From Acidimicrobiia bacterium (GTDB taxonomy: Bacteria; Actinomycetota; Acidimicrobiia; Spongiisociales; UBA5794), in assembly GCA_036396535.1 (NCBI GenBank), contig DASWKR010000035.1, positions 128,944-192,943 on the forward strand: a DNA stretch of 64,000 bases. The letters run 5' to 3'. The position numbers and the translations under genes were made by a program. The notes under the pieces were generated by a model. It saw only the letters and a program-made list of their open reading frames with translations. It searched no databases and had not been told where the DNA came from. The number at the start of each line of letters is the position of its first letter. Position 1 is the stretch's first letter. This document shows positions 1 to 64,000 of the stretch, in pieces.

Positions 1-1408
1 GCGGCAAGGGCTCTGCGATGCTCCTGATCGAGCCGCCGGCAACACGCGTCGAGAGCACATCGCCCGAGGCGACGTCGATCGGGTCGGTGACGAGCCTGCC
101 GGCCTCCGTGGTGGTCACCGACCAGCCGCGCGCCAGGAGCCTGGTCGGGCTCTGCCCTTCCACCCGGCCGTGGATGTCTCCGAGTCTCGCAGTCGCTCTG
201 GCGATCCGTTCGGGTGCGGCCGCTGCCAGGCGTCTCCGCATGTCCGTGGCGGCAGTTCGCTCGATGCCGGCGCGACGGCCGGCAACCGCCACCACCGAGT
301 GCCCGGCGTCGGAGAGCCGCTCTCTGCTGGACCGCCCGGCGGCTCGGGTCGTCGTGGCGGCGCGGTGACGCACGGCACCGACCTCGACGATGGCTTGCGA
401 GATGCGGCGCCGCGCCGCGCCGGTCACCCGCGCCGCCCGATCATCGAGACGACGCTCCTCGGCACCGAGCACTCGCAGTGCCACCCGAGACACCTTGGCC
501 TCCCGATCTGCGAGCAGGGCAACGAAACCGGTGACGATGGATACGAGTCCCGCCGCGCAAGCGGTTGGCGTCTTGAACGACCTGGCGGCGACGCGATCGA
601 GAACCGTCTCGTCGACCTCGTGGCCGATCCCGGTGAAGACCGGCCGCCGACAGGCAGCCACTGCCCTGGCGATCGCTTCACCGTCGAACACGGCGAGGTC
701 GGTCTGCGCCCCTCCTCCGCGGACGATGGCGATCACGTCGACGGGTCGGCCCGACAGCGTCGCCAGGCCCGCCAGGATCGACTGCTCGGCCTCCTGGCCC
801 TGCACCCTGACGTCGACCGGCTCGACGCACCAGGCAAACCCGCTCGCCGCCAGCTCGTCCACGAAGTCGGCGTATGCCGCACTCCCCACGCTGGTGAGCA
901 GCCCGACGCGCAGCGGCACCAGCGGCACGGGGAGGGCGGCATTGGAGTCGACCAGCCCTTCGGCCGCCAGTGCTCGCATGAGCTGATCCCGACTGGTCGC
1001 CAGCCGCCCGAGCGTGTATTCGGTGTCGATCCACGTCATGCGCAATTGCACCGTGCCGCGGGCGGCGAAATGGCCGAGCGAGCCCCTGATGCGCACCGCG
1101 ACGCCGTCCGTCATCCTCATCGCCCCGGAGCGGTTGAGCATGCGATTGACCGCCTCCTTGTCGGAGGCGAACAACGTCACCGGGAGGATGCTCTCGGGGA
1201 CACTGCCGGGCTCGCCCGCATCGGCGTCGACGAGTGTGAAGTAGACGTGGCCGGATGCGGCGCGCGTGATGTCGCGGATCTCCCCTTGGACCCAGACCTG
1301 CTCCGGGAATGCGCGTGCGACCACCCGGGCGATGGCCCGGTTCAGCTCCGGCACCGTGTAGGTCGGCTCGATCACGGAGGTGAAGGTAGTTGACGCGGCG
1401 GACACCAT
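1..1408 (-). CDS. xseA: exodeoxyribonuclease VII large subunit (C-terminus runs off the window start)
   Basis: Minus-strand frame absent from the ORF track because it has no in-window stop. Manual translation from the ATG at 1406-1408 gives MVSAASTTFTSVIEPTYTVPELNRAIARVV...QVWVQGEIRD (OB-fold N-terminus), an internal VDVIAIVRGGGA motif and the C-terminal LLARGWSVT...GDVLSTRVAGGSI pattern typical of XseA. Confidence 0.7.
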   Translation of the reverse strand, partial: MVSAASTTFTSVIEPTYTVPELNRAIARVVARAFPEQVWVQGEIRDITRAASGHVYFTLVDADAGEPGSVPESILPVTLFASDKEAVNRMLNRSGAMRMTDGVAVRIRGSLGHFAARGTVQLRMTWIDTEYTLGRLATSRDQLMRALAAEGLVDSNAALPVPLVPLRVGLLTSVGSAAYADFVDELAASGFAWCVEPVDVRVQGQEAEQSILAGLATLSGRPVDVIAIVRGGGAQTDLAVFDGEAIARAVAACRRPVFTGIGHEVDETVLDRVAARSFKTPTACAAGLVSIVTGFVALLADREAKVSRVALRVLGAEERRLDDRAARVTGAARRRISQAIVEVGAVRHRAATTTRAAGRSSRERLSDAGHSVVAVAGRRAGIERTAATDMRRRLAAAAPERIARATARLGDIHGRVEGQSPTRLLARGWSVTTTEAGRLVTDPIDVASGDVLSTRVAGGSIRSIAEPLP

Positions 1409-1469
1409 GACCCGGGGCCTCGCCGAGGAGGGTCGCGGAGTGTCGACCGGGCGGCACTAGGTTTCGAGC

Positions 1470-3521
1470 ATGTGGTCCAGGGTGCTCGGAAGGGTCAGGA
1501 CGGCTCTCTCATCCCTCGGTACGGCGCTCCAGCGGTTCATCGCGCTGAGGCCGCCCTACAGGGGGACGGCGGCATTCCTCGTCGCCGCCGTTGCGGTCGG
1601 CGTCCTCGTCGGCCTGGGCGCTTCGCTCCTCGTGACGGCGATCGAGGTGGTCGCCGACCTGTCCGGCGAGATCGGCGACGCACTCGGGTCGACCCGGCTC
1701 GCTCCCCTGCTGCTCGTGCCCCTCGGCCTCGTGGTGGCGTGGGCGATCGCGGCACGATTCGGCAAGGAGATCGAGGGCGACGGCGTGCCCGAGACGATGG
1801 TGGGGCTATCCCTCCATGGTGGCTACCTGCCGACCCGCTCGATCGGGGCCAAGATCGCGGCGACGGCGGCAACCCTCGGTTTCGGCGGATCGGCGGGCCG
1901 CGAGGGTCCCGTCGTGCAGGTCGGGGCGACCATCGGGTCGTCATTCGCCCGATACGCCCGGTTCGGCGACGACCAGATCCGCAGCCTGATCGCGGCGGGG
2001 GCCGGCGCCGGGATCGGTGCCAGCTTCAACGCGCCGATCGCCGGGATGCTGTTCGCAATGGAGGTCATCCTCGGCGGTTTCTCGGTACGCCACCTCAATG
2101 CCGTCGTCGTCGCCTCGGTCTCGGCGGCCGTCACGACCCGCACCCTCGTCGGCGAGGAACAGCTCCTGTCCGCTCCGGCGCACTCGCTCAAGGCACCCCA
2201 GGAGCTGCTTCTCTACGTGGCGCTCGGGCTGCTGGTCGCAGCCGTCTGTGTGCTGTTCCTACGCGCCATCGGCGCCGCTGGGAAGATGGCCGCGCGCCGG
2301 GTGGGGCGACCGTGGCGTCGACCAGTCATCGGCGGGCTGCTCGTGGCGGCGCTCGCCGTCGCCGAGCCCGACCTGCTGGGCACGGGCCAGGCGGTCGTCA
2401 CGTCGCTCGTCAGACTGACTGCGACCTCGGAGCTGCTGTGGGTGACACTCATCGCGGTGGCGATCGGCAAGACGGCCGCAGTGGCCGTCACCATCAACTC
2501 GGGAGGATCGGGAGGAGCCTTCATGCCGAGCCTCTTCGTCGGCTCTCACCTGGGAGCCGCCCTCGCTCTCCTCGTCGCACCGGTGTGGGGATTCTCCTCG
2601 CTCGATCCGGGCGCCTTCGCGGTCGTCGGCATGGCGGCGGCCTTCGCCGCCATGGGGAGGGCACCGCTCACGGCGATCCTGATCGTGTTCGAGATCACGG
2701 GCGACTACGGGCTGGTCCTGCCACTCATGCTCACGACCTCGCTGGCGACCTTCATCTCGGAACGGGTGCACCGCGACAGCGTCTACAGCCTGCCGCTCAC
2801 GAGGCGCGGCATCCATCTGCCGCGCCATGAGGACATCGACCTCCTCGACATGGTGACGGTGGGCGAGGTGATGTCCCCGGCGACGACGAAGCTGCGCCCC
2901 GGCATGAGCACGGCCGACGTGCTCGACGTGTTCACCAAGGAGCGCCATCACGGGTTGGCGGTCGCCGATGGCGAGCGCCTGGTCGGGTTGATCACCCTCC
3001 ACGACATCCAGCGGGCGGGCGGCGCCTCGGAGGACGTCCCCGTCGAGGAGGTGATGGTCGCCAGGCCCGTGACCGTGACCCCGTCGATGCCTGTGTCGGC
3101 GGCCCTGGCGAGGATGGCCGCCCTCGGGATCGGCAGGATGCCGGTGGTCGCCGAATCCGATGCCTCCCAACTCGTCGGCATGTTCCGGAGAGAGAGCGTC
3201 GTCAGGGCGTACCACCACGCTCTCGGGACCGCCACGGACCGCGGGGTGTACCGGGAGCGGCTCAAGGCCCGCCTGGCTCCCGGGGCGTCATTCTTCGAGG
3301 TGCCCGTTCCGGCGGGAAGCCCCGCAGCCGGCAAGGCGATTCGTGACTTGGTGTGGCCCGAGGACGCCACCCTGGTGTCGATCAGAAGGGGCGGATCCGT
3401 GCTCATTCCGCACGGTGACACCACGCTGTCGGTCGGGGACACGATCACCGCATTCGGCTCGGGGGACGCCAGGATCGACCTTGCCTTCGTGCTCGAGCCG
3501 AGCGACGATCCCGTCCGCTGA
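1470..3521 (+). CDS. ClC-family voltage-gated chloride channel with C-terminal CBS pair and TrkA-C (RCK_C) domain
   Basis: 683 aa with multiple TM helices, a GSAGREGP selectivity-filter-like motif and GxFxP-like segments. C-terminal CBS-like repeats are followed by an RCK_C-like ending (EVPVPAGSPAAGKAIRDL...ATLVSIRRGG). Confidence 0.8.
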   Translation: MWSRVLGRVRTALSSLGTALQRFIALRPPYRGTAAFLVAAVAVGVLVGLGASLLVTAIEVVADLSGEIGDALGSTRLAPLLLVPLGLVVAWAIAARFGKEIEGDGVPETMVGLSLHGGYLPTRSIGAKIAATAATLGFGGSAGREGPVVQVGATIGSSFARYARFGDDQIRSLIAAGAGAGIGASFNAPIAGMLFAMEVILGGFSVRHLNAVVVASVSAAVTTRTLVGEEQLLSAPAHSLKAPQELLLYVALGLLVAAVCVLFLRAIGAAGKMAARRVGRPWRRPVIGGLLVAALAVAEPDLLGTGQAVVTSLVRLTATSELLWVTLIAVAIGKTAAVAVTINSGGSGGAFMPSLFVGSHLGAALALLVAPVWGFSSLDPGAFAVVGMAAAFAAMGRAPLTAILIVFEITGDYGLVLPLMLTTSLATFISERVHRDSVYSLPLTRRGIHLPRHEDIDLLDMVTVGEVMSPATTKLRPGMSTADVLDVFTKERHHGLAVADGERLVGLITLHDIQRAGGASEDVPVEEVMVARPVTVTPSMPVSAALARMAALGIGRMPVVAESDASQLVGMFRRESVVRAYHHALGTATDRGVYRERLKARLAPGASFFEVPVPAGSPAAGKAIRDLVWPEDATLVSIRRGGSVLIPHGDTTLSVGDTITAFGSGDARIDLAFVLEPSDDPVR

Positions 3522-3537
3522 CAGCCGCCGCCGCCCG

Positions 3538-4755
3538 CTACAAGGCGCCGAGCGCCGCGACCACGCGATCGACCTCGCTCGGCGTGTTGTAGTGGGCGAG
3601 CCCGACCCGGACGAGACCCCCGCTGTCGAGAACGCCTAGGTGTCGCATCACCTCGAGGGCGTAGTAGTGGCCGTGCCACACGAAGATCCCCTGGCGGCCG
3701 AGGGCCCGCGCCACGTCTTGGGCGCTCCTCCCCTCGACCCCGATGGCGAACGTCGGTGCCCTCCCCTCCATCGTCGGTGCGCCGTACAGGCGAACGCGCC
3801 GCAATCCCGCCACCCCGTCGACGAACCGGTCACCGAGCGCCGTTTCGTGACCCCGTATGGCAGCCATCGCACCGACGAGGGCGGGTCGCCGCCGACCGGG
3901 CGGTCCGTGTGAGGCGAGGTAGTCGATCGCCGCGGTGACGCCGGCGAGGCTCTCGAAGCTCTGCGTTCCCGTCTCCCACTTGCCGGGCGGGTCGGAAGGG
4001 GCAGGCCGAATCCTGACGGCCGGCACGGAGGCGAGCAATGCCAGCTTCCCGTAGAGGATGCCCGTGTGGGGCCCGAAGAATTTGTACGCCGACGCCACCA
4101 AGAAGTCACAGTCGCTCGCCGCAACGTCGATCAGCCCATGCGGGGCGTGATGGACGGCATCCACGTACACGAGGGCACCAACCTCGTGGGCACGCTCGAC
4201 GACTCCTGCGACATCGACGATCGTGCCGATCGCATTGGACGCATGGGTCACGGCGACGAGCCGGGTGCGGTCGTCGAGCACGCTGTCGAACATGGCCGGC
4301 GTCAGTGACCCGTCGGAGGCATCGAAGTCGACGAAGCGGACCGTGGCACCTGCGTGCTCCGCTGCGATCAGCCACGGCGACACGTTGGCGTCGTGGTCGA
4401 GCCTCGTCACGACGATCTCGTCTCCGGGCCGCCAAGTGGCGGCGAGCGCCCTGCTAACCGACAGCGTGATGCTCGTCATGTTCTGGCCGAAGGCGATCTC
4501 GCTCGAAGACGCCGCGCCGAACAGATCGGCCGCAGCGGTTCGGGCCTCTTCGACCGCCGCCTCCGTCTCGGTGCTCGTCACGAACGGGCCTCCGAGGTTC
4601 GACCCCCCGCGCCGCATGAAGGCACTCATCGCCTCGATCACGGTCTCGACGACCTGGGTGCCTCCCGGGCCGTCGACGTAGACGGCTGGGACACCGTCCA
4701 CGAGACGCGCCAGAGCCGGGAATCGTGACCGAACCGCGGCGACGTCGAAGCCCAT
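3538..4755 (-). CDS. aminotransferase class V-fold PLP enzyme, cysteine desulfurase-like family
   Basis: 405 aa. SAYKFFGPHTGILYGK matches the PLP-lysine region of the cysteine desulfurase-like (NifS/CsdA-related) family, and the overall fold-type I pattern fits. Confidence 0.65.
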   Translation of the reverse strand: MGFDVAAVRSRFPALARLVDGVPAVYVDGPGGTQVVETVIEAMSAFMRRGGSNLGGPFVTSTETEAAVEEARTAAADLFGAASSSEIAFGQNMTSITLSVSRALAATWRPGDEIVVTRLDHDANVSPWLIAAEHAGATVRFVDFDASDGSLTPAMFDSVLDDRTRLVAVTHASNAIGTIVDVAGVVERAHEVGALVYVDAVHHAPHGLIDVAASDCDFLVASAYKFFGPHTGILYGKLALLASVPAVRIRPAPSDPPGKWETGTQSFESLAGVTAAIDYLASHGPPGRRRPALVGAMAAIRGHETALGDRFVDGVAGLRRVRLYGAPTMEGRAPTFAIGVEGRSAQDVARALGRQGIFVWHGHYYALEVMRHLGVLDSGGLVRVGLAHYNTPSEVDRVVAALGAL

Positions 4756-4855
4756 TGGGGAGGGAACGTATCACGGCAGCCGGGGCCCCGAGAGGCAACC
4801 CGATTCGACGAGCGAGACACGCGGACGCGGCTCGCGGAGCGGGTACGGTGGCGGC

Positions 4856-6256
4856 ATGATCGTCCCGGTGATTCTCTCCGGAGGCAGCGGCACGCGCCTG
4901 TGGCCGCTCTCGCGGCCGGCGCACCCGAAGCAGCTGTTGGCGATGGTCGACGACCGGACGATGCTGCGAGCCACCATCGACCGACTCGTCGGGGTTGCCG
5001 AGGCCGCTCCACCCATCGTCGTCTGCAACGCCGACCACCATCACCTCGTCGCCACCGAGCTCGCCGCGGCGGGACACGACCCCGACCGGGTGGTGCTGGA
5101 GCCGATCGGCAGGAACACAGCACCCGCGCTGGCAGCCGCGGCTCTGCTCGTCGATGACCAGGCGTCGCTGCTGCTGGTGCTCCCGGCCGACCATGTCGTC
5201 GAGAACGAGCCCGCCTTCAGGGAAGCAGTTGCAGCCGGCGTGCCATTCGCCGAGGAGGGTCGCCTCGTCACGTTCGGGATCGTGCCTCGCAGCGCCGAGA
5301 CCGGCTACGGCTACATCGAGATGGGCGAGCCGCTCTCGGGATCCATCAGGGAAGTGGCCGCCTTCGTCGAGAAGCCGGATCTCGCCACCGCCGAGCGGTA
5401 CGTCGCCGGGGGCGATCACCTTTGGAACAGCGGGATGTTCCTCTTCAGAGCCGACCGATTCCTCGAAGAGCTCGAGAGGCGGCGCCCGGACATCGTCGCC
5501 GCAGTGCGCCATGCGGTGGCGGGCGCCGTGAGGGACAACGGCATCCACCTCGACGCCACCGCCTTCGGCTCCTCGCCGAGCGATTCGATCGACTACGCCG
5601 TCATGGAGCACACCGACGCCGCGGTGGTCGTTCCCCTCGATGCCGGGTGGAGCGACGTCGGGTCGTGGTTGGCTCTGTGGGAGCTGTCGAGCCCCGACTC
5701 CTCGGGAAACGTGACGATCGGCGACGTCATCGCGATCGACATGACCGGCTCGTACGTCAGGGCGGGAGGCCGGCTGGTCGCTGCCATCGGCTTGGACGAC
5801 GTGGTCGTGGTCGACACGCCGGATGCGCTGCTCGTGGCGGCCAAGGAACGCTCCCAGGACGTGAAGGGCGTCGTCGACCGTCTCCGAGCCGGCGACCGCC
5901 CCGAGGCGGAGCGCAACCGGCGAGAGCGACGCCCGTGGGGATCCTTCGAGGTTCTCGAGACGGGTTCGGGGTACCAGGTGAAGCGTCTCACCGTCTCGGC
6001 TGGTCGCAGGTTGTCTCTCCAGCGGCACCGCAATCGCGCCGAGAAATGGACTGTGGTCGCAGGAACTGGTGTCGTCACGGTCGACGAAGAGCGCACCGCC
6101 GTCTCGCGCGGTGACACGGTCTCGATCGACGTCGGCTCGGTCCACCGGGTGATGAACGATGGTGAGACGGACCTGGAGATCATCGAGGTGCAGGTAGGAA
6201 GCTATCTCGGCGAGGACGACATCGAGCGGCTCGAGGACGATTACGGAAGGAGCTGA
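4856..6256 (+). CDS. manC: mannose-1-phosphate guanylyltransferase / mannose-6-phosphate isomerase (type II PMI-GMP)
   Basis: N-terminus MIVPVILSGGSGTRLWPLSR is the nucleotidyl transferase motif; the C-terminal cupin segment GSYLGEDDIERLED is typical of ManC/CpsB/XanB. Confidence 0.85.
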   Translation: MIVPVILSGGSGTRLWPLSRPAHPKQLLAMVDDRTMLRATIDRLVGVAEAAPPIVVCNADHHHLVATELAAAGHDPDRVVLEPIGRNTAPALAAAALLVDDQASLLLVLPADHVVENEPAFREAVAAGVPFAEEGRLVTFGIVPRSAETGYGYIEMGEPLSGSIREVAAFVEKPDLATAERYVAGGDHLWNSGMFLFRADRFLEELERRRPDIVAAVRHAVAGAVRDNGIHLDATAFGSSPSDSIDYAVMEHTDAAVVVPLDAGWSDVGSWLALWELSSPDSSGNVTIGDVIAIDMTGSYVRAGGRLVAAIGLDDVVVVDTPDALLVAAKERSQDVKGVVDRLRAGDRPEAERNRRERRPWGSFEVLETGSGYQVKRLTVSAGRRLSLQRHRNRAEKWTVVAGTGVVTVDEERTAVSRGDTVSIDVGSVHRVMNDGETDLEIIEVQVGSYLGEDDIERLEDDYGRS

Positions 6257-6259
6257 CCC

Positions 6260-6709
6260 ATGCCTCAAACGATCGCAGCAGTCGTCGTCATCGCGCTCGT
6301 CTTCCTGGTGTTCGCCAGGCTCTCCTCCTCACGGACGAAGCGTGGCGGCGTCGACGCTCAGCCTGACCAGGTGCCGCTGCCCCGCAAGCCGGCATCGCGA
6401 CGGCAGCGCAAGCTCGAGGCTTACCGTGCGGCCAACCCCGATCCCGAGATCCCGTCCATCATCGAGTTGATGCAGCAGGAGGCCGAGGAGACCGGTGTCA
6501 ACGAGGTACCTGGGGGCGAGGGCATCCAGGTGCCCATCAAGCTGAGGGTCTGGAGACGCGACGCGCTCGTGCGAGAGGCGTGCACGACGGGGGTGCGGTT
6601 CGAGATCGCCGCCGGCGTCGAGCCCTCTGCGGCGACAGAGGACCAGGTCCACCTGATCTGCCTCGACCCACGATTAGGCGACAGCCCGAGAGACGATTCC
6701 GGGAACTGA
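6260..6709 (+). CDS. hypothetical protein with N-terminal TM anchor
   Basis: 149-aa ORF starting 4 nt after the manC stop. Has a hydrophobic N-terminus (IAAVVVIALVFLVF); no family recognised. Confidence 0.4.
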   Translation: MPQTIAAVVVIALVFLVFARLSSSRTKRGGVDAQPDQVPLPRKPASRRQRKLEAYRAANPDPEIPSIIELMQQEAEETGVNEVPGGEGIQVPIKLRVWRRDALVREACTTGVRFEIAAGVEPSAATEDQVHLICLDPRLGDSPRDDSGN

Positions 6710-6750
6710 TCGGCGCTCGGCGGCGTTTCAGATAGGAGTCAAGGACGAAC

Positions 6751-6782
6751 GTGAGGTCCCGGACCTCCCACCGGGACCTCAC
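6751..6782. terminator. perfect 12-bp stem hairpin (GTGAGGTCCCGG-N8-CCGGGACCTCAC) downstream of 6260..6709
   Basis: Inverted repeat read directly from the sequence. No U-tract follows, but high-GC genomes often lack one. Confidence 0.4.
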
Positions 6783-6805
6783 CTTCTCTCAGGCTCTTTC
6801 CCTTC

Positions 6806-6868
6806 CAACGCCCCTCTCTGAGGGGCGTTGTCGCGGGCAACACCCCTTTCTGGGGGCGCGTTGCCCGC
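6806..6868. repeat. two further related hairpins (CAACGCCCC-loop-GGGGCGTTG and GCGGGCAACACCCC-loop-GGGGGCGCGTTGCCCGC)
   Basis: Tandem stem-loops sharing a CAACnCCCC/GGGGnGTTG core in a 360-nt intergenic region. Possible REP-like element or small structured RNA. Confidence 0.3.
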
Positions 6869-7072
6869 GTCACGGCCCTGGAACCTGGTTGGTCCCTGGG
6901 AAAAACAGGAAGGCCCCGATGAGGGCGGCACCGATCCCTACGACGGCGACCACCACGAAAACGACCGAGATGAACGTCGCCAGCCGATCGTGACGGGGTG
7001 TCGCATCGCTCACGACCGGCAGGGTACCGGCCCCACCCGGCGGCACCGGCACCGGGTATCGTCGCGGCTCTG

Positions 7073-8542
7073 ATGGAGGATCTCATGCAGTTCTGCGCGC
7101 ACTGTGGGACGGCACGAGCCGACGACGCGAGGTTCTGCGAAGCCTGCGGGAGCACGCTGGCGTTCGACGGCACGGCCGCCAACGAAGGCGAATGCGGCCG
7201 CTGCGCCTCGGGCCTCGCTCCTTGGTGGCGGTATTGCGCGAGGTGCGGCAACGAGACGCCCGTCGCCAATCTCTCTCGATCGAAACGCGTGGTCATCGAT
7301 GACCCGACGACTGCGCCGACGGAGGTCGAGGCGCCCCGCCGACAGGCGGAGCGCTTCGAACCGGTCGAGGCGCCGCGGCCTTCGGAGCACCTGCTTCCCG
7401 GCACGTTCGCCGACGTCGCCGACCGGCACGGAAGCCATCGGCGTCACCAGAGCGAGGTCGTCCGCGGCGAGATCGTCGACGAGCCGGGGGACCCCGAGTT
7501 GATCAGTCGCCAGCGAGATCCTCGCCCAGCTGCCGTGATCGATGACGAGGTCATCGAGTTGGAGAGGCTCGTCGAGGAGCATGATTGGAGCCCCCCGCTC
7601 GCGTCATCTCCCGGCGCGACTCCACCGGCCGAGCCGATTCAGGGTGGGATGCCGGCGGCCGAGGTGCCTCCCGGCGAAGCAGCCGACGCGGCGGCCGCCG
7701 TGATCCCGGAAGAGCCGCCCGCCCGGGGCGCACCCCGGCCGGAGGCTGCGGATCCCCGCACCATTGGCGCCCCCGAGCCGCAGCATGCCGTCGAGAACCA
7801 CGTCGGGGGGCCCGAGACGGAGGGACAGGGGTTGATCCCCCGACCCACCGGTCGGACGATCCCGGTGCAGCGGCCCGGCGTCGATCTGGCCCGCTACCGG
7901 GATCCATACGTGACCAGCAGGTTGGCCCAACTCGTTCTCCTCGCCGTCGCCACCCTGGCGACGACCGCGACGATCGGCCTCGTCGCCCTGAACAACCGAA
8001 TCGAGGATGTCGCCCGCCAGGTCCCCGAGGCTCTCGACGGAGCCGGCGACATCGCCGATCTGCTTGGTGTCTGGGTCATCCGCCCTCTGGCGGCTACGTC
8101 GGTCGTCGGACTCGTCGCCGTCATCGCGTGGACGTTCGTCGTCTACTCCAATCTCGTCGCCCTCGGCGTGAAGGACCTCAGGATCCCGAGAGGGGGCGCC
8201 GTCTGGGCTTGGGCCGTGCCCGGCTACAACCTGGCGATGCCGAAGCGCCTCATCGACGATGCATGGCGCGGCGCCGACCCGGAAGCGTGGCGAGATCGTG
8301 ACTGGCGGCTGCGGCAAGGGCTGATGTGGACCAACACATTCTGGTGGTCGCTGATGGCGGCGCTCGCCCTCTCCTTCGTGGGGTGGCGGCTCACGGGGTC
8401 GACGCCGGAGACGGCCCTCGACGCCAACGGGTGGGCCATCCTCAGCTACGGGTCGCTGATCGTGTCCTGCCTCGCCGGAGTGAGGATGATCTCGGCGACA
8501 TCGGCTCGCCAGAACGCGGCTGCCGAGGAAGCCCTGCGATGA
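7073..8542 (+). CDS. zinc-ribbon protein with C-terminal DUF4328 membrane domain
   Basis: N-terminal CxxC-x13-CxxC repeated twice (FCAHCG...CEACG; CGRC...CARCG). A proline/acidic linker follows, then a C-terminal domain with the DUF4328-like pattern VYSNLVALGVKDLRIPRGGAVWAWAVPGYNLAMPKRLIDDAW. Start could be ATG 7073 or ATG 7085, which is preceded by GGAGGA; the track's 6998 GTG is probably too far upstream. Confidence 0.6.
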   Translation: MEDLMQFCAHCGTARADDARFCEACGSTLAFDGTAANEGECGRCASGLAPWWRYCARCGNETPVANLSRSKRVVIDDPTTAPTEVEAPRRQAERFEPVEAPRPSEHLLPGTFADVADRHGSHRRHQSEVVRGEIVDEPGDPELISRQRDPRPAAVIDDEVIELERLVEEHDWSPPLASSPGATPPAEPIQGGMPAAEVPPGEAADAAAAVIPEEPPARGAPRPEAADPRTIGAPEPQHAVENHVGGPETEGQGLIPRPTGRTIPVQRPGVDLARYRDPYVTSRLAQLVLLAVATLATTATIGLVALNNRIEDVARQVPEALDGAGDIADLLGVWVIRPLAATSVVGLVAVIAWTFVVYSNLVALGVKDLRIPRGGAVWAWAVPGYNLAMPKRLIDDAWRGADPEAWRDRDWRLRQGLMWTNTFWWSLMAALALSFVGWRLTGSTPETALDANGWAILSYGSLIVSCLAGVRMISATSARQNAAAEEALR

Positions 8543-9084
8543 CGGGGCGGATCGTTGCAGTCTTCGGCGCCTCCGCCACCCATCCCCACCACGAGGACTG
8601 GGAGGCCGCGCATCGTTGCGGTGCTCTGCTCGCCGCCCGGGGCTTCACCGTTGCGACCGGAGGCTATGGAGGCATCATGGAGGCGGTTTCCTCGGGTGCG
8701 GCAGCTTCGGGAGGGCACGTCATCGGTGTCACGGCGCCCCTGGTCTTCCCCGATCGGCCGGGCGCCAACGCTCACGTCCTCGAGGAGCGGATGGCGGACA
8801 CCCTCCCTCAGCGTGTCGCCAGGCTGATCGAGGACAGCGACGCGGTCATCGCCCTCCCCGGCAGCATCGGCACGCTCACCGAGCTCGTGATGGCCTGGAA
8901 CACTGCATTCGTCACCCGTTTCTCAGGCTCGATGCCTCGACCCGTCGTCACCGTGGGCGACACGTGGACCCGCCTGGTCGCCCACATCGCCACCGAGCTC
9001 GCAACGGACAACGCCATCGTCCATTGTGTTGGCGACGTCGACGCAGCCGTCGCCTACGTCGTCGCCGCCACGGAGTCGGCTTGA
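8539..9084 (+). CDS. LOG-family protein (TIGR00730; cytokinin riboside 5'-monophosphate phosphoribohydrolase-like)
   Basis: ATG overlaps the upstream stop (ATGA). Motifs GGYGGIMEAV and PGSIGTLTEL match the LOG/SLOG signatures GGGxGxMG and PGGxGTxEE. Confidence 0.75.
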   Translation: MTGRIVAVFGASATHPHHEDWEAAHRCGALLAARGFTVATGGYGGIMEAVSSGAAASGGHVIGVTAPLVFPDRPGANAHVLEERMADTLPQRVARLIEDSDAVIALPGSIGTLTELVMAWNTAFVTRFSGSMPRPVVTVGDTWTRLVAHIATELATDNAIVHCVGDVDAAVAYVVAATESA

Positions 9085-9143
9085 AGGAGGCAGGGGGGCG
9101 CCTCCTACACTCGCCCGTCGCACAGCGAAGGGGAGACGCGACG

Positions 9144-9296
9144 ATGACGAGCGGCGGGTTCTACCTCGGAGCCGAGCCGGCAGACCTCAACGACAAGTGG
9201 GAGATGCGGGCGCTGGAAGCCGAGGACGTCGAGGTCGGGCTCGAGAAGGCCGACATCACGGTGGCCGAGGTGTCGATCGCCTGGATACCACGCTGA
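9144..9296 (+). CDS. small hypothetical protein (50 aa)
   Basis: ORF MTSGGFYLGAEPADLNDKWEMRALEAEDVEVGLEKADITVAEVSIAWIPR, preceded by GAAGGGGAG (SD-like) 7 nt upstream. Sits just 5' of the next gene. Confidence 0.3.
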   Translation: MTSGGFYLGAEPADLNDKWEMRALEAEDVEVGLEKADITVAEVSIAWIPR

Positions 9297-9327
9297 GCCC
9301 GATCGGCGCCGGTTAACCTCCCGGCAC

Positions 9328-9711
9328 ATGCGTGAGCGCCCCGCCATCGTTCGCATCCTCGAGACCCCCGGCGCCGATGCGACGCGGATCGCCGTGACGC
9401 TCGCCTGGCAGGACGAGGAGTTCACCGGCGAGGCCGCCGGCCTGTCCGACGCGGCGCACCGGCCTCGCATCATCGGCGAGGCGACTCTGCGCGCCGTCGA
9501 GGCGGTCACCAACAACAGCATCACTTTGAGCCTCGACGCCATCGCGACAACCGACCTCGGCGAGGGCCAGATCGCCATGGCACAGGTGACGCTCGACGGC
9601 ACCGACGAGCGGCTCGTCGGCAGCGCCATGGTCGGTGAGAACGACGAGGTGGCGGCGACGGTGAAGGCAGTTCTCGACGCGATCAACCGCCGGCTCGAGC
9701 GGGAGCTCTAG
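9328..9711 (+). CDS. hypothetical protein, DUF1876-like (Rv1738/Rv2632c-type fold)
   Basis: 127 aa. The segment ATRIAVTLAWQDEEFTGEAAGLSDAAHRPRIIGEATLRAVEAV resembles the DUF1876 consensus (A.A.L.W...G.G.A...P...IGDELA.ARAL), and a second similar half follows. Confidence 0.4.
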   Translation: MRERPAIVRILETPGADATRIAVTLAWQDEEFTGEAAGLSDAAHRPRIIGEATLRAVEAVTNNSITLSLDAIATTDLGEGQIAMAQVTLDGTDERLVGSAMVGENDEVAATVKAVLDAINRRLEREL

Positions 9712-9733
9712 GGAACGCCTACTGCCGGAGCGC

Positions 9734-10105
9734 TCACTCTTCGGCGAGCGCCCACAGGAGGTCGCGCACCGTGACGATCCCGAGGATCTCGCTTCCGTCG
9801 ACGACGGGGAGGTGTCGATACCCGGCTTCCAGGAGCCACGCAACGGCCTCGTCGACGGACACGGTCGGGGCGACCGTGTCGGGGGCTTCCGACATCCATG
9901 AGGAGACCGCCTCGTCGTCGAGGTCGGCGTCGCGGGAGACGGCGTCGACGAGATCGTGCTCCGTGATGATCCCGACGAGGTTCCGCTTGTCGACGACGAC
10001 GAGACAGTCCACCCTGGCCTCGACCATCCGCCGGGCAGCTTCGGCGAGAGTCGCCTCGCTGCCGATCACCTCGGCCGAGCCACCGACGAGAGCCTGGAGC
10101 TGCAA
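9734..10105 (-). CDS. CBS domain pair protein
   Basis: 123 aa with two CBS motifs (VDCLVVVDKRNLVGIITEHDLV; HLPVVDGSEILGIVTVRDLL). Confidence 0.7.
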   Translation of the reverse strand: MQLQALVGGSAEVIGSEATLAEAARRMVEARVDCLVVVDKRNLVGIITEHDLVDAVSRDADLDDEAVSSWMSEAPDTVAPTVSVDEAVAWLLEAGYRHLPVVDGSEILGIVTVRDLLWALAEE

Positions 10106-10197
10106 GTCGCCTCCCGATCGCGCGACGCGGACACTAGTTGGCGGGCGAAGGCGGTGTCAGAGTCGAAAGGCCGCACGCGGTGCCGCCCGAGGCACCG

Positions 10198-11247
10198 TCA
10201 GAGCAGGTCTTGCTCCCTGATTCCGAACGACGGGTGGCGCAGCCTGCACAGGGCGAGCTTCTCGAGCTGCCGGATGCGCTCCCTGGTGAGGTTGAACTCC
10301 TCGCCGATCTCCTCGAGGGTGCGCGGGACGCCGTCGTAGAAGCCGTAGCGAAGGGCGAGGATCCGCCCCTCGCGCTCCGGGAGGCGTTCGATCGACTTGC
10401 GCAGGCTGTCTGCGATGTCCAGTTCCTCGGTGACCCGAACCGGGTCGACGGCGTCTTCGTCCTCGATGAAGTCGCCGAGCTGAGCGCCGTCCTCGCCGAC
10501 CGGCTGCTCGAGCGACACCGTGTCGGCGACACCGAGCGCCAGCTCGACCTTGTCGACGTTGACGCCCGCCTCTTCGGCGATCTCCTCGGGCCGCGGCTCA
10601 CGACCGAGCTCTGCCTTGAGGCTCGCCTGGGCAGCGCGCACCGCCGCCAGCGTGTCGTGGAGGTGCACCGGGATCCTCACGGTGCGTGACTTGTCGGCGA
10701 TCGCCCTCGTGATGGCCTGCCGAATCCACCACGTGGCGTACGTCGAGAACTTGAATCCCTTGCGCCAGTCGAACTTCTCGACGGCGCGGATGAGGCCGAG
10801 GTTGCCCTCCTGGATGAGATCCAGGAAGTCGATCCCCGAGGTGTTGGCGTAGCGCCGAGCGTTGGCGACGACGAGACGGAGATTGGCGGTGAGGAAGGCG
10901 TCCTTCGCCTCGCGACCGTGGCGAACCTTGCGGCGCAGCGCCATCTCCTCGGCTTTGGTCTTGAATGCTCCGGCGTCGAGCTTGGCGAGCGCATCCTGGC
11001 CCGCCTCGATCTTCTGGGCGTAGTCGACTTCCTTCTCCGCTGTGAGGAGCTCGTACTCGCCGATGGCGGTGAGGTATTGGCTGACCAGGTCGGTCGTCAG
11101 CCTGCCGCGTTCGTCGGTCAGCTTGTTGCGGTCCCGATCGCGGCGAGATCGAGTGAGTGTGTCCCGCTCGACGCGCTCTTTCGCCTCGGCCCGCTCCCGT
11201 TGGGCGCGGTCGAGGACCTTGTCACGCGTCTTGCCACTCGATGCCAT
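10198..11247 (-). CDS. RNA polymerase sigma-70 family factor (group 1/2, RpoD/SigA-SigB type)
   Basis: Region 2 ([18 protein letters not shown]), region 2.4/3 ([27 protein letters not shown]) and region 4 ([20 protein letters not shown]) are all present; 349 aa. Confidence 0.85.
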
Positions 11248-11336
11248 CTAAAGATCCTCCAAGATTTCTTCGACGCCTCTGCATGACGACCAGCCCATGG
11301 TCCGATGCGGCCACCACTCCCGCTTCATGCAACATT

Positions 11337-11352
11337 GTGAAAGGCGTCACAA
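11337..11352. promoter_or_regulatory. Crp/Fnr-type palindrome TGTGA-aaggcg-TCACA
   Basis: Exact match to the TGTGA-N6-TCACA consensus, in the divergent intergenic region between the sigma-factor gene (minus) and yyaL (plus). Overlaps one arm of a 12-bp inverted repeat CACAAAGCCCGG (11349-11360) / CCGGGCTTTGTG (11385-11396). Confidence 0.4.
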
Positions 11353-11465
11353 AGCCCGGTTCGGTCCCAATATCACACATTCCCCGGGCTTTGTGAACCC
11401 CTCATCTGCCGAAAACCCGACGAGAAAAGGGCCTGAGGTCGAACGATTGGCCCTTCGATCGACCT

Positions 11466-11478
11466 GGGTTGTCCACAG
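11466..11478. repeat. direct repeat GGGTTGTCCACAG, copy 1 (copy 2 at 11560-11572)
   Basis: Two identical 13-nt copies 94 nt apart, in the 5' region of yyaL. Confidence 0.35.
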
Positions 11479-11608
11479 GCTCGTCAACACAACGCCGCAG
11501 ACTGGGGATCTCTTCCGCCCCAGGCGTCCTGCTGCCCGCCGACCTGGGGGAACCATGGCGGGTTGTCCACAGTCCGTCGGCGAGGACGCCCATGGCTACG
11601 GTGGACAC

Positions 11609-13630
<2,022 letters not shown>

Positions 13631-13636
13631 TCGGTC

Positions 13637-14602
13637 GTGATCGACATCTCCACCGGCCAGTGCATCTATTGCGGCGCCGAGAGGCGCCGCGACGCCATGC
13701 GCTGCCCACACTGCGAACGAATGTGGCCTGACAGGACGGTCACGGCCATCCGGATCGACCTCGACGACGTCTCGGAGGCCGAACAGGTGCGCGCCGGGGC
13801 CGGGCCCGTGCCGCAGCAGCCGGCGCCGAAGCGGGCGGCCCGGATCTGGGTGCCCGTCGGAGTCGCGGTGGCGGCCCTCGGTGCGTATCTCGTCTTGTTC
13901 GGGCTGATCCTCGACGGCGGCCCTCCCGACGAGGACGCCGCACCGCAAACGACGCTGCCCTCCCAAGAGACCTCGCCGGCGACGGCGAGCCCGTCCGAGC
14001 CGTCGACGACGGCCGCGCCGACGACGGCGGCGCCGACGACGACCGTGCCTCCGACCACGACGGCGACCACGTTGGCACCCATCGAAGCCGTGGGCGACGC
14101 CATCCCTATCGATGAGCTCTCGCTGGGGGCATTCGCGCTCGGGCCCCTCGACATAGGCTCGCCGGCCCACGACGCCGTCGGAAGGCTCGTCGCGACGTTC
14201 GGTCAACCCGACGCCGTGATAGAGACTCTCGACGCCTCGGTCGGGCTCTGTGACGGTGTCGCGGGTCGGCTGGTCTCGTGGGGTGGACTCGGACTCGTGC
14301 TCGCCGGCGATGGCGAGGCGGAGGCATTCGCCGGCTATCGCTTGGAGCTCGACGCGGACGACGGGCCGACCAACGGGTTGCGAACCCTTTCCGGGCTGGG
14401 CCTCGGCGACACGTGGGAGCAGGTCGAGGCGATCTACCCGACCGCCACCGGGGTCGACATCGGCGGTGCGCCCGGTTTCATCGTGTCCCGCTCGAGCGAC
14501 GGCATCACCCTCATCTGGGGGAGCCTGGCTGAGTCCGGTTCGACCGCACTCGTGACGGGTATCCACTCACCGAGGCCGTGTGACGGCGGCCCGACGCCGT
14601 GA
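13637..14602 (+). CDS. membrane-anchored protein: N-terminal zinc ribbon, 1 TM, Thr/Pro-rich linker, conserved C-terminal extracytoplasmic domain (paralog A)
   Basis: C4 zinc ribbon (CIYCG...CPHCE), TM segment IWVPVGVAVAALGAYLVLFGLIL and a linker TTAAPTTAAPTTTVPPTTTATT. The C-terminal domain shares blocks with 16708..17589 (AVGRLVAtFGqPD; FAGYRleLdaddG; LsGLglGdtweqvEaiYp; LiWGslaesGstalVtGIhSPrpCD). Confidence 0.5.
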   Translation: MIDISTGQCIYCGAERRRDAMRCPHCERMWPDRTVTAIRIDLDDVSEAEQVRAGAGPVPQQPAPKRAARIWVPVGVAVAALGAYLVLFGLILDGGPPDEDAAPQTTLPSQETSPATASPSEPSTTAAPTTAAPTTTVPPTTTATTLAPIEAVGDAIPIDELSLGAFALGPLDIGSPAHDAVGRLVATFGQPDAVIETLDASVGLCDGVAGRLVSWGGLGLVLAGDGEAEAFAGYRLELDADDGPTNGLRTLSGLGLGDTWEQVEAIYPTATGVDIGGAPGFIVSRSSDGITLIWGSLAESGSTALVTGIHSPRPCDGGPTP

Positions 14603-14714
14603 CGGGGTGCTCCGGGCTCGGCGCGTACGACCCGACGGCGGATATGATGCCTCCCGGGCGTCCTCCGGCCAGGACGCTCCTCTTTCGTTGAGAAGTCGGA
14701 GATTGGCTGATCAC

Positions 14715-16610
14715 ATGCCGCGCTGGCACCGAATGTTTCGGCTCCCGAACGTTCTCTCCGTCGCGCTCGGCTTGCTCGTCGGCTTCCTGCTCGCGTCGTA
14801 CTGGGAATCGCATGTGGGCGCCGCGGCCGCCGCAGCCATCGGGGGGATCGTCACCGCTCTCTCATGGCTCGCCTGGTGGCGATACGCCTCCGGGGCGCGC
14901 ATCGCCGACGAGTTCGAAACGCCGCCGCTCGGGATCATTCGCAGGTGGGACCACGGACCCGCGCCGACCCTCTCTGCCCAGGACTCGGACGTCGCCCAGG
15001 CATACCACGAGGCCGCAGAGCGCCTCGAGGCGATGACGCACGGCCAGGTCATCCTCGTCATGGCGGCGGCTCCGGGTCAGGGGGCGACCACGGTCGCGAT
15101 GAACCTCGCCATCGCCGCCACCCAGGGAGGGCGTCGTGTCGTGCTCATCGACGGCGATCCCTCCCGACGCGGGTTGTCCCGCTTCGGACACACGGGGGCC
15201 GCTCCCGGGCTCATCGACGTGGCGGCCGGGCGAGCGTCGCTCGTCGAGGCCTCTCGGATGTGGGACCTGGCCCCCGGCGTGCGGCTCCCGTTCATCCCGG
15301 CGGGGAGCCCGGTCGGGCTGACCCCGACGACGCTCGGCAGCAAGGAGATGGCGGAGGCCATCGACGTGCTCAGCGAAGGCTCGGACCTCGTGCTGATCGA
15401 CACTCCCCCCGTTTCGTGGGACGGCAACGTCGGACCGCTGGCGGCACACGCCGACGGGACGGTGCTCGTCGTGACCGAACGGACGGCTCCCTCGACCGTG
15501 AGCAGCACGGCGTCCCGGCTCGCCGAGGCGGGAGCCCCGGTCGCCGGGTTCTTGGTCAACAAGGCGGAGGAGACGGCCGAAGGCCTCGGCTGGCCGTGGC
15601 GCAGGGTCGCCAAGCGGGTGACGGCGACGTTCGCGGTCGCCCTTCTCGGGTTCATCTCCTACAACGCCTTCCAGATCTGGGACTCGTGGCGCTCGGTGGC
15701 GCGCGACCAGCTCGACGTCGCCGCGGCCGCCGCAGTCTTGCCGCTCCCCGGCGGGGGGGCAGTCCACGACGAGGTGGGCGGGGACATCGCTGCCATCGTG
15801 ACCGGGGAGCCGACCAGGCCAGAGGTCTTCCAGTCATTCCTCGTCGTCGGGAGCGACGCCGGCGGGGTCAGGGCCGATGTCATCACCCTGCTGCTCGTCC
15901 CTCCGGACGGCGACCCTGCCATCGTCTCGATCCCACGCGACCTCTACCTGCCGAACCGCTGCACACAGGGGTACGAGCGCATCAACGCCAGCCTGGCGGC
16001 GTGCGGTTCCATCAACGGCCCGACGATGCTGGCACTCGCAGTCGAGGACTACACCGGGATCGAGGTCGACCACTTCGCCCTCTTCGACTTCGACGGGTTC
16101 GAACGGATCATCGACGCCGTCGGCGGCGTCCAGATCTGTGTCGACCACCAGGTGCGGGACTCACGCTCGTTCCTCGACCTCCCCGCGGGGTGCACCACCG
16201 CCTCCGGCGCCCAAGCGCTGAGCTGGGTGCGGTCGAGGAGAACAGAAGAGCTGGTGGACGGCGCGTGGCGCAGGATGCAGGGAGTGAGCGACCTCACGCG
16301 CAACTTGCGGCAGCAGGACGTGATCCTGGCGATGTTCTCCAAGATGAAGACGTTCGGGTCGATCTCGGACCTCACGAGGACGGTGCGGAGCCTCACGAAC
16401 ACGTTCACGCTCGACACCCAGCTCGGAATCTCGGACGCCATCTCGCTCGCCTGGAGCCTGCGCGGCATCGATCCCCGGACGGTCACGCGAATCGAGATCC
16501 CGGTGCGAGACTTCACGACCTCGAGGGGAGCGAGCGTGCTCGTCCCGACGACGCCCTTCCGTGAGCTCCTGGCACCCGTCTTCCCCGACCTCGACCTCCA
16601 GGCCCTGTGA
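14715..16610 (+). CDS. fusion protein: N-terminal TM pair, BY-kinase/MinD-like P-loop domain with a degenerate Walker A, 1 TM, C-terminal LytR-CpsA-Psr (LCP) domain
   Basis: Start chosen at the ATG for MPRWHRMFRL (GGAG 14 nt upstream). ATPase domain: VMAAAPGQGATTVAMNLAIA (Walker A with K replaced by A), VVLIDGDPSRRG (A'), DLVLIDTPPV (Walker B), ADGTVLVV and AGFLVNKA. LCP domain: LVVGSDAGGVRADVITLLLV...AIVSIPRDLYLPN...ERINASLA...GIEVDHFALFDFDGFERIIDAVGGVQICVD. Confidence 0.7.
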   Translation: MPRWHRMFRLPNVLSVALGLLVGFLLASYWESHVGAAAAAAIGGIVTALSWLAWWRYASGARIADEFETPPLGIIRRWDHGPAPTLSAQDSDVAQAYHEAAERLEAMTHGQVILVMAAAPGQGATTVAMNLAIAATQGGRRVVLIDGDPSRRGLSRFGHTGAAPGLIDVAAGRASLVEASRMWDLAPGVRLPFIPAGSPVGLTPTTLGSKEMAEAIDVLSEGSDLVLIDTPPVSWDGNVGPLAAHADGTVLVVTERTAPSTVSSTASRLAEAGAPVAGFLVNKAEETAEGLGWPWRRVAKRVTATFAVALLGFISYNAFQIWDSWRSVARDQLDVAAAAAVLPLPGGGAVHDEVGGDIAAIVTGEPTRPEVFQSFLVVGSDAGGVRADVITLLLVPPDGDPAIVSIPRDLYLPNRCTQGYERINASLAACGSINGPTMLALAVEDYTGIEVDHFALFDFDGFERIIDAVGGVQICVDHQVRDSRSFLDLPAGCTTASGAQALSWVRSRRTEELVDGAWRRMQGVSDLTRNLRQQDVILAMFSKMKTFGSISDLTRTVRSLTNTFTLDTQLGISDAISLAWSLRGIDPRTVTRIEIPVRDFTTSRGASVLVPTTPFRELLAPVFPDLDLQAL

Positions 16611-16707
16611 CGGCGCCGTCGTGGCCGGAGGACCTGCCGAACCGGCCCACTCCGCCCCGATGTCATAAGATACGGGCCCCGAGTCGGACCCCGCGGAGCC
16701 GGAACAC

Positions 16708-17589
16708 ATGAGCGACAACGATTTCGAGGGTTTCGACCCGTACGAGGGCCTGACCGACCTGACGGGCGGCGAGCCCCTCCCGTCGCTCGAGCCTGGTCAC
16801 GTCCCCCCGGCTGCTCCACCGCGTTCGCCGCTCCTCACGGGGCTGATCGTCGCCCTGCTCCTCGTGGTCGTCACGGTCGCCCTCTTCCAGCTCCTCGGTG
16901 ACGACGGCGAGGGCGCCGCGGCAGGCTCCACCACTACGACGGGGTCCCCGGATACGTCGGGAAGCGGGGGCGAGACGACGACGACCGAGGCGACGTCGAC
17001 GACAGGCGGCGACACGACCACCACGACAGGCGCCCCAGGTGCGGTCACCCCGTACGAGCCGAGAGGTGAGCCGCTGACGCTCGACAACCTGACCCTGGCA
17101 GCCGACGCCATCGGGCCGATCGAGCTCGGTCAAGCAGCCGAGCGTGCCGTCGGGCGACTCGTCGCGTCGCTCGGCGATCCGGATGAGGACACTGGGCCGA
17201 TCGTCTCGACGGGCGCCTACGGGACGTGCGAGGGATCGATGGTGAGGATCGTGCGGTGGGGCGCCCTCGCAGCCGTCGTGGTCATCGATGACAACGGCGA
17301 CGAGATCTTCGCCGGGTATCGGGTCGACCTCGCCTACGAGGACGCATTCAGCTCCGAGACGGCCGATCTCGAGACGTTGTCCGGCCTCAGACCCGGCAAC
17401 TCCATCAGGAGGATCGAGGAGGTCTATTCCGAGTTCGACCGACGATTCGTCGTCGACCCGGAGGTGGGGGACGCCTTCGAGCTGTATGGCACATCCGGAA
17501 GCCTGCTCTTGTGGGGTCCCATCACCCAGCCGGACACGGGGGTCGTGAGGGGGATATTCTCGCCGGACGCCTGCGACAGGTTCCAGTAG
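16708..17589 (+). CDS. membrane-anchored protein: 1 TM, Thr/Gly-rich linker, conserved C-terminal extracytoplasmic domain (paralog B)
   Basis: TM segment LLTGLIVALLLVVVTVALFQLL, linker TTTTGSPDTSGSGGETTTTEATSTTGGDTTTTTG, and a C-terminal domain homologous to that of 13637..14602. Confidence 0.5.
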   Translation: MSDNDFEGFDPYEGLTDLTGGEPLPSLEPGHVPPAAPPRSPLLTGLIVALLLVVVTVALFQLLGDDGEGAAAGSTTTTGSPDTSGSGGETTTTEATSTTGGDTTTTTGAPGAVTPYEPRGEPLTLDNLTLAADAIGPIELGQAAERAVGRLVASLGDPDEDTGPIVSTGAYGTCEGSMVRIVRWGALAAVVVIDDNGDEIFAGYRVDLAYEDAFSSETADLETLSGLRPGNSIRRIEEVYSEFDRRFVVDPEVGDAFELYGTSGSLLLWGPITQPDTGVVRGIFSPDACDRFQ

Positions 17590-17682
17590 CGGGAAGCCGG
17601 AGGTCGCCGGCGGCGGAGCTTCACGAATCAGGCTCCCGGCAGGGAACTTGGGGCCGGAGAGCCCGGACTATCCTCGGCCGTC

Positions 17683-18420
17683 ATGTACGGCGCCCAACGC
17701 AGCCGCCTGCGTCCAACGGTCTACGGCGCGCTCGCAGGAGGTCTCCTCGGCCTCAGCCTCATGGTCCTGTTCACAGGCAAGTTCGCCATCGGCTCGATCG
17801 ATGCGGTGCTCCTCGATCGATCCGGGCCCAGAGCACGACCCGAGTTCGTCGTCAGCAGCGGGGGCCTCTACCTCCTCATCGTGGTGGCGGCGGTTGCAGG
17901 AGCGCTCGCGGTCGCCGGGATCATCTATGCGTTCGGGCGGGAGTCCGAGCCGATGGCAAGGCGATTCTCGCTGGCGTCGATGCTGCCGGTCGCGGCCGTC
18001 ACAGGCGCCGTGTTCGGCTACGGCACGATGCGAGCCGGCTTGGGGGCGGTTGCCGACATCGACCTCGGCATCGTGACCGTCTCCACCTACCGGATGGCTG
18101 TTGTCATCTCGATCGCCGGCGTGGTCACAGGCGGAGTGACCGCCAACGTCGTCGATGCACTCGCCAGGCCGGCGACGCTGGGCCTCGAAGGAGAGGCTCT
18201 GCCCCAGAGCCTCGGGGCGTTTCTCGGTGAGATGCAACGCGCCGTCGGAAGCCCGATGGTGTCCGTCGTCGTCCTCGCCGTGTTCGCCATCGGCCTCTCT
18301 CAGCTGCTGCTCGCCATCGAGGGGACCGCCGCCGTTGCCCTCTTCGCCGTGGTCGGAGCCGTCGTGCTCGCAGGGGCCACCCTCGCCGCCTATCGACCCT
18401 GGGATCGGCCGAGAGGCTGA
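17683..18420 (+). CDS. hypothetical integral membrane protein (about 6 TM)
   Basis: 245 aa, strongly hydrophobic throughout; no recognisable family. Confidence 0.4.
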   Translation: MYGAQRSRLRPTVYGALAGGLLGLSLMVLFTGKFAIGSIDAVLLDRSGPRARPEFVVSSGGLYLLIVVAAVAGALAVAGIIYAFGRESEPMARRFSLASMLPVAAVTGAVFGYGTMRAGLGAVADIDLGIVTVSTYRMAVVISIAGVVTGGVTANVVDALARPATLGLEGEALPQSLGAFLGEMQRAVGSPMVSVVVLAVFAIGLSQLLLAIEGTAAVALFAVVGAVVLAGATLAAYRPWDRPRG

Positions 18421-18442
18421 TCGAGCCCTCCGCAGGGGGGCG

Positions 18443-18814
18443 CTACGAGGCGTCATCGACCTCGACGGCTACGAGTGCTCCTCCACGCTCCGTGTACCTG
18501 ACCCGGACGGGCTCCCCGCTGGTGAGATGGGAGCGAAGGTGCCCGATCGAGCCGCCGTGGCCGAACAGAAGCCCGTCATCGGGAACGAACGAGCGGGACG
18601 TGCCGTCGGCGGACCGTACCGTGAAGGACTCGACGCTCGTGATGTCACCGACGACGTCGACCACTATCCCCTCGGCCGCTCCAGGCGAGGCGCCGCGGGC
18701 GGCGACGACGTCCGCCGCGTCGTCGACGCCCGCGGCGGCTACGACGAGCCACACGACGAGAGAGAGCGCCGCCACCGCAGCACCGACCAGGACGAACAGA
18801 CGTCGACGGCTCAC
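18443..18814 (-). CDS. hypothetical membrane-anchored protein
   Basis: 123 aa with an N-terminal TM (LFVLVGAAVAALSLVVWLVVAAA). Sits downstream of the cta operon. Confidence 0.4.
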   Translation of the reverse strand: MSRRRLFVLVGAAVAALSLVVWLVVAAAGVDDAADVVAARGASPGAAEGIVVDVVGDITSVESFTVRSADGTSRSFVPDDGLLFGHGGSIGHLRSHLTSGEPVRVRYTERGGALVAVEVDDAS

Positions 18815-18903
18815 TGCGTTGCGCTCACTTGACCTGCGGGCGATCGCGTCCTGGATGCGACGTCACGGGCCGTCGCTACGGGCTCGATCGACGAGTCTCG
18901 GCA

Positions 18904-19743
18904 CTAGCCTGCCACCCTGCGCGGAGACGAGAACCGCTGCTCCTCTGCGTACCAGCTGAAGAACACCCAGGCGATGGCGGTCCACAGGATGAGCCCGCCG
19001 CCGAGCTTCATGATGAGCCCGGCGATGACCTGATCCGTGTGAGCCGAGATCCCCCAGAGCCTCGGGAACGTCTCGTAGACGCGATACAGGGGCGAGTCGC
19101 CGAGAGTGAGGAACGAGGCCGGAACCGTCGGGACGAGGGACTGCAGGAAGAGGTAGCCCATCTTCCCGAAAGGCTGGAGCTCTGGCAGGTCGGGGATCGG
19201 ATCGATGACGGGGAACCACATCAGCACCGCGGTGGTGAACAGGGCGGCGTGGGCGACGAAGTGGAAGGCGCTGCTCGCCAGCATGGCGTCGACGACGCCC
19301 GGTGCATGGAGAAGCCCGAGGGTGGCGTTGAAGGCGACGAGGGCGACGATCGGCTTGGTGAGAACCCGGAGAAGGGGAAGCGCAGGACGCAGCAGCGCCC
19401 GCAACAGCCACCACGGGGTCCCGAGCAGGAGGAGCGGTGGCGTGACGAGGCTCAGCACGAGATGCTCGGTCATGTGGAACATGAAGAGGGAGCGCTCGCC
19501 GATGTCGTGCACCGGCCACGCCGAGACGAGCGCCAACGACGCCACCCCTGCGTAGAAGAAGAAGCGCTGCCAGGTCGTCACGGCCACCTCACCGCGAGGG
19601 GCGAGCGGTGCACGCAGCCGTTTCAGGCCCAGCTCGTATCCGATGATCAAGGCGAAGGCGACTCCGACGATGTCGAGATGAACGTGAAAGGGGGCGATGT
19701 CGCCGAAGGAGGCCTCAGCCGCAGCGATCATCTGAGCCCTCAT
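18904..19743 (-). CDS. ctaG: cytochrome c oxidase caa3-type assembly factor CtaG (Caa3_CtaG family)
   Basis: 279-aa polytopic membrane protein immediately downstream of ctaF. The pattern FHMTEHLVLSLVTPPLLLLG...FHFVAHAALF is typical of the Caa3 CtaG / CopD-like family. Confidence 0.65.
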   Translation of the reverse strand: MRAQMIAAAEASFGDIAPFHVHLDIVGVAFALIIGYELGLKRLRAPLAPRGEVAVTTWQRFFFYAGVASLALVSAWPVHDIGERSLFMFHMTEHLVLSLVTPPLLLLGTPWWLLRALLRPALPLLRVLTKPIVALVAFNATLGLLHAPGVVDAMLASSAFHFVAHAALFTTAVLMWFPVIDPIPDLPELQPFGKMGYLFLQSLVPTVPASFLTLGDSPLYRVYETFPRLWGISAHTDQVIAGLIMKLGGGLILWTAIAWVFFSWYAEEQRFSSPRRVAG

Positions 19744-19746
19744 CGC

Positions 19747-20040
19747 TCACAACGCCGTGAACGTGAGCAGCACCACGATGAACATCGTGAGAGCCCCGAA
19801 GAGGCCGACCAGGAACAGGTTGCGATAGAGCGGCTTGTCGAAGCGGAGATGCATGAAGAAGGCGACGACGGCCGCGAACTTGACCGAGCCGAGAACGATG
19901 AGGAGCAGGATCCTTGGAGTGCCGTCGAACGCAGACAGGTACGGCACCGTAACCTCGATGGCCGTGATGAGCGCCAGGATCGCCGCGATCATCCAGTACT
20001 GCGCCGGGGTCGGGTGATGGGTGGTCGTCTCGCTCGTCAT
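19747..20040 (-). CDS. ctaF: cytochrome c oxidase subunit IV (prokaryotic COX4_pro / CtaF)
   Basis: 97 aa with 3 TM helices and an FMHLRFDKPLYRNL motif. Position after ctaE matches ctaCDEF order. Confidence 0.7.
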   Translation of the reverse strand: MTSETTTHHPTPAQYWMIAAILALITAIEVTVPYLSAFDGTPRILLLIVLGSVKFAAVVAFFMHLRFDKPLYRNLFLVGLFGALTMFIVVLLTFTAL

Positions 20041-20042
20041 CG

Positions 20043-20651
20043 TCAGATCTGGAGCAGGTAGACGACGGTGAAGATGACGATCCAGACGATGTCGACGAAG
20101 TGCCAGTAGAGCCCGATCAGCTCGACGTTGAGCCCTCGATCGGCGTACAGGCGCCCGCTCAGCGACAGGAAGAACATCGCCAGCAGGAGGATGACCCCGA
20201 TGGCGACATGGGCGCCGTGGAACCCGGTCAGCATGAAGAACGACGACCCGAACGGGCTCGTCGTCAGCGTGAGCCCTTCGTGGACGAACTCGGTGAACTC
20301 GAAGATCTGGCCCGCCAGGAAGGTGGACCCGAGTAGGGCGGTCCCCGCCAGCCAGATGCGCGCCTGGCGCATGTCGCGGCGCTCGAAGGCGTTGTGGGCC
20401 AGCACCATCGTCAGCGAGCTCATCAGCAGGATGAACGAGCTGGCCGACGTGAACGGCACGTTGAAGAGCTCCGCTCCCGGGCCCTCTCCCGTCGTGTTCC
20501 TATAGAGGAGGAACGTCGAGATCATCGCACCGAAGAACACGCACTCCGACCCGAGGAACACCCACATGGCGGTCTTGCGGATGGGATGGACGTCGTGGTG
20601 GTCGGCGTCGTGCGCCCCCGGCAGATGCTCGGCGGCCGACTGGGTCGACAT
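20043..20651 (-). CDS. ctaE: cytochrome c oxidase subunit III
   Basis: 202 aa from MSTQSAAEHL...; LTGFHGAHVAIGVILL and LYWHFVDIVWIVIFTVVYL are subunit III hallmarks. Its ATG overlaps the ctaD stop by 1 nt (tgATG). The track's 420-aa version is an upstream over-extension. Confidence 0.85.
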   Translation of the reverse strand: MSTQSAAEHLPGAHDADHHDVHPIRKTAMWVFLGSECVFFGAMISTFLLYRNTTGEGPGAELFNVPFTSASSFILLMSSLTMVLAHNAFERRDMRQARIWLAGTALLGSTFLAGQIFEFTEFVHEGLTLTTSPFGSSFFMLTGFHGAHVAIGVILLLAMFFLSLSGRLYADRGLNVELIGLYWHFVDIVWIVIFTVVYLLQI

Positions 20652-22537
20652 CAGTGCCCCGGCTCTTTGGCGACGGGCTGGAGCGACCACCCGAACAAGC
20701 CCCACACCGTGATCAGCGAACCGAGCCCGACTGCGATGAAGCCCCATGGGATGTAGACGAGCCCCGCTCCCGTGATGATCAGCCCGAAGGCCGAGAGCGC
20801 CGGGTAGTAGGACGGCGACGGCATGTGGATGGACCCGCGCTCGGCGCCGCCTCCCGTATCGACGGCGGCCTCCGCTCCCGAAACCGCCGGCATCGGCACC
20901 GCTCTCCCGTCTTCGTCCTCGGCGTACTTGCGGTGCCAGAAGTCGTCGAGGGAGTGCACGACCGGGATCTCGTCGAAGTTGTGGACCGGCGGCGGTGAGG
21001 AGATGGACCACTCGAGCGTCCTCCCGTCCCATGGGTCGTCCCCTGCGATCTCTCCCTTCTTGAGGAAGTGGCTCCTGACGATGTTCACGGCGAACACGAC
21101 GAACGCCACGAAGATCGTGAACGCCCCGATGGTGGCGATCAGGTTCCAGAAGTCCCAGCCGAGGCCTTCGCCGTACCGATAAGTGCGTCTCGGCATCCCG
21201 TTGAGGCCGAGGATGTGCATCGGCCCGAAGGTGAGATTGAAGCCGATGAGCATCAGCCAGAAGTGGACCTTGCCGAGCCGCTCGTCGAGCATGCGGCCGG
21301 TCCACTTCGGGAACCAGTAGTAGACGCCGGCCACGTACCCGAACACGGCCCCCCCGAACAGCACGTAGTGGAAATGGGCGACGACGTAGTACGTGTCGTG
21401 TTGTTGCGAGTCGGTGGGGACGATCGAATGGGTGACGCCGGACAATCCCCCGATGACGAACATCGCGATGAAGCCGAGCGCGAACAACATCGGCGTCGAG
21501 TACCGGATTCGTCCCCCGAGCGTCGTCCCGATCCAGTTGAAGATCTTCACGCCCGTCGGCACGGCGATGATCATGGTCGATATACCGAACCCGGCCTCGG
21601 CGATGGGGCCCATCCCGGAGGTGAACATGTGGTGCGACCAGACGCCGAACCCGATGAAGCCGATGGCGGCGCCGGAGAACACCACGAACGGATACCCGAA
21701 GAGCGGCTTGCGTGAGAAGACGGGCAAGACCTCGGAGACGATCCCCATCGCGGGGAGCACGAGCACGTAGACCTCCGGATGCCCGAAGATCCAGAACAGG
21801 TGCTGCCAGAGCAGAGGATCACCGCCGGCGGCTGCCTGGTAGAAAACCGCCCCGAAGTTGCGATCCAGGAACAACTGGAACAGCCCGATCCCGACGGCGG
21901 GCAATGAGAAGATGAGCAGGAACGCCACGACCAGGGACATCCACGCGAACACGGGCATGCGCAGCATGGTCATCCCGGGAGCCCGCATCGTGAATGCGGT
22001 CGCGATGAAGTTCGCAGACGCTGCGATCGAGGCGACACCGAGAAGCTGCAGCCCGACAGCCCAGAAGTCCATGCGCACGACCTCGGTGAGCTCCGTGGAC
22101 AGCGGCGCATACCCGACCCAAGCCCCGTCCGGCGCCCCTCCCAGCAGGAACGACGAGTAGATGAGGAGCCCGGCGAACAGGAACAGCCAGTAGGAGAAGG
22201 CGTTGAGGCGCGGGAAGGCGACGTCTCGGGCGCCGAGGAGGATCGGGAGGAAGTAGTTGGTGAAGGCCGCCGCGATCGGCATGATCACCAGGAACACCAT
22301 CGTCAGCCCGTGCATGGTGAACAGCTGGTTGTAGGCCTCCGCCGTGAGGATGCTCTGGTTCGGCCCGATCAGCTGGAGCCGGATCAGCAAGGCCTCGATG
22401 CCGGCGATGAAGAAGAAGACCCCGGCGGTGACCCCGTACAAGAGACCGATGCGTTTGTGGTCCACGGTCGTGATCCAGGCCCAGACCCCTTTCGGGCCCT
22501 GTGAGCCGAGCACGACCGCTTCGGTCGTCACCGCCAT
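20651..22537 (-). CDS. ctaD: cytochrome c oxidase subunit I, with an approximately 100-aa C-terminal extension (2 extra TM) resembling actinobacterial CtaF
   Basis: Canonical heme-copper oxidase subunit I motifs (WFFGHPEVYVLVLP; HHMFTSG; VAHFHYVLFGG). The extension SIHMPSPSYYPALSAFGLIITGAGLVYIPWGFIAVGLGSLITVWGLFGWSLQPVAKEPGH parallels the C-terminal half of mycobacterial CtaF (SPHSWWP...LPW...GPEKH). Confidence 0.9.
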   Translation of the reverse strand: MAVTTEAVVLGSQGPKGVWAWITTVDHKRIGLLYGVTAGVFFFIAGIEALLIRLQLIGPNQSILTAEAYNQLFTMHGLTMVFLVIMPIAAAFTNYFLPILLGARDVAFPRLNAFSYWLFLFAGLLIYSSFLLGGAPDGAWVGYAPLSTELTEVVRMDFWAVGLQLLGVASIAASANFIATAFTMRAPGMTMLRMPVFAWMSLVVAFLLIFSLPAVGIGLFQLFLDRNFGAVFYQAAAGGDPLLWQHLFWIFGHPEVYVLVLPAMGIVSEVLPVFSRKPLFGYPFVVFSGAAIGFIGFGVWSHHMFTSGMGPIAEAGFGISTMIIAVPTGVKIFNWIGTTLGGRIRYSTPMLFALGFIAMFVIGGLSGVTHSIVPTDSQQHDTYYVVAHFHYVLFGGAVFGYVAGVYYWFPKWTGRMLDERLGKVHFWLMLIGFNLTFGPMHILGLNGMPRRTYRYGEGLGWDFWNLIATIGAFTIFVAFVVFAVNIVRSHFLKKGEIAGDDPWDGRTLEWSISSPPPVHNFDEIPVVHSLDDFWHRKYAEDEDGRAVPMPAVSGAEAAVDTGGGAERGSIHMPSPSYYPALSAFGLIITGAGLVYIPWGFIAVGLGSLITVWGLFGWSLQPVAKEPGH

Positions 22538-22598
22538 GTGCAGATCACCTCCTCCTCATGGTATCGCCGGTCGAGACGGTTCAGGCCTCCGGTCTTCA

Positions 22599-23714
22599 TC
22601 AGTCCCAAGCTCGCAGGAGCGACACCAACGCGTCGATCTGCGCCTCGGTGAGGCCGTAGTCGGGCATTCCGAGTATCCGGCCGGATTCGAGGTCGTTGAA
22701 CTCGGGATGCATCGGCTTGATCGAGCTCGGGTCGTCGATCCACCGGCGCAGCTGCTCGTCGGTGTTCTCGAAGACCGCCCCGCCGAAGTAGCTGCGGCTC
22801 GAGAAGTGCGTGAGGTCGGGGGCCAGTCTCGCTCCCTGGATGCTGAGCAGGCCATCGGCGTCGACGACGGTGGCTTGGTGACACGTCGTGCACACCTGCG
22901 TGAACGTCTCGTAGCCCGCCGCGCCGAGCTCGTCCGCCGGGACGACGCCCGGTTCGAGCTGTTGAGCCACCCATTCCTCGTAGCCCGCCTGGTCGTCGAC
23001 GAACACCTTGACCCGCATGTCGGCATGGGCCAGCCCGCAGAACTCGGCGCACTGCCCGGGAATCGGCTCGCCGGGGGGGGTCGGCTCGTCGGCCTCGAGT
23101 GTCAGCGTGGTGATGCGACCCGGGACGACGTCGCGTTTTCCATTGAGGGGAGGCACCCAGAACGAGTGGATCACGTCAGCCGAGGTCATCGTGAGGTTCA
23201 CCACCGTGTCGACGGGGATGTGCAGCTCGTTGGCCGTGATGAGCGTCCTGCCGTCATCCGTCACCTCGTTCGGGTACTCGAACTCCCACCACCACTGGTG
23301 GCCCGTCACCGTGATCTGCAGGACGTCGTCGCCTTGCGGCACGGCCCGGACCTCGAAGAGCACCTGCAGCGTCGGCACGGCGAGCACCGCCAGCAGAACC
23401 GCAGGCAGGATGGTCCATGTGATCTCGAGGGCGGTGTTCCCGTGGACCTGCTTCGGCTCGCGCTCGTCCCCCTTGCGCTCCCGGTAACGGATCATCGAGT
23501 AGAGCATCCCCGCCATGACGATCGCGAACACGACGGTCGCCAGCACGAAGACGAGCTTCCACAGGTCGTCGATCTGGCGCGCCACCGGGCCCTGTGGCTC
23601 GAGCGACGACTGGGGACCGGAGCCGGAGCAGGCGGAGACGGCTGCGGCGAGGGCGGTGACTCCGAGGGCTGCCGAGCGGCGGCGAGGCGACCCGGTTGTC
23701 CTGTGCTCGCTCAA
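22599..23714 (-). CDS. ctaC: cytochrome c oxidase subunit II with fused C-terminal cytochrome c domain (caa3-type)
   Basis: Lipoprotein-like N-terminus (AAAVSACSG), two TM helices, CuA-site motifs (HSFWVP; CAEFCGLAHADM) and a C-terminal heme c motif CTTCH. Confidence 0.85.
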   Translation of the reverse strand: MSEHRTTGSPRRRSAALGVTALAAAVSACSGSGPQSSLEPQGPVARQIDDLWKLVFVLATVVFAIVMAGMLYSMIRYRERKGDEREPKQVHGNTALEITWTILPAVLLAVLAVPTLQVLFEVRAVPQGDDVLQITVTGHQWWWEFEYPNEVTDDGRTLITANELHIPVDTVVNLTMTSADVIHSFWVPPLNGKRDVVPGRITTLTLEADEPTPPGEPIPGQCAEFCGLAHADMRVKVFVDDQAGYEEWVAQQLEPGVVPADELGAAGYETFTQVCTTCHQATVVDADGLLSIQGARLAPDLTHFSSRSYFGGAVFENTDEQLRRWIDDPSSIKPMHPEFNDLESGRILGMPDYGLTEAQIDALVSLLRAWD

Positions 23715-23825
23715 ATCCTCTCCTGGCGCCGCGCTGAGCCGGCGGGAATCGTACCTATGGCCGTGACGTGAATGAAATCATCGCCCGCCGCCCTCCGCAG
23801 GCGGAAACGAAGCCCCCGCGGCCTG

Positions 23826-24725
23826 TCAGGGCGCCAGCAGGGCGGTGAGCTCCTCGGACGCCACGACACCCTCGAAGCGGCCGATGATCGTCCCCTGCTC
23901 GTCGGTCACGAAGATCCAAGGCTCGGATGGCAGGCCGAACGCCACAACCGAGGGCGCCAGAAAGCTCGGGTCGTCCGGGGAGAATGCCGCGTCGTCGAAC
24001 CCGGTGTACACCTCGACGTGGACGAAGTTCACGTCTGGGTGCTGCGGGGCGACGCCTTTCACGACCTCGAGCAGGGGGCCACACGCCTCGGTCCTGCAGA
24101 ACGCAGGAGTCGAGAACGTGATCACGCTCTTGCGACCCGACGCCAGCGCTTCATCGATCGACTGCTCGTACAGCCGATCGAGGGGCTCGGGATCCGTCGT
24201 CAACTCGTCGATCGGCAGGTCATCGAGCGTCGGGCTGGCGACGGACGGAGCCGTTGAGCCCAAAGCGGGTGCCTGGGTCTGTTCCCGCACTGTGAGCGCG
24301 GTCACCCCGGACGGCCCGGAGCTCGGGATCACAGTCACCGTCCAGGTGCCGACGACGTCGAAGTCGAACTCGGCCCGGTAGAGGCCGACCCCCGGGACGA
24401 TCGACGTGTAGATCCCTTCGGCGCGCTGCGTCGCATCCGAGTCTTGCTCGGGCGCCACCTCGATCGTGACCGGATCGCCCTCCGACCCGAGCCGCGAGTT
24501 GTCCGGGCCTACGACGCCGACCAGGACCCGGTAATGGCCGATCCCGACATCGGACGCCGCTTGGACCGGGAACCAGCCTTCCGGGAACGGCCCGCCGCCG
24601 GAGCCGCCACACGCCCCTGCGACGAGTGCGGTCGCCAGGAGGGCGCCGAGCATCGACCTCATACGGTGCACGGCTTGACGATAGGTGACCACCCGGGCGC
24701 CCTCCGCCGCCGGTGAGGTTCGCAC
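23826..24725 (-). CDS. lipoprotein with Ig/cupredoxin-like N-domain and thioredoxin-fold C-domain (Sco/TlpA-like; divergent C-x4-C)
   Basis: Lipobox LVAGACGG. C-terminal motif FSTPAFCRTEACGP resembles the Sco1/SenC F-x-T-x-x-C-P-x-x-CP motif with one extra residue. Lies next to ctaC. Confidence 0.4.
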   Translation of the reverse strand: MRTSPAAEGARVVTYRQAVHRMRSMLGALLATALVAGACGGSGGGPFPEGWFPVQAASDVGIGHYRVLVGVVGPDNSRLGSEGDPVTIEVAPEQDSDATQRAEGIYTSIVPGVGLYRAEFDFDVVGTWTVTVIPSSGPSGVTALTVREQTQAPALGSTAPSVASPTLDDLPIDELTTDPEPLDRLYEQSIDEALASGRKSVITFSTPAFCRTEACGPLLEVVKGVAPQHPDVNFVHVEVYTGFDDAAFSPDDPSFLAPSVVAFGLPSEPWIFVTDEQGTIIGRFEGVVASEELTALLAP

Positions 24726-24753
24726 GCCGGTCCGACCGATCCCAGCGACGGCG

Positions 24754-25944
24754 TCAGGTGTTGATCAGCTGATCGACTTCGTCCGTCGACCGGAAGGACC
24801 CGAGGACGTCCGTGATCGCCTCCCATAGCTCGACGACGGCCCAGAAGAGCACACGCAGGAGCACGAGGAGGATGACCACGGTGAGGGCGGCCCGTATCCA
24901 GTACAGCCAGTTCTTCGTCGGGTCGAACAGCAGGTGGAACGGGTTCGTCAGCCTGAAGTTCGGATCGGTGTCGGGTGTCTCTTCGACGGCGACGGCCGTC
25001 GAAGGGCTTCCGCTGGCGGCCGCGACGGCGCTGCCGGGGTGAGCGGCGGCGATCGGCGGTCCGATGGTCTCCGTGGGCAGGTCTGCGAGAGGGGTGTCGG
25101 CCGTCGCCGCCGACGCCGAGTGCACCACGATCTCGTCCGCCCCGGGGTACGGGGGGACCGTGTCGACCGCCGCCTCCACAGGTGGGGCGACGTCCTCCTC
25201 GTCGACCCTCGCCTCGGCGTCGTCAGCCAACGATGCCGGCTCTGCAGCGTCCTCGTCGGCCTCGGCTCCCTCAGCCTCGGCATGGCCGGCGTACGCCTGG
25301 ATCTCGGCGAGCTCGATCAGATCCAGGCCGTCGTGCAAATACTCGATGTCATCGGCTTCCGGGCCGGCCTCGCCGGCGTCGTCGGCTTCGATGGCCGACT
25401 CCGTGTCGACTTGCGCCTCAACCTCCGCCTCAACAGTCGACTCCGCGTCGGCATCCGCCTCGACATCGACCTCGGAGTCCGCCTGGGTATCCGGCTCAGG
25501 CTCACCGGCTTGCCCGGCCTCGGCCTCGACCTCCACTTCGGCCTCCACCTCGGCCGCCCCGGCGTCCGCCTCGGCAGCCGCGTCCGGGGCTGCCGGGGGC
25601 TCTGCCTCGACGGGCCCGAGCGCGGCAGGCTCGAGCGGCGCATCCTCGGACGGGGCATCCTCGGACGGGGCATCCTCCAGCGCGGCGGCCTCGAGGGCAG
25701 CCAGGCCGGACAGGTCGGAGCGATCGAGGGAGAGCGCCTCCGCCAGCGCTTCGAGCATGTCGCTCCCCGGTAATGCGGCGCTGCGCTCCCAAGAGCGCAC
25801 GGCGGCTGCGGTCTGCCCGAGCTTCGTCGCCAACTGGCCGAGCGAGAAGCCTCGGGCGAGCCGGCTCTCGCGAATGAGGTCACCGAGTGTCTGGGTGTCT
25901 TCCATGGGAGCCTGGGCAGGATATCCGAAGCGGCCGAGTATCAC
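24754..25944 (-). CDS. HTH (XRE/Cro-C1-type) protein with about 250-aa acidic Ala/Glu/Asp-rich low-complexity region and C-terminal TM segment
   Basis: HTH segment LGDLIRESRLARGFSLGQLATKLGQTAAAVRSWE. The long EAEVEVEAEAGQAGEPEPD-type repeats are also visible as DNA-level tandem repeats across roughly 25000-25700. C-terminal TM: WIRAALTVVILLVLLRVLFWAVV. The true start may be the ATG at 25905 (MEDTQTL...). Confidence 0.55.
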   Translation of the reverse strand: MILGRFGYPAQAPMEDTQTLGDLIRESRLARGFSLGQLATKLGQTAAAVRSWERSAALPGSDMLEALAEALSLDRSDLSGLAALEAAALEDAPSEDAPSEDAPLEPAALGPVEAEPPAAPDAAAEADAGAAEVEAEVEVEAEAGQAGEPEPDTQADSEVDVEADADAESTVEAEVEAQVDTESAIEADDAGEAGPEADDIEYLHDGLDLIELAEIQAYAGHAEAEGAEADEDAAEPASLADDAEARVDEEDVAPPVEAAVDTVPPYPGADEIVVHSASAATADTPLADLPTETIGPPIAAAHPGSAVAAASGSPSTAVAVEETPDTDPNFRLTNPFHLLFDPTKNWLYWIRAALTVVILLVLLRVLFWAVVELWEAITDVLGSFRSTDEVDQLINT

Positions 25945-25996
25945 GGGTCAGGCGCCCCGCGATGCGGAAGACTGCTCGCCGCTCTCCGCCCGGGCG

Positions 25997-26515
25997 TCAG
26001 TCGCGGAGGGTTCCGAGGATGTCCTTCATGAGCAAGACAAGATGGAGGTCGTCCGTCGGTGACCGCTCGAACTCGGGGATGAGATGGAGGTAGAAGTCGC
26101 GGGCCTGCGGTGTCTCGGCGTGAACCAGCAAGCCCCGGCATCCGATCTCGGTGCCGAGTTGCGCCGTCCGGCTGATGGCGTCGGCGAGGAGACCGGCGCC
26201 GAGCCCGCGGCCTTCGTGTTCGATCGACACCCCGAGGCGAGCCAGCAGCGCCACCGGGTGCGGATAGCGGCCGGCGCCTCTGCGAACTCGGGTCGGAGCG
26301 TCCTCGATGGAGATGCTGGCCATCGACCAGGCGTAGTAGGCCACCACCCCATCGCTGCCCGCCGGGGTGACGACGAGCACCTTGGCCGTGCCGGCGGCAT
26401 GCGCCTGGCGGGCGTGGTGACGCATCCACTCCGTGTGCCCGTTGGACCGGCACTCGAAGTCATCGACGACGTCATCGGCCTCGAGCATCCTCGGAGGTCG
26501 ATACGGTGGCGTCAC
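25997..26515 (-). CDS. GNAT-family N-acetyltransferase toxin (TacT/KacT-like, acetylating aminoacyl-tRNA)
   Basis: 172 aa. GNAT motif A region GRGLGAGLLADAISRTAQLGTEIGCRGLLVHA. Its ATG overlaps the stop of the upstream DUF1778 gene (ATGA), the classic TacA-TacT arrangement. Confidence 0.7.
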   Translation of the reverse strand: MTPPYRPPRMLEADDVVDDFECRSNGHTEWMRHHARQAHAAGTAKVLVVTPAGSDGVVAYYAWSMASISIEDAPTRVRRGAGRYPHPVALLARLGVSIEHEGRGLGAGLLADAISRTAQLGTEIGCRGLLVHAETPQARDFYLHLIPEFERSPTDDLHLVLLMKDILGTLRD

Positions 26516-26799
26516 TCGTCGGTGAACGGCGACGGCCGGGCCATCAGTTCACGGAGCCCGGCGAGGCTACGCGCCGGACGCCGGTTGATTACCTCCCACG
26601 CCTGCTGAGCCTCTGCTCCCAAGCTGAACTCGGTGCGATCGGCCAACACTCGCAGCGACGCGGTGGTCAGATTGGTGATGACGAACTCCGTGATATCGGT
26701 TCCCGACAACGCCACCGCCCGGTCGATCAGGGCACGTTCCTCGGGGGTCGTTCGCACTTCGAGACGCTCACTCCGTGTTCGCCTTGTTTCGGGCGCCAT
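26512..26799 (-). CDS. DUF1778 ribbon-helix-helix antitoxin (TacA-like)
   Basis: Start re-assigned to the ATG at 26797-26799 (MAPETRRTRSERLEVRTTPEERALIDRAVALSGTDITEFVI...), which has a perfect AAGGAG SD 4 nt upstream. The DUF1778 pattern (R...TpEe.alIdrAaa.sG.s.teFv...) fits. Confidence 0.7.
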   Translation of the reverse strand: MAPETRRTRSERLEVRTTPEERALIDRAVALSGTDITEFVITNLTTASLRVLADRTEFSLGAEAQQAWEVINRRPARSLAGLRELMARPSPFTDE

Positions 26800-26810
26800 A
26801 CTGCTCCTTG

Positions 26811-26830
26811 TGTACGGCCAATGTACGGCC
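26811..26830 (-). promoter_or_regulatory. candidate TacA operator: direct repeat GGCCGTACA-t-TGGCCGTACA (11-nt period) adjoining the SD
   Basis: Two 9-10-nt repeats read on the minus strand directly 5' of the AAGGAG SD of tacA. An 11-nt spacing puts both on the same helical face, as is typical for RHH antitoxin autoregulation. Confidence 0.35.
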
Positions 26831-27024
26831 ACTTACTCATCCTGTCGACGCCGACTCCTCCGAGTCGTCGACTGTCTGCGCCCCGGCTCACTTCCAGACA
26901 GCCGCCGAGCAACGAGCGCCGACGTGCCTGATTTTGCTCGAGTGATTCTCCCGCGCGCGCCCCTATCGCGCCCGGGCGCGCCCCGAAGGGCTCGGCGACT
27001 GCGACCCGATGGACGAACCGAGAA

Positions 27025-27119
27025 TGGCGGAGGCGGACGGGAATCGAACCCGCCAGGGGGCTCTCACCCCCTCTACGGTTTTGAAGACCGCGGGACCCAC
27101 CAGGCATCCTGACGCCTCC
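27025..27119 (-). tRNA. selC: tRNA-Sec (selC), anticodon UCA, 95 nt with long variable arm
   Basis: Minus-strand sequence GGAGGCGTCAGGATGCCTGGTGGGTCCCGCGGT-CTTCAAA-ACCGTAGAGGGGGTGAGAGCCCCCTGGCGGGTTCGATTCCCGTCCGCCTCCGCCA. Features: 7/8-bp acceptor stem, anticodon loop CU-UCA-AA identical to E. coli selC, long extra arm, T-loop TTCGATT, discriminator G plus CCA. Confidence 0.75.
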
Positions 27120-27226
27120 GGGTGGGAGCGTACCCGTGAGATTCGCCCTGTTCGGCGAGCTACTGGTACACCAGCCACATCCGCTAAGTTGATGGCGGCA
27201 GGGACCAACGACTGTGCCAGGGATTT

Positions 27227-27550
27227 GTGATGGCCGAAACGAAACTGATGGTGTGGATCGACCAGGATCTCTGCACGGGCGATGGGATCTGTGAAGAGAT
27301 CGCGCCCGATGTGTTCGTCGGTCGGGATGACGGCCTCTGGGTCGTCAAGGAGGAGGCCTCCCACTTCGGCACGACCATCGTGTTCGACGGTGTCGATGGC
27401 GATGGACACGGGCCGGAGGGGGCCCGCGGGGTCGCCAGAGTCCCCGATTCGCTCATCGACGTGGTGGTGGAGGCAGCCGAGGAATGCCCCGGCGAGTGCA
27501 TCATGATCGAGCCGTACTCGGCCGAGATCGTCGCCGGCCGGGGCGCCTGA
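27227..27550 (+). CDS. single-cluster ferredoxin (3Fe-4S/4Fe-4S, Fer4_13/15-like) with a long insertion
   Basis: WIDQDLCTGDGICEEIAPDVF ... EAAEECPGECI (the CxxGxC...CP pattern of actinobacterial single-cluster ferredoxins). Confidence 0.6.
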   Translation: MMAETKLMVWIDQDLCTGDGICEEIAPDVFVGRDDGLWVVKEEASHFGTTIVFDGVDGDGHGPEGARGVARVPDSLIDVVVEAAEECPGECIMIEPYSAEIVAGRGA

Positions 27551-27599
27551 CCGATACGCGTCCGGTCGCCCGGCACGTTTCGACTGAGCTCCCTCGACC

Positions 27600-28034
27600 T
27601 CAGCCGGTGATGTAGCTCTCGAGGTCTTGGATCATCGCTTGCTGCCACTCGATGATCGCCCGCACGACGTCGCCGATGGAGACCAGACCGACGACACGGC
27701 GTTCCTCATCCACGACCGGGAGGTGGCGGATCCTCTTGTCGGTCATCAGGTTCATGCATTCGCCGAGCGTGCTCGTCGACGTGACCGTCACCACGTCCGC
27801 CGTCATGATCTCCGAGACCGCCGTCTGCTTCGATCCCCGGTCGAGGAGGATCACCTTGCGGGCGTAGTCTCTCTCGGAGATGATCCCTGCCAGCAGATCA
27901 CCGTCCGTCACGACGAGTGCGCCGACCGCCTTCTCCGCCATCAGCTCGAGCGCTCGATAGACCGTGGCGCCGGGCTCGACCGTCCACACGGCGGAGCCTT
28001 TCGTCTCGAGCAGATGCGCAACCGTGCCCTGCAC
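27600..28034 (-). CDS. CBS domain pair protein
   Basis: 144 aa with two CBS repeats (ALVVTDGDLLAGIISERD; HLPVVDEERRVVGLVSIGDVV). Confidence 0.7.
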   Translation of the reverse strand: MQGTVAHLLETKGSAVWTVEPGATVYRALELMAEKAVGALVVTDGDLLAGIISERDYARKVILLDRGSKQTAVSEIMTADVVTVTSTSTLGECMNLMTDKRIRHLPVVDEERRVVGLVSIGDVVRAIIEWQQAMIQDLESYITG

Positions 28035-28167
28035 CGTCCCTCCCTTCTCGGCCTTCCCGACCCAAACCTACCAATCGGACCCGGCCTAGTTCGCAGGATC
28101 GACCATCGGGGTGAGGTCTCAGCCCATCACCGTGTCTCGTCGACTGCCGCGTCCGAGCCGAAGCCGC

Positions 28168-28899
28168 TCATTCCACTTCGCCCAGATAAGCGCGGCGCAT
28201 GTCCGGGTTCTCCATGAGCGACTGCGCCGAGTCGGCCAGAACGATCCGTCCCGTCATCAGGACGTAGCCCCGGTCTGCGATGGACAGCGCCATCTTGGCG
28301 TTCTGCTCGACCACGAAGACGGTGGTGCCCGCCTCGTTGATCTGGCGGATGATCTCGAAGTTCTGCTGAACGAGGATCGGCGCCAGCCCCATCGACGGCT
28401 CGTCCATGAGCAACACCTTGGGGCGTGCCATCAGGGCACGGCCGACGGCAACCATCTGTTGCTCGCCGCCGGAGAGCGTCCCTGCCTTCTGGTGGAGCCG
28501 CTCCTTCACCCTCGGGAACATGGCGAAGATGTGCTCGTAGTCCTCTTCGAGATCATCTTCCGAGTCGCGGAGATAGGCGCCGATCTCGAGGTTCTCCTTG
28601 ACGGTCATGCGCTTGAAGAGCCGCCGGTTCTCGGGGACCATCGTGACGCCGCTCGACACGATCTTCGTCGTCGTTGCGCCCGTCATGATCTTTCCGTCGA
28701 TCACGACGTCGCCCGCCGTCGGCTTCACCATGCCGAGGATGGTCTTCAGGGTGGTCGTCTTGCCGGAGGCGTTCCCCCCGAGCAGGCAGACGATCTCCCC
28801 CGAGTTGATGACGAGGTCGACATCCTTGAGGACGTGGACCGGTCCGTAGTGAGTGTTCACCCCGCGGAACTCGAGCAGCGGCTGGCCGTGTTCCGCCAT
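28168..28899 (-). CDS. livF: branched-chain amino acid ABC transporter ATP-binding protein LivF
   Basis: Walker A GGNASGKTT, signature LSGGEQQM and Walker B LLMDEPS; LivF-type C-terminus. Confidence 0.85.
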   Translation of the reverse strand: MAEHGQPLLEFRGVNTHYGPVHVLKDVDLVINSGEIVCLLGGNASGKTTTLKTILGMVKPTAGDVVIDGKIMTGATTTKIVSSGVTMVPENRRLFKRMTVKENLEIGAYLRDSEDDLEEDYEHIFAMFPRVKERLHQKAGTLSGGEQQMVAVGRALMARPKVLLMDEPSMGLAPILVQQNFEIIRQINEAGTTVFVVEQNAKMALSIADRGYVLMTGRIVLADSAQSLMENPDMRRAYLGEVE

Positions 28900-28901
28900 C
28901 G

Positions 28902-29714
28902 TCAGCCCTCCTCCGTCTCGCGCCCGAGGTACGCCTCGATCACCTGCTCGTTCGTCGAGACCTCCCCGTATGTCCCCTCGGCGATCTTCACTCCGTGGTC
29001 GAGCACTACGACCCGGTCGGAGACGTCGCGGACGACGCGCATCTCGTGCTCGATGACGACGATCGTCACGCCGAGGTCGTCCCGCATCTTCGTGATGAGG
29101 CCGGTGAGCTCAGAGGTCTCACGCGGATTCATGCCGGCGGTCGGCTCGTCGAGGAGGAGGAGAGTCGGATCGGTCGCCAGCGCTCTGGCGATCTCCAGGC
29201 GGCGGCGGTTGGCGTAGGACAGGGCGAAGGCCGGCTGGTCGAAGCGGTAACCGACGAGCCGCGTTCCGAAGAACGAGAGCACGTCCTTCGCCTTCTCCTC
29301 GATCTCCCTCTCTTCCTTCCGAAACGCCGGGGTCTGGAAGATCGCCCCGAGCGGGCCCTGTTTCGTCCGGCAGTGCCTCGCCACCATCACGTTCTCGAGA
29401 ACGGTCATGTTCGGGAAGAGGCGCACGTTCTGGAACGTGCGGGCGATGCCGCGATGGGTGATCTCCGATGGCGCCAGGCCGGTGATGTCCTCGCCGACGA
29501 AGTGGATCGAGCCGGCGTCGGGTACCGGGCGGTGGTCTGACGATCCGGTCGACGGCAGCATGCCGGAGATGGCGTTGAAGAACGTGGTCTTGCCGGCACC
29601 GTTCGGCCCGATGACGCTGACGATCTCGCCGCCGTCGATGTGGAAGTCAACGCCTCCGAGTGCCTTGAGGCCGCCGAAGGCCTTTTCGAGCCGGTCGATC
29701 TCGAGCAGCGGCAT
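28902..29714 (-). CDS. livG: branched-chain amino acid ABC transporter ATP-binding protein LivG
   Basis: Walker A GPNGAGKTT, LivG-specific insertion, signature motif and LLLDEPTAGM. Confidence 0.85.
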   Translation of the reverse strand: MPLLEIDRLEKAFGGLKALGGVDFHIDGGEIVSVIGPNGAGKTTFFNAISGMLPSTGSSDHRPVPDAGSIHFVGEDITGLAPSEITHRGIARTFQNVRLFPNMTVLENVMVARHCRTKQGPLGAIFQTPAFRKEEREIEEKAKDVLSFFGTRLVGYRFDQPAFALSYANRRRLEIARALATDPTLLLLDEPTAGMNPRETSELTGLITKMRDDLGVTIVVIEHEMRVVRDVSDRVVVLDHGVKIAEGTYGEVSTNEQVIEAYLGRETEEG

Positions 29715-31543
29715 CAGCGCGTCGCCTCCGCCGTCTCATCGGCTACCTGCGTCGAGACGATCCAGGCATCCTGGAGGAACTCCTCCTGGTGCAGCTCGCG
29801 CGAGCGCCGCACGCTCGGCAACAAGCCCTCGGGCCGCTGCAACATCATGTAGACGAGGATCGCCCCGTAGATGAGCAGCTTGAACTCGGCGAACTCTGCG
29901 AGCACACCGGGTTGGGTGGGCCCGCCGAGCACGCCGATGAGCACGAGCGCCCCGACGATCACGCCCGGGATGTTGCCCATCCCTCCGACGATGACGACGA
30001 CCAACACGATGATCGAGACGAGCAGCTCGAAGCTGTTGGGGAACACCGAGCCGACCTTGATGGCGAAGATCATCCCTCCGAAGGAGGCAAGGATGGCGCC
30101 GGCGACGAAGGCGAGGAGCTTGGCCCTCACGGTGTCGATGCCCATGGCTGCGGCGACCGATTCGTCCTCGCGCATCGCCGCCCACGCCCGGCCGATGCGT
30201 GACTTGGACAACCGCCACGACACGTAGATGGCGATCGCAACGAACACCATGACGATGTAGAAGATCGACTTCGGGTTGATTCCCGTGATCGTCACATCGA
30301 GGACATCGAGCTTGGCGGCCGGGATCTGGCGAACACCCTGCGCTCCCCCGAACGTCGGAGACAGCCAGTCGGACAAGAAGAGGATGCGGACGATCTCGCC
30401 GAAGCCGAGCGTGACGATCGCCAGGTAATCACCCCGCATCCTGATCACCGGCGTGCCGACCAGGATGCCGGCGACGATGGCGGCGAGGACGACGACGCCG
30501 AGCACGATCCATCCCCCGGCTGCCAAGAAGTCGACCGTCAACATGGGCTTGAACCGCGGCGAGATCGGCGACGTGAGGACCGCCGTCGTGTACGCCCCGA
30601 CCGCGAAGAACGCAACGTACCCCAGGTCGAGCAACCCGGCGTAACCGACGACGATGTTGAGGCCCAGCCCCATCAACAAGAACAGTCCGACATTGGCGAG
30701 CAGCTCGTTCACGATGGTCCCCAAGAACGCGGGAAGTGCGAGTGCCAGCACCACGAGCACCACGCCGAGGACGATGCGGTACCGGCTCGGCACCGTCGCC
30801 TCTCCGGAGTGCAGGCGGGCTCGGGTGCGCCCGACGGCGCCTGCGAAACGATACGCCACGAATCCGGCACCCCCCGCCACAACCATCGCACCGGGGACGG
30901 TCAACCCTCCGTTGATGTCGTACAGGTGTGTGCGGAACCACCCGTTCAGGTCGTTGACGACCACCTGGAGGATGGCGACGACAAACACCCAGGACAAGGC
31001 CCCGAAGAGGCCGCGGCGGGCTCGTTCGGAGAGCATGGACGCTCCCCCACCGAGCGCTCCGAGCAACAACGACCCCCCAACGAGGATGGCGAGCGCCGAG
31101 CCCAGTCCCCGTCCGAACGTGAGGAGCTCGACGACGCCGGGAGAGAGCTTCACGAAGATGCCCCTCATGTCCCACGCATCCACCGCAACAGCCAAGAGCC
31201 ACAGGAAGAGCGCGGTGATGCCGCCCGTCAACGCACCGGCGAGCAGCTTCGAGATGGCGCTCTGAGAGTCAATCGCTCCCTCGACCACGTCCTGCTTCGA
31301 GGCCATGTAGCCGGAGCCGAACGGCACCCACCCGACGGCGAGGTACCCGAGGCTGAGGATCGGAGCGATGAGGATTCTCCTGTCGAACGCCTCGAGCATC
31401 CCGATGGCGACGATGAACACCGTCGTGAGCCCACCGATGAACCCGAGCTTGGCGGTCTTCCGCCAGTCGATGCGGGAGGCGGGCCTGTTCGGGCGGGCGG
31501 CCTCGCCGGCAGATTCGATGGAGGGCTTCGTCGACGTCGCCAT
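29714..31543 (-). CDS. livM: branched-chain amino acid ABC transporter permease LivM with about 280-aa N-terminal extra membrane domain
   Basis: The C-terminal 330 aa match the LivM core (LANVGLFLLMGLGLNIVVGYAGLLDLGYVAFFAVGAYTTA...); the N-terminal half is an additional polytopic domain. Confidence 0.8.
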   Translation of the reverse strand: MATSTKPSIESAGEAARPNRPASRIDWRKTAKLGFIGGLTTVFIVAIGMLEAFDRRILIAPILSLGYLAVGWVPFGSGYMASKQDVVEGAIDSQSAISKLLAGALTGGITALFLWLLAVAVDAWDMRGIFVKLSPGVVELLTFGRGLGSALAILVGGSLLLGALGGGASMLSERARRGLFGALSWVFVVAILQVVVNDLNGWFRTHLYDINGGLTVPGAMVVAGGAGFVAYRFAGAVGRTRARLHSGEATVPSRYRIVLGVVLVVLALALPAFLGTIVNELLANVGLFLLMGLGLNIVVGYAGLLDLGYVAFFAVGAYTTAVLTSPISPRFKPMLTVDFLAAGGWIVLGVVVLAAIVAGILVGTPVIRMRGDYLAIVTLGFGEIVRILFLSDWLSPTFGGAQGVRQIPAAKLDVLDVTITGINPKSIFYIVMVFVAIAIYVSWRLSKSRIGRAWAAMREDESVAAAMGIDTVRAKLLAFVAGAILASFGGMIFAIKVGSVFPNSFELLVSIIVLVVVIVGGMGNIPGVIVGALVLIGVLGGPTQPGVLAEFAEFKLLIYGAILVYMMLQRPEGLLPSVRRSRELHQEEFLQDAWIVSTQVADETAEATR

Positions 31544-32823
31544 CAGGCGCGATCCTCCAACGCCAGGCGCTCACCGAGCAGGCCGGATGGTCTGAAGATG
31601 AGAACCAGGAAGAGCGCATAGAACGCAACCACATCCTTGATCTGGAAGAGGCCGGGAATCGTCTGACTCCACGACAGGACCCCGGCAACGCCCCCGAGAA
31701 TCGCGATGGCACCCGGCAGGTACAGCCGCGACGTTCCTCTGGCTCGTCCCGACACGACCGCGAGCACCCCTGTCGCGAGCAGGACGAGGCCCAACCACAA
31801 CGGGACCTCCCAGCGCAGCCCGAAGAGGATGGTCTGCGGTCCGACGCCCTCGAACACGCCCAGAGCGATGCCCCCGATCATGGCGCCGACCAGGTTGCCG
31901 ATCCCGCCGAGCACGGCGGCGGTGAACGCCTTGATACCGGGGAGGAACCCGGTGAACGAGTTGACCCCGCGGAAGAGGATCGCCCACAGCAGCGCCGCCA
32001 CCCCTGCCATCGATCCGCCGACTGCGAACGTCGTCACGATGGTGCGATCGACGTTGATCCCCATGAGGGCAGCGATCTCCTTGTCCTCGGCGACGGCGCG
32101 CATCGCCCGTCCCGTCTTCGTGCGGGTGACGAACTGGTAGAGCACGAGCATCGAAAGGAGGGCGACTACGACGGCGATGAGCTTGGTGCCGTCGATGGCG
32201 AAGATTCCGAAGTTCACGCGACCCGTGACCCACTCCGGCAGACCCACTTCGGTCAGTGGGGGGTACGTCTTCACGGTCGGGCCCGTGAGGCCGAGCACTG
32301 CATTCTGGATGAAGAAGGACACCCCGATCGACGTAATGAGCGGTATGAGCCGGGGAGCGCCGCGCAGCGGGCGGTAGGCGATCCGCTCGATCAAGACCGC
32401 GAGGGCCGTCGACGTGGCCACCGCGGCGAGGAGGACGACGACGATCGACACGTAGAAGTTGTTCGTCCACATGCCGGTCCGGAAGAAGGCGTCCGCGGTG
32501 AAGTAGCCGACGATGGCGCCCGACATGAACACCTCGCCGTGGGCGAAATTGATGAACCCGAGTACGCCGTAGACCATCGAGTAGCCGAGGGCGATGAGCC
32601 CGTACATAGATCCTTGGGCGACGCCGGCGACGATCAGGTCGCGTAGCGCCTCGCCGGTGAGGGCTTCGCCGCTGCTCGCCAGGGCGATGTAGCCGATGAG
32701 TCCCCAGAGGATGACGAACGCCGAGAACGCCTTGACGACGAAGAGGAATGACTCGACCCAGTCGAAGGTCCACCCGACTCGGAGCCCATTGCTCGCCGGC
32801 GCTCGCTCGGTGACGGTTGCCAT
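31543..32823 (-). CDS. livH: branched-chain amino acid ABC transporter permease LivH
   Basis: LivH pattern VLGFINFAHGEVFMSGA. Its stop overlaps the livM start. Confidence 0.8.
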   Translation of the reverse strand: MATVTERAPASNGLRVGWTFDWVESFLFVVKAFSAFVILWGLIGYIALASSGEALTGEALRDLIVAGVAQGSMYGLIALGYSMVYGVLGFINFAHGEVFMSGAIVGYFTADAFFRTGMWTNNFYVSIVVVLLAAVATSTALAVLIERIAYRPLRGAPRLIPLITSIGVSFFIQNAVLGLTGPTVKTYPPLTEVGLPEWVTGRVNFGIFAIDGTKLIAVVVALLSMLVLYQFVTRTKTGRAMRAVAEDKEIAALMGINVDRTIVTTFAVGGSMAGVAALLWAILFRGVNSFTGFLPGIKAFTAAVLGGIGNLVGAMIGGIALGVFEGVGPQTILFGLRWEVPLWLGLVLLATGVLAVVSGRARGTSRLYLPGAIAILGGVAGVLSWSQTIPGLFQIKDVVAFYALFLVLIFRPSGLLGERLALEDRA

Positions 32824-32908
32824 GATTCCGAGGGATTCAAGCGTAAAACGCGGCTCGGCGCCGGGGAAACCCCGGCGCCGAGCCGTCTCGTTCGTCTCTC
32901 GGACCGGG

Positions 32909-34309
32909 TCAGCCGCCCGTGATCAGTGGCAGCAAGTCCTCCCGGCCGGCGCTGAACTGCACGTTCGTCGGAGTGGCGTCGGCGTCGCCCTCGTGCAGCA
33001 CGACTGAGATCTCCTGCGAGCCGCAGTCGCCGAACTCGTCGCACGTCAAACTACCGATCAGCCCGGCGAAACCGGACGTCGCAGATAGCTCATCTCGGAG
33101 CGCCTGCCGGTCGATCGTCAGGCTGCCGTCTCCATTGTCGACGGCAACCGCATCGATTGCAGACAGCAACATGATCGTGGCGTCATACGAGTGGGCCCAG
33201 AACGGCGCGCTCGGCGCCTCCCCATACGTTGACTCGTACGTCGCCAGGAAGTCCGTCGGCGTCACACCGGTGACGCTGGCGTTCTCCGCTGCGAAGTTGG
33301 TGTTCGGGCCGGAGAAGTACATCCCCGTCGACTCGGGCAGGGCGAGGAAGTTCGACACGAGCAGGCCATCCGCCGCCATGAGGACGACGTCTTCGAGGCC
33401 GGACACGCCCCCGACCTGCTGAACGATGAAGTCACCCTCCGGCGGGAAGATCGGGAAGAAGATGAGCTGCGGGCTTCCCGCGGCGACCTCGGTGAGAACC
33501 GGCGTCATGTCGGTGTCACCCTTGTTGACCGCAGTGAACACGGAGACGGTTCCTCCGAGCGCCTCGTATGCGGAGCGGAACGCCGACGCCAGACCGTTGG
33601 TGTACGGGTCGCCGTCGTGGATCGCCGCCGCCGTGGTCAGCCCGAGCTCTTCGAACACGAACTTGGCCGCCGCGGCTCCCTGGAACAGGTCATTGTGGGC
33701 GGTTCGGTAGTACCCGACGTTGAAGTCGGTGCCGGGGTTGCCCTGCAGATCCGATGTGAGGGCCGGCGACGTGTTGGCCGGCGAGATCATCACCATGCCG
33801 GCCGCCGAGATCAACGGCGCCGCGGCAACGGCCGCACCGGAGCACGAAGTGCCGATGACGCCGACGACCTGGGTGTCGGCGACGATGGTCTGACCGGCTG
33901 CCTGACCGCCTTCGTTCAGGCACAGGTCGTCCAAGCCCTGGCCCATGTTGACGTCGTGTCCTTGGATCTGGCCGTAGTCGAGGATTGCCAGCTCCGTAGC
34001 CCTCTGGTTCGGGATGCCGAGGAAGGACACGTCACCGGTGATCGCCTGGAGCGACCGGATCTGGATCGCCTCGCCTGCCGCCACCTCGACGGTGCCGAGC
34101 TCGGAGGGCGGGACCGTGGTCTCCGGGGGAGCCGTCGTCTCCGGGGGCGCCGTCGTCTCCGGGGGCGCCGTGGTGTCGGGCGCCGCCGACGTCGTCGTGG
34201 TGTCCCCTGGCGCTGCGGTCGTCTCGCTCGTGCCGTCTCCGCAGGCGGCTGCGAGGAGCGCAAACGCAGCGAGGACCGCCAGCAGATAGCGGAATCGCTT
34301 GTTTCTCAT
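32909..34309 (-). CDS. branched-chain amino acid ABC transporter substrate-binding lipoprotein (LivJ/LivK family)
   Basis: Start set at MRNKRFRYLLAVLAAFALLAAACG (signal peptide plus lipobox; GGAGG 10 nt upstream). Thr/Pro-rich linker, then a periplasmic-binding type I fold. The track ORF over-extends 81 aa upstream. Confidence 0.75.
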   Translation of the reverse strand: MRNKRFRYLLAVLAAFALLAAACGDGTSETTAAPGDTTTTSAAPDTTAPPETTAPPETTAPPETTVPPSELGTVEVAAGEAIQIRSLQAITGDVSFLGIPNQRATELAILDYGQIQGHDVNMGQGLDDLCLNEGGQAAGQTIVADTQVVGVIGTSCSGAAVAAAPLISAAGMVMISPANTSPALTSDLQGNPGTDFNVGYYRTAHNDLFQGAAAAKFVFEELGLTTAAAIHDGDPYTNGLASAFRSAYEALGGTVSVFTAVNKGDTDMTPVLTEVAAGSPQLIFFPIFPPEGDFIVQQVGGVSGLEDVVLMAADGLLVSNFLALPESTGMYFSGPNTNFAAENASVTGVTPTDFLATYESTYGEAPSAPFWAHSYDATIMLLSAIDAVAVDNGDGSLTIDRQALRDELSATSGFAGLIGSLTCDEFGDCGSQEISVVLHEGDADATPTNVQFSAGREDLLPLITGG

Positions 34310-34457
34310 CAGTTGCATTCCTCCATGTATTGCCGGGCCTGAGCCAGGCAGTGACGCGTGAGTGTAACGAAGCACCGGGGAGACACGCATTCCGGGCTCG
34401 CACGCTCCCTCAAGATACACACATGGGGCCGTGCCGTGCATGTGAGCCGGGCCCGGA

Positions 34458-35813
34458 GTGACCGCAACGCCCCGGCGGGGGATACCATCGCCTCTGATGA
34501 CCGATGGACCACGCTCCGGCAGGCAGCGGCCTCGCCTGACCGCCACCGTCACAGACGTCGAGGTGGTGAGGCAACGCGCCTACCTCGTCGGCGTCGTGAC
34601 ACGGGATCGCGAGGCAAGCGCTTCAGACGGGTCGCTCGACGAGCTCGGCTTGCTCACCGAGACCGCAGGCTCCGAGCCGGTCGAGGCGACCCTCGTTCGC
34701 CGCGATCGCCCGGATGCGGCGCTGTTCATCGGAAAGGGAAAGGCGGCAGAGATCGCCAGTTCGACGAAGGCGCTCGACATCGACGTCGTCGTGTTCGACA
34801 ACGAGCTGACGCCTGCGCAGCAACGCAACCTCCAGAACCTCTTCGAGTGCGACGTGGTCGACAGGGTGGCCGTGATCCTCGACATCTTCGCCCAGCACGC
34901 CTCGAGCAGGGAGGGGATGCTCCAGGTGGAGCTCGCTCAGCACCGCTACCGGTTGCCCCGACTACGCGGCCGAGGGATCGAGATGTCCCGGCTCGGCGCC
35001 GGGATCAACACGAGGGGCCCCGGCGAGACCCAGCTCGAGACAGACAGGCGCCGCATCCTCGATCGGGTCCGCAAGCTCGAGAGCGAGCTCCAGGAGCTCG
35101 GCCGGGGGCGGGAGACGCGCAGCAAGGCTCGCCGAAGGTCCAAGCTGCCGCTCGTCTCGCTCGTCGGCTACACGAACGCCGGGAAGTCGACGTTGTTCAA
35201 CCTCCTCACCGGCGCCGACGTGCTCGTCGAGGACCAGCTCTTCGCAACGCTCGACTCGACGGTGCGCAAGGTCCACATGCCCGGCGGCCACGAGATCCTC
35301 GTGTCGGACACGGTCGGGTTCGTCAGGCGACTCCCCCACCAGCTCGTCGAGGCGTTCCGCTCAACGCTCGAGCAGGTGAACGAGGCGGATCTCATGGTCC
35401 ACGTCGTCGACGCATCGGACCCCGACCCCGATCAACAGATCACCGCGGTGAGGACCGTGCTCAGCGAGATCGGCGCGGCCGATCTGCCCGAGTTGATCGT
35501 CGTCAACAAGATCGACGCCGCCGACCCGGCGGCAGTCGACCGGCTGCTGGCGCTCTACCCCGGAGCGGTGGCGGTGTCTGCCCTCACCGGGGAAGGCCGT
35601 CATCGGCTCGAGGATGCCATCTTCGACCGGCTCGCAGTCGGCAAGGTCGAGCTCGACCTTCTCTTCCCGTACGACAGCGGCGACGCTCTGGCGACGCTGC
35701 ACCGGGTCGGTGAGGTCACGAAGACGGTGCACGAGGACAGAGGAACCTTGGTCCACGCCAAGATCCCGCAGCACGCCGCCCACCGTTTCTCCGATTTCGC
35801 CATCCACGGCTGA
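34458..35813 (+). CDS. hflX: GTPase HflX
   Basis: HflX N-domain followed by G-domain motifs (GYTNAGKST, DTVGF, NKID) and a C-terminal domain. Confidence 0.85.
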   Translation: MTATPRRGIPSPLMTDGPRSGRQRPRLTATVTDVEVVRQRAYLVGVVTRDREASASDGSLDELGLLTETAGSEPVEATLVRRDRPDAALFIGKGKAAEIASSTKALDIDVVVFDNELTPAQQRNLQNLFECDVVDRVAVILDIFAQHASSREGMLQVELAQHRYRLPRLRGRGIEMSRLGAGINTRGPGETQLETDRRRILDRVRKLESELQELGRGRETRSKARRRSKLPLVSLVGYTNAGKSTLFNLLTGADVLVEDQLFATLDSTVRKVHMPGGHEILVSDTVGFVRRLPHQLVEAFRSTLEQVNEADLMVHVVDASDPDPDQQITAVRTVLSEIGAADLPELIVVNKIDAADPAAVDRLLALYPGAVAVSALTGEGRHRLEDAIFDRLAVGKVELDLLFPYDSGDALATLHRVGEVTKTVHEDRGTLVHAKIPQHAAHRFSDFAIHG

Positions 35814-35828
35814 CGGGCTCGGCGCCGC

Positions 35829-37142
35829 TCACATGAGATCCATGATGTCCCGTGACAGGTCTGCCTCCTCGGCAGGCCCCGACTCTCTCCTGCGCTCGGC
35901 GACGACCGGTACCAGTACGGCGGAGATGTAGACGACCTGGATGAACAGCGCCAGGAGTCCTGCGAGGGTCAGGCCGAGCCCGATCGGCACGCTGAGGACG
36001 ACGGGGACCAGCGCACCGAGAACCCAGGCGAATTGGAAGAAGGTCTCCGCATTCGTGAAGGCCCTGCCCCGGGCGGCCGTCGGGATCGTCGCCTGGAGCA
36101 GCCCGTCGAAGCCGAATTTGGCCGTGCCCCACGCCAAGCCGGCGGCGAGCGCCAGGACCGCCGACGCGCCGAGACCGAAGACCTGGGCGGCGACGAACGC
36201 AGCTGCAGCCTCGACGGCGAGGCCGGCGACGACCATCGGCTCCTCGGAGAGGTAACGATCGAAGGCCGGCGTGAGCAGAGCCGCCAAGAAGAACCCGGCA
36301 CCTCCTGCCGCCAGCACGGCCGAGAAGTCGAGCGCTCGTGCGTCGACCTCCTTCAGCTCGAAGGCGACCAGCAAGAGCAGGAAGCCGTTGAGGAGCCGGA
36401 CCGCCGCGGTTGCGAAGCGAGCGAGACGGACGGGACGAGGCATCGGGCTCCGCCGGGCGGCGGCGTCGAGCACGACGTCGAGCTGTGGCAGGCCCCGAGC
36501 GGCAACCGCGGAGGCCACGAACACACCGGCTGCGAGCACGAGTACGAACTCGGCGCCGATGCCCCAGATCCCGAGGAAGCCGAAGGGGGCGACGGCGGCC
36601 GTTCCGAGCACGCCGATCCTGGCGATCTGGGCGTTCGCCGTGATCACCTCGTGAGGTCCCGAGAGGACGACGGGGAGCACGCTCGAGCGGGCGATGCCGT
36701 GGAAGCGGGACATGACAAGCAATGCGAACGCCAGCGGGAAGAGGACGATCGAGTCGAGCTGGAAGGCCATCACGATCGCCGTGAAGGCCCTCAGTCCGGC
36801 GCTGGCGACCATTCCGCTGCGGTACGCAGTCGGGAACCTCTCGAAGATCCTTCCGAGGAAGGGCCCCAGCACGGCGAAGGGCGCCAGTGTGATGAGGAGG
36901 TAGAGGGCGACCCGCTCGCGCGCCTGAGTCGACGGCACTTGGAAGAAGAGCGTCCCTGCCAAGGCCATCGCTACCAGGGTGTCCCCGGCCACGGAGCCTG
37001 CGTGTGCCTGGCCGAGTCGACGGAAACCTGCGCCACGTGACGAGAAGAGGAGGCGGAGGCGCTCGGCGGTGCGCCGTGATCCGCTGCGAACCGCTCGTCG
37101 CATCCGGCTTGCAGGACGAGGCGCCTCCGTCACGGTGTCCAA
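35829..37142 (-). CDS. MFS-type transporter (12 TM predicted)
   Basis: 437 aa, hydrophobic throughout with an MFS-like loop pattern. Family assignment is by inference. Confidence 0.55.
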   Translation of the reverse strand: MDTVTEAPRPASRMRRAVRSGSRRTAERLRLLFSSRGAGFRRLGQAHAGSVAGDTLVAMALAGTLFFQVPSTQARERVALYLLITLAPFAVLGPFLGRIFERFPTAYRSGMVASAGLRAFTAIVMAFQLDSIVLFPLAFALLVMSRFHGIARSSVLPVVLSGPHEVITANAQIARIGVLGTAAVAPFGFLGIWGIGAEFVLVLAAGVFVASAVAARGLPQLDVVLDAAARRSPMPRPVRLARFATAAVRLLNGFLLLLVAFELKEVDARALDFSAVLAAGGAGFFLAALLTPAFDRYLSEEPMVVAGLAVEAAAAFVAAQVFGLGASAVLALAAGLAWGTAKFGFDGLLQATIPTAARGRAFTNAETFFQFAWVLGALVPVVLSVPIGLGLTLAGLLALFIQVVYISAVLVPVVAERRRESGPAEEADLSRDIMDLM

Positions 37143-37217
37143 GGTATCAGGAGCCGACCTGACTCACAGCAAGTAGGCGAGCCTGACGCTCGGGGGCTTC
37201 CTGAGAGCCGGCGCAGG

Positions 37218-37619
37218 TCACACCTGAGCGAACGGATCGTGATCTCCAATGTCGCCGCCGCAGAACTGGCAGGTCGTCCGGTGGGGCGGGACGGCGGCGC
37301 CACAGTGGCGGCACTCGGTCGCCGACCTCGTCACCCGGCCGTCCTCGTGGCCGTCGAGCATGTCGAGCTCGCCGATCTTCGCCTCGAGCTGTTCCGGGCT
37401 GAGGCCGCTCTCCTCGAGGAGCGCCCACATGGCCTGCACGACGAGCACGAGTCGGTCGATCCGGTCGTGCAGCGCCATGACCTTCGCCTCCGGCGTGCTC
37501 GGGGCGCTCATGGACGACGCCGCGGCGCGGTTGAGCGACTGGTCGCGGCTTCCCATCAGATATCCCCACATGAAGTTCACGGGTTGATTATCGGACATTC
37601 GCCCAGGCACTGGAGTCAA
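37218..37619 (-). CDS. hypothetical protein with C-terminal zinc ribbon
   Basis: CRHCG...CQFCGG at the C-terminus; no family recognised. Confidence 0.35.
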   Translation of the reverse strand: MTPVPGRMSDNQPVNFMWGYLMGSRDQSLNRAAASSMSAPSTPEAKVMALHDRIDRLVLVVQAMWALLEESGLSPEQLEAKIGELDMLDGHEDGRVTRSATECRHCGAAVPPHRTTCQFCGGDIGDHDPFAQV

Positions 37620-37701
37620 CGCCTGCCGTCCCTAGGGGACGGCAGGTGAAGGCCCGCCGTCCCTAGGGGACGGCAGGTCACGTCCCCCGTACTATCGATC
37701 C

Positions 37702-38715
37702 ATGCACGTCACCGTGGTCGGCGCAGGATCCTGGGGGACGGCCGTCGCCGCCATGGTGTCCGCCCGGGCGCCGGTGACGCTCTGGGCGCGGCGCCGCGAC
37801 CTGGCGGATGCGATCAACACGGAGCGCCGGAACCCGGCGTACCTGCCCGACTTGGCGCTCCCCGACCCGATCGCGGCCACCGACTCCCTCGAGGAGGCGG
37901 TCGCGCAGGCGGATGTCCTCGTGCTCGGAGTGCCGTCGCACGGGATGCGGGAGGTGCTCTCGTCGGCGGCGGCAGGTGTGAGAAGCGACGTCCCGATCAT
38001 CAGCCTCGCCAAGGGCATCGAGCACGGCACGTTGATGCGCATGACCGAAGTCATCTCAGACGTGCTGCCCGAGCACCCGGTGGAGACGATCGGAGTGCTC
38101 ACCGGGCCGAACCTGGCGAGAGAGATCGTGGAAGGCCAGCCGGCCGCCTCCGTGATCGCCATGGAGGCCGAGGGCGTCGCCCACGAGCTGCGGGGCCTGT
38201 TCATGTCGCCGACATTCCGCGTCTACACCAACACGGACGTGATCGGCTCCGAGTCGGCGGGTGCGGTCAAGAACGTGATGGCCATCGCGGCGGGAATGGC
38301 GCACGGGCTCGGCTTCGGCGACAACAGCACGGCGACTCTCATCACGCGGGCACTGGCCGAGCTGACGAGGCTCGGCGTTGCCATGGGTGGCCGGCCGATC
38401 ACCTTCTCGGGCCTGGCTGGGATGGGCGACCTCATCGCCACGTGCGTCAGCACGCGATCGAGGAACCACCAGGTCGGATTCGGCCTGGGGATGGGCAGAT
38501 CCCTCGACGAGGTCACGGCCGAGATGAAGATGGTGGCGGAAGGCGTGAAGTCCACCGAGGGAGTGCTGGCGCTGGCGGCGAGGCACGGGGTCGAGATGCC
38601 CATCGCCGAGCAGGTCGGGCGGGTGCTCTACGAGGGCGCAACCCCGACAGAGGCGCTGACGTCGCTGATGGCACGCGAGGCTCGCTCCGAGCACGAAGGG
38701 ATCCCCGGTGTATGA
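37702..38715 (+). CDS. gpsA: NAD(P)H-dependent glycerol-3-phosphate dehydrogenase
   Basis: MHVTVVGAGSWGTAVA Rossmann start and the GpsA signature GLGxGDN...ATCxSxxSRN. Confidence 0.85.
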   Translation: MHVTVVGAGSWGTAVAAMVSARAPVTLWARRRDLADAINTERRNPAYLPDLALPDPIAATDSLEEAVAQADVLVLGVPSHGMREVLSSAAAGVRSDVPIISLAKGIEHGTLMRMTEVISDVLPEHPVETIGVLTGPNLAREIVEGQPAASVIAMEAEGVAHELRGLFMSPTFRVYTNTDVIGSESAGAVKNVMAIAAGMAHGLGFGDNSTATLITRALAELTRLGVAMGGRPITFSGLAGMGDLIATCVSTRSRNHQVGFGLGMGRSLDEVTAEMKMVAEGVKSTEGVLALAARHGVEMPIAEQVGRVLYEGATPTEALTSLMAREARSEHEGIPGV

Positions 38716-39307
38716 GGTCGTGATCGGAGATGACGGTACCGCCCGATGCTGGTGGGGCGCCTCCACCCCGGACTACGCCGAGTACCACGACCGGGAGTGG
38801 GGACGTCCCGTGGCGGAGGAACGCCTGCTGTTCGAGAAGCTGTGCCTCGAAGGTTTCCAGTCGGGTCTCAGCTGGTTGACCATCCTCCGTCGCCGCCCAG
38901 GGTTCCGCACCGCCTTCCACGGATTCGACCTCGAACGGGTCGCCGCCATGACCGACCGTGACGTCACCCGCCTCCTCGGTGACGAGTCGATCATCCGCCA
39001 CAGGGGGAAGATCGAGTCCACCATCAACAACGCCAAGCGGGCCGTCGAGATCCGGGCCGAGCGCGGGTCGCTGGCCGCATACTTCTGGCCGTGGGAGCCG
39101 CCTGGGGCGCGCCCGAAGCTCGAACCGACGAGCCAGGAGTCGACGGCGCTCGCCAAGGACCTCAAGAAACGAGGATTCAGCTTCGTCGGGCCGACGACCG
39201 TGTACGCCTTCATGCAGGCGATGGGGATCGTGAACGACCACTTGGAGGCGTGTCATGCGTACGCCGAGGTCGAACGGGAGCGATCGGCGTTCACCCGGCC
39301 GGCGTGA
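38708..39307 (+). CDS. tag: DNA-3-methyladenine glycosylase I
   Basis: RCWWG...YHDxEWG...FEKLCLEGFQSGLSWLTIL pattern of Tag. Its GTG start overlaps the gpsA end. Confidence 0.8.
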   Translation: MYEVVIGDDGTARCWWGASTPDYAEYHDREWGRPVAEERLLFEKLCLEGFQSGLSWLTILRRRPGFRTAFHGFDLERVAAMTDRDVTRLLGDESIIRHRGKIESTINNAKRAVEIRAERGSLAAYFWPWEPPGARPKLEPTSQESTALAKDLKKRGFSFVGPTTVYAFMQAMGIVNDHLEACHAYAEVERERSAFTRPA

Positions 39308-39327
39308 CGCCGCCGGCGCTGTGGACG

Positions 39328-40392
39328 TCAGGCCGGGTCGCCGACGGCCAGTTGTTGTGCAGCCCTGCTGTGCGCCAGGACGACCTCCATCAGGGCTTGT
39401 ACGTAATCGGGGTCGACGCCGAGCGACACGGCGTCGGCTCGCGCCTCTGCGACGAGCTCCGCCTCCCTCTCGGGAGAGCGCATCGGGAGGCCCCTGGCGG
39501 ACTTGATCCTGGCGATCTCGACCGAGGAGTGCAGCCTGGCGGCGACGAGCCTCACCAGCTCGCGGTCGATCCTGTCGATCTCGTCGCGCAGCGTCGGGAT
39601 GCCGAGCGAATGCATCAGCTCGCGAAAGCCGGCTATGTCCATCTGCCCGCCGTTGCCTGCCATCGCAGATGCCGGCGACGGATGCACCGACACGACGAGG
39701 CCGTCGGCGCCCGCCCCCCGACCGGCCAGCGCCAGCGGTCGGATCAGCTCTGAGCCGGCCCGCCCCGTTCCCGGGTCGATCACGATCGGGAGGTGAGAGA
39801 GGCGCTGCACGACGGGAACGGTCGAGATGTCGAGGGTGTCGGAGGTGCGCGGATCGAATCCGCGGGAGCCTCGTTCGCAGAGGACGACTTGGTCGTTGTC
39901 CTCGTTGAGGATGTACTCGGCAGCCATGAGCCACTCGTCGATCGTGGCCGACTGGCCCCGGTGGAGCATCACCGGCTTCTGGGTCGCGCCCGCCACTCGC
40001 AGCAGGACGAAGTTCTGCATGTTGTCCGGGCCGATCTCGATCATGTCGATGTGCTCGGCCACGAGGTCGACGTGCTTCGGCTCGAGTACCTCGGTCACGG
40101 TCGGCAGGTCGCTGGTGCGCCCTGCGTGCTCGAGCTTCCACAAGCCGTCCTCACCGAGGCCCTTGAACCCGTACGGGGACGTCTCCGCCCTGTAGGTGCC
40201 GCCCCTCAGCATCGAAGCACCGGCTTCTGCGGCGGCGGCGGCGACCGCATCGATCTGCTCTTCGGATTCGACCGCCACCGGACCCGCGATGACCGGGTAC
40301 GAGCCGTCACCGAAGCGGACGTTCCCGGCGACGACGATCGTCGTCTCGGCCGTCGACTTCCTGTGGCTCTTGAGTTGCGGGGTCTCGCTCAT
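39328..40392 (-). CDS. 3-deoxy-7-phosphoheptulonate (DAHP) synthase, type I-beta, with C-terminal chorismate mutase (AroQ) domain
   Basis: The DAHPS/KDO8PS-family core (VIAGPVAVESEEQ...LRGGTYRAETSPYGFKGLG...LPIVIDP) is followed by a CM_2-like domain (EIDRIDRELVRLVAARLHSSVEIARIK). Confidence 0.8.
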   Translation of the reverse strand: MSETPQLKSHRKSTAETTIVVAGNVRFGDGSYPVIAGPVAVESEEQIDAVAAAAAEAGASMLRGGTYRAETSPYGFKGLGEDGLWKLEHAGRTSDLPTVTEVLEPKHVDLVAEHIDMIEIGPDNMQNFVLLRVAGATQKPVMLHRGQSATIDEWLMAAEYILNEDNDQVVLCERGSRGFDPRTSDTLDISTVPVVQRLSHLPIVIDPGTGRAGSELIRPLALAGRGAGADGLVVSVHPSPASAMAGNGGQMDIAGFRELMHSLGIPTLRDEIDRIDRELVRLVAARLHSSVEIARIKSARGLPMRSPEREAELVAEARADAVSLGVDPDYVQALMEVVLAHSRAAQQLAVGDPA

Positions 40393-40428
40393 GGATGCTC
40401 CTGATGTTGGAGGCCCCGGACAACAAGA

Positions 40429-40456
40429 AGCCCGAAGCCTCGTCCGGCTTCGGGCT
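40429..40456. terminator. 11-bp perfect stem hairpin AGCCCGAAGCC-tcgtcc-GGCTTCGGGCT, 35 nt upstream of the aroG-CM start codon
   Basis: Read directly from the sequence; on the minus-strand transcript it is followed by CUUCUUGUUG. Either the terminator of 40624..41121 or an attenuator-type leader for the DAHP synthase gene. Confidence 0.4.
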
Positions 40457-40623
40457 GGTGGTGATGCGTCAGCTGCTCGTCAGCGCGCTTCCTCGGCCCG
40501 GGCCGGCGACCCGGTAAAGACGTACGCGTAGGAGCGTGTGGCTGGCATCTCGGGCAATGTACCGCTCACTCGAGGGCCCGGCAACCTGGGATCTGGGCTC
40601 GCCGTCACGGGATCGGGCGACGA

Positions 40624-41121
40624 CTAGGGGGTCGGAGCCTGTCCGGGACCGCGCCTCCGTACCTCTTCGACGTGCACGAGCGCCTCTCTCAGCTCGGCGA
40701 GCCAGACATCCAGGTTCTTCTCGACCATCCGAACGCACCACGCGAGGGCGTCGCTGCGGCTTCGAGCGACGCCACCGTCGACGAGCGTGTCGAGCACCCG
40801 GCGCTCCGAGAGCCGGAGCCGGGTCATCGCCGGGATCGAGAGATGCGTGAAGAGCACCCCCGTATCGCCGCACCTGGCGCCCCAGCCGACCTTGCGCAGG
40901 TACTTGCCCTCCGCTTCGGCGGCGATGTGCATCCTGGCAGCTCTCGTTTCCTCCCTGTGCTCGTCGATGGCGACCAGCGGGTCGTCGGCGGCGGGGAGCC
41001 TCCCCACCACGAGGATCTCTGCGTCGTCGAACGTGACCTGGACCTCGCCCTCGAACCAGTCCGGGATCCGCTCGGCGAAGAACTCATCCAACTCTGCCTG
41101 TTCCACGGTCGGTCGCTGCAT
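40624..41121 (-). CDS. hypothetical protein
   Basis: 165-aa ORF with a plausible, non-Arg-biased composition; no family recognised. Confidence 0.35.
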   Translation of the reverse strand: MQRPTVEQAELDEFFAERIPDWFEGEVQVTFDDAEILVVGRLPAADDPLVAIDEHREETRAARMHIAAEAEGKYLRKVGWGARCGDTGVLFTHLSIPAMTRLRLSERRVLDTLVDGGVARSRSDALAWCVRMVEKNLDVWLAELREALVHVEEVRRRGPGQAPTP

Positions 41122-41168
41122 GATTACAAGATTACATCGTGCCGCAACCCATGGGAAGCCCCTCCGAG

Positions 41169-41708
41169 TCAGTCTTTCAGGGGCCGGTATGCACCCTGGC
41201 TGTAGACCAGTGGCTCGCCGTCGGCGATCCAGGCGGCATGGACCTCGCCCACATAGATGACGTGGTCACCGGCCGGAAGCGACGCCGTCACGCGGCACTC
41301 CAGCACTGCGAGGGCCCCGGCGAGGTGAGGGAGGCCGGTGACCCCCCGGCTCCAGTCGACACCGTCGAAGCGCTCCCCGTGATCGACGAAGGCGAATCGC
41401 TCCGACAGTCGCTCCTGGCCGGCCGAGAGGATGTTCACCGCCAACATGGCCGACTCTGCCACGAGCTTGGTCGTCTCCTTGTCGACCGCCAGAGAGACCA
41501 GCACGAGATGCGGCTCGAGGGCTACCGAGCAGAACGCCGACACGGTCATCCCACCGATGTCACCACCGAGCGCCGAGGTGACGACAGTCACTCCGCTGGC
41601 GAATCGACTCAGGGTCGATCGAAATGTCTCGCGGTCGAGCCGTACGGGTTCCAACCAGCCACCTCGGCGTGGGAGCTTAGGCAGCGCCGCCACCGCATCC
41701 TCCGGCAT
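41169..41708 (-). CDS. flavin reductase family protein (NADH:FMN oxidoreductase-like)
   Basis: FRSTLSRFASGVTVVTS...GMTVSAFCSVALEPHLVLVSL is the flavin reductase-like domain signature. Confidence 0.7.
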   Translation of the reverse strand: MPEDAVAALPKLPRRGGWLEPVRLDRETFRSTLSRFASGVTVVTSALGGDIGGMTVSAFCSVALEPHLVLVSLAVDKETTKLVAESAMLAVNILSAGQERLSERFAFVDHGERFDGVDWSRGVTGLPHLAGALAVLECRVTASLPAGDHVIYVGEVHAAWIADGEPLVYSQGAYRPLKD

Positions 41709-41711
41709 CCC

Positions 41712-42776
41712 TCACGCTGCGAGCACCCGGCGTGCCGCCGCGACGAGGAGCGGCGCCAGCGCCTCGTAGCGGGCGAACCGTGCATCGGTGGTCTGCCCCC
41801 TCGCATAGCGAGCGAAGATCTGCTCGATGATCACGGCGATCCTGAAGTAGGCCAGCCCCAGGTAATACTCGAAGTCGTCGAGGCGGAAGCCTGCCGCGGC
41901 GGCGTACCGCGCCACCACTTCGTCCTTCGTCATGTAGGGGGTGAGCGTCACCGCCCTCTCCGCGAACACGAGATATGTCGGGTCGGAGGCATCCGCCCAG
42001 TATCCGACGAGCGTCGCCAGGTCGACGAGGGGGTCACCGAGCGTCGCCATGTCCCAGTCGAAGACCGCCACGACCTCGCCGTCGTCGTCGAGCATGGTGT
42101 TGTCGAGCTTGTAGTCGTTGTGGAGAACCACGGAGGCCTGCGGCTCGGGCACACCGCCGCGGAGGGCGTCGAGGACCGGCCCGACGTCCGGGACGTCTCG
42201 GGTCTTGGCGTCCTCCCAGCGCGCCGCCCAGCCCTCGACTTGTCTCGAAACGAAACCTTCGGGGCGGCCGAGGTCGGAGAGCCCGACGTCGGCGGGATCG
42301 ATCCGGTGGAGCCGAGCCAACGTCTCCACGAGGGACTCGGCGGTTCTCCTGCGGGCTGCGGCGCCCTCCCCGAACGCCGCCGGCCATGCGTCCCTCACGA
42401 CGTGGCCCTGGCGACGCTCCATCACGAAGAACGGCTTGCCCATGATGGAAGGGTCGCCGCAGTAGTGCCACGCACGCGGCGCTTGGGGAAACCGGCGCCA
42501 TAGCCGCGACAGGACCTTGTGCTCCCGCGCCATGTCGTGGCCGCCCCTGGCAACGTCCCCGAGCGGAGCGCGACGCAGCACGAGCTCGACGGGACCGGCG
42601 ACCGCCCGGTACGTGAGGTTGGCGGCGCCCCCCGGGAACTGGTCGTACGAGATCGGATGCTCCGCGACGAGGTCGGGCAGCGCCTCCCGCAGATGACGGG
42701 TCACGGCGGCCTCGTCGAAACGCTCCTCGGGGCGGATCGGCGTGGTGTCGGCCGCCCTCATCCGACGGTGCGCCAC
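41712..42776 (-). CDS. phosphotransferase family protein (APH/ACAD10-11-like kinase domain)
   Basis: LSGGAANLTYR-like N-lobe motif, Brenner motif HNDYKLDNTML and DWDMATLGDPLVDLA. Confidence 0.7.
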   Translation of the reverse strand: MAHRRMRAADTTPIRPEERFDEAAVTRHLREALPDLVAEHPISYDQFPGGAANLTYRAVAGPVELVLRRAPLGDVARGGHDMAREHKVLSRLWRRFPQAPRAWHYCGDPSIMGKPFFVMERRQGHVVRDAWPAAFGEGAAARRRTAESLVETLARLHRIDPADVGLSDLGRPEGFVSRQVEGWAARWEDAKTRDVPDVGPVLDALRGGVPEPQASVVLHNDYKLDNTMLDDDGEVVAVFDWDMATLGDPLVDLATLVGYWADASDPTYLVFAERAVTLTPYMTKDEVVARYAAAAGFRLDDFEYYLGLAYFRIAVIIEQIFARYARGQTTDARFARYEALAPLLVAAARRVLAA

Positions 42777-43015
42777 GCGAGCACTACGAGGAGCACGAGC
42801 CCGAGAGCGGGCAGCAACAGCTCGACGAGGTCGCGACCTGCCGAGACGCGGCGGCGCACCTCGCTCGACGCCAGCTCCCGTCTGAGCACGATGGCGACCC
42901 CGGCGAGGCTCAGCAGAGTGCCGACCACGAGCACGACGATCTGCGCGGCGGTCACGGCGACGAGATTACCGAGGTGGCGACCGTCGGATGCCCCGCAGGT
43001 GGCGCCCGGCGGCAC
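42758..43015 (-). CDS. small hypothetical membrane protein
   Basis: 85-aa ORF with two hydrophobic segments; overlaps the 5' end of the phosphotransferase gene. Weakly supported. Confidence 0.2.
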   Translation of the reverse strand: MPPGATCGASDGRHLGNLVAVTAAQIVVLVVGTLLSLAGVAIVLRRELASSEVRRRVSAGRDLVELLLPALGLVLLVVLAWRTVG

Positions 43016-43038
43016 GTCGTGGGATCACGACCAGCGGA

Positions 43039-43947
43039 TCATGCGAACAGCCGGTCGACCGCCATGGCGGTGAACAGCCCTGCCAGATACACGTTCGAGT
43101 AACCGAAGAACCGCATGGCGTCGCCTGCGTGGGCCATGAGGCCCCGGACCGAGGCGAACAGCCACACTCCGAGGGACAGCGCGGCGCCGAGGTAGATCCA
43201 GCCGACTGCTCCGAGCGGGTACAGCAACAGCGAGACGCCGACGAGGATGATCGTGTAGGCAGACATGTGCTCGATCGTCTGCCGCTCGCCCACCACGACC
43301 GGAAGCATCGGCACGCCCGCTGCGGCGTACTCGTCCTTGTAGCGAAGAGCCAGCGCCCAGAAGTGGGGCGGGGTCCAGAAGAAGACGATGGCGAACATCA
43401 CCCAAGCAGGGAGGGCGAGGGAGTCGGCGACGGCCGCCCACCCGACGAGGACCGGCACCGCACCCGCAGCCCCTCCGATGACGATGTTCTGCGTGGACGA
43501 GCGCTTGAGGAACATCGTGTAGACGACGACGTAGACGAGGAGACCGAGCGTCGAGAGCACGGCGGCCAGCATGTTCGTCGCCTGCCACAGCCAGACGAAC
43601 CCGGCGGCGCCGAGCACGATCCCGAACGCCAGCGCCCGTCCCGGTTCGATGCGGTCGGTCGGGAGCGGCCGGCGCCTCGTCCGATTCATGATCCTGTCGA
43701 TGTCGCGATCGAGGACCTGGTTGATGGCGTTGGCGCCGGCGGCCGAGAGCGTCCCGCCGACCAGTGTGGCGGCAATGAGCCGGCCGCCCGGCCAGCCCCC
43801 CGCAGCGACGAACATGGCGGGAACCGTCGTCACGAGGAGCAGCTCGATGATCCTCGGCTTCGTCAGCTCGAGATAGGCGCGCACGGCCGCCCCGCCCCCG
43901 GACGGGAAGGAGAGCGGATCTGTGAGCCTCACCTGGTCGTCTGTCAC
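43039..43947 (-). CDS. ctaB: protoheme IX farnesyltransferase (heme O synthase)
   Basis: UbiA-family motifs NQVLDRDIDRIMNRTRRRPL and YKDEYAAAGVPMLPVV. GTG start chosen at 43945-43947, overlapping the ctaA stop (GTGA); the track's 599-aa ORF is an Arg-rich upstream over-extension. Confidence 0.8.
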   Translation of the reverse strand: MTDDQVRLTDPLSFPSGGGAAVRAYLELTKPRIIELLLVTTVPAMFVAAGGWPGGRLIAATLVGGTLSAAGANAINQVLDRDIDRIMNRTRRRPLPTDRIEPGRALAFGIVLGAAGFVWLWQATNMLAAVLSTLGLLVYVVVYTMFLKRSSTQNIVIGGAAGAVPVLVGWAAVADSLALPAWVMFAIVFFWTPPHFWALALRYKDEYAAAGVPMLPVVVGERQTIEHMSAYTIILVGVSLLLYPLGAVGWIYLGAALSLGVWLFASVRGLMAHAGDAMRFFGYSNVYLAGLFTAMAVDRLFA

Positions 43948-44876
43948 GGCACGGCCGTCACAGGTGCGCGGATGCTGAGAACACGACTTCCGAGCAGGAT
44001 CGTCGCCACCCAGACGACGTCTGCCGCCAGCAAGTGGAGGATCTGCACCACGAGTGGAGTCAGCAGGGCGATGTTGAGGACGCCGATCCCGATCTGAGCG
44101 AGCACGGTCACCTGGATGACCCGCACGAGGTGGATCGTGTCGGGTCGATCGAGCGAAGGGTGCGCCGCAAGGATGAGTATCCCGACACCGACGACGGCGG
44201 CGACGGCCGGGTGGATCGTCCGCAAGCGGACGAGGAAGTGGGCGGTCGCTGCCAACTCCTGGGTGATCCCGTCCAGCACCGACGCGACGGGGAAGACGGT
44301 GTCGGCGAGAGCGTTGAGAGCGCCCGTCGCTCCCACGACAACCAGCCCCCCCGCCATGGCGGCGACGATCCGCCCCTGTGGCGAGGCCAACGAAGGAGCT
44401 ATCCGGCCACCGCCTCGCGCCAGGTGCAACGCCACCGCGATCGCGGCGAGCAGAAAGAACGTGTTGACGAGGTGGAGTGGGACGATCGTCGCCCTCCCTA
44501 CGGAGGCGTCCGTGCCGACCCATCCGGTCACCACCAGAGTTCGACCGATGAGCGCCTCGACGGTGAGGAGTCCCAGCACCCACCACATCGCCTTGCGCAA
44601 ACCGTCGCCTCGAGACGTGCTCCGCCAGGCGAGCACGGCGACCGTCACCGCCAGGATGCCGAGAACGCCGGTCGCCAGGCGGTGGGAGAACTCGATGATC
44701 GTGTCCGTCCCGGGCGAGATCGGGACGATCTGCCCGACGCACTGCGGCCACGAGGGTCCGCATCCGGCGCCCGAGCCCGTCGCCCTCACGACGGCGCCGC
44801 CGAGCACGACCAGGACCGTGAGGATGAGAAGCGCCCACAGGGAGCCGATGAGCGTACGTCGGTCGCGGGCGTCCAT
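43944..44876 (-). CDS. ctaA: heme A synthase (COX15/CtaA)
   Basis: Start at MDARDRRTLIGSLWALLIL. CtaA-type Cys pair CGPSWPQC in loop 1, conserved His residues in the TM helices, about 8 TM. Confidence 0.75.
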   Translation of the reverse strand: MDARDRRTLIGSLWALLILTVLVVLGGAVVRATGSGAGCGPSWPQCVGQIVPISPGTDTIIEFSHRLATGVLGILAVTVAVLAWRSTSRGDGLRKAMWWVLGLLTVEALIGRTLVVTGWVGTDASVGRATIVPLHLVNTFFLLAAIAVALHLARGGGRIAPSLASPQGRIVAAMAGGLVVVGATGALNALADTVFPVASVLDGITQELAATAHFLVRLRTIHPAVAAVVGVGILILAAHPSLDRPDTIHLVRVIQVTVLAQIGIGVLNIALLTPLVVQILHLLAADVVWVATILLGSRVLSIRAPVTAVP

Positions 44877-44978
44877 CGCAACAAGGCTACCGGCGGCGTC
44901 GTCGGGTTCCGCCGAGGAGTCGGCCGCTCGTCGACACAGGTGGCATAGAATTGGCCCCGCCAGGAGAAAGGAGGGACC

Positions 44979-45071
44979 GTGAAGAAACTTCTCGTGCTCC
45001 TGATGGTGATCGGCATCGTCGCAGCCGTCGTCAAGGTCATGAACGTGGAGACCCACGCCTCGGACGGCTGA
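44979..45071 (+). CDS. candidate micropeptide (30 aa, single TM): MKKLLVLLMVIGIVAAVVKVMNVETHASDG
   Basis: GTG start 4 nt after AAAGGAGGG, in the 208-nt gap divergent from ctaA. Too short for the ORF track. Confidence 0.3.
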   Translation: MKKLLVLLMVIGIVAAVVKVMNVETHASDG

Positions 45072-45084
45072 CCGTCCGGCCGGC

Positions 45085-45999
45085 TCACTCCAGCAAGAAC
45101 GCCTTGATCTGCTTCACGTAGTCATCGGAGCGGGTCATGATCGATTCATGGCCCGCTCCGGTGAGTTCCACCACCCGGTCGCCTCCCACGAGCGAGGCGA
45201 GCTGGCGTTGCGCAGTCGGCGAGACGACGAAGTCGTCCGTGGGGACGATCACCATCGTGTCGACGCCGAGTGACTCGATCCAGAGGCGCGAGTCGAACAG
45301 CCAGGCGGCGCGGCCGATCTCGTAGTGGAGGGTCGGGTCGCGGCGCAACAGGGCGGCGTGCATCCAGCGCTCGTGCTCCGGAAGCAATGCTCCCGTGCGG
45401 GCCATGAGCCGCCGCGAGATGGCGGCGAACTCGTTGCGACTCACCCTCGCCAGCGCCCTGCCGACCCAGAAGGCGGCCCTTGCGAGAGGGCGTCTCCTGT
45501 ACACCGGCCAGGCGGCCGTGGCGCCGAGCACGAGCTTGGTGACCCTGCCCGGGTGGCGCCTCACGAGCTCCTGGGCCACCATTCCACCGAGCGAGTACCC
45601 GAACATCGCGAAGGTCTCGACGCCGATGGCGTCGAGCACGCCGGCGAGGTCGTCTGCCATCCTCTCGACCGTCAGCGGCCCCCTCACCCAGTCCGACTTC
45701 CCGTGGTCGCGATGGTCGGGAACGATGACCCTGAAGTCCTCGGCGAGCGGCTCGATCACCCTGTAGAACGTCATCTCACCGTCGAATCCCCACCCGTGGA
45801 CGAGCACGAGCGGTGGAGATCCGGGGTCGCCGGCCTGGCGGACGAACAGCTCGATGTCTCCGACGAAGACGCTCCTCCCCGGTACCCGGATCGGACGCTC
45901 TTGCGGACCGCGAAACCGCGGCTCGATCTCGGGGCCGAGCAGGCGCCAAGCCATCCACCCGAACCCGAGCCACCAGAGGATCCTGCGCGCAGTCGTCAT
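45085..45999 (-). CDS. alpha/beta hydrolase fold protein
   Basis: HGWGFDG and a nucleophile elbow GYSLGG, with a C-terminal His (AGHESIM). Confidence 0.75.
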
Positions 46000-46445
46000 C
46001 GTTGCCGTCCATCCAGCGGGTCGGTGGCGAACACGTGGTCCTCAACCGGGATGCCTCCGACGAGGTGCTCGACCACGATCCTCTCCATGACGTCGACGTC
46101 GACCGAGTGGTACCAGACGCCATCCGGGTAGACGACGGCGATCGGGCCTTGCTCGCAGAGGCGTAGGCAGTCGGCCTTGGTCCGCAGCACGCAGCCTCGC
46201 CCCGGCGGCGTCGGCGGCGGCGGTTCACCAACGTTCGTCCCGCGCCACGTCGGCGGCGGCGATGCGATGTCGAGCTCCTTGAGGCGGCGCTTCAGGTGAC
46301 TCCAGACCGCCGATGACTCCTCGTACGTCGAGCATCGCGGTGTCGTCTGCTCGGCGCACAGGAAGATGTGCCGCTCGATCGCGCCGATCGACAGGGCGGC
46401 TGCGATGGCGGCGAGCCGCTCGACGTCTGCATGCTCGTCACTCAT
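45996..46445 (-). CDS. thioredoxin-like [2Fe-2S] ferredoxin family protein
   Basis: [13 protein letters not shown] ... [43 protein letters not shown] matches the TRX-like Fd consensus (C-x4-C ... C-x3-C, GP.v.VYPdGvWY). ATGA-coupled to selD upstream and to the hydrolase downstream. Confidence 0.7.
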
Positions 46446-47497
46446 GTCACGGTGATCCGTCCCGCCGGACCGTCTGCGAAGTCGCGCCCCACGATCTCAC
46501 CGACGACGGCGCCGGTGACGTTCTCGTCGTGCAGCGCCTGCAGCAGGGCGCCACTGAGGGGGCGGTCGACGGCGATGAGCAGGCCCCCGCTCGTCTGGGC
46601 ATCGGCCAGCACGACCCGAAGCGCCTCCGCCACGCCCGGGGCGAACGTGGTGTACCGCGCCGTGGATGCGATGTTGCGATCGGTGCCCCCCGGCACTACG
46701 CCTTCTGCTGCGAGCTCGACGACGCCGTCGAGGACCGGGACGTCGGCAGCCACGACGACTGCGCTGACGCCGCTCGCCTTGACGATCTCGCCGAGGTGCC
46801 CGAGCAGACCGAATCCGGTGACGTCGGTGGCTGCTCTCACGCCGATCCTCCGCATCGCCCGGGCGGCGCCGTCGTTGAGCGTCGCCATCAGGTCGACCAC
46901 GGCGTCCCGCTGGCCGGGGAGCACCCGGTCGCGCTTGATGGCGGTGGTGATGATCCCCGTACCCAGGGCCTTGGTGAGCACCAGGACGTCGCCCACCTTG
47001 GCTGCGGCGTTCGTGACGACTTCGTCGGGATGCACCAGGCCGGTGACGGCCATGCCGTACTTCGGCTCGTCGTCGTCGATCGAGTGGCCGCCGAGAAGCG
47101 TGCAACTGGCTGTGGAGAGCACATCGACGCCTCCTCGCATCACTTCGCCCAGCATGTCGAGCGGCAGCTTGTCCCTCGGCCAGGCGACGATCTGGAGGGC
47201 GGTCAGGGGGGTTCCACCCATGGCGTAGACGTCGGAGAGCGCATTGGCCGCCGCGATCCGACCCCAGTCGTAGGGCTCGTCGACAACCGGCGTGAAGAAG
47301 TCGACCGTCTGCACGAGGGCGACGTCGTCGGTGAGCCGGTAGACACCCGCGTCGTCGCTACCACCGATCCCGACGATGAGGTCCGGGTGGCTGACGGGAC
47401 CCATGTTGTGCAAAGGGCGCAAGACTTGCGCCAACTCGTCAGGACCGAGCTTGCATGCTCAACCGGCCCCGTGCGAGTAAGCCGTCAACCGCTCCAC
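46442..47497 (-). CDS. selD: selenide, water dikinase (selenophosphate synthetase) SelD, selenocysteine-containing; Sec codon UGA at 47459-47461
   Basis: The track ORF (46442..47434) begins at a TTG just after an in-frame TGA. Reading through gives [29 protein letters not shown]..., matching the E. coli SelD N-terminus ([18 protein letters not shown]). GTG start at 47495-47497 with AAGGAGG upstream. The rest is canonical SelD (DDAGVY, AIR-synthase-related fold). Confidence 0.8.
47417..47433 (-). other. SECIS-like stem-loop (GGCGCA-AGUCU-UGCGCC) 25 nt downstream of the selD UGA
   Basis: 6-bp GC stem with a G/U-containing apical loop in mRNA sense, at a distance compatible with bacterial SECIS elements. 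Confidence 0.35.
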
Positions 47498-47670
47498 GGC
47501 CACCTCCTTCCGCGGCCGAGTGTATGCAGCACCCAGGCGCCGCAGGCTCGGGGCGCGCCGATACGGCGATCGGATTCGAGGGGGTGGTTGCGGCTGCGGA
47601 GGTGACCCAACTCGACGCAGTCCCGAGCGGTTCTCTAAGATCCTGCGACTCGGTATGCTCATTCCGAGTA

Positions 47671-47710
47671 ATATGCAGGCCCCCTCGTCCCCCCTGGGGG
47701 GCCTGCATAT
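47671..47710. terminator. strong hairpin ATATGCAGGCCCCC-loop-GGGGGCCTGCATAT (14-bp stem)
   Basis: Immediately downstream of the 47718..48257 minus-strand gene and upstream of the selD promoter region; a second short hairpin ACTCGG-N10-CCGAGT sits at 47648-47669. Confidence 0.5.
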
Positions 47711-47717
47711 TCTGCTT

Positions 47718-48257
47718 TCAGGACCCGATGATGATGCTGCCGGCTGCCGCGAACGGGCCTTGGTAGACCAGCCGGATGCCGTCCTCCAACCGGACGAGGT
47801 AATGGGCAGCGAGGATCTCCTGACCTTCTTCCGTCGGTTCCTCTCCTTCGCGCACGACGACATCGGCGGCCGCTTGGTCGTCGAGCACGTGCATCGTGAG
47901 AATCGGCGGAAAGCGCTCGACGATGTCCTCGACGATCGTCTGCAGGTCGATGTCGGTGAGCGCCGCGTAGCTCGTCGGGTCGAGCAGCACCACGACGGTG
48001 TCACCGTCCAGTCCTTCGACTCGGCTCACGATCCGATACTCAGGGCGCTCGAGCACTGATGTCGTCGACGACTGCTGAGAGGACGTCGAGCCGGAATCCG
48101 CCGTCGTCGAGGTGCTGGGCGCCTCCGTCACCGCACGGGCGGAGAGGGAGCCGTCGGCGGGCGCCGTCGTCGTCGTCTGCGCCACATCGCCGCCGGAACA
48201 CGCGGTGACGAGCGCGGCGCTCACGATCACCCCACCGGCTGCCACCGCCCACCTCAT
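47718..48257 (-). CDS. hypothetical lipoprotein with Ser/Thr-rich linker
   Basis: Signal peptide plus lipobox (ALVTACSG), then a T/S-rich segment and a C-terminal domain of about 110 aa. Confidence 0.45.
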   Translation of the reverse strand: MRWAVAAGGVIVSAALVTACSGGDVAQTTTTAPADGSLSARAVTEAPSTSTTADSGSTSSQQSSTTSVLERPEYRIVSRVEGLDGDTVVVLLDPTSYAALTDIDLQTIVEDIVERFPPILTMHVLDDQAAADVVVREGEEPTEEGQEILAAHYLVRLEDGIRLVYQGPFAAAGSIIIGS

Positions 48258-48308
48258 CGGGCCAGCCTACCGCGGAGCCCGCCGGCCGGCCCGGTGCTCG
48301 AGGTGGCT

Positions 48309-48722
48309 TCAGGGCCGGCCGGCGGCCCACTCCTCGTAGTCGACGCCTGCCAGCCACAGCTCGGAGTGGACCAGGCGGAACCTCCTGCGGACGTCGTCGA
48401 ACAGCTCGGGCGACGGGCTCACTTCGAGGCCGATCCGGCCGATGTCGAGGGTGGGACGCCACGCCTGGGCTCCCAGCACGGAGTCGACCCTGCCCTCCCA
48501 ATCCGCCTCGTCGATCGCGTCGACCTGATGCCCGCTCCTCGCCAGCTTCTGCGCCGACCTGAGCGCCCGCCGCACGTGCCTCATGACGTCCTTGGCAGGT
48601 GGATCGAGGCCGATCTCGGAAGCCCACTCGGCGAAGGACTGCTCACTCCAACCTTCGGGTGACGTCACCACGGCGCGGTAGAGGTCGTCGATCCGTTCGA
48701 TGAGAGAGAGGTGGTTGGTCAC
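48309..48722 (-). CDS. hypothetical protein (translationally coupled to upstream aminotransferase)
   Basis: GTG start overlapping the aminotransferase stop (GTGA). Real-looking composition (VTNHLSLIERIDDLYRAVVTSPEGWSEQSFAEWASEIGL...); the rest of the 381-aa track ORF upstream is an Arg-rich artefact. Confidence 0.4.
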   Translation of the reverse strand: MTNHLSLIERIDDLYRAVVTSPEGWSEQSFAEWASEIGLDPPAKDVMRHVRRALRSAQKLARSGHQVDAIDEADWEGRVDSVLGAQAWRPTLDIGRIGLEVSPSPELFDDVRRRFRLVHSELWLAGVDYEEWAAGRP

Positions 48723-49549
48723 GTGGTCTCGCGCCGCACCAGATCGTCGAACGCCGCCGCCAGCTTCGGCACCGTTGGCCCCGAGCTGCACGATCGATCT
48801 CCGATAGCGGCGATCGGGAGGACCTCCTTGTTCGTCGACATGGCGAACGGCTCGGCGGCGCTCGTCATCTCGTCGAGGGAGAACCTCCCCTCCTCGACTG
48901 CGATCCCGAGCTGGGCGGCGAGCTCGAGCACGACGCCCCGGGTGATCGATGCGAGCACCCCGAGCTCGAGCCCGGGAGTGGCGAGCACGCCGTCCCCGAT
49001 CCACCCGACGGAGTAAGTCGGCCCCTCGAGGACGGCGCCGCTGCGTCCCAGGAGGAGGGCGTCGTCGAAGCCGGCACGCTGCGCTGCCATGGTCGCCGCC
49101 AGGTTCGGTGCGTACGAGAGGGTCTTGGCGCCCGTCAGCTCGGATGCCATCCCATCGGGATGCCACGGGGCGACGACCGGCCGGACCCGGAACGGAACCG
49201 GGACGCGGCCGAGCGACTCGGCCATCACGACCGTGTGTCCCCGCGTGCTCGGCCGCCCCTCCGAGCCTCCTCCCGTCACGAGGATCCTGACCACGCAGTC
49301 GCCGCCGGCGCCCGCCCGATCGGTCACCCATGCCGCCAAGGAGGACGGGTCCGGAAGCTCGAGAGCGAGCAACGAGGCGCTCGTCTCGAGCCGGCGCAGG
49401 TGCCCCTCCAAGCGGAACGGGACGCCTCCGTACGCCCGGATCGTCTCGAAGCACCCGTAGCCGCGCTGCAGGCCGGCGTCCATCACCGAGACGGCCGCAG
49501 AGTCGAATGGCACGGCGACCCCGTCGACGAGCACGTCACCGAACATCAC
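48719..49549 (-). CDS. aminotransferase class IV (aminodeoxychorismate lyase / branched-chain or D-amino-acid aminotransferase-like)
   Basis: Fold-type IV PLP pattern (GYGCFETIRAYGG...; LxGxT region); 276 aa, ATGA-coupled to nadE. Confidence 0.7.
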   Translation of the reverse strand: MMFGDVLVDGVAVPFDSAAVSVMDAGLQRGYGCFETIRAYGGVPFRLEGHLRRLETSASLLALELPDPSSLAAWVTDRAGAGGDCVVRILVTGGGSEGRPSTRGHTVVMAESLGRVPVPFRVRPVVAPWHPDGMASELTGAKTLSYAPNLAATMAAQRAGFDDALLLGRSGAVLEGPTYSVGWIGDGVLATPGLELGVLASITRGVVLELAAQLGIAVEEGRFSLDEMTSAAEPFAMSTNKEVLPIAAIGDRSCSSGPTVPKLAAAFDDLVRRETT

Positions 49550-51255
49550 GATGGGCGGTACCCGTTCGTGATGGGGAGCCTCCTGTCGCGCCCGAACGCC
49601 TTGCGGGAGATCCGCACGCCCGGAGGCGCTTGGCGCCGCTTGTACTCGTTGCGATCCACCATGCGCGCCACCATCCGCACGAGGTCCAGGTCGAGGCCGC
49701 CGCCGACGACCGAGTCGACGGACATGTCGAGCTCGACGTAGCGGCGGAGGATCTCGTCGAGGATGTCGTAGTCCGGCAGCGAGTCCGTGTCGAGCTGTCC
49801 GGGCCGCAACTCTGCGGATGGCGGCTTCTCGATGATCGCCCGCGGGATGACCTCGATGTCACGGTTGCGCCACTCCGCCAGCCGGTAGACGGTCGTCTTG
49901 AACACGTCCTTGAGCACCGCGAACCCGCCTGCCATGTCGCCGTACAGCGTGGCGTAGCCGACCGCCATCTCCGACTTGTTGCCGGTGGCGACCACCATCG
50001 AGCCGAACTTGTTCGAGATGGCCATGAGCACGGCTCCGCGGATCCTCGCCTGCAGGTTCTCCTCGGCGACCCCGGGAGGTGTGTCGGCGAAGACCGGGGC
50101 GAGCGTCTCGAGGTAGGCGGCGAAGACGTCGTCTATCGGGACGACGTCGAACCTGCACCCGAGCCGCTTGGCGAGGTCCTCCGAGTCGCGCCGCGAGCCT
50201 TCCGAGCTGTAGCGGGTCGGCATCGTCACGCCCAACACGGCGTCGGGGCCGAGGGCGTCGACGGCGATGGCGCACGTGAGGGCGGAGTCGATCCCTCCCG
50301 ACAGCCCGACCACCACGTCGTGGAAACCGTTCTTTCCGACGTAGTCGCGCAGGCCGGTCACGAGCGCCGTGTAGACCTCGGCTTCCTCGGACAGGCGGGG
50401 CATCGTCGCCGGCGGCGCCGGCCCGGCCGTGCCGCGTCCCCTGACACCCGGGAGTGGCACGGCCCCGGCAGGGGGAGCTTGCGGACGACCGACCGGGAGG
50501 TCGACGATGAAGCGCTCCTCGGTGAACTGGGACGCCATGTAGATCTCCGCGCCTGCGCCATCGAACACCATCGATTCGCCATCGAAGACGAGCTCGTCCT
50601 GGCCGCCCACCATGTTGAGGTAGACGACCGGCACGCCGGAGCGCCTCGCCTCGCTCGCCAGCAGCCTGGCCCGCTCCCTCCCCTTGCCCTCGTGGTATGG
50701 CGAGCCGTTGATGTTGAGGAGGACCACGGCGCCGCCGTCGGCCTGCACGGCAGGCGGTCCCGTCGGTGACCAGATGTCCTCGCACACCGAGATGCCGAGA
50801 GGGACCCCGTCAAGCAGCCAGATCCGTCCCGGCTGGCGGCCGCGCACGAAATACCGAGCCTCGTCGAACACCCCGTAGTTCGGGAGCAGGACCTTGTGGT
50901 ACACGCCGCCGATCCGTCCGTGGGACACGACTGCCGCGGCGTTGGCGATGCCACGCGCCACCGCGTCATCGTCGGGACCGTCGAATGAGACCCGGTCGAT
51001 GAAGCCGACGACTGCGGTGGTCTCGCGAGACGCCGCCGCGATCTGCTGCAGCCCCTCCAGGTTGGCGTCGACGAAGCCATCGCGCAGCACCAGATCCTCA
51101 GGTGGGTAGCCGGTGACCGCCAGCTCGGGTAGGAGGACCAGGTCGGCATGGTGTGACTCGGCCCACGCCATGGCGTCGAGGATGGAGGCGACGTTCGCTG
51201 CGATGTCACCGACGTTCGTGTTGATCTGGGCGCAAGCGATACGCAGCCGCTCCAT
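49546..51255 (-). CDS. nadE: glutamine-dependent NAD+ synthetase
   Basis: N-terminal nitrilase/CN-hydrolase domain (MERLRIACAQIN...LVLLPEL) plus a C-terminal NAD synthetase domain with the SGGIDS P-loop. Confidence 0.85.
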   Translation of the reverse strand: MERLRIACAQINTNVGDIAANVASILDAMAWAESHHADLVLLPELAVTGYPPEDLVLRDGFVDANLEGLQQIAAASRETTAVVGFIDRVSFDGPDDDAVARGIANAAAVVSHGRIGGVYHKVLLPNYGVFDEARYFVRGRQPGRIWLLDGVPLGISVCEDIWSPTGPPAVQADGGAVVLLNINGSPYHEGKGRERARLLASEARRSGVPVVYLNMVGGQDELVFDGESMVFDGAGAEIYMASQFTEERFIVDLPVGRPQAPPAGAVPLPGVRGRGTAGPAPPATMPRLSEEAEVYTALVTGLRDYVGKNGFHDVVVGLSGGIDSALTCAIAVDALGPDAVLGVTMPTRYSSEGSRRDSEDLAKRLGCRFDVVPIDDVFAAYLETLAPVFADTPPGVAEENLQARIRGAVLMAISNKFGSMVVATGNKSEMAVGYATLYGDMAGGFAVLKDVFKTTVYRLAEWRNRDIEVIPRAIIEKPPSAELRPGQLDTDSLPDYDILDEILRRYVELDMSVDSVVGGGLDLDLVRMVARMVDRNEYKRRQAPPGVRISRKAFGRDRRLPITNGYRPS

Positions 51256-51304
51256 CCGGGCGAGGTTACCTGCGGGGGTGACGACCGATGCGAGACGACG
51301 AGCG

Positions 51305-52468
51305 TCAGGTGCCTCGCACGGTCTCCTCGATGAGGAAGTCGACGACTGCCAGCAGCGCCTCCTGCTCGGACGAGCCGCCGGCGATGGCCGCCCGGTAGAC
51401 GCCGAGCTGCTTGTCTGCGCTCGTCCCCTCGCTCACGATCGTCCGAAGGTGGTGGATCTCGCCCACGCACCCGAGCATCTCGGCATCCGGCTCGACCCGT
51501 GATATGAGCTCCTCGAGGAGCGCCGGGTACGGGACGAGCTCGCCGAGGCCGAAGTCGATGAGCGGCTCCGAGAAGCCGTAGCGCTGCGCCCGCCACAGGT
51601 TCTCCTCGATGAGCATCCGCGAGTAGATCCGCCAGCGTTGGTTCGTCGTGCGCATGCGGTAGAGCATCGAGAGCAGGCAAACGAAGGCGGCTGCGATGGC
51701 CAAGGCATCGTCGATGCTCGTGCAGATGTCCGGGCTGCGCATCTCGAGGGTGGGGTACCGGGCGCTCGGCCTGACGTCCCACCACAGCCGGGTGGCGTCC
51801 TCGATCACGCCGGCGTCGACGAGGACGGCGACGTGCCTGCTGTAGTCGGCCCAGGTGGAGAACTCATCCGGGAGCCCTGTGCGAGGAAGCGTCCTGAAGA
51901 TGGAGGTGCGGTAGCTCTTCAGCCCGGTGTCCTGGCCTCCCCAGAACGGAGATGACGTCGACAGCGCCAGCAGGTGGGGCATGAAGTAGACGACCTGGTT
52001 CATGAGGTCGATGCGCAAGTCGGGATCCTCGATTCCGACGTGCACGTGCATCCCGCAGATCACGAGCCGCTGGGCGACTCCCGCCATGGCCTTCGCCAGG
52101 AGCCGGTACCGCTCCTTGTCGGTGTGCTGTTGCTCGCTCCACGCCGCAAACGGGTGAGTCGACGCCGAGATCGGAGCGAGCCCGAAGTCGCTGGTCACGT
52201 CGGCGATCGTCCTCCGGAGACGCTTCAGGTCGGCCCTCGCCGCCGCCACGGTCGGGCACACGTTCGTACCGACCTCGATCTGGCAGCGGAGGAACTCGGG
52301 ACTGACCTGTGGTCCCAGGATCTCCTCGCACCGGCTCATCAGGCCGTCGGGAAGATCGCGGACGAGGTCCCGCGATTCACGGTCGACGATGAGGTATTCC
52401 TCCTCGATCCCCATCGTCAGCTCGGGGCGTGGCACCCCCATGCGGCTCCCTTCACGGTGGCGGCTCAA
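51305..52468 (-). CDS. carboxylate-amine ligase, glutamate-cysteine ligase family 2 (YbdK/GCS2)
   Basis: MGIEEEYLIVD start motif and GMHVHVG are GCS2 hallmarks. Confidence 0.75.
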   Translation of the reverse strand: MSRHREGSRMGVPRPELTMGIEEEYLIVDRESRDLVRDLPDGLMSRCEEILGPQVSPEFLRCQIEVGTNVCPTVAAARADLKRLRRTIADVTSDFGLAPISASTHPFAAWSEQQHTDKERYRLLAKAMAGVAQRLVICGMHVHVGIEDPDLRIDLMNQVVYFMPHLLALSTSSPFWGGQDTGLKSYRTSIFRTLPRTGLPDEFSTWADYSRHVAVLVDAGVIEDATRLWWDVRPSARYPTLEMRSPDICTSIDDALAIAAAFVCLLSMLYRMRTTNQRWRIYSRMLIEENLWRAQRYGFSEPLIDFGLGELVPYPALLEELISRVEPDAEMLGCVGEIHHLRTIVSEGTSADKQLGVYRAAIAGGSSEQEALLAVVDFLIEETVRGT

Positions 52469-52528
52469 GTTACCGCCGCGGCGGGATCGATGACTGGGAA
52501 ACCGGGACTCTCGGTCGGGGACCCTCGC

Positions 52529-53545
52529 TCAGTCGATCACGAGAAGGCCCGCTGCCTGCAGGCTCACCCTGAGTCGGTCGCCGTCACCGGGGCGAACCGA
52601 GATGGTGAGCACTCCCCCACCGCCGTGTGGCGAATGGCGCAACTGGATGTCGCGGACGTCCACCCCGGACTCCTCGAAGGCGTGGCCGACCTTGCCGAGC
52701 TCGCCCGGCCGGTCTGCCAGGGCGATGCTCACAGACGTGACTCGGGCCGTGAGCGACGAGCGGGCATCGCGGGCCGCGGCGAGGAGGCCGCCGAGGGCTG
52801 GAGCGTCGACCAGGCTGGCCTCGAACTCGTCGAGCCTTCGCTTGAGGCGGGCGAGCGTCGCCGAGACCGCCTCCCGGTTCGCATCGAGCACTTCGACCCA
52901 CAGGGCAGGGTCGGAGGCGGCCACCCTCGTGAGGTCGCGGAAGCTGCCGGCGGCGAGATCGAGGGCTCCGTCTGCGCCGACGGCCTCCGTCACGAGCGCC
53001 GCCGCCAGGAGTTGCGGCACGTGGCTGATGGCGGCGACCAGCTCGTCGTGGGCCACCGCGGTCATTCTCACCGGGCGGGCGCCGAGCAGCCGGACGACGC
53101 CCTCGACGGACGCAAGATCCGCTTCGGAGGCTCCGTCCGTGGCGACGACCCAGGCGGCTCCCTTGAAGAGCGAGCTCGAGGCCGCCTGCGGACCACTCAC
53201 CTCGCGGCCCGCCATCGGGTGCGTGCCGACGAAACGGGCCCCTCGGGCGGCGGCCGACACGATCGGCGCCTTCACGCCGGCAACATCGATGGTGAGCACC
53301 TCCCCGACGAGGTCGGCCACTGCGTGGCGCGTCGCCCGCGGCGGGAGGGCGATGACGAACAGGTCGGCTCCTACGGCGACATCGCTGACACCGGCAGCGG
53401 TCTCGTCGAGGGCGCCTCGCTCAAAGGCCGTCCGGAGCGTTCCTTCGTCCTCATCCCAGCCGCGCACATGCCACCCTGCTTGCCGCAGCCCCATGCCGAT
53501 CGAAGCACCGATCAGGCCGGTTCCGAGTATTCCTGCGACCGGCAC
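52529..53545 (-). CDS. tyrA: prephenate dehydrogenase with C-terminal ACT domain
   Basis: Rossmann start GILGTGLIGASIG and GTHPMAG motif; C-terminal ACT-like segment (LTISVRPGDGDRLRVSLQAAG). Confidence 0.8.
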   Translation of the reverse strand: MPVAGILGTGLIGASIGMGLRQAGWHVRGWDEDEGTLRTAFERGALDETAAGVSDVAVGADLFVIALPPRATRHAVADLVGEVLTIDVAGVKAPIVSAAARGARFVGTHPMAGREVSGPQAASSSLFKGAAWVVATDGASEADLASVEGVVRLLGARPVRMTAVAHDELVAAISHVPQLLAAALVTEAVGADGALDLAAGSFRDLTRVAASDPALWVEVLDANREAVSATLARLKRRLDEFEASLVDAPALGGLLAAARDARSSLTARVTSVSIALADRPGELGKVGHAFEESGVDVRDIQLRHSPHGGGGVLTISVRPGDGDRLRVSLQAAGLLVID

Positions 53546-53548
53546 TGA

Positions 53549-54562
53549 TCAGAGCGACTTGCCGACGATGGCGGCGAGGTCGCGGACGTCCGCCATGAGG
53601 GCGGCGAACTCGCTGGGGAGGATCGCCTGGGCGCCGTCGACGAGCGCCGTCTCCGGCGCCGGATGGACGTCCACGAGGAATCCGTCCGCCCCGACGGCCA
53701 CGGCGGCGCGAGTCAGCGGAGCAACCAGCTCGCGATGCCCTCCTGAATGGCTCGGGTCGACGATGATCGGTAGGTGCGACAGACCCTGGATGACGGGGAC
53801 CGCCGAGATGTCGAGGGTGTTGCGGGTCGACGTCTCGAAGGTGCGGATGCCGCGCTCGCACAGGATGACGTCGTGGTTGCCCTCCTTGTAGATGTACTCG
53901 GCGGCGTTGAGCCACTCCTCGATCGTCGCGGTGAAGCCCCGCTTGAGCATCACGGGCTTCGGCTGGCGTCCGAGCTCTGCCAGCAGCGTGAAGTTGGCCA
54001 TGTTGCGAGTACCGACGCGGATCAGATCGGCGTACGAGCTGATGAGCTCGACGTCGCGGGGATCGAGCACCTCGGCGACGAACGGGAGCCCGAACTCGGC
54101 ACGCGCCTCGGCGAGCAACTCGAGCCCCTTCTCGCCGAGACCCTGGAACGAGTACGGAGAGGAGCGCGGCTTGAAGGCGTCGCCGCGCAGGATGTTGGCA
54201 CCGGCAGCCGCAACCGCCTCGGCGGAGGCGAACAGCTGATCCCTGGACTCGACGGCGCACGGGCCGGCTATGACGCCGAAGCTGCCCCCGCCGACGGCGA
54301 CCCCGCCAACCTCGACGATGCTGTCCTCCGACTGGAAGTCGCGGCTCACGAACTTGAACGGCTTGAGGACGGGCACGGCTCGCTCGACCCCTTGGAACGC
54401 CTCCCATGGGAGCTGCTGGATGACGTCGCGATCGCCGACGGCTCCGATGACCGTGCGGAAGCGGCCCTCCGAGACGTGCGCCTCGGCCCCGATGTCGGCG
54501 AGACGCTCGATCACGTGCCGGACGTCCTCGGCGGTCGCATCGCGCGCCATGACGATTATCAA
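53549..54562 (-). CDS. DAHP synthase type I-beta with N-terminal ACT/ferredoxin-like regulatory domain (second paralog)
   Basis: Regulatory domain LIIVMARDATAEDVRHVIERLADIGAEAHVSEGRFRTVIGAVGD, then a catalytic core about 60% identical by eye to 39328..40392 (VIAGPCAVESRDQ...LPIIVDPSHS). Start is TTG 54562 or ATG 54550. Confidence 0.75.
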   Translation of the reverse strand: MIIVMARDATAEDVRHVIERLADIGAEAHVSEGRFRTVIGAVGDRDVIQQLPWEAFQGVERAVPVLKPFKFVSRDFQSEDSIVEVGGVAVGGGSFGVIAGPCAVESRDQLFASAEAVAAAGANILRGDAFKPRSSPYSFQGLGEKGLELLAEARAEFGLPFVAEVLDPRDVELISSYADLIRVGTRNMANFTLLAELGRQPKPVMLKRGFTATIEEWLNAAEYIYKEGNHDVILCERGIRTFETSTRNTLDISAVPVIQGLSHLPIIVDPSHSGGHRELVAPLTRAAVAVGADGFLVDVHPAPETALVDGAQAILPSEFAALMADVRDLAAIVGKSL

Positions 54563-54751
54563 GGACTCATCTCCTGTTCCGCTGTCCCGCGTCCGCACCG
54601 CTTCGGCTCCTCCCCGGCGTTGATGGTAAACCCGGGTGACCCGAGTCGGACCGGGTGAGGGCGACCGGGTCGTCGTGCACGCCCCGGCCCGCCCCGCCCC
54701 CCGCTCCGCCCCCCGCTTGCAAAAGTTAGCGAAGTGCGGCATGATGCAAGC

Positions 54752-55108
54752 ATGGCCAACAAGGCTCTCCTCGACCTCGGAGACTTCATTCGGCAACAGC
54801 GAGAGCGTTCTGCCATGTCGCTGCGCAAGCTCGCAGACGTTGCCGGCATCTCGAATCCGTACCTGAGTCAGATCGAGCGAGGACTGAGAACCCCATCGGC
54901 CGAGATCCTCAAGTCGATCGCCAGGGCCCTGTCCATCAGGGCTGAGGCGCTCTACGAACGGGCAGGGTTGCTCGAGGGTATCGAGCGCCCCACCGTCGTC
55001 GAGTCCATCGATGCGGACAACCAACTGACCCACGGTCAAAAACAGGCGCTGGTGCAGATCTATCACAGCTTCACCAGCGAGAACCAGAACAACCAGGAGG
55101 AGTCATGA
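54752..55108 (+). CDS. HTH XRE-family transcriptional regulator
   Basis: LRKLADVAGISNPYLSQIERGLRTPSAEILKSIARAL is a Cro/C1-type HTH. Its stop overlaps the start of the next gene (ATGA). Confidence 0.6.
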   Translation: MANKALLDLGDFIRQQRERSAMSLRKLADVAGISNPYLSQIERGLRTPSAEILKSIARALSIRAEALYERAGLLEGIERPTVVESIDADNQLTHGQKQALVQIYHSFTSENQNNQEES

Positions 55109-55626
55109 AGACCCAGGAAATCGCAACGAAGGCGCTCTATGCCGCCGTCGGGGCGCCCGTCGTGGCGAGCCGTCGAGCCCGTGAGTACGGCGCCAAGCTC
55201 GCCGGATACACGTCGAAGGTCGCCGACGGAGCCCAGGACCAATTCGAAGAGCTCTCGCTCGAGGGCGAGAAGGTCATCGATCAGATCCGGAGCCGCAACG
55301 TGGTCGAGGACATCCAGAGCCGCGTCGACCTCGACAAGGTGCAAGGCAAGGTCGACAAGCTGCGCGACCAGCTCGAGAACGCTCTCACCGCGTGGCGCGA
55401 GAGCTTCAGCCCCGAGGTGAAGCCGGCGCCGAAGGTGGCTCCCGCCGCCAAGGAAGCGCCTGCCCGCAAAGCGACTGTCGCCAAGACGGCACCCGCCGCC
55501 AAGGCGACGACCACCAAGAGCGCGACGACGGCCAAGAAGGCGACGCCCGCGGCCAAGCCGGCCGCCAAGAAGACCGGGACGGCCGCCAAGCCGGCCGCCA
55601 AGAAGGCAACCACGACGACGAAGTGA
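55105..55626 (+). CDS. HbhA-like / histone-like protein with coiled-coil N-domain and Lys/Ala/Pro-rich C-terminal repeats
   Basis: N-terminal pattern ALYAAVGAPVVASRRAREYGAKL...; C-terminus with 9x (P)AAK/AKK repeats (KVAPAAKEAPARKATVAKTAPAAKATTTKSATTAKKATPAAKPAAKK...), resembling mycobacterial HbhA/Hlp tails. Confidence 0.5.
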   Translation: MKTQEIATKALYAAVGAPVVASRRAREYGAKLAGYTSKVADGAQDQFEELSLEGEKVIDQIRSRNVVEDIQSRVDLDKVQGKVDKLRDQLENALTAWRESFSPEVKPAPKVAPAAKEAPARKATVAKTAPAAKATTTKSATTAKKATPAAKPAAKKTGTAAKPAAKKATTTTK

Positions 55627-55696
55627 CGATCTCCGGCGAGATCAGGGAAGGGGCCCTCCGGGGCCCCTTCGTCGCGTGGAATGCCGTGCCCGCCTA

Positions 55697-56101
55697 CTAG
55701 TGCGTGACCATGGCGGCGAGCGCCTTGGCACTCTCCACCCAGCGATCCACCATCGACTCCGTCGGGAGCCTCCGCACCAGCTTCTTCTTGGCGTTCACCT
55801 CGACCATGGCCTTGAGGAGGTTGGCGGCGTTGCGGCGCCGTAGCTCCTTGACCGTGTCCACGCCGGCGGCCTCGAGGAGGTCCGAGTACTCCTCGCCGAT
55901 CCCGTTGACGCGCATCAGGTCGGCCCGGTTGACCCACGCCAGCAAGGTCGATTCCGAAACGCCGGTCGATTCCGAGAGCGCCTTGCGACCCCTCTTCCCC
56001 CCCGCCACCCTCAGCAGCTTCTCCGTCGTGCGCACACCGGATTTGCGCAACGTCGTCGCATGCTTGTGGCCTATCCCCTCGATCGCATCGATCGACGCCA
56101 T
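55697..56101 (-). CDS. DUF4332 domain protein (tandem helix-hairpin-helix)
   Basis: Two HhH motifs (IDAIEGIGHKHATTLRKSGVRT; LMRVNGIGEEYSDLLEAAGVDT). Confidence 0.5.
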   Translation of the reverse strand: MASIDAIEGIGHKHATTLRKSGVRTTEKLLRVAGGKRGRKALSESTGVSESTLLAWVNRADLMRVNGIGEEYSDLLEAAGVDTVKELRRRNAANLLKAMVEVNAKKKLVRRLPTESMVDRWVESAKALAAMVTH

Positions 56102-56216
56102 CCTCCGTCCTTTCGGCTACGTCGCCTGGTGCTGACCCCACCGCGGCGGCGCCCGGGTCCGTGGGGCGACGAGCATACCGACCGCGCATGGCGGCTCGCC
56201 AGACCTCGGAGACCCG

Positions 56217-56807
56217 TCAGTGAGGAGCGACCTCGGCGAGGTCGAGCGGCGACTCGACGCGGCGCGGCGCCAGCTGGGTCACCCAGACCTCGTCCATCCA
56301 GTTCGAGTGGGTGACGAGCAGTTGGTCGAGATCGGCGTCTCCTTCGATGCCCATCAGCCGCTGCCAGATCTCGGCGGCGACCAAGTAAGGGGCACCGTGT
56401 GCATAGCGGTAGCGGGCAACCGTCATCGGCTTGCGCATGCCCCGCTCGACGACGGCGGCGACGACGTCCGGGGCGATGTTCGGCTGGTCGGCGTGGGCGA
56501 CGAGGGCGCCGTCGAATCCGCCGATGCGCAGCAACAGGTCGAGGCCGACCCGCAGGGGTGCCGCCGAGCCCTCTGCCCACTCGGAGTCGATGACCACGAT
56601 GGCCGGCGTCAGTTCGACCGCTTCGGCGACGGCCTCGCCGTCCGGCCCGAGCACGACGACGACGGCGGCGACCGGCCACTCGAGCGCCTGCGACACGACG
56701 TGCTCCACGAGGGTCGAGCGGCCGTAGGGGGCGAGGAGCTTCGGCCCGTCGAAGCCGGTGCCCGGCGACGTGTCGAGCAGCAGCGCCGCCGTCTGGTGCA
56801 ATGCCAT
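56217..56807 (-). CDS. MobA-like NTP-transferase domain protein (divergent glycine-rich loop)
   Basis: LLLDTSPGTGFDGPKLLAPYGRSTLVEHVV aligns to the MobA/MocA xAGxSxRMGxxKxLL region, but with substitutions. Confidence 0.45.
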   Translation of the reverse strand: MALHQTAALLLDTSPGTGFDGPKLLAPYGRSTLVEHVVSQALEWPVAAVVVVLGPDGEAVAEAVELTPAIVVIDSEWAEGSAAPLRVGLDLLLRIGGFDGALVAHADQPNIAPDVVAAVVERGMRKPMTVARYRYAHGAPYLVAAEIWQRLMGIEGDADLDQLLVTHSNWMDEVWVTQLAPRRVESPLDLAEVAPH

Positions 56808-57016
56808 GCTTGCAACGGTAACGGTCCGGTGGGGACTCGGATCGCGCGGTAGCCTGCGGTCGAGAGGCCGCTCGAGCCGTACGGGCGGAGGCGGGGCTCA
56901 GGGGAGGCGGAGGACGGTCCATGCGCTGGCAGGGCCGTCCTCTTTCGCGGACACGGATGGGTGCACCTCCCCAGGTCGTCTGGCAGACTTCGGCGACACT
57001 GGACGCAGGAGGAAGC

Positions 57017-58135
57017 TTGCTCATCGGAGTGCCGACCGAGATCAAGACGGAGGAGTACCGCGTCGCCATCACACCGGTCGGCGTGCGCGAGCTGACGGCG
57101 CGGGGCCACCGGGCTCTCGTCCAGCGGGGTGCCGGTGAGGCGTCGTCGATCTCGGACGACGACTACGTCGCCGCCGGCGCCGAGATCGTCGCGGCCGCCG
57201 ACGACGTGTTCGCCGAGGCCGAGATCATCCTCAAGGTGAAAGAGCCGCAGATCGCCGAGATCGCCAAGCTGACCGCCGGCCAGACGCTCTTCACCTACCT
57301 GCACCTGGCGGCGTACCCGCGCCAAGCCGAGGGGCTCATGGGCAGCGGCGCCACCGCCATCGCCTACGAGACGGTCGAGCTGCCGTCCGGGGCACTGCCT
57401 CTGCTGGCGCCGATGAGCGAGATCGCCGGCAGGCTGGCCGCTCAGGCGGGGGCCCACTATCTCGAGAAACCGCGCGGCGGGCGGGGCGTTCTCGTCGGAG
57501 GCGTACCCGGGGTCGCCCCGGCGCGGGTCACCGTGGTGGGAGCAGGCAGCGCCGGGACGAACGCAGCCATGATCGCGGCCGGGATGGGCGCAGACGTGGT
57601 CATCCTCGACATCAACGTCGAACGGTTGCGCCACCTCGACGAGCTCCACTGGGGCCGGTTCACGACGATCCGGTCATCGATCCACGCCATCGATGAGCTC
57701 GCCCCCGTCTCCGACCTGGTGGTCGGGGCGGTTCTCGTCGCCGGGGCGCGGGCGCCGACGGTGGTGACGGCGGAGCACATCAAGTCGATGCGGCCCGGCA
57801 GTGTCGTCGTGGACATCTCGATCGACCAGGGCGGGTGCATCGAGACCGCCCACGAGACCTCGCACGCCGACCCGGTGTACACCGTCGACGACGTGGTCCA
57901 CTACGCGGTCGGCAACATCCCCGGTGCAGTGCCCAACACCTCGACGTACGCCCTCACGAACGCCACGCTCCCGTACGTCGTGGCGCTGGCGGGCGGGCTC
58001 GGCGCCGCCGTCACTCGGTTCCCGGAGCTGCTCAAGGGGATCAACGTGGCAGGCGGGCGGATGACGCACCCTGCGGTCGCCGAGTCCATCGGCCAGGAGT
58101 ACCAGGCCCCGGAAACGGTGCTGTCACTCAACTGA
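57017..58135 (+). CDS. ald: alanine dehydrogenase
   Basis: LIGVPTEIKTEEYRVAITP start, NAD-binding VVGAGSAGTNAA and catalytic motifs. Start placed at the TTG after GGAGGA; the track's 56921 ATG adds 32 non-conserved residues. Confidence 0.8.
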   Translation: MLIGVPTEIKTEEYRVAITPVGVRELTARGHRALVQRGAGEASSISDDDYVAAGAEIVAAADDVFAEAEIILKVKEPQIAEIAKLTAGQTLFTYLHLAAYPRQAEGLMGSGATAIAYETVELPSGALPLLAPMSEIAGRLAAQAGAHYLEKPRGGRGVLVGGVPGVAPARVTVVGAGSAGTNAAMIAAGMGADVVILDINVERLRHLDELHWGRFTTIRSSIHAIDELAPVSDLVVGAVLVAGARAPTVVTAEHIKSMRPGSVVVDISIDQGGCIETAHETSHADPVYTVDDVVHYAVGNIPGAVPNTSTYALTNATLPYVVALAGGLGAAVTRFPELLKGINVAGGRMTHPAVAESIGQEYQAPETVLSLN

Positions 58136-58178
58136 CACCGGGTCGTCGGTCGGCACGGTCCGACGACCCGGCCGCGGC

Positions 58179-58655
58179 TCACACTTGGCGTTTGAACAGC
58201 TTCCGGCCCTGGAGGCGGGCCCACCACAGATAGACGGAGCCCAGGATCAGCACGACCGAGGCGAACGCCTGGTACCAGGTCGACCACTCGTACTCACCGA
58301 TCGACCACGAGTAGAGGAAGGCGAGCGCTCCCAGCGTGAGCTGGAAGGCGCCGGTCGTCACGAAGATCGCACGGCCGCCGGGTCTGGCGAGCACCAGGAT
58401 CCCCGAGATCGCCCAGGCGAGCACGACCGCCCCCACCCATCGAAGGCCGCCCAACTGGTCGGCGACGGTGGCGTCGAGGCCGATGAGATCGAAGAACGAC
58501 ACGGGGGCGATGATGAGCGGGAGGGCGAAGACGAGGTTGATGAAGATGTACACCACCATGGCGCTCGTGAACGTCGCCGCAGGGTCGCGTGGCCGCCTCG
58601 CCGTCTGGTCGCCCTCGGTCGACTCGTCGATCCGTTCGTGCTCGTCGCCGCTCAT
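58179..58655 (-). CDS. hypothetical membrane protein (4 TM)
   Basis: Start at MSGDEHE...; its ATG overlaps the stop of the HTH gene (ATGA). Hydrophobic and Trp-rich. Confidence 0.45.
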   Translation of the reverse strand: MSGDEHERIDESTEGDQTARRPRDPAATFTSAMVVYIFINLVFALPLIIAPVSFFDLIGLDATVADQLGGLRWVGAVVLAWAISGILVLARPGGRAIFVTTGAFQLTLGALAFLYSWSIGEYEWSTWYQAFASVVLILGSVYLWWARLQGRKLFKRQV

Positions 58656-58870
58656 CGATACTCCACTGACTCGCGCGTTGCCGCGCGCTGCTCGTTGATC
58701 CAGTTCTCGAAGTCGAGGCGGGACACTCGCCACTCCCGCCCGAACTTGACGGCCGGGAGCCCCCCGCTCCGCAGCTGGGACGTGACCACGAAGGTGCTCA
58801 CCCCCATGTACTCGCAGATATCGGCGACTGACAGCCATTCCTTGGGGATGTCGACGGTGATTCGCTCCAT
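58652..58870 (-). CDS. excisionase/MerR-superfamily HTH DNA-binding protein (72 aa)
   Basis: LSVADICEYMGVSTFVVTSQLRSGGLPAVKFGREWRVSRLDFENW matches the 'DNA binding domain, excisionase family' helix-turn-helix pattern. Confidence 0.55.
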   Translation of the reverse strand: MERITVDIPKEWLSVADICEYMGVSTFVVTSQLRSGGLPAVKFGREWRVSRLDFENWINEQRAATRESVEYR

Positions 58871-59042
58871 GACGCAAGGGTATTGGACGCAAGCGGTCCA
58901 GGGCAAGGTCCTGCGGATACTTGCTTTGGATTTCGCGAACTCGGTACCATCCCCGGTCTGTCGTGTACACGGCGACCACCTTGGTCGCTTCCGCTGAGGT
59001 CGTAGGGGCTGAACGGGCGGAGCGGTCTGGGAGGTTGTTGAG

Positions 59043-60587
59043 ATGCGCATCGAGTCATCGACCGTCGACCTGCACCATTTCTCCGTGGTGCGCCGCCGCG
59101 GGTACGACCCAGCCGAGGTCGACGCCGTCATGACCAGGCTCGCCGACTCGCTGCGCGAGTACGAGACGATCGTCGCTGCGCTGGAGCGGCGGTTGGACGA
59201 GGCCGAGGATTCGAGCGAGGCCGTGAGGCGCACGTTCGTGGCCGCCCAGCGCACCCACGACGAGATGCTCGCCGAAGCCGACGAGGAAGGGCGGCGCCGC
59301 CTCGCCGCGGCCGCGACAGACGCCAAGCGTCAGATCACCGAGGCGATGTCGCAGGCCGAGGACCTCGTGTCCGAGGCCCGCCTGACCGCCCAGCGGCTCA
59401 TCGACGAGGCCGAGGGCGAGAAGGCCGAGGCGCTGGCAGCCGCCGACAGGGAGCGTGCCCAGGCGAACGGGATCGTCGAGGCTGCTTCCGCCAACGCAGA
59501 CGCAGTGCGCGCCCAGGCCGACGAGGTGCTCACGTCCGCCATGGCCGAGGCCGAGGCGATGAAGGAGGACGCCGAGATCCTCGTGCAAGAGGCGAGAGCC
59601 CAGGCCCGCGCCATGCTCCACGACTCCGAGGAGACCTCGCAGCGCCTCGTCGGCGAAGCGAGGGCGGACGCCGAGGCCCGCAGGGCCACGACGGCGTCGG
59701 AAGCGGCGGAGCACCTCGCCAAGAGCCGCCGCGAGGCCGAGACGCTCATCTCCTCGGCGGTCACCGAGGCGAAGAACCTTCGGGCGAGGGTCAAGTCCGA
59801 GACGGACGAGTACAAGGAGAGCAGGCGAGCCGAAGCGCACGATCTCGTCACCGTGGCCGAGAACGAGGCAGCCGAGCTGCGCTCCAAGGCCGCCGCGGCG
59901 ACGGATGCCCTCGAGTCGACCGCCCGGGCGCAGTCCGAGGACCTGGTCAAGCGGGCCAAGATCGACGCGGCAGACCGCATCTCGACCGCCCAGCATCAGG
60001 CCGAGCGGATCGTCGACAACGCCAGGGAGCGAGCAGACGAGATCGTCGCCGAGTCCCGAACCGAGAAAGCCACCCTCGACCGGAGGCTGCAGGACCTGAG
60101 GATCGCGGTCTCCGACATCGAGCGAGAGCTGCACAAGCTCTCCGAGATCGCTCTCGGGCGGACCGGGATCGTTGCCGGCATGATCGAGGTCGAGCAGGCC
60201 GGCGAGCACGGGACCCGGCCGTCGAGCGCCACGCTCATCCATCCGGCCAGGACCGCACTCACGACCGAGGACCTCATAGCGACCCGCGACGACGCCTTCG
60301 CGGCGCCTGACGGCACCGGGCGACCGCCGGCTTCACGCCCGTTGGTCGCGCCGGACGAGGACAAGTCGTACGTGGTCCCCGACCTGGTCGAGGTCGATGA
60401 GCGGACGACGTCGCCGGCCGGAGCCGACGACGACACACCCGTGGTGGTCGTCGACGTCGACGAGCTGGCCGACGACGAGGCCTATCAGGAGCCGCTCACC
60501 CGCTACCAGCGAAGGGCATCCGGCCTGCGAGCCAGGGTCGCCCAGGCGATGCGGGAGCGCGCCGAGGCGGAGAGCTCCGAAGACTGA
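59043..60587 (+). CDS. DivIVA domain protein with long coiled-coil
   Basis: N-terminal DivIVA motif FSVVRRGYDPAEVDAVMTRL, then about 330 aa of heptad-rich A/E/R sequence and an acidic tail. Confidence 0.7.
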   Translation: MRIESSTVDLHHFSVVRRRGYDPAEVDAVMTRLADSLREYETIVAALERRLDEAEDSSEAVRRTFVAAQRTHDEMLAEADEEGRRRLAAAATDAKRQITEAMSQAEDLVSEARLTAQRLIDEAEGEKAEALAAADRERAQANGIVEAASANADAVRAQADEVLTSAMAEAEAMKEDAEILVQEARAQARAMLHDSEETSQRLVGEARADAEARRATTASEAAEHLAKSRREAETLISSAVTEAKNLRARVKSETDEYKESRRAEAHDLVTVAENEAAELRSKAAAATDALESTARAQSEDLVKRAKIDAADRISTAQHQAERIVDNARERADEIVAESRTEKATLDRRLQDLRIAVSDIERELHKLSEIALGRTGIVAGMIEVEQAGEHGTRPSSATLIHPARTALTTEDLIATRDDAFAAPDGTGRPPASRPLVAPDEDKSYVVPDLVEVDERTTSPAGADDDTPVVVVDVDELADDEAYQEPLTRYQRRASGLRARVAQAMRERAEAESSED

Positions 60588-60668
60588 CGCCCCTCCCGGC
60601 CGCGGCGGGCAGCACGCGAAACATTTGCTGAGGCAGCCCTTGCGACCTCGCAGTCGTTCCTCTTTCGT

Positions 60669-60989
60669 GTGGGGGTCGCCGAAGGGGGGAACCTGGATCC
60701 GATCGATCACCCCGACCTGCTGCACCTCGATCGTCTCATGTCGGCGAGGATCGAGGACACGCTGCAAGCCGAGCAGTTCGCGGCGCGGGTGGCGGCGAGA
60801 CGCCGCCTCACGATCCGCGACGTGTTGCTCGAGCTCGAGGATCGAAACGCCGCCGCGTCTCTCAACCTGGCGGACGGACGGGTGCTCTCCGGCAACGTGG
60901 CATCCGTCGGCCTCGATCACGCGGTGATCGCCGAGAGCGGAGCGAGCCACGTCGTCTCGATCGTGCACATCGTCTCCGTTTCGGCGTGA
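60669..60989 (+). CDS. hypothetical protein
   Basis: 106-aa ORF; GTGA-overlaps the next ORF. No family recognised. Confidence 0.3.
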   Translation: MGVAEGGNLDPIDHPDLLHLDRLMSARIEDTLQAEQFAARVAARRRLTIRDVLLELEDRNAAASLNLADGRVLSGNVASVGLDHAVIAESGASHVVSIVHIVSVSA

Positions 60990-61417
60990 GCCACACGTCG
61001 CTGCGTCGCTGGGAGGCGATGCGGCGGGAGGAAGCCATGCCGCCGCTCGGCACCCACGTCTGGCCGCACCGCCCGGCCGTGGCCACCGTCCTGTCGCCGC
61101 GTGAGTGGGAGCCGAGGCTCGCCGAAGAGATCCGCGACACCGGCACGGTTCGCCTCGTCGCCAGGGCGGCCGACCCGGACGACGTAGTGGACAGGATCGA
61201 CGAGATCGAGGTGGTCGTCGTCGGCGCAGAGACACCGTGGCTGTCGTCGTGGCTGGTCGGCGCATGGCGCCGCCTGGGACTCATCGTCGTCGGTGTGCAC
61301 GAGGAGCCGGATCAACCCGCCCGGCGGCTGTTCGTCACCGGAGGAGCCGACGAGATCGTCTCGGAGCGCCTCGAGCCGTCGGAGCTGCTCCGAACGATCC
61401 GAGCGGCGGCTCTCTGA
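60986..61417 (+). CDS. hypothetical protein with receiver-like (pseudo-REC) beta-alpha topology
   Basis: Alternating hydrophobic beta-strand blocks (VATVLSP, VRLVARAAD, EVVVVGAE, LIVVGVHEE, LFVTGGAD). The usual phospho-acceptor Asp position holds Gly. Confidence 0.3.
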   Translation: MSHTSLRRWEAMRREEAMPPLGTHVWPHRPAVATVLSPREWEPRLAEEIRDTGTVRLVARAADPDDVVDRIDEIEVVVVGAETPWLSSWLVGAWRRLGLIVVGVHEEPDQPARRLFVTGGADEIVSERLEPSELLRTIRAAAL

Positions 61418-61444
61418 CGGCGCGTCGACCGAGAACTGATCGAG

Positions 61445-62146
61445 TCACAACGAGAGCTGGTCTGCTGCTGGCGTCGTCAGCGGGTCGATCAGCTCGGGAA
61501 CGTTGTTCGCCACCTTGTTGACGAGTGTCGAGACGGGGTGCTCCACCATCTGGGGCGCCGGGTACGGCTGCATGAGGCGCATCAATCCATCCGTGTCGTC
61601 GTTGCCGGGGTCGAGCCACTCGTCCCATGCACCCTGAGGGAGCACGACGGGCATCCGGTCGTGCAGCGGCGCCACCAGCTCGTTCGGCTCGCCCGTGATG
61701 ATCGTGCAGGTCCTCACCCGCTCTTGCGTGCCCGGGTCGCGCCACGAGGCCCACAACCCGGCGAGCGCCAGCGCACCCCCGTCCCGGCCGTAGATGTAGT
61801 GCGGCAGCTTGCCCTTGGCGACCACCTGCCACTCGTAGAAGCCGTCGGCCGGGATGATGCAACGCCGTCCCACGAAGGACTCTCTGAAGGCGGCCTTCTC
61901 GGCAACGGTCTCGGCGCGGGCGTTGATGTTGCGGGCCGCCATCGAGCGATCCTTCGCCCAGAAGGGCAGGAGCCCCCAACGGAACGTCGCCAGCCTGCGC
62001 TCCGAGTCGTGCTGCACGACGGCGTAGACCGGGTCGGTGGGGGCCACGTTGTACGACGGCTCGAGCGCCTCCGTGAGGATCGAGTCGACGGAGAAGAAGC
62101 GGGCGTACCAATCCGGCGGCTGTGACTGAACGAACCTGCCGCACAT
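61445..62146 (-). CDS. SOS-response associated peptidase (SRAP/YedK/HMCES, DUF159)
   Basis: Start set at MCGRF (catalytic Cys2); SRAP blocks YNVAPT, ESFxGRRCIIPADGFYEW and TCTIIT. Confidence 0.75.
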   Translation of the reverse strand: MCGRFVQSQPPDWYARFFSVDSILTEALEPSYNVAPTDPVYAVVQHDSERRLATFRWGLLPFWAKDRSMAARNINARAETVAEKAAFRESFVGRRCIIPADGFYEWQVVAKGKLPHYIYGRDGGALALAGLWASWRDPGTQERVRTCTIITGEPNELVAPLHDRMPVVLPQGAWDEWLDPGNDDTDGLMRLMQPYPAPQMVEHPVSTLVNKVANNVPELIDPLTTPAADQLSL

Positions 62147-62230
62147 GAGCGGATTGTCCCACGCCGGGCCGGTTGCCACGGACGCCCCGGCCGGAACCGC
62201 ACGTCGTCAAGGCCTGTACCGTTCCGGCCG

Positions 62231-63160
62231 ATGACCCCTGCGATGACCGAACACTCCATCGAGCTCGTCGGTGTCTCCAGGCGCTTCGGCGAGATCCCGG
62301 CAGTCGCCAACCTCGACCTGCACGTCACGGGGGGATCGGTCGCAGTGCTCCTCGGTCCGAACGGTGCCGGCAAGACGACCACGATCCGGCTGATCACCGG
62401 CGCTCTCGCCGCAGACAGCGGCACGGTGCGGGTGCTCGGTCTCGATCCGGCCGTCGACGGCGACTTGGTGCGGGCCCGCTGCGGCGTCGTACCGCCGAAG
62501 CCCGCCATGTACGACCAGCTCACCGGGCTCGAGAACCTGCAGTTCGCCGCCGACATATGGGACGCGCCCCGCTCCTCGGTCGTCGAGGCTGCCGAGCGCT
62601 TCGGCATCGCCCACGCCCTCGCCCAGCAGGTGGGCGGGTACTCGACGGGGATGCGCACCCGGCTGGCGCTCGCCCGTGCGGTTGTCCACGACCCGGACGT
62701 GCTCCTCCTCGACGAGCCGACGGCCGGGCTCGATCCCGAGTCCGCCCGTGCCGTGCTCGACCTGATCCGCGAGCTGGCCGAGCGGGGCCGCACCATCGTG
62801 ATGTGCACCCACCTCCTCCACGAGGCGGAGGGGATCGCCGACCAGGTCGTCCTCATGGGGGCCGGGTCGGCCCGCGCCTCGGGAAGGCCAACCGACCTCG
62901 CCGGCCAATTCATGCGCCAGCCGAACGTCGTGTTCGACGCGGAGAACCGCGACTCCCTCGACGTCGTGCTGAGCCTCCCGGGTGTGGTCGATGCAATGTG
63001 GAACGGGGCGCTCCATGTCAGGCTGGAGTCGCCCGAGCACCTCCCGGACGTCGTCGCCGGCCTCGTCGCAGCCGGGGCGCGCCTCACGAGGGTCGAACCG
63101 ATCGCCCCGACGCTGGCGAACCTCTACTTCGAGATGCAGCGCTCGCTGGGTGACCTCTGA
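62231..63160 (+). CDS. ABC transporter ATP-binding protein (ABC-2 exporter type)
   Basis: Walker A GPNGAGKTT, signature YSTGMRTRL and Walker B LLLDEPTAGLD. Confidence 0.8.
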   Translation: MTPAMTEHSIELVGVSRRFGEIPAVANLDLHVTGGSVAVLLGPNGAGKTTTIRLITGALAADSGTVRVLGLDPAVDGDLVRARCGVVPPKPAMYDQLTGLENLQFAADIWDAPRSSVVEAAERFGIAHALAQQVGGYSTGMRTRLALARAVVHDPDVLLLDEPTAGLDPESARAVLDLIRELAERGRTIVMCTHLLHEAEGIADQVVLMGAGSARASGRPTDLAGQFMRQPNVVFDAENRDSLDVVLSLPGVVDAMWNGALHVRLESPEHLPDVVAGLVAAGARLTRVEPIAPTLANLYFEMQRSLGDL

Positions 63161-63999
63161 TGAGGCGCCGCAGGGTTCGCTGGTCGAAGGTGTGGACCGT
63201 GGCGAAGATCGACCTGGTGCGGCTCTTCAAGAGCAAGGACTACTGGGTGCCGATGGCGTTGCTGGCCGGCATCTTCTTCGTGGCGATGCCCTACCTGCTC
63301 CTCGCCGTCGTCACCCGGGCCGAGGCGTCGCCTCTCATCGGCCAGATCGGAGGCGTCCTCGAGACGCTGCCCGGCACGATCCGCGAGAACATCCGGGGTG
63401 ACACGGACGCCGCCAGGGCGGCGTACTCGCTGGCCGTCTACCTCCTGGCCCCGATCGCCATCGTCGTCCCCCTCACGATCTCGTCGGCGGTGGGCGCCAG
63501 CACGATCGTCGGAGAGCGGGAACGAGGGACGGGCGAGTTCCTGGCGCACTCGCCGCTGTCCGACAAGGAGATCTACCTCGGCAAGCTGATCTCGAGCCTG
63601 GCGCCCGGCTACCTGGCGACCGCGGTGGGGTTCGCCCTCTACAGCGTCATCGTCAACCTGCAGGCCGGCCCGGCCCTGGGCGGCTGGTTCTTCCCGACCG
63701 TCGGCTGGTGGGTGCTGATCTTCTGGGTGATGCCGCCGTTCCTGGCTACCGCCTTGTCGGTGATCCTCTGGGTGTCGGCCCGGGTGAAGAGCACGGCCGC
63801 CGCCCAGCAGGCGGCCAGTCTCGTGTCGCTCCCGATCATCCTCGCCTCGTACGTCGTGTCGAGCGGCCTGCTCGTCAATCCAGCGCTGGCGGGCGCCACG
63901 GTGGGTGTCCTGGCGTGGATCGTGGCGATCATCGGCCTGACGTCGGGATCGCGCGCCGTCAAGCGCGAGAAGCTCCTCGGCGTCGGAGGGGAAGGCTGA
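63160..63999 (+). CDS. ABC-2 family transporter permease
   Basis: 279 aa with 6 TM; ATGA-coupled to the ATPase. Confidence 0.6.
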   Translation: MRRRRVRWSKVWTVAKIDLVRLFKSKDYWVPMALLAGIFFVAMPYLLLAVVTRAEASPLIGQIGGVLETLPGTIRENIRGDTDAARAAYSLAVYLLAPIAIVVPLTISSAVGASTIVGERERGTGEFLAHSPLSDKEIYLGKLISSLAPGYLATAVGFALYSVIVNLQAGPALGGWFFPTVGWWVLIFWVMPPFLATALSVILWVSARVKSTAAAQQAASLVSLPIILASYVVSSGLLVNPALAGATVGVLAWIVAIIGLTSGSRAVKREKLLGVGGEG

Positions 64000-64000
64000 G

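Follow-up and report, generated by a model that had tools for sequence, protein, structure and literature searches.

Predicted single-pass paralogs sharing a putative new extracytoplasmic domain flank an LCP-fusion gene in Acidimicrobiia

Organization of the LCP locus

The window (the whole 64-kb stretch of Acidimicrobiia DNA that was analyzed) contains a run of genes transcribed in the same direction (+ strand): a gene coding for a DsbH/YyaL-like thioredoxin plus six-hairpin protein (11609..13630; Pfam Thioredox_DsbH, 3.7e-75), gene A (13637..14602; 321 aa, HEX9854973.1), gene M (14715..16610, with its ATG at 14715; 631 aa, HEX9854974.1), gene C (16708..17589; 293 aa, HEX9854975.1), and gene D (17683..18420), which was recognized by synteny and codes for a six-helix membrane protein of 245 aa. 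At NCBI, M is annotated as "LCP family protein" (Pfam LytR_cpsA_psr, 3.6e-29), and both A and C as "hypothetical". For D, no match was found in Pfam or NCBIfam, and its AF2 model (pLDDT 76) matched no PDB fold. The mechanical start of the DsbH/YyaL-like ORF lies at 11297, but its homologs begin at MPNRLA (11609); its stop lies 6 nt upstream of the A start. Both genes are adjacent in nearly all loci, with overlap or near-contact in three of them (L041, L045, and L038), and A is predicted to be often translationally coupled to this upstream gene.

A sequence-only reading of this region had assigned one layout to the products of both genes flanking M (a TM, a Thr-rich linker, and a globular domain), and the topology scan agreed with it. 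A is predicted to consist of a cytoplasmic C4 zinc ribbon (CIYCGAERRRDAMRCPHC, aa 9-26, CxxC-x10-CxxC; 13661..13714), a TM helix (aa 74-92; 13856..13912), a Thr/Pro/Ala-rich stalk of 52 aa (16 T, 11 P, and 9 A; 13919..14074), and an extracytoplasmic domain (aa 146-321, with the Cys pair C205/C315; 14072..14599) that was delimited by BLASTP against the C copy, an AF2 model, and a family profile match (1e-58). C would have a conserved acidic cytoplasmic peptide (DPYEGLTDLTGGEPLPSLEP; 16735..16794), a TM helix (aa 42-60; 16831..16887), a Thr/Gly stalk of 48 aa (17 T and 11 G), and a second copy of the domain (aa 113-293, with the Cys pair C174/C289; 17044..17586), located by BLASTP against the A copy and by the family profile. 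The hydropathy scan predicted one TM per protein; since basic residues precede it and acidic residues follow it in both cases, an N-in orientation is expected, and, along with the Thr-rich stalk and the conserved Cys pair, this charge pattern puts the domain on the outside of the cell. No sortase or sorting signal was found in either protein. The cytoplasmic ends differ: virtually all first-position orthologs, and no second-position ortholog, have the CxxC...CxxC ribbon, which bears out its earlier assignment to the 5' copy, though its score against Pfam Zn_Ribbon_1 (13.9 bits) is below the cut-off of 25. The N-terminal peptide of C is 60-73% identical among orthologs, above the identity of the shared domain, and most second-position copies carry a DPYxxLxDL motif.

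M is predicted to contain two TM segments, a cytoplasmic BY-kinase-like P-loop domain (15000..15614, from alignments to BceF, CapB, and Wzc), a further TM, and an extracytoplasmic LCP catalytic domain (15843..16607, from Pfam and PDB alignments). The description of M as an LCP fusion stood as regards the LCP domain, whose Arg/Asp motifs are kept (GSD..RADV, IPRD, WVRSR, and RNLRQQ); its fusion partner turned out to be a BY-kinase-like domain lacking the P-loop lysine. The Walker A (APGQGATT, 15069-15092), Walker A' (15138-15170), and Walker B (15387-15413) segments can be located, and in the PDB alignments M has Ala where BceF, CapB, and Wzc carry the GK lysine, which is missing in all 36 orthologs (36/36). 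The similarity of M to TIGR01007 (4.3e-18) is below the cut-off of that model, there is no Tyr cluster at the C-terminus of the kinase-like domain (0 Tyr in its tail), and, orthologs aside, this domain comes nearest to Wzz-fused actinobacterial BY-kinases (about 30% identity). For the LCP domain, LcpA of A. oris is the closest relative with a solved structure (5v8c, E=7.9e-18). M retains the Arg residues defined as essential in that enzyme (PMC6381275), and it would therefore be a working enzyme that other proteins could assist.

The domain shared by A and C

The C-terminal domains of A and C aligned by BLASTP with composition correction at 37% identity and 54% positives over 182 aa (E=1e-25), and their Smith-Waterman score was 256, against 35.5 +/- 6.0 for 500 shuffles (z=36.5). 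All four colinear motif blocks that had been noticed in both proteins are present in this alignment. The Thr-rich linkers lie outside it and contribute nothing to the identity, which disposes of the concern that the two domains align only through low-complexity residues. Judged from these comparisons, A and C are true paralogs. Two copies of the domain, and no more, are present in the window. The conservation claimed for the Cys pair extends to 131 family domains, with the first Cys kept in 100% and the second in 96%, the latter being lost or moved in one C-type sub-clade.

The domain comprises about 175 aa, and the AF2 model of the A copy (pLDDT 91, pTM 0.87) consists of two alpha+beta halves, each with one helix on a four-stranded sheet. 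Each half opens with an h-G-h-x-h-G-(D/S)-(T/P)-x-x-x-V loop-helix motif, and a WG turn occupies equivalent positions in both; a profile-profile comparison of the two halves was not significant (probability 3%). The earlier impression that the domain belongs to no recognized family was confirmed: no match was found in Pfam or NCBIfam, or in the PDB either by sequence or, despite the confident model, by fold (Foldseek). As far as these searches and the model tell, it is a previously undescribed domain. Repeats of the BLIP/BamE kind, with a helix and a beta-sheet, have a layout like that of the halves; no BLIP/BamE protein was among the Foldseek top hits and no Pfam clan member was matched, so this relationship is unsupported. 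LytR_C (PF13399) is an extracytoplasmic accessory C-terminal domain with an undefined role, present in many actinobacterial LCP proteins. The shared domain is likewise extracytoplasmic and LCP-associated in Actinobacteria, but it resides on separate proteins, is about twice as large, and has a Cys pair. LytR_C had been named as an identity that would undo the assignment, and it was dropped after none of 30 diverse family members (A, C, and 28 others) matched it even at E<=10.

Conserved positions of the family are mostly Gly, Leu, Pro, Trp, and Tyr plus the Cys pair, and no conserved His/Asp/Glu set or nucleophile constellation was found in the family alignment, a pattern suggesting that the domain binds or serves as a scaffold instead of catalyzing a reaction. 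A fold with no known match leaves room for an activity, and some polar residues are conserved (Y89, R90, T105, S107, Y122, and S166 in domain numbering), as would suit an undescribed wall hydrolase or glycopolymer-modifying enzyme; given the residues that dominate the conservation, and that small domains with two repeated halves are typical of binding modules, we assign very little probability to this explanation.

Distribution and gene order of the family

The domain family comprises 437 representative clusters, and all 47 copies that could be located in genomes were in Acidimicrobiia MAGs (47/47). The order A, ATPase-LCP fusion, C was found in 28 of 46 distinct species-level loci, plus two damaged copies, so that the trio recurs in about 30 species-level genomes. 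Wherever the sequence downstream of an LCP gene was readable, the gene is followed by one for a C-type paralog (37/37 loci). The bracketing of the LCP gene by A and C is thus conserved and no accident. The A-type and C-type domains fall into two clades, both old, whose trees run in parallel; together with the paralogy of the domains, this indicates that both copies were kept together through speciation.

The dedicated three-component module that had been envisaged holds as far as this bracketing goes, but the unit is larger and less rigid than three genes: D follows C at every locus with downstream sequence long enough for its detection, the DsbH-like gene precedes A, and A is separable. LCP-C-D occurs without A in four loci, and A-ATPase-C-D without an LCP domain in two (L001 and L009). 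As A and the N-terminal motif of C are also kept in loci lacking the ATPase domain (L038 and L045), neither proposed partner is obligatory.

In three loci A lies beside other wall-glycan genes instead of LCP (3/3 displaced cases). There it heads clusters that include genes for Ugd, an NTP-transferase, a Bac_transf priming transferase, GT1, and an ABC-2 exporter permease, with peptidoglycan genes for SpoIID- or M15-type enzymes. Moreover, two independent assemblies (L050/P0049 and L037) contain a third subfamily that is fused in the order response regulator-GGDEF-GT2 synthase-zinc ribbon-TM-Thr linker-domain. By its predicted domain order, this fusion is a Rosetta-stone link of the domain module to polysaccharide synthesis that is independent of the LCP locus.

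Part of this conservation may be inertia, since the region is core-genome synteny: a primary-type sigma factor, the DsbH-like gene, and a cytochrome oxidase operon, functionally unrelated, are equally syntenic. A and C could accordingly be generic fast-evolving surface proteins that stay near LCP through preserved gene order, in keeping with intergenic gaps of about 100 nt and with distant family members in unrelated contexts. We consider this quite improbable: LCP-C-D remains unbroken where A or the ATPase domain has been lost or sat/cysC inserted, displaced A adjoins wall-glycan genes in every case, and the GT2 fusion ties the module to polysaccharide synthesis independently.

Proposed role of A and C

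We tentatively propose, with somewhat less than even confidence, that A and C serve the machinery for wall-polysaccharide assembly and wall attachment in Acidimicrobiia as accessory proteins that span the membrane once (N-in) and have no enzymatic activity. Each would hold a disulfide-braced alpha/beta domain outside the membrane on a flexible stalk of about 50 aa. By binding the LCP catalytic domain, the glycopolymer, or the acceptor peptidoglycan, this domain would position or feed the ligation step that M runs through its LCP domain. The cytoplasmic heads, which differ between A (C4 zinc ribbon) and C (acidic DPYxxLxDL peptide), would dock cytoplasmic partners, the catalytically degenerate BY-kinase-like domain of M being an obvious candidate, and D would complete the complex. 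The substrate-presenting or anchoring role suggested by the sequence-only reading fits the gene-neighborhood and fusion evidence; binding, complex formation, and the other mechanistic steps are what we infer from that evidence. The intergenic gaps of 93-112 nt in the module leave room for separate promoters, which counts against an accessory complex. So do the loci that lack the LCP or the ATPase domain, the distant family members, which are stand-alone lipoproteins in unrelated neighborhoods, and the failure of the fold searches of the domain to recognize a carbohydrate-binding fold.

Among the closest known systems are the modules that control capsule and wall polysaccharide in Firmicutes, CpsA (LCP)/CpsC/CpsD of S. 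pneumoniae and CapA/CapB with LcpC of S. aureus, in which an LCP ligase, a BY-kinase-type P-loop protein, and membrane partners couple polysaccharide synthesis to peptidoglycan attachment (PMC6441080). The same pairing with membrane partners is found here, with both activities in one polypeptide. BY-kinases have an invariant Walker A GK and a Tyr cluster (PMC4007543), whereas the kinase-like domain of M has neither; in addition, a Wzz/PCP domain is absent here, and A and C are single-pass proteins carrying a new domain, in contrast to the two-TM activators CpsC and CapA. What would be new is the shared domain; LCP wall-glycan loci are already known.

A receptor-like arrangement, with a folded head in the cytoplasm and a domain beyond the membrane, would also suit transmembrane sensors or relays, in which the outer domain reports on the state of the wall or glycopolymer and the heads signal to the degenerate BY-kinase-like domain, switching LCP or upstream synthesis. 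The very variable length of the A-type cytoplasmic linkers (up to ~500 aa), the conservation of a kinase-like domain without its P-loop lysine, as expected for a regulatory pseudo-enzyme, and the response regulator controlling the GT2 synthase in the third subfamily speak for it. We nevertheless regard it as unlikely, since known signaling domains are absent from A and C, both are kept in loci without the ATPase domain, and similarity of the domain to PAS, Cache, and PDC sensor folds was not significant (3lif, E=0.018) or, by Foldseek, not found.

Stalks of the Thr/Pro type are, in Actinobacteria, more often O-mannosylated by Pmt, which counts against A and C being acceptor substrates of LCP with glycan placed on their stalks. 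Such a role would resemble that of GspA, the protein glycosylated by A. oris LcpA (PMC6381275), which, like M, is an actinobacterial LCP enzyme with the conserved catalytic Arg; the long Thr-rich stretches in both neighbors of M make them conceivable acceptors. The similarity of the LCP domain to LcpA, however, may reflect just common actinobacterial ancestry. GspA is described as cell wall-anchored, whereas A and C are anchored N-terminally in the membrane and lack a sorting signal; A is also found away from LCP, a GT2 synthase carries the same module as a fusion, and what is conserved is the globular domain, not the stalk. An acceptor role thus seems to us quite unlikely.

For accessory proteins of the kind we favor, architectural parallels exist in bitopic wall-linked adaptors such as pneumococcal MapZ (and RodZ). 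These combine a head in the cytoplasm with a single TM, and a flexible Ser/Thr-rich extracellular linker serves as the pedestal of a distal globular domain that marks or reads the wall (PMC4931243 and PMC7055233). A and C follow this general head-TM-linker-globular plan. The parallel is confined to architecture: neither in sequence nor in fold do A and C resemble MapZ, which is a cell-division protein, and they lie in a context of glycopolymer genes.

Two paralogous stalked proteins beside an LCP-fusion gene

Exact protein look-up traced the window, which has a GC content of 65-71%, to an Acidimicrobiia metagenome-assembled genome (MAG). Three consecutive genes transcribed in the forward direction are annotated there by NCBI: gene A (13637-14602) as a hypothetical protein (HEX9854973.1, 321 aa), the LCP-fusion gene M, starting at the ATG at 14715, as an "LCP family protein" (HEX9854974.1, 631 aa), and gene C (16708-17589) as a hypothetical protein (HEX9854975.1, 293 aa). 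The mechanically called ORF of M begins further upstream, at a GTG at 14580. A fourth gene, D (17683-18420), codes for a protein of 245 aa, and the intergenic gaps are 112 nt (A-M), 97 nt (M-C), and 93 nt (C-D). Upstream of A lies a DsbH/YyaL-like gene (thioredoxin plus six-hairpin domains), called mechanically at 11297-13630 and probably starting at 11609 rather than at 11297. Only 6 nt separate its stop from the start of A, and the two genes overlap in two homologous loci from other genomes (L041 and L045), which suggests that translation of A is often coupled to that of the DsbH-like gene. A scan of promoters and terminators gave counts not above the shuffled expectation. An antisense ORF of 1054 aa (11402-14566, reverse strand) spanning the DsbH-like gene and A failed selection by a third-position GC filter and was discarded as a high-GC artefact.

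The sequence-only reading had proposed that A and C share a paralogous C-terminal domain, and the alignment of both proteins bore this out, with 37% identity and 54% positives over 182 residues (composition-corrected E=1e-25) and a Smith-Waterman score of 256, compared with 35.5 +/- 6.0 for shuffled sequence (z=36.5). The four motif blocks pointed out by that reading were all present in the alignment. Since the Thr-rich linkers fall outside the aligned region, a low-complexity origin of the similarity was ruled out. Exactly two copies of the domain occur within the 64 kb. The common layout of one transmembrane helix followed by a Thr-rich linker was also recovered: each protein has a single, strongly hydrophobic helix flanked by basic residues on its N-terminal side and by acidic residues on its C-terminal side, and a linker of 48-52 aa, mostly Thr, plus Pro/Ala in A or Gly in C. 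The Cys pair of the domain was found to be conserved in 100% (first Cys) and 96% (second Cys) of 131 family domains. The second, C-terminal Cys is lost or relocated in one sub-clade of the copies that follow the LCP gene (L006, L010, L012, L019, L025, L026, L028, and L031, at about 8960-9520 in each locus) and lies at the very end in L018 and in protein P0011, so the disulfide is not universal. The shared domains of A and C face the outside of the cell on flexible stalks and are probably disulfide-bonded. In this architecture A and C resemble, without homology, bitopic wall-linked adaptors such as MapZ, which consists of a cytoplasmic domain, one transmembrane helix, a Ser-rich pedestal linker, and a distal domain (PMC4931243).

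The cytoplasmic heads of A and C are different, and both are conserved. The N-terminal C4 zinc ribbon ascribed to A was located at C9, C12, C23, and C26, as two CxxC knuckles about 10 residues apart; it is kept in orthologs and forms a predicted metal site, with a Pfam score of 13.9 that lies below the threshold of 25. Across loci it occurs in the copies that precede the LCP gene (A-type) and never in those that follow it (C-type). We also considered that A could be a ZAS-type anti-sigma factor, on account of a zinc site and a transmembrane helix near a sigma factor gene. This was rejected, as the motif is CxxC-x10-CxxC instead of HxxxCxxC, and the nearby sigma factor is of the primary type and not ECF, with regions 1.2, 2, 3, and 4 and about 90% conservation across the class; its gene is located past the DsbH-like gene and on the other strand. 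The head of C is a cytoplasmic peptide, DPYEGLTDLTGGEPLPSLEP (16735-16794; DPYxxLxDL...EPLP), better conserved than the shared domain (60-73% versus about 50%). It persists in L045, where the ATPase-like domain of the middle gene is missing, and a similar AYEQLDDL is found in L038, which also lacks that domain; it therefore probably binds to a different conserved partner in the cytoplasm.

An unnamed domain family

Searches with the shared domain agreed with the sequence-only reading that it matches no recognized family. Pfam searches with A, C, and 28 other diverse members at E<=10 gave only zinc ribbons and mucin-like linker noise, and NCBIfam gave no match. The domain is not LytR_C (PF13399), which matched neither A nor C at E<=1 nor any of 30 diverse members at E<=10. 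The PDB sequences, searched both with a single sequence and with a profile, gave a best E of about 0.1-0.3. The AlphaFold2 model, built from an 11-sequence alignment, was confident (pLDDT 91, pTM 0.87), yet found no counterpart: Foldseek returned nothing at E<=0.001 from the PDB (best E=0.02, TM<=0.40) and no significant match from BFVD (best E=0.08), where the second-ranked entry was a phage "zinc-ribbon domain protein" (TM 0.38, E=0.09, not significant). The two halves of the model are similar in secondary structure, each with one helix followed by four strands, and a WG turn occurs at the equivalent place in both. An internal duplication was nevertheless not supported, as HHalign of the two halves gave a probability of 3% and only a 13-column match around WG.

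Proteins with one transmembrane helix, an outside domain, and a conserved head could also be read as a sensor or relay. A PDC/Cache-like sensor fold was considered for the shared domain and discarded: the match of a half-domain profile to 3lif (E=0.018, with per-domain E values of 14 and 58) is not significant, and no fold of this type came up in Foldseek. We regard a sensor or relay function of A and C as unlikely. Gly, Leu, Pro, Trp, and Tyr, along with the two Cys, make up most of the conserved positions of the domain (Y89, R90, T105, S107, Y122, and W149 are among them), no catalytic-looking residue set is present, and it would be very surprising if this domain were an enzyme of an unknown kind.

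An exhaustive profile search of 1.84 billion representative proteins found 437 members at E<=0.001, of which 109 reached E<=1e-30, so that several hundred representative sequence clusters carry a domain named by no database; the family proteins are labeled "hypothetical" in their sources. Long members (600-776 aa) are of the A-type, with a long disordered cytoplasmic segment rich in Pro, Ala, and Glu between the ribbon and the transmembrane helix. Distant members are small lipoproteins; the only one with readable contigs (P0144) lies in an unrelated neighborhood (L053-L055), the contigs of L051 and L052 being too short to read. In a neighbor-joining tree of 84 domains, the zinc-ribbon (A) clade was separate from the second-position (C) clade, and a basal group contained single-copy loci and less diverged pairs. 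The internal topologies of the A and C clades are largely parallel, indicating that the duplication is old and that both copies have been inherited together. In a third subfamily, the module is fused in frame to the end of a response regulator-GGDEF-GT2 synthase, so that the synthase is followed by the zinc ribbon, a transmembrane helix, a Thr linker, and the domain. This fusion was found in a JGI contig (L050, 5380-8724, P0049) and in a GTDB MAG (L037, 3074-6435), the latter with a stop inside a poly-Thr stretch that is probably an assembly error. The fusion, present in two independent assemblies, ties the whole ribbon-TM-stalk-domain module to a polysaccharide synthase independently of LCP. 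No description of the shared domain, or of an ATPase-LCP fusion, was found in the literature.

The middle gene and protein D

LCP enzymes, which are candidate drug targets, join teichoic acids, capsules, and arabinogalactan to peptidoglycan. To our knowledge, they have been studied as stand-alone enzymes, and no dedicated partner proteins have been described for them. The C-terminal half of M is an LCP domain (PF03816, 3.6e-29, 102.3 bits against a cut-off of 24.6; TIGR00350, 82.6 against 62.3), preceded by a hydrophobic segment (aa 347-367) that places it outside the cytoplasm. Among solved structures it is closest to Actinomyces oris LcpA (5v8c, E=7.9e-18), in which R128, R149, and R266 are the pyrophosphate-binding Arg residues and R149 and R266 are essential (PMC6381275). 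In the alignment with 5v8c, residues R431 (RADV), R453 (PRD), and R574 (RNLRQQ) of M, in the numbering of the 676-aa ORF, fall at or within one residue of these three positions, with R577 three residues past R574. Judged by these residues, the LCP domain is apparently competent.

The N-terminal half of M contains two transmembrane helices and a P-loop domain closest to the BY-kinases BceF, CapB, and Wzc (E about 1e-14), with about 30% identity to Wzz-fused actinobacterial BY-kinases. The Walker A GK(S/T) is invariant in 796 BY-kinases (PMC4007543). In M this motif (15069-15092) reads PGQGATT, with Ala replacing Lys, and each of the 36 orthologs compared (L001-L047) has A, T, or S at this position. 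Walker A' is IDGDPSRR, which keeps both Asp of DxDxR and has the Arg one position off. Walker B, DxxP in BY-kinases, is IDTPP in the window, its Asp being replaced by Asn in about 14 of the 36 orthologs. There is no C-terminal Tyr cluster, no Tyr being found within 45 residues past the P-loop domain, and the TIGR01007 (eps_fam) score of 65.6 bits lies below the cut-off of 108.05. On the lysine, the Tyr cluster, and the TIGR01007 score, this half is best called, from its sequence, a conserved BY-kinase-like pseudo-enzyme domain, which shares one polypeptide with an LCP ligase.

Protein D matched no family in Pfam or NCBIfam. Its AlphaFold2 model (pLDDT 76) comprises six helices and two small outside hairpins, without a fold match in the PDB. 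Between D and ctaG many loci contain a small conserved gene (18443-18814, reverse strand), whose 122-aa product has an N-terminal transmembrane helix and a weak, sub-threshold match to SH3_Rv0428c.

Conservation of the locus and a possible function

A scan of one genome per GTDB species yielded 47 loci, all from MAGs and nearly all labeled as Acidimicrobiia or related actinobacteria, with a few unclassified and one labeled Gemmatimonadales. Synteny was analyzed by tblastn of the window proteins against all loci, 46 of which are distinct. The order domain gene, ATPase-LCP gene, domain gene was conserved in 28 of these 46, in addition to a copy with a frameshift and another truncated where its contig stops. 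In most loci, as in the window, it is flanked upstream by the primary-type sigma factor and DsbH-like genes and downstream by D and cytochrome oxidase genes. A C-type paralog follows the LCP domain in all 37 loci with downstream sequence, and D follows C wherever that sequence is long enough for its detection. Variants of this order were also found. L038 and L045 have A-LCP-C-D without the ATPase domain (with a sulfate-activation gene inserted after A in L045), and L035, L036, L039, and L049 have LCP-C-D without A and also without the ATPase domain. In L001 (8749-9735) and L009 (about 4013-4561) the middle gene ends after the ATPase-like domain, and A, C, and D are still in place. These variants break a rule by which A pairs with the ATPase domain and C with LCP: A occurs in L038 and L045 although the ATPase domain is missing there, and C occurs in L001 and L009 although the LCP domain is missing. 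In L040, L041, and L044 the A-type gene, still located after the DsbH-like gene, leads other genes: a SpoIID/FG-GAP protein and an ABC-2 exporter permease (L040); a UDP-glucose dehydrogenase, a sugar-nucleotidyl transferase, and a Bac_transf priming transferase (L041); and a nucleotidyl transferase, a Bac_transf, an M15 peptidase/FG-GAP protein, and a GT1 (L044). The dedicated three-component module of the sequence-only reading stands as regards its existence and conserved order, but it is larger than a trio and A is separable from LCP.

Our leading reading, to which we give a little under an even chance, is that A and C are non-enzymatic accessory subunits. The shared domain would bind a glycopolymer, peptidoglycan, or the LCP ectodomain and so position the ligation step, and the cytoplasmic heads would dock partners such as the kinase-like domain. 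Consistent with this are the distinct conserved heads, the tight linkage of C and D to LCP, which survives rearrangements, the recurrence of A-type genes beside genes for wall glycan and peptidoglycan, the GT2 fusion, and the apparently competent LCP domain. The accessory reading is weakened by several observations: the partners are not obligatory in L001, L009, L038, and L045, the intergenic gaps could be roomy enough for promoters, the region belongs to core-genome synteny, and no carbohydrate-binding fold was recognized by Foldseek in the PDB or BFVD. The core-genome synteny would also fit A and C lying beside LCP by mere synteny, which we consider improbable alongside the persistence of the C-D-LCP linkage. 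Their Thr-rich stalks could make A and C acceptor glycoproteins of LCP in the manner of GspA; this role too seems quite improbable.

A more specific form of the accessory reading, which we put forward as doubtful, is that the shared domain is a new stalked fold binding glycopolymer or peptidoglycan and supplying LCP ligases and GT2 synthases with lipid-linked wall polysaccharide or its acceptor. A, C, D, and the lysine-less BY-kinase-like domain would then form an Acidimicrobiia-specific transmembrane complex deciding the site and timing of polysaccharide attachment to the wall, and no dedicated accessory subunits of an LCP enzyme would have been described before A and C. The locus is of a known kind, built around an unnamed domain family. 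It has a functional likeness to the Firmicute systems CpsA/CpsC/CpsD and CapAB/LcpC, which couple polysaccharide synthesis to LCP-mediated attachment (PMC6441080), and differs from them in the fused lysine-less kinase-like domain, the lack of a Wzz domain, and the new single-pass partners. It offers a conserved set of candidate LCP partners, namely the paralogous stalked pair A and C and the six-helix membrane protein D, and a natural example of LCP fused to a degenerate tyrosine-kinase-like domain, and the same accessory module is also fused to a polysaccharide synthase. Should binding be demonstrated, the domain would count as a new module for wall-glycan recognition; failing that, it would still be a clean new domain, unknown in function but clear in its genomic context. 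The Acidimicrobiia are an abundant, almost uncultured class whose envelope is poorly known.

Two further genes lie 5-9 kb upstream of the module. One (6998-8542) encodes a second zinc-ribbon membrane protein, with a double zinc ribbon and DUF4328. The other (4856-6256) is a GDP-mannose pathway gene (ManC-type nucleotidyl transferase/isomerase) that could be a source of mannose for O-mannosylation or for a wall glycan.

Follow-up and report, generated by a model that had tools for sequence, protein, structure and literature searches.

Does the TGA triplet that interrupts the selD reading frame of an Acidimicrobiia-like actinobacterium end translation, or does it encode selenocysteine (Sec)? An earlier note on the window, the whole stretch of 64,000 nucleotides analysed here, had placed this TGA at 47459–47461, just upstream of a TTG (47434–47432) at which an ORF begins, and had read the frame through it to a GTG preceded by AAGGAGG. 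All of these elements lie where the note had put them, and comparison with related genes makes it very probable that selD here is a selenoprotein gene, with the UGA read as Sec by the standard bacterial insertion pathway.

The gene is composed of the following parts.

46442–47497, minus strand: selD coding sequence (351 codons and the stop), selenide,water dikinase with Sec predicted at residue 13, assigned from TIGR00476, NF002098 and 3u0o.
47503–47509 (reads 47509–47503), minus strand: Shine–Dalgarno sequence AAGGAGG, read directly from the sequence, with a spacer of 5 nt to the GTG.
47495–47497, minus strand: start codon GTG, placed by the sequence, by SelD homology from residue 3 and by the starts of relatives.
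47459–47461, minus strand: in-frame UGA, putative codon for Sec at residue 13, the counterpart of E. coli Cys17, placed by translation, alignment and the codons of relatives.

From the GTG, the frame passes through 11 sense codons to the TGA at 47461–47459 and continues for 338 further codons to the stop TGA at 46444–46442. The ORF is otherwise intact and high in GC3, and the TTG at 47434–47432, which the six-frame list takes as the start of a 330-amino-acid ORF, lies within this frame. In related selD loci the start falls 2–3 residues ahead of the conserved LT.YSHGAG. A scan for promoter and terminator sites around selD found none.

For profile and structure searches, Cys was substituted at the TGA position of the 351-residue product. 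The NCBIfam SelD equivalog TIGR00476 matches the resulting sequence at 399.8 bits (cutoff 125), with residues 3–311 placed on profile positions 1–307, and NF002098 matches it at 369.8 bits (cutoff 299). The best match among solved structures is E. coli SelD (3u0o, E=2e-78; residues 3–336 on 7–335). Also among the structure matches are PDB entries 2yye and 2zod, which we take to be Aquifex aeolicus SelD solved as Sec-to-Cys mutants. Recorded for the called selD product are the domains AIRS (PF00586) and AIRS_C (PF02769), and the product is, as predicted from family models, a selenophosphate synthetase. The alignment to SelD begins at profile position 1 and takes in the codons ahead of the TGA, so that the 12 upstream codons represent a genuine SelD N terminus, as the earlier note had argued from its comparison with E. 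coli. In the alignment to 3u0o, SHGAG-[TGA]-ACK pairs with SHGAGCGCK; the Gly-rich loop with its Lys is thus present, and the TGA falls on the catalytic Cys17.

The identity of this codon in other genomes bears directly on its meaning. A search in which each GTDB species was represented by a single genome provided 80 related selD loci, in which the homologous codon is TGA in 51 and TGC or TGT in 28, and is cut off by a contig end in the remaining one. The closest relatives are three Acidimicrobiia/Actinomycetota MAGs (L001, L002 and L009; 61–68% identity), all of which carry TGA within an identical G-U-A-C-K motif; in most Sec-form relatives the motif is G-U-A-[S/G/A]-K instead. Given that even the nearest relatives, at such identities, also have TGA, the codon is old and conserved, and its conservation together with alternation only with Cys is the signature of a Sec codon. 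This agrees with the proposal that the UGA stands in place of the first Cys of the loop, at a known Sec site. Six independent metagenome assemblies agree with 100% identity over the selD region, and the TGA is therefore not a sequencing error; the same identity over selD among same-species contigs leaves no variation by which to gauge selection on the N-terminal extension.

Downstream of the UGA, and inside the coding sequence, are two hairpins.

47416–47432, minus strand: apical SECIS hairpin GGCGCAA-GUC-UUGCGCC, putative SelB-binding element, from folding, covariation and the bSECIS model.
47435–47449, minus strand: a weaker hairpin, the first after the UGA (+10 to +24), CUCG-GUCCUGA-CGAG, from folding.

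The apical hairpin is formed by 17 nt, GGCGCAAGUCUUGCGCC (47432–47416, +27 to +43 after the UGA), which fold into a 7-bp stem closed by a 3-nt GUC loop (−9.6 kcal/mol, z-score −3.3 against shuffles), with the stem beginning 26 nt and the loop 33 nt after the UGA. The GC-rich hairpin that had been noticed about 25 nt after the UGA is thus present, and is specific to Sec forms, but the 6-bp stem and 5-nt loop drawn for it are replaced in the best fold by 7 bp and 3 nt. The bSECIS consensus model of Zhang and Gladyshev, in the form quoted in a 2026 review (PMC13188914), specifies a loop of 3–9 nt, a stem of 4–16 bp, a G in the first two loop positions, 16–37 nt between UGA and loop, and a minimum free energy of −7.5 kcal/mol or lower. 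With its GUC loop of 3 nt, 7 bp, 33-nt spacing and −9.6 kcal/mol, the apical hairpin falls within every one of these limits, and the suggestion that it is a bacterial SECIS is further borne out by its covariation and its restriction to UGA forms.

Pairing was compared between an ungapped alignment of 52 UGA-containing sequences and the 28 Cys-codon sequences. The apical helix is paired at 95.7% in the Sec forms, against 53.6% for the same columns in the Cys forms. Five of its seven pairs show compensatory double changes among the Sec forms (for example, GCGC/GCGC, GCUC/GAGC, GCCC/GGGC and GCAC/GUGU), and at fixed register the bSECIS limits are passed by 41 of the 52 Sec forms and by 0 of the 28 Cys forms. 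Overlapping the hairpin are the codons for Leu-Ala-Gln-Val-Leu-Arg (LAQVLR), a peptide that hardly varies among the Sec forms, in contrast to the Cys forms; at its last position, R, G, S and C replace one another as the pairing partner changes.

The first hairpin may, on folding, be part of a lower or Y-shaped structure: a partial outer stem joins +1 to +6 with +44 to +49 and, with the first hairpin, gives the Y shape. Pairing in Sec and Cys forms is 68.7% and 72.6%, respectively, for the first hairpin, and 71.7% and 62.5% for the outer stem. Cys forms pair about as well in both elements, which were therefore rejected as Sec-specific and are not claimed here as a recoding signal; as a bSECIS, the first hairpin also lies outside the spacing that the model allows. 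The Rfam SECIS families (RF00031, RF01988–RF01991) gave no match at gathering threshold, nor at E<=10 on the selD 5′ region, and the sole match, to SECIS_3 (12.4 bits against a gathering score of 63), is on the opposite strand and was dismissed as meaningless. Rfam coverage of bacterial SECIS elements is poor (bioRxiv 10.64898/2026.04.03.716425).

Sec and Cys forms also occur side by side within a single phylum. In Eremiobacterota/Vulcanimicrobiota MAGs (L003–L048), close selD genes are a mixture of Sec (TGA) and Cys (TGC/TGT) forms, and the Cys-form genes have lost the LAQVLR-encoded hairpin. This distribution suggests repeated switching between Sec and Cys, followed by decay of the SECIS.

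Decoding of the UGA as Sec would require a dedicated tRNA, and its gene is in the window.

27025–27119, minus strand: selC, the tRNA-Sec gene, with anticodon UCA, 95 nt, CCA encoded, from ARAGORN and Rfam RF01852.

The Rfam match is full length, at 72.7 bits against a gathering score of 47, and the gene lies 20.3 kb from the selD UGA, as the earlier figure of about 20 kb had indicated. NCBIfam and Pfam scans detected neither selA nor selB among about 50 large high-GC3 ORFs of the window, and identical metagenome contigs contain neither gene within 8.5 kb to the left or about 4 kb to the right of it. Next to selD in its three closest relatives, there is no selA, selB or selC. Genes of the sel set are often dispersed and unlinked. 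Since the window and about 12 kb of flanking sequence contain neither selA nor selB, the rest of the Sec machinery is assumed here, and we infer that both genes lie elsewhere in the genome. SelA and/or ybbB occur in 93% of prokaryotes with SelD (survey, PMC4561486), and Actinomarina, a genus of the Acidimicrobiia, has its sel genes scattered over the chromosome (bioRxiv 10.64898/2026.04.03.716425).

Flanking selC are genes for a small 4Fe-4S single-cluster ferredoxin (PF13459) and a CBS-pair protein, at 27188–27550 (plus strand) and 27600–28067 (minus strand); no sel or formate dehydrogenase gene adjoins it. Among the 12 loci checked, selC is linked to selD only in a Firmicutes MAG (L057), in which tRNA-Sec is at 13336–13432, about 4.3 kb downstream of a Sec-form selD.

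TGA ends 40 of the 44 confident ORFs in the window, selD itself included. The code is therefore standard and the recoding local, and global reassignment of UGA is excluded. A scan of the window for in-frame TGA codons with high-GC3 flanks revealed no other selenoprotein gene, only ordinary junctions between adjacent genes. Ending in TGA is a gene at 11252–13630 (plus strand) for a protein of about 700–790 amino acids with DUF255/Thioredox_DsbH (PF03190, 251.7 bits); directly after it, in the same frame, is a high-GC3 ORF at 13631–14602 (plus strand) with a CxxC-like QCIYCG motif, and two adjacent genes are the likeliest description of this pair.

In the proposed mechanism, translation would begin at GTG 47497. 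As the ribosome meets the UGA at 47461–47459, SelB with GTP and Sec-tRNA(Sec), the latter being the product of selC (27025–27119), would bind the apical hairpin with its G-U loop, and Sec would be inserted in place of termination. The residue would then be located in the N-terminal Gly-rich loop SHGAG-U-ACK, at the place of E. coli Cys17, as the catalytic residue of the Se-binding loop. The terminal UGA at 46444–46442, which is without such a hairpin, would act as a stop. Both the binding of SelB to the apical hairpin and the actual insertion of Sec are predicted from the sequence.

Three other readings of the TGA have to be weighed against Sec insertion. Were it a true stop, translation would start at TTG 47434, TTG 47422 or ATG 47404 and yield a SelD without the Gly-rich catalytic loop. 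Public gene calls of 320–326 amino acids and the 330-amino-acid TTG ORF are in keeping with such a start, but the product would miss the catalytic Cys/Sec and Lys, the 12 codons before the TGA align to SelD position 1 behind a strong Shine–Dalgarno sequence and a GTG, and 51 relatives keep both the TGA and the Sec-specific covarying hairpin, so that termination at this codon is highly improbable. We give equally little credence to a pseudogene produced by a recent nonsense mutation in a Cys-type selD. One base change does turn TGC or TGT into TGA, and Cys forms are common in relatives (28 of 80), but a codon shared with the closest relatives at only 61–68% identity is ancient, the reading frame is otherwise unbroken, has high GC3 and matches the SelD model over its full length, the hairpin absent from Cys forms is present here, and a tRNA-Sec is retained.

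Read-through of the UGA without Sec is likewise very unlikely. Near-cognate Cys or Trp would be inserted with the help of the downstream structure, in a cell with incomplete Sec machinery; in its favour, about 76 kb of sequence contain no selA or selB, and structure-assisted read-through has a precedent for SPS genes in a proposal for insect SPS1-UGA (PMC4561486). Against it are the intact tRNA-Sec gene, a hairpin that fits the SelB-type bSECIS model with its G-U loop, the SelA and/or ybbB found in 93% of prokaryotes with SelD (PMC4561486), and the fact that sel genes are commonly unlinked.

Insertion of Sec remains the preferred reading, and an extension of it can be formulated, albeit one that we consider rather unlikely as a whole: that in this aerobic, high-GC, Acidimicrobiia-like lineage SelD is the only or main selenoprotein, and that its SECIS possibly belongs to a distinct, SelD-specific class too. 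A distinct class may be reflected in the compound Y-shaped element, in the unusually far SelB hairpin (33 nt) and in its position within the conserved LAQVLR codons. If the extension were true, the Sec machinery would be maintained mainly for the synthesis of the enzyme that supplies it, and with a distinct-class SECIS the RNA structure would dictate protein sequence, through the swap of R, G, S and C that preserves pairing.

Immediately downstream of selD is a 149-amino-acid ORF (45996–46445, minus strand), the ATG of which overlaps the selD stop (ATGA), and an alpha/beta hydrolase gene follows it, also with a 4-nt overlap; from this spacing, the three genes look like an operon. The 149-residue product has no Pfam match and a sub-threshold match to NF041612, a family of thioredoxin-like 2Fe-2S ferredoxins (40.8 bits against a cutoff of 150). 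Homologues with 62–72% identity are located 1–1.5 kb from selD in all three Acidimicrobiia relatives. Farther away, at 3538–4755 (minus strand), is a gene for a cysteine desulfurase-like class V aminotransferase (TIGR01976, 470.8 bits), with weaker matches to SufS, CsdA and SclA (selenocysteine lyase). Selenium can be mobilised for SelD by enzymes of this superfamily, but no link to selD was found for the present gene, which lies 43 kb away. Near the gpsA start, at 37615–37690, some same-species assemblies have, relative to the window, about 61 nt of extra duplicated sequence (L081, 18756–18892; L085), a duplication inferred from overlapping BLAST segments; TRF detected no tandem repeat in the window itself.

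The consequences for annotation are practical. At least 20 contigs of the same species (99.9–100% nucleotide identity) are known from assemblies in ENA, JGI and Logan; the species occurs, for example, in ENA ERZ27256991, ERZ27256989 and ERZ27256803 and in JGI 3300037704, 3300037705, 3300037751 and 3300030606. In all of these contigs selD is called as 320 or 326 amino acids, starting after the UGA. The protein cluster of called selD contains only forms of 137–326 amino acids, some named 'selenide,water dikinase', and full-length SelD with X at the Sec position is absent from the public protein collection searched. The earlier prediction that any automated annotation would truncate the gene is correct for the metagenome callers, with their 320–326 amino acids, but 'any' is too strong, because the NCBI pipeline PGAP carries reference data for detecting known selenoproteins (bioRxiv 10.1101/2022.07.06.499078). 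The value of the result is a corrected annotation, 351 amino acids with U at residue 13 in place of calls that lack the catalytic loop, and this uncultured actinobacterium is marked as a likely Sec user. Current understanding is unchanged by a Sec-form selD here, since SelD is widespread as a selenoprotein (PMC13188914) and is already recognised as being frequently mis-annotated (PMC13326102).

The arrangement of selD with an in-frame UGA is well known in bacteria, and the present case is a gene-call correction rather than a discovery. Only one selenoprotein family is more widespread in prokaryotes than SelD (PMC13188914), and Sec is encoded in 19% of prokaryotic SelD genes of a reference set, 'always in the same position' (PMC4561486). 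Recognition that SelD can itself be a selenoprotein dates from the 1990s (Guimaraes et al. 1996, cited in bioRxiv 10.64898/2026.04.03.716425), and a Sec-form SelD has already been reported in Acidimicrobiia, in Actinomarina of the order Actinomarinales (bioRxiv 10.64898/2026.04.03.716425). By its published description, Actinomarina shares with the present organism the class, a Sec-SelD with an 'MRLT'-type N terminus, the presence of selC and dispersed sel genes; it is a different lineage with a small marine genome of about 1.1 Mbp, in contrast to the 68% GC found here.

E. coli SelD (3u0o) has the same AIRS and AIRS_C domains. In place of its catalytic Cys17, the present protein has a residue encoded by UGA, and no SECIS is present in the E. 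coli gene. Sec-containing SelD/SPS2 proteins include Haemophilus influenzae SelD, Aquifex aeolicus SelD and mammalian SEPHS2. Common to these and the present gene are the Sec position, the N-terminal Gly-rich loop with Lys and a SECIS inside the coding sequence just after the UGA; the difference is in the host, here an uncultured high-GC Acidimicrobiia-like actinobacterium. Unlike most Sec relatives, the loop G-U-A-C-K retains the second Cys, as in E. coli GCGCK, which is a mild peculiarity.

A second mild peculiarity is the Sec-specific hairpin with its long spacing. In E. coli fdhF the UGA-to-loop spacing is about 19 nt; the 33 nt observed here is much longer and near the far end of the 16–37 nt range. 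With the fdhF element and the bSECIS consensus the hairpin shares a GC-rich upper stem, a short apical loop that opens with G-U and a distance from the UGA inside the 16–37 nt range, and its apical sequence, GCAAGUCUUGC, resembles that of fdhF, GCAGGUCUGC. Distinct from that model are an additional hairpin and the partial outer stem between the UGA and the apical hairpin. For Acetomicrobium SelD, BSepDB (PMC13326102) has the predicted SECIS at the position of the first hairpin and not at that of the apical hairpin. The comparison of 80 loci provides a clean example of a SECIS hairpin that persists with covariation in Sec forms and that Cys forms have allowed to decay.
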